Part shown: positions 1 through 5,997 of the stretch, in pieces | How positions within the stretch are numbered: the stretch's first letter is position 1 | Layout of the letters: every line of letters starts with the position of its first letter | Assembly (NCBI RefSeq): GCF_006345805.1 | Contig: NW_021829685.1 | Coordinates: 1-5,997 of the forward strand | Source: Octopus sinensis | Lineage: Eukaryota | Length of the DNA: 5,997 bases | Direction: 5' to 3' | Position numbers and translations under genes: made by a program | Notes under the pieces: generated by a model | Databases searched by the model: none | Told to the model about the DNA's origin: nothing | What the model saw: the letters and a program-made list of their open reading frames with translations, nothing else

Positions 1-39
<39 letters not shown>

Positions 40-42
40 ATA
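1..42. repeat. (TG)n/(TA)n microsatellite
   Basis: tgtgtgtg followed by an uninterrupted (ta)n run to about position 37; read directly. Confidence 0.95.
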
Positions 43-196
43 TGAGTACCTACGGTTACATAGAGATTCGTAACGACACCAACCACCACCCGTTTCCTAC
101 CCCCAACCACGCAGCACAGATGGTACCACTCTTGTGCTCCGCCTCAACAGTCCCCCGCACAGACGGCATCATCACTTAACCCACATCCTTCACTTA

Positions 197-250
197 ACAC
201 ACACGCGCACGCGCGACACATACACGCGGGCGGGCGCGCGCACACGCGCA
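197..250. repeat. (CA)n/(CG)n mixed dinucleotide tract
   Basis: acacacacgcgcacgcgcgacacatacacgcgggcgggcgcgcgcacacgcgca; mostly alternating purine-pyrimidine. Confidence 0.85.
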
Positions 251-307
251 GTCACAGGCAAGCGTAAGATGACCTTGAGTAACATTCTTGAATGGGGACA
301 AGACAAC

Positions 308-352
308 CTAACCTCTCTCTCTCTTTGTCTCTTTTCGTCTCTCCTTCAACAG
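308..352 (+). promoter_or_regulatory. candidate spliceosomal 3' splice site (branch point, polypyrimidine tract, CAG)
   Basis: CTAAC at 308-312, a ~35-nt pyrimidine tract at 312-347, then CAACAG ending at 352. It could equally be a (CT)n microsatellite matching by chance. Confidence 0.3.
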
Positions 353-398
353 CATCAGGAGACGATCATTACGCAGGCTGACACCCCATCTTGTGTAC

Positions 399-980
399 GG
401 CGAGCTGGCAGAATCGTTAGAGCGCCGGGCGAAATGCTTAGCGGTATTTCGTCTGCCGTTACGTTCTGAGTTCAAATTCCGCCGAGGTCGACTTTGCTTT
501 TCATCCTTTAGGGGTCGATTAAATAAGTACCAGTTACGCACTGGGGTCGATATAATCGACTTAATCCCTTTGTCTGTCCTTGTTTGTCCCCTCTGTGTTT
601 AGCCCCTTGTGGGTAATAAAGAAATAGGTATTTCGTCTGTCGTTACGTTCTGAGCTCAAATTCCACCGAGGTCGACTTTGCCTTTCATCCTTTCGGGGTC
701 GATAAATTAAGTACCAGTTACACACTGGGGTCAATGTAATCGACTTAATCTGTTTGTCTGTCCTTGTTTGTCCCCTTTGTGGGTAGTAAAGAAATAGGTA
801 TTTCGTCTGTCGTTACGTTCTGAGCTCAAATTCCGCCGAGGTCGACTTTGCCTTTCATCCTTTCGGGGTCGATTAAATAAGTACCAGTTACGCACTGGGG
901 TCGATATAATCGACTTAATCCCTTTGTCTGTCCTTGTTTGTCCCCTCTATGTTCAGCCCCTTGTGGGCAATCAAGACATA
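399..980 (+). mobile_element. tRNA-derived SINE array A: head + 3 tandem body units (octopus OK/OR-like SINE)
   Basis: Head 399-442 with A box TGGCAGAATCG (406-416) and B box GAGTTCAAATTCC (468-480). Units are 443-626 (184 bp), 627-796 (170 bp, 14-bp deletion near repeated CCCC) and 797-980 (184 bp). No clear TSD. The family name is from recall, not from a search. Confidence 0.9.
406..480 (+). promoter_or_regulatory. RNA polymerase III type-2 internal promoter (A box + B box) of SINE head
   Basis: TGGCAGAATCG fits TRGCNNARY; GAGTTCAAATTCC fits GTTCRANNC. The same pair recurs at 2146-2220 (+) and in the minus-strand heads near 1650-1726 and 3832-3906. Confidence 0.8.
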
Positions 981-1139
981 AATATAAAGAACCAGAGAAG
1001 GAACTACTATGTTGTCATTGGAAATGCTAGAAATAGCAACCTAATCTCTGTTAAATCACCCCGTCAGTCACAACGTTTAAAAATCGGAAGGACACATTAA
1101 ATGATGGCGTCCCACACAAACGCATACACATACATATAT

Positions 1140-1736
1140 CTTTACTACCCACAAGGGGCTAATCACAGAGGGGACAAACAAGGACAGACAAACGGATTGA
1201 GTTGATTATATCGACCCCAGTGCGTAACTGGTACTTAATTTATCGATCCCGAAAGGATGAAAGGCTAAGTCAACCTCGGCAGAATTTGAACTCAGAACGT
1301 AGCGGTAGACGAAATACCTATTTCTTTACTACCCACAAGGGGCTAAACACACAGGGGACAAACAAGGACAGACAAACGGATTGAGTCGATTACATCGATT
1401 CCAGTGCGTAACTGGTACTTATTTAATCGATCCCGAAAGGATGAAAGGCAAAGTCGACCTCGGCAGAATTTGAACTCAGAACGTAGCGGTAGACGAAATA
1501 CCTATTTCTTTACTACCCACTAGGGGCTAAACACACAGGGGACAAACAAGGACAGACAAACGGATTGAGTCGATTACATCGACCCCAATGCGTAACTGGT
1601 ACTTAATTTATCGACCCCGAAAGAATGAAAGGCAAAGTCGACTTCAGCGGAATTTGAACTCAGAACGTAACGGCAGACGAAATACCACTAAGCATTTCGC
1701 CCGGCGTGCTAACGGTTCTGCCAGCTCACCGCCTTC
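1140..1736 (-). mobile_element. tRNA-derived SINE array B: head + 3 tandem 184-bp units
   Basis: Reverse complement of the same family. Head 1687-1736 (starts GAAGGCGGTGAGCTGG on -). Unit boundaries at 1686/1687, 1502/1503 and 1318/1319. Flanked by the 17-bp direct repeat CATACACATACATATAT (1123-1139, 1737-1753). Confidence 0.92.
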
Positions 1737-1795
1737 CATACACATACATATATATAGATACACACATGTACACATACACATACACTACACACATG
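1737..1795. repeat. degenerate (CA)/(TA) microsatellite
   Basis: catacacatacatatatatagatacacacatgtacacatacacatacactacacac. Confidence 0.8.
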
Positions 1796-1950
1796 TAAAT
1801 GCCGTTTTATAACCGGAAGTAATCTTAGGCCTAGCCATCAGCAGCAAAATCCCCGAAGGCCTGAAAAAATCCCAAATCTCACAATTGATATATTCAGGGG
1901 TTGGACAAAATAATGGAAAACTCTTGGATAAATGGAAGTTTTATCATTTC

Positions 1951-2126
1951 ATACGGAGTTGATCCACCTTTGGCATCAATTACAGCTTCGATGCGTCGAA
2001 GAATTCTCTCGTACAAGTTCTGAACGCTTGTTGGAGGAATACTGAGCCATTCTTCAAAAAGAGCCTGCTTTGACGAATGGAAGCACCCCTCACTCGCTGC
2101 TCTAAAATGTTCCATAAATGTTAGAT
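1951..2126 (-). pseudogene. Tc1-like transposase C-terminal remnant
   Basis: I*HLWNILEQRVR, then a frameshift, then EEWLSIPPTSVQNLYERILRRIEAVIDAKGGSTPY. This matches the canonical Tc1 C-terminus (EEW..IP...IQNLYES.PRRI.AVI.AKGG.T.Y). Confidence 0.9.
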
Positions 2127-2133
2127 TTTATTG

Positions 2134-2734
2134 AAGGCAGCGAGCTGGCAGAAACGTTAGCACACCGGGCGAAATGCTTAGCGGTATTTCGTCTGCCGTT
2201 ACGTTCTGAGTTCAAATTTCGCCGTGGTCGACTTTGCCTTTCATCCTTTCGGGGTCGATTAAATAAATACCAGTTACGCACTGAGGTCGATGTAATCGAC
2301 TTAATCCGTTTGTCTGTCCTTGTTTGTCCTCTCTGTGTTTAGCCCCTTGTGGGTAGTAAAGAAATAGGTATTTCGTCTGCCGCTACGTTCTGAATTCAAA
2401 GTCCGCCGAGGTCGACTTTGCCTTTCATCCTTTCGGGGTCGATAAATTAAGTACCAGTTACGCACTGGGGTCGATATAATCGACTTAGTCCGTTTGTCTG
2501 TCCTTGTTTGTCCTCTCTGTGTTTAGCCCCTTGTGGGTAGTAAAGAAATAGGTATTTCGTCTGCCGCTACGTTCTGAGTTCAAATTCTGCCGAGGTCGAC
2601 TTTGCCTTTCATCCTTTCGGGGTCGATAAATTAAGTACCAGTTACGCACTGTGGTCGATGTAATCGACTTAATACCTTTGTCTGTCCTTGTTTGTCCTTT
2701 CTGTGTTTAGCCCCTTGTGGGTAGTAAAGAAATA
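2134..2734 (+). mobile_element. tRNA-derived SINE array C: head + 3 tandem 184-bp units, inserted in Tc1 transposase
   Basis: Head 2134-2182; units 2183-2366, 2367-2550 and 2551-2734. Flanked by TTTATTG (2127-2133, 2735-2741). Removing the insert restores WPPLSLYPNK|I*HLW. Confidence 0.93.
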
Positions 2735-2845
2735 TTTATTGGGATACAGTGATAGCGGAGGCCATACCAAGTAATTTTCAGCATCGTACTCTTCATACCA
2801 ATTTTGTATAACATTAGCCATGTAAGTCAGCGCATTACCATCTTG
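2735..2845 (-). pseudogene. Tc1-like transposase middle remnant (second D to WPPxSPDLN region)
   Basis: QDGNALTYMANVIQNWYEEYDAENYLVWPPLSLYPNK resembles QDDNAPIH..W.EE....WPPQSPDLN. Confidence 0.88.
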
Positions 2846-3270
2846 GGGATCTTTTCGGTTTGAACGGCAGTTTTTTCTAGCGGTGTCATATGAAATTGTC
2901 ACCCATAATTATGACCCTAGTATCGACCTATTGCATTTCAATCTCTTTTAGGGTTAGGGTTAGTGTTAGAGGTGGGGGAAGGGTATCTTTTTTTCTTCAC
3001 AAATGTAAATAAACCCAATCTGTTTCTTAAACGAGGGACATATTCATACGGCACAGAATGTTTTTTTTACCTCAATAAACGTCATTGATTTGTTGAAATT
3101 GCAGAAATTGAATAAAAAAACAACAAATATCTTACAAACTATAGAATTTTCTCAATAAAGCCACAAGAAAAAGATGTTTTATAAACACATTCTACCAGTA
3201 TACGAAGTTTAACATTTTTTAGTTACCTAGAAATTATGTTAAAAACTGCCGTTCAAACCGAAAAGATCCC
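2846..3270. mobile_element. non-autonomous TIR DNA transposon (MITE, ~425 bp)
   Basis: Perfect 30-bp TIR GGGATCTTTTCGGTTTGAACGGCAGTTTTT (2846-2875) and its reverse complement (3241-3270). TSD is ATCTTG (6 bp), or CATCTTGG (8 bp) if the ends are set at 2847/3269. Removing it restores the Tc1 IFQDGNA motif. Confidence 0.92.
2948..2971 (+). repeat. short telomere-like (TTAGGG)n tract inside MITE
   Basis: TTAGGG TTAGGG TTAGTG TTAGAG. Confidence 0.7.
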
Positions 3271-3276
3271 ATCTTG

Positions 3277-3560
3277 GAAGATTGTGCTATTATCAGGGAA
3301 CCATGTTTGTACCATAAGAGGACATGATCAGCCAAAATACTTAGATAACCTTTGGTTTTAATTCTTCCACGTAGAAGAACTAAAGGCTCATGAGAATTTT
3401 GTGATGTGGCAGCCCAACTCATCTCTATGCGTCACGGCAGAGCTGAAGGCTTCTTTGGGCTTTCGCAAGACATAAAGTCGTCTCAAAGTGGAGAAAGGGT
3501 GAATGGTGATTCATCATAGAAAGTAACATTGTTCCTTTCAATCACTGGCCTGGCCACTTC
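3277..3560 (-). pseudogene. Tc1-like transposase N-terminal part of catalytic domain (first D)
   Basis: TFYDESPFTL (D codon 3513-3515), YVLRKPKEAF and MSWAATSQNSHEPLVLLRGRIKTKGYLSILADHV resemble Tc1 FSDES..F, VWR.P.EA and MVWAAIS....GPLV.L.GRI....Y.SIL.D.V. Frameshifted. Confidence 0.85.
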
Positions 3561-3618
3561 TAATAGTCTAGACGCTATTTTCCGCTTATCAATGTTGACG
3601 GGGAACAGGACAGGTTTT

Positions 3619-3640
3619 GTAGTAGTAGTAGTAATAGTAG
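3619..3640 (-). repeat. (CTA)n tail of the RTE element
   Basis: gtagtagtagtagtaatagtag on +, directly after GGATGCC on -. RTE-clade elements typically end in short tandem repeats. Confidence 0.85.
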
Positions 3641-3685
3641 GCATCCGTCAGTCTCGAGAGGCCATGGATCTGCGCCCCCCAAACC

Positions 3686-3909
3686 TATTTCTTTATTACC
3701 CACAAGGGGCTAAACATAGAGGGGACAAACAAAGACAGACAAACGTATTAAGTCGATTACATCGACCCCAGTGCGTAACTGGTACTTAATTTATCGACCC
3801 CGAAAGGATGAAAGGTAAAGTCAACCTCGGCGGAATTTGAACTCAGAACGTAGCAGCAGACGAAATACCGCTAAGCATTTCGCCCGGCGTGCTAACGATT
3901 CTGCCAGCA
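3686..3909 (-). mobile_element. SINE monomer D (head + one 184-bp unit) inserted in RTE 3' UTR
   Basis: Unit 3686-3869, head 3870-3909. Flanked by the TSD CGCCCCCCAAA(A)CC (3673-3685, 3910-3923). Removing it restores a continuous RTE 3' UTR. Confidence 0.93.
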
Positions 3910-3929
3910 CGCCCCCCAAAACCGTGTCT

Positions 3930-4513
3930 GCTTCTGATGGTGGTGCAGCGTCTGTACAGGCCCACACGAGAGTGGCAGTCACGCATGCAACGATTGTATT
4001 TGAAGGCGCCCTCTGTCGGCACAATTGATTTTCCCTTCCGCCGAGAGCGCTTTTCTTTGATGGCGAGTTCCTGTTTTTCTCCCGCTCTCTCCATTCCCTT
4101 TCGCAGTATTTGCCTCCAGTGTGGGGGCGATCGCTTGCAACCTCCTCCCCATCTCAGGACGTCCAGATCAAGCGACTTCATATCCCCCTCCTACAGACGT
4201 CTTTGAAAGCGATGAGGTCGTCCTCGTGCTCGTGTGCCGGTGACTAATTCCCCCCATACAAGAGGTCTTTTGGAGATTCTTCCGTCTGGCAAGCGATGAA
4301 CATGATCGAACCAACCAGCTCAAACGACGCAACTGGAGCAAGATGTGTACGCTGGGTATCTCGGATCGGTTGAGAACTTCAGTGTTGGTGATGTGGTCGG
4401 TTCACTTGATGTCCAAAATGCGTCTCAAATTACGAAGGTGAAAGACGTTGAGACGCCGCTCCTGTCTAGAGTAGAGGCTCCACGTCTCACTGCCGTAAAA
4501 TAGCGTACTAAGG
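3930..4513 (-). pseudogene. RTE ORF C-terminal remnant (post-RT region and C-terminal Cys/His motif)
   Basis: LSTLFYGSETW...RRILDIK*TDHITNTEVL...RLPDGRISKDLLYGEL...RGRP...MKSLDLD...CMRDCHSRVGLY; contains stops and frameshifts. Confidence 0.88.
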
Positions 4514-4658
4514 GTCCACAAGAATAAAATAGTAATCAAAGGGGTACATAGATTTATATAAACTCTAAAGATACTAGTGAATTCCTGATGTATACCCAGT
4601 AGTAATTTCAACTGTATGATGACATGAGATAGCCAATAACTGCCGTCAAGCAGCGTAC

Positions 4659-5482
4659 TAAGGACGCACGCCTTATAGAAAGCAATCTTGGTGTTTGCAG
4701 CCAGTTTTTATTTTGTTTTCCCAGACTCTCTTTGTGAGCCTGGCAAATGTCGGGGATGCTTGTCTGATTCGCCTCTTGATCTTAGGGTCCAGGGAGAGGT
4801 CATCAGCGATGGTAGAGTCGAGATAGGTGAATTGATGGACCACTCTTAGCATGTAGTCGCTGATGGTGATGGTCGTGCTCGAGAATTTGACCAAATTACT
4901 TGGGTCTTCTTCAGACTGATAGTCAGGCTCAATTCCTGACAAGTCTTTGAAAGTTTGTCCTCGAGGTGCTGCGTTTAAGGACGCACGCCTTATAGAAAGC
5001 AATCTTGGCGTTTGCAGCCAGTTTTTTGTTTTCCCAGGCTCGCTTTGTAAGTCTGGCAAATGTGGGGAATGCTTGTTCGATTCGCCTCTTGATCTTAGGG
5101 TCCAGAGAGAGGTCATCAGCGATGGTAGAGTCGAGATAGGTGAATCGATGGACCACTCCTAGCATGTAGTCGCTGAATGGTGATGGTGGGGGCGTGCTCG
5201 AGAGTTTGACCAATTACTTGGGTCTTCTTCAGACTGATAGTCAGGCTCAATTCCTGACAGGTCTTTGAAAGTTTGTCCACGAGGTGCTGCGTTTAAGGAC
5301 GCTCGCCTTATAGAAAGAAATCTTGGCGTTTGCAGCCAGTTTTTTGTTTTCCCAGACTCGCTTTGTGAGTCTGGCAAATGTGGGGAATGCTTGTCCTATT
5401 CACCTCTTGATCTTCGAAATAGGTATTTCGTCTGTCTTTACGTTCTGAGGTCTTCGAAAGTTTGTCGACGACGTGCTGCATT
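4659..5482 (-). repeat. tandem triplication of a ~317-bp RTE RT segment
   Basis: TAAGGACGC[A/T]CGCCTTATAGAAAG recurs at 4659, 4976 and 5294 (periods 317 and 318). Copy 3 (5294-5482) lacks ~165 bp internally. Confidence 0.93.
5416..5449 (+). mobile_element. orphan 34-bp SINE tail-to-body junction fragment
   Basis: GAAATAGGTATTTCGTCTGTCTTTACGTTCTGAG matches the array A junction (621-654, 791-824) at 33/34 nt. Flanked by TCTTCGAAA direct repeats (5411-5419, 5451-5459). Confidence 0.88.
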
Positions 5483-5891
5483 TGTTCTTCAGAGGGCGCT
5501 GTCAGTGCTGCTTCGTCTGTGAACAGCATTTCTCTGACGAGTACCTGGCGCACCATGGATTTTGCTTTTAGCCTCAACTGACTAAACAGTTTGCCGCTTG
5601 ATCTGATGTCCCAAATATACGCTTCAGCATGACTTCGTACACACCAAAAAATGTCACGGGCGGCTGCAGAAGCTTCGTAACTTTGATTGACAGCGAAGAG
5701 TCAAGTATCGAAAATACTGTTTTGACACTCAAAGTTGATGTGTGAAAGACGAAATAGGAATTTTGAAAGCAGTTTCTATAAAATTAGATTTAAAACATTG
5801 AATGGCTATAAGGGTGGAGAAAGGGAGAGGGGGTGAAGAAAATGGTTCTAGGGTAGTGGAGAAGGGGTTGGGGTGAAGTTTGATAGGGTGT

Positions 5892-5921
5892 GGTGGCGGT
5901 GGTGGTGGTGGTGGTGGAGGT
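5892..5921. repeat. (GGT)n microsatellite
   Basis: ggtggcggtggtggtggtggtggtggaggt. Confidence 0.9.
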
Positions 5922-5977
5922 ATATTATAGGGCGTGTTAAGCGGATGGAGGGCAGATGTGATATTCAGGCTGATAGT

Positions 5978-5997
5978 GGCGGAGGTGGTGGTGGTGG
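5978..5997. repeat. (GGT)n microsatellite running off the window
   Basis: ggcggaggtggtggtggtgg. Confidence 0.85.

Follow-up and report, generated by a model that had tools for sequence, protein, structure and literature searches.

How does a short mobile element come to carry its body several times over behind a single head, and why does the repeated body begin exactly at the edge of a hairpin loop? These questions are raised by the window (the whole stretch of DNA that was analysed, 5997 bases), which is made up of a patchwork of mobile elements in decay. One short non-coding element is present in it in four copies, of which three are trimers and one is a monomer. Each copy consists of a head of about 49 nt (consensus AAGGCGGCGAGCTGGCAGAAtCGTTAGCACGCCGGGCGAAATGCTTAGC) followed by one to three units of 184 nt. 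The unit, which starts with GGTATTTCGTCT, ends with GTAGTAAAGAAATA and has a GC content of 46%, runs from the 3' arm of a hairpin in the head to the 3' terminus of the element. The initial annotation covered positions 428-634, an interval that reaches from the head hairpin of the first copy (C1) to its first unit-unit junction, and had read the unit as a possible circular or ligated RNA intermediate with complementary ends. All statistics given below are drawn from 10 units, four heads and one fragment within a single 6-kb window, and the units may be non-independent. The features are as follows.

398 to 980, plus strand: copy C1, a trimer, with its head at 398-442 and units at 443-626, 627-796 and 797-980.
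426 to 455, plus strand: head hairpin of C1, a 13-bp stem of CGGGCGAAAUGCU and GGUAUUUCGUCUG with a UAGC tetraloop at 439-442.
621 to 634, plus strand: first unit-unit junction of C1, GAAATA joined to GGTATTTC.
791 to 804, 2361 to 2374 and 2545 to 2558, plus strand: the other plus-strand junctions, GAAATA joined to GGTATTTC.
1140 to 1736, minus strand: copy C2, a trimer, with its head at 1736-1687 and units at 1686-1503, 1502-1319 and 1318-1140.
1311 to 1324 and 1495 to 1508, minus strand: the minus-strand junctions, GAAATA joined to GGTATTTC.
2134 to 2734, plus strand: copy C3, a trimer of 601 bp, with its head at 2134-2182 and units at 2183-2366, 2367-2550 and 2551-2734.
2166 to 2195, plus strand: the equivalent head hairpin in C3.
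Unit starts at 1686 (C2) and 3869 (C4), minus strand: the equivalent head hairpins in C2 and C4.
3686 to 3910, minus strand: copy C4, a monomer, with its head at 3910-3870 and a single unit at 3869-3686, the last bases of which are GAAATA.
5416 to 5449, plus strand: a fragment of 34 nt that contains a junction, GAAATA joined to GGTATTTCGTCTGTCTTTACGTTCTGAG.

The copies depart from this plan in small ways. Unit 2 of C1 measures 170 nt because of a 14-nt deletion, the other two units of that copy being of 184 nt, and the 5' end of C1 is about 4 nt short. C2 lacks about 5 nt of its tail, and the head of C4 is short by a few nt at its 5' end. The stray fragment at 5416-5449 is located at a deletion breakpoint within a decayed LINE; since it holds a unit-unit junction, it must have been copied from a multi-unit molecule.

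The repeat is a SINE-like non-coding retroposon. Its 184-base body is repeated head-to-tail, and the array moves as a whole. Its four copies are dispersed, measure 225-601 bp, and have differing flanks and common ends. Target-site duplications of variable length enclose three of them: 17 bp in C2 (CATACACATACATATAT, at 1123-1139 and 1737-1753), 13/14 bp in C4 (CGCCCCCCAAACC at 3673-3685 and CGCCCCCCAAAACC at 3910-3923) and 7 bp in C3 (TTTATTG, at 2127-2133 and 2735-2741). No recognisable duplication was seen around C1. Neither terminal inverted repeats nor poly(A) was found in the element copies. The open reading frames within the element are spurious (54-74 aa) and have no homologues, and a protein search with the one that spans a junction gave no match. 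Every array carries a single head and, where duplications are recognisable, a single duplication pair, which indicates that each array arose by one insertion of a head-containing cDNA. The same conclusion is reached from the flanks of C3. When the 601-bp trimer and one copy of its duplication are removed, a continuous frame is restored (...WPPLSLYPNKI*HLWNILEQRVR...), and therefore the whole one-headed trimer entered as one insertion; the interrupted frame itself gave no Pfam match and no homologue.

Judged from the copies, these features would fit a SINE that is moved by a LINE recognising a specific 3' tail. The element has the tail ...GTAAAGAAATA, and the stretch at its 3' end is ...CCCCTTGTGGGTAGTAAAGAAATA. 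The one LINE of the window ends in (TAC)n and has no sequence in common with the tail of the element. Transcription may start in the head and be carried out by RNA polymerase III. An A-box-like sequence, TGGCAGAATCG, is present with 2 mismatches, matches of this quality being about as frequent in the window as expected (23 found, 22 expected). A strict B box was missed even when up to 2 mismatches were allowed, and GAGTTCAAATTCC is similar to it by eye. The sense strand of the consensus contains no run of four T, a weakly unusual property (6.7% of shuffles likewise) that would be compatible with read-through by polymerase III.

We then consider the head hairpin, at which the unit begins. In the minimum-free-energy fold it comprises 13 bp, from C426-G455 through U438.G443, closed by the UAGC tetraloop, and this fold was obtained for 4/4 heads. 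The pairing of GGGCGAAATGC (427-437) with GTATTTCGTCT (444-454) around the loop TTAGCG (438-443), as described in the initial annotation, agrees with it. So does the position of the unit at the 3' edge of the loop, for the 184-nt unit begins at G443: this base is unit base 1, lies directly 3' of the tetraloop and starts the 3' arm. The isolated 30-nt hairpin was computed at -15.3 kcal/mol, compared with -4.8 +/- 1.9 kcal/mol for dinucleotide shuffles, and only 1/2000 shuffles was as stable. The antisense RNA of the hairpin reaches merely -3.2 kcal/mol. Four of the 13 stem pairs are G.U, so the structure is predicted to be present on the sense RNA only, and this strand asymmetry points to a structure that would act at the RNA level, in the sense transcript. 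In the full trimer RNA, the 5' arm of the hairpin is also able to pair with the start of any unit, and for this reason the equilibrium probability of the local hairpin falls to about 0.11. Co-transcriptional folding would be expected to favour the local head hairpin over these competing pairings.

The comparison of the hairpin with an anticodon arm was not borne out. The anticodon arm of a tRNA has a 5-bp stem and a 7-nt loop with U33, and is set in a cloverleaf; an alternative feature of TSEN substrates is a bulge-helix-bulge at the splice sites. The head hairpin has a loop of 4-6 nt, not 7, and a stem of 11-13 bp, not 5, its stem is free of bulges, and a bulge-helix-bulge is absent. It lacks the features by which TSEN or an anticodon nuclease would recognise it. 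ARAGORN found no tRNA, and Rfam at E<=10 returned no tRNA, 5S, 7SL or snRNA match, either with the whole window or with the head alone; a head derived from any of these RNAs in a form detectable by the models was therefore rejected. Among the copies, the single difference is at loop base 442, where C2 has T in place of C; the stem, the tail and the unit start are invariant. The covariation between GAAATA and TATTTC that had been proposed as a check therefore offers nothing to read, since the sequences concerned never vary.

The other side of the repeat boundary is the 3' terminus of the element. In C3 and C4, GAAATA is followed by the target-site duplication without a gap, which identifies GAAATA as the genuine 3' end of the RNA that was retrotransposed. 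The bases GGT that follow it in C4 might be taken for a longer RNA tail; they are part of the target-site duplication. Each internal unit likewise ends in the complete terminus GAAATA. The sequence GAAATA joined to GGTATTTC is identical at 6/6 internal junctions, and it recurs in the stray fragment, at 5416-5429. Every junction is thus composed of the 3' terminus of the element and the first base past the loop, with nothing between. With the exact 3' terminus on the left and the loop-edge base on the right, a 5' end made in the loop is a reasonable origin, and the junction has the look of a join made at the RNA level. Local alignment of the unit tail with the 5' part of the head gave no homology above that of shuffles (p = 0.27-0.77), and consequently the start of the unit at the loop is no artefact of the register chosen. 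A jump driven by microhomology of the cDNA end with the acceptor tail was also considered and rejected; as read from the sequence, the two are of the same sense and non-complementary.

The two ends of the unit are complementary, as had been claimed: GAAATA is the reverse complement of TATTTC, which occupies unit bases 3-8. Out of 179 6-mers, GAAATA alone has its reverse complement in the first 14 nt of the unit, and the chance of this for a random terminal 6-mer is about 0.001 in what is a post hoc test. In a headless 184-nt RNA the two ends are predicted to pair with a probability of about 0.5. The further claim that the junction itself is a hairpin fared less well. The helix in question would have 5 A/U-rich bp and only -1.4 kcal/mol, the bare 14-mer is unfolded, and the folds of windows around the junction are no more stable than those of shuffles (z = +0.47 and +1.38).

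The units of an array were then compared with one another. The alignment comprises 10 units, with 48 variable sites, 17 of them informative. Units within an array differ by 6.5% and units of different arrays by 7.9% (permutation p = 0.0035). Private variants are moreover found in all three units of a single array, namely 120C in C2 and 148T in C3. Units at the same position in different arrays are no closer (7.9%) than units at different positions (7.8%, p = 0.90). An ancestral trimer with position-specific units common to the three arrays is thus rejected, and a common trimeric ancestor would require fast turnover of units. At the same time, two states are present in each array at the perfectly linked pair 78T/81A and at site 110, all non-CpG sites, in the orders ABA, BAB and ABB. 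Simulations of units that were identical at birth and decayed independently, with CpG hypermutability set at 1-10 fold, reproduced this site pattern in 0/3000 runs. Units identical at birth are thereby rejected, whether they are taken to come from a monomer circle or from duplication of one unit in situ, and this speaks against an origin of the arrays by rolling-circle copying of such a circle.

The units are mosaics. The four-gamete test was failed by 43/91 pairs of non-CpG sites, and a minimum of 4 exchanges is needed within the 184 nt. Over the 5' 77 nt, units 2 and 3 show 1-3 differences in all three arrays, and unit 1 differs from them at 4-9 sites. Over the 3' 107 nt, units 2 and 3 differ at 6-11 sites, like random pairs (between-array mean 8.6). 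No simple history accounts for this contrast between the 5' and 3' parts of units 2 and 3. Changes at sites 26-39, the B-box-like stretch, were found in 6/6 internal units and 1/4 head-attached units (Fisher one-sided p = 0.033, calculated by hand). Units 2 and 3 have changes in common. Such a pattern is expected if the head-attached unit alone is constrained in source genes.

What history would produce these arrays? The account that we favour, to which we give about an even chance, is that the arrays are inherited from multi-unit source genes and that the junction was formed once or rarely, at the RNA or cDNA level. A SINE RNA would have been broken in the exposed tetraloop of its head hairpin, leaving a 5' end at G443. 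A reverse transcriptase would then have jumped end-to-end, from this G443 5' end to the 3' terminus of another SINE RNA that was of full length, and the multi-unit copy so formed would have become a source gene. Later arrays would be inherited as arrays from such genes, the LINE enzyme starting at the terminal ...GTAAAGAAATA, reverse-transcribing the array and inserting it in one piece. In-register exchange between units, either by template switching in reverse transcription or by unequal recombination together with gene conversion, would reshuffle both their number and their content. It was reported previously that non-LTR reverse transcriptases jump between templates, and that the join is seamless if an overhang of 1-2 nt matches the acceptor 3' end (PMC8857657). 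Fragments of tRNA and 5S RNA that were retroposed are truncated at positions that fall in loops (PMC5322556). With seven identical junctions, an inherited junction is the simplest account. Points against the favoured account are the lack of positional orthology between arrays, the contrast between the two parts of units 2 and 3, and a polymerase III promoter that is not demonstrated. A further one is that the tail is complementary to the unit start, a feature that a plain end-to-end jump would not use and that is better accounted for by models that hold both ends together; conceivably, the pairing could tether the acceptor RNA near the donor 5' end. The presence of three trimers among four copies could mean a fixed trimer or chance.

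The same breakage and jump may instead have occurred anew for each array. RNAs cut in the tetraloop would serve as templates, and the LINE reverse transcriptase would copy one or two headless units, jump, and finish on a full-length RNA, the acceptor tail being pre-paired to UAUUUC at the donor 5' end. This gives a role to the complementary tail and unit start and to the end pairing predicted for headless RNA at about 0.5. It would also explain why the junction unites the exact 3' terminus with a loop-edge 5' end, why different old variants stand side by side inside arrays (ABA, BAB, ABB) and why the 5' part of the head-attached unit differs from that of the internal units in 3/3 arrays; jumps between templates have, besides, been documented for non-LTR reverse transcriptases (PMC8857657). 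We nevertheless consider recurrent formation unlikely. If units were drawn at random from a pool of RNAs, neither the likeness within arrays (p = 0.0035) nor the array-wide private variants would be expected; seven identical junctions without added bases would call for a very precise process, and with a constant jump probability it is improbable that three arrays would each have exactly three units. Only a little less weight is due to a purely DNA-level origin, which we regard as improbable. According to this explanation, unequal crossing-over, replication slippage or gene conversion in genomic DNA would have multiplied the unit, in source genes or after insertion, and the coincidence of the junction with loop and terminus would be accidental. 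Tandem repeats that evolve in concert are expected to show similarity within arrays, private variants common to a whole array and mosaic units, and unequal homologous recombination has been offered for the SINE-derived arrays of squamates and bivalves (PMC10702118, PMC11481361). However, the boundary of such a duplication would have to hit the exact 3' terminus, the chance of which is about 1/184, and also the exact boundary of loop and arm. The junctions show no microhomology, and no significant homology exists between head and unit tail (p = 0.27-0.77). Had the GAAAT of the head recombined with that of the tail, the loop sequence GCTTAGC would have been retained, and it is absent from the junctions.

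Two further explanations have less in their favour. If copies 5'-truncated at G443 entered the GAAATA tail of a resident element, the nicked tail priming the identical RNA tail, an array would grow by serial insertion. The original target-site duplications would then stay around the growing array, and its units would carry different old variants, both of which agree with the copies; multimers of SINEs formed from separate elements are also known (PMC10702118). But the identical truncation base would be needed in every incoming copy, 6/6 junctions are without extra duplications or filler, and array-specific variants are not expected from independent insertions, so that serial insertion is hardly credible. 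The circle model of the initial annotation, in effect a ribozyme-free analogue of retrozymes, seems to us very improbable. Here the loop would be cut by a host nuclease, the ends would be held together by GAAAUA and UAUUUC, and RtcB would join them into 184-nt circles or concatemers that are reverse-transcribed. In its favour, the ends are complementary beyond chance and their predicted pairing probability is about 0.5, the junctions are precise, and the size of the unit lies inside the retrozyme range, as does the GC content of 46%; metazoan non-LTR retrozymes cycle tandem units of 170-400 nt via RtcB-ligated circles (PMC7229834). Against this, units made by rolling-circle copying should be identical at birth, and those observed were not: apart from the 0/3000 simulations, units 2 and 3 show 6-11 differences over their 3' 107 nt, no fewer than random pairs. 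Each array has one head, ends exactly at the tail and lies inside one duplication pair. The junction helix is marginal (-1.4 kcal/mol), and recognised features of TSEN or anticodon nuclease substrates are lacking. A hammerhead core had not been found by the initial annotation, and Rfam agrees: at E<=10 no hammerhead, HDV-like, twister or other ribozyme was matched, multimers including the junctions among the queries. What stands of the earlier proposal is a 5' end derived from the loop, which the junctions suggest; the circle and its rolling-circle copying are not supported. The complementary ends and their predicted pairing, neither of which a plain jump needs, still count in its favour. A related idea is that the tetraloop is cut routinely by a host nuclease, that the ends of the headless RNAs pair, and that units are gained by a SINE through RtcB joining or through pseudo-circle copying by a jumping reverse transcriptase. 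We think this highly unlikely as well. Ligation of different headless RNAs into concatemers and template jumping by the reverse transcriptase would be expected to leave the same sequence behind.

The present arrays can be set beside systems that have already been described. The closest architecture is that of the blood clam Scapharca broughtonii, in which tRNA-derived HCD SINEs form arrays of the type 'TSD1-(SINE)n-TSD1' (PMC11481361). There, as in the present element, the first unit carries a complete head, the others share the same head truncation, and one duplication pair encloses the array; the clam arrays commonly have two to three units, and this element has up to 3 (PMC11481361). The internal units of the clam arrays are also truncated in the 3' tail, whereas those of this element keep the full tail (PMC11481361). 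The clam SINE is tRNA-derived, and a tRNA origin is not demonstrable for the head described here. The SINE-derived satellites of squamates (PMC10702118) are alike in being tandem repeats of a SINE portion, in which the terminal unit is longer and extends to the end of the SINE, and in both cases units are partly homogenised within loci. SINEs with internal duplications and dimeric SINEs are comparable. The squamate arrays, however, have up to hundreds of units, are located close to telomeres and have been ascribed to unequal recombination (PMC10702118), unlike the present arrays, which are short (<=3 units), dispersed and retrotransposed whole.

The closest match to the reading given in the initial annotation is provided by the metazoan non-LTR retrozymes. 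They too consist of non-coding tandem units, of 150-450 nt, in invertebrates, and have been proposed to spread via RNA intermediates and a borrowed reverse transcriptase (PMC7229834; bioRxiv 10.64898/2026.07.22.740005). The defining traits of retrozymes are circular RNAs and, in every unit, a type I hammerhead, in contrast to this element, in which no ribozyme was found and which has a unique head in each array and consists of units that were not identical at birth. With the defining hammerhead absent, the element is not a retrozyme (PMC7229834). For the joining itself, template jumping by the R2 reverse transcriptase of Bombyx (PMC8857657) offers a mechanism by which the 5' end of one RNA is connected with the 3' end of another, although such jumps have been documented in vitro and not as the origin of a SINE repeat unit. 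Tailless retropseudogenes of tRNA and 5S rRNA show that the ends of retroposed structured RNAs can lie in loops, but it is the 3' end that maps there, not the 5' end (PMC5322556). The element is accordingly a further example of the SINE-derived tandem arrays already described, and the instructive detail is the junction of terminus to loop.

If that junction does record a jump of a reverse transcriptase from a loop-derived 5' end to an exact 3' end, it would be a natural footprint of template jumping, an activity otherwise documented mainly in vitro. Template jumps are also known from chimeric retrocopies. If true, this would be a route from a SINE to a short tandem array, and possibly to the seed of a satellite. 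Because the tail is complementary to the unit start for no evident reason, there is a small chance that ends are joined without a ribozyme; such a step would connect SINEs with biology of the retrozyme kind.

Searches beyond the window were made with several parts of the element. An exact scan of viral contigs with the junction gave no match. Two conserved 17-18-mers hit 10 loci in viral contigs, none of which aligned past the seed, and two metagenome scans and one scan of bacterial and archaeal genomes returned nothing or chance 21-mers. Sequence strings of the element were not found printed in the literature searched. No copy of the element was found in the contigs of two relatives of the neighbouring LINE reverse transcriptase. 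The best relative of that reverse transcriptase, with only 67% identity, comes from a manta ray.

On the minus strand, the decayed reverse-transcriptase gene of a LINE was found to hold a short patch of the element, in a region that also carries internal duplications. The features concerned are as follows.

3619-5730, minus strand: LINE remnant, terminating on its 3' side in (TAC)n at about 3619-3640
4489-4513 and 4639-4663: 25-nt direct repeats in the LINE reverse-transcriptase ORF
4659-5414: 318-bp tandem duplication (2.4 copies, 92% matches) in the C-terminal part of the same ORF, minus strand
5416-5449, within 4659-5500, plus strand: 34-nt element patch (CGAAATAGGTATTTCGTCTGTCTTTACGTTCTGAG)

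The patch runs across a unit-unit junction, at which the element's 3' terminus, GAAATA, is joined to the first base of the next unit, and its source must therefore have been a multi-unit molecule. It stands in place of about 190 nt at a breakpoint in the third copy of the 318-bp duplication, and TCTTCGAAA is present on either side of it. The patch looks like templated filler or the product of a template switch; read in the sense of the LINE cDNA, it would require an antisense SINE template. The same ORF contains an extra segment of about 125 bp between the two 25-nt direct repeats.

For the C-terminal region of the reverse transcriptase of the LINE remnant, the best database protein was from Mobula birostris (67% identity). 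The monomeric copy of the element (3686-3910, minus strand) is inserted in the 3' region of this remnant. When the tail of the remnant was compared with that of the element, nothing was found in common, and the remnant was therefore ruled out as the element's partner LINE.

A second decayed ORF is interrupted both by a trimeric copy of the element (2134-2734, plus strand) and by a MITE-like insertion, and low-complexity runs occur elsewhere in the window:

1880-2133 and 2742-3640, minus strand: decayed ORF split by the trimer
2838-3277: MITE-like insertion, whose terminal inverted repeats (2846-2875 and 3241-3270) are 30 bp long and match perfectly
1-43, 1737-1790 and 5890-5997: microsatellite-like runs of (TG)n(TA)n, CA/TA-rich stretches and (GGT)n

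The motifs of the split ORF (...WPPLSLYPNKI.HLWNILEQRVR... and ...AVIDAKGGSTPY) resemble those of a Tc1/mariner transposase, so that this is a tentative label; neither Pfam nor a large protein search gave any match for the ORF. The MITE-like insertion is AT-rich, has a short TTAGGG-like run near 2945-2960 and is flanked by the direct repeat CCATCTTGG. Its perfect terminal inverted repeats suggest that it is recent. In Rfam, the microsatellite-like runs matched nothing but miRNA families (mir-297 and similar), always below threshold, and these matches were taken as low-complexity artefacts.

The other two trimeric copies, one on the plus and one on the minus strand, lie tail-to-tail at 398-1736 with about 160 bp between them. 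Together they make up an inverted repeat about 600 bp long, and fold-back of this repeat could occur in any transcript that contains it, or when the DNA is replicated.
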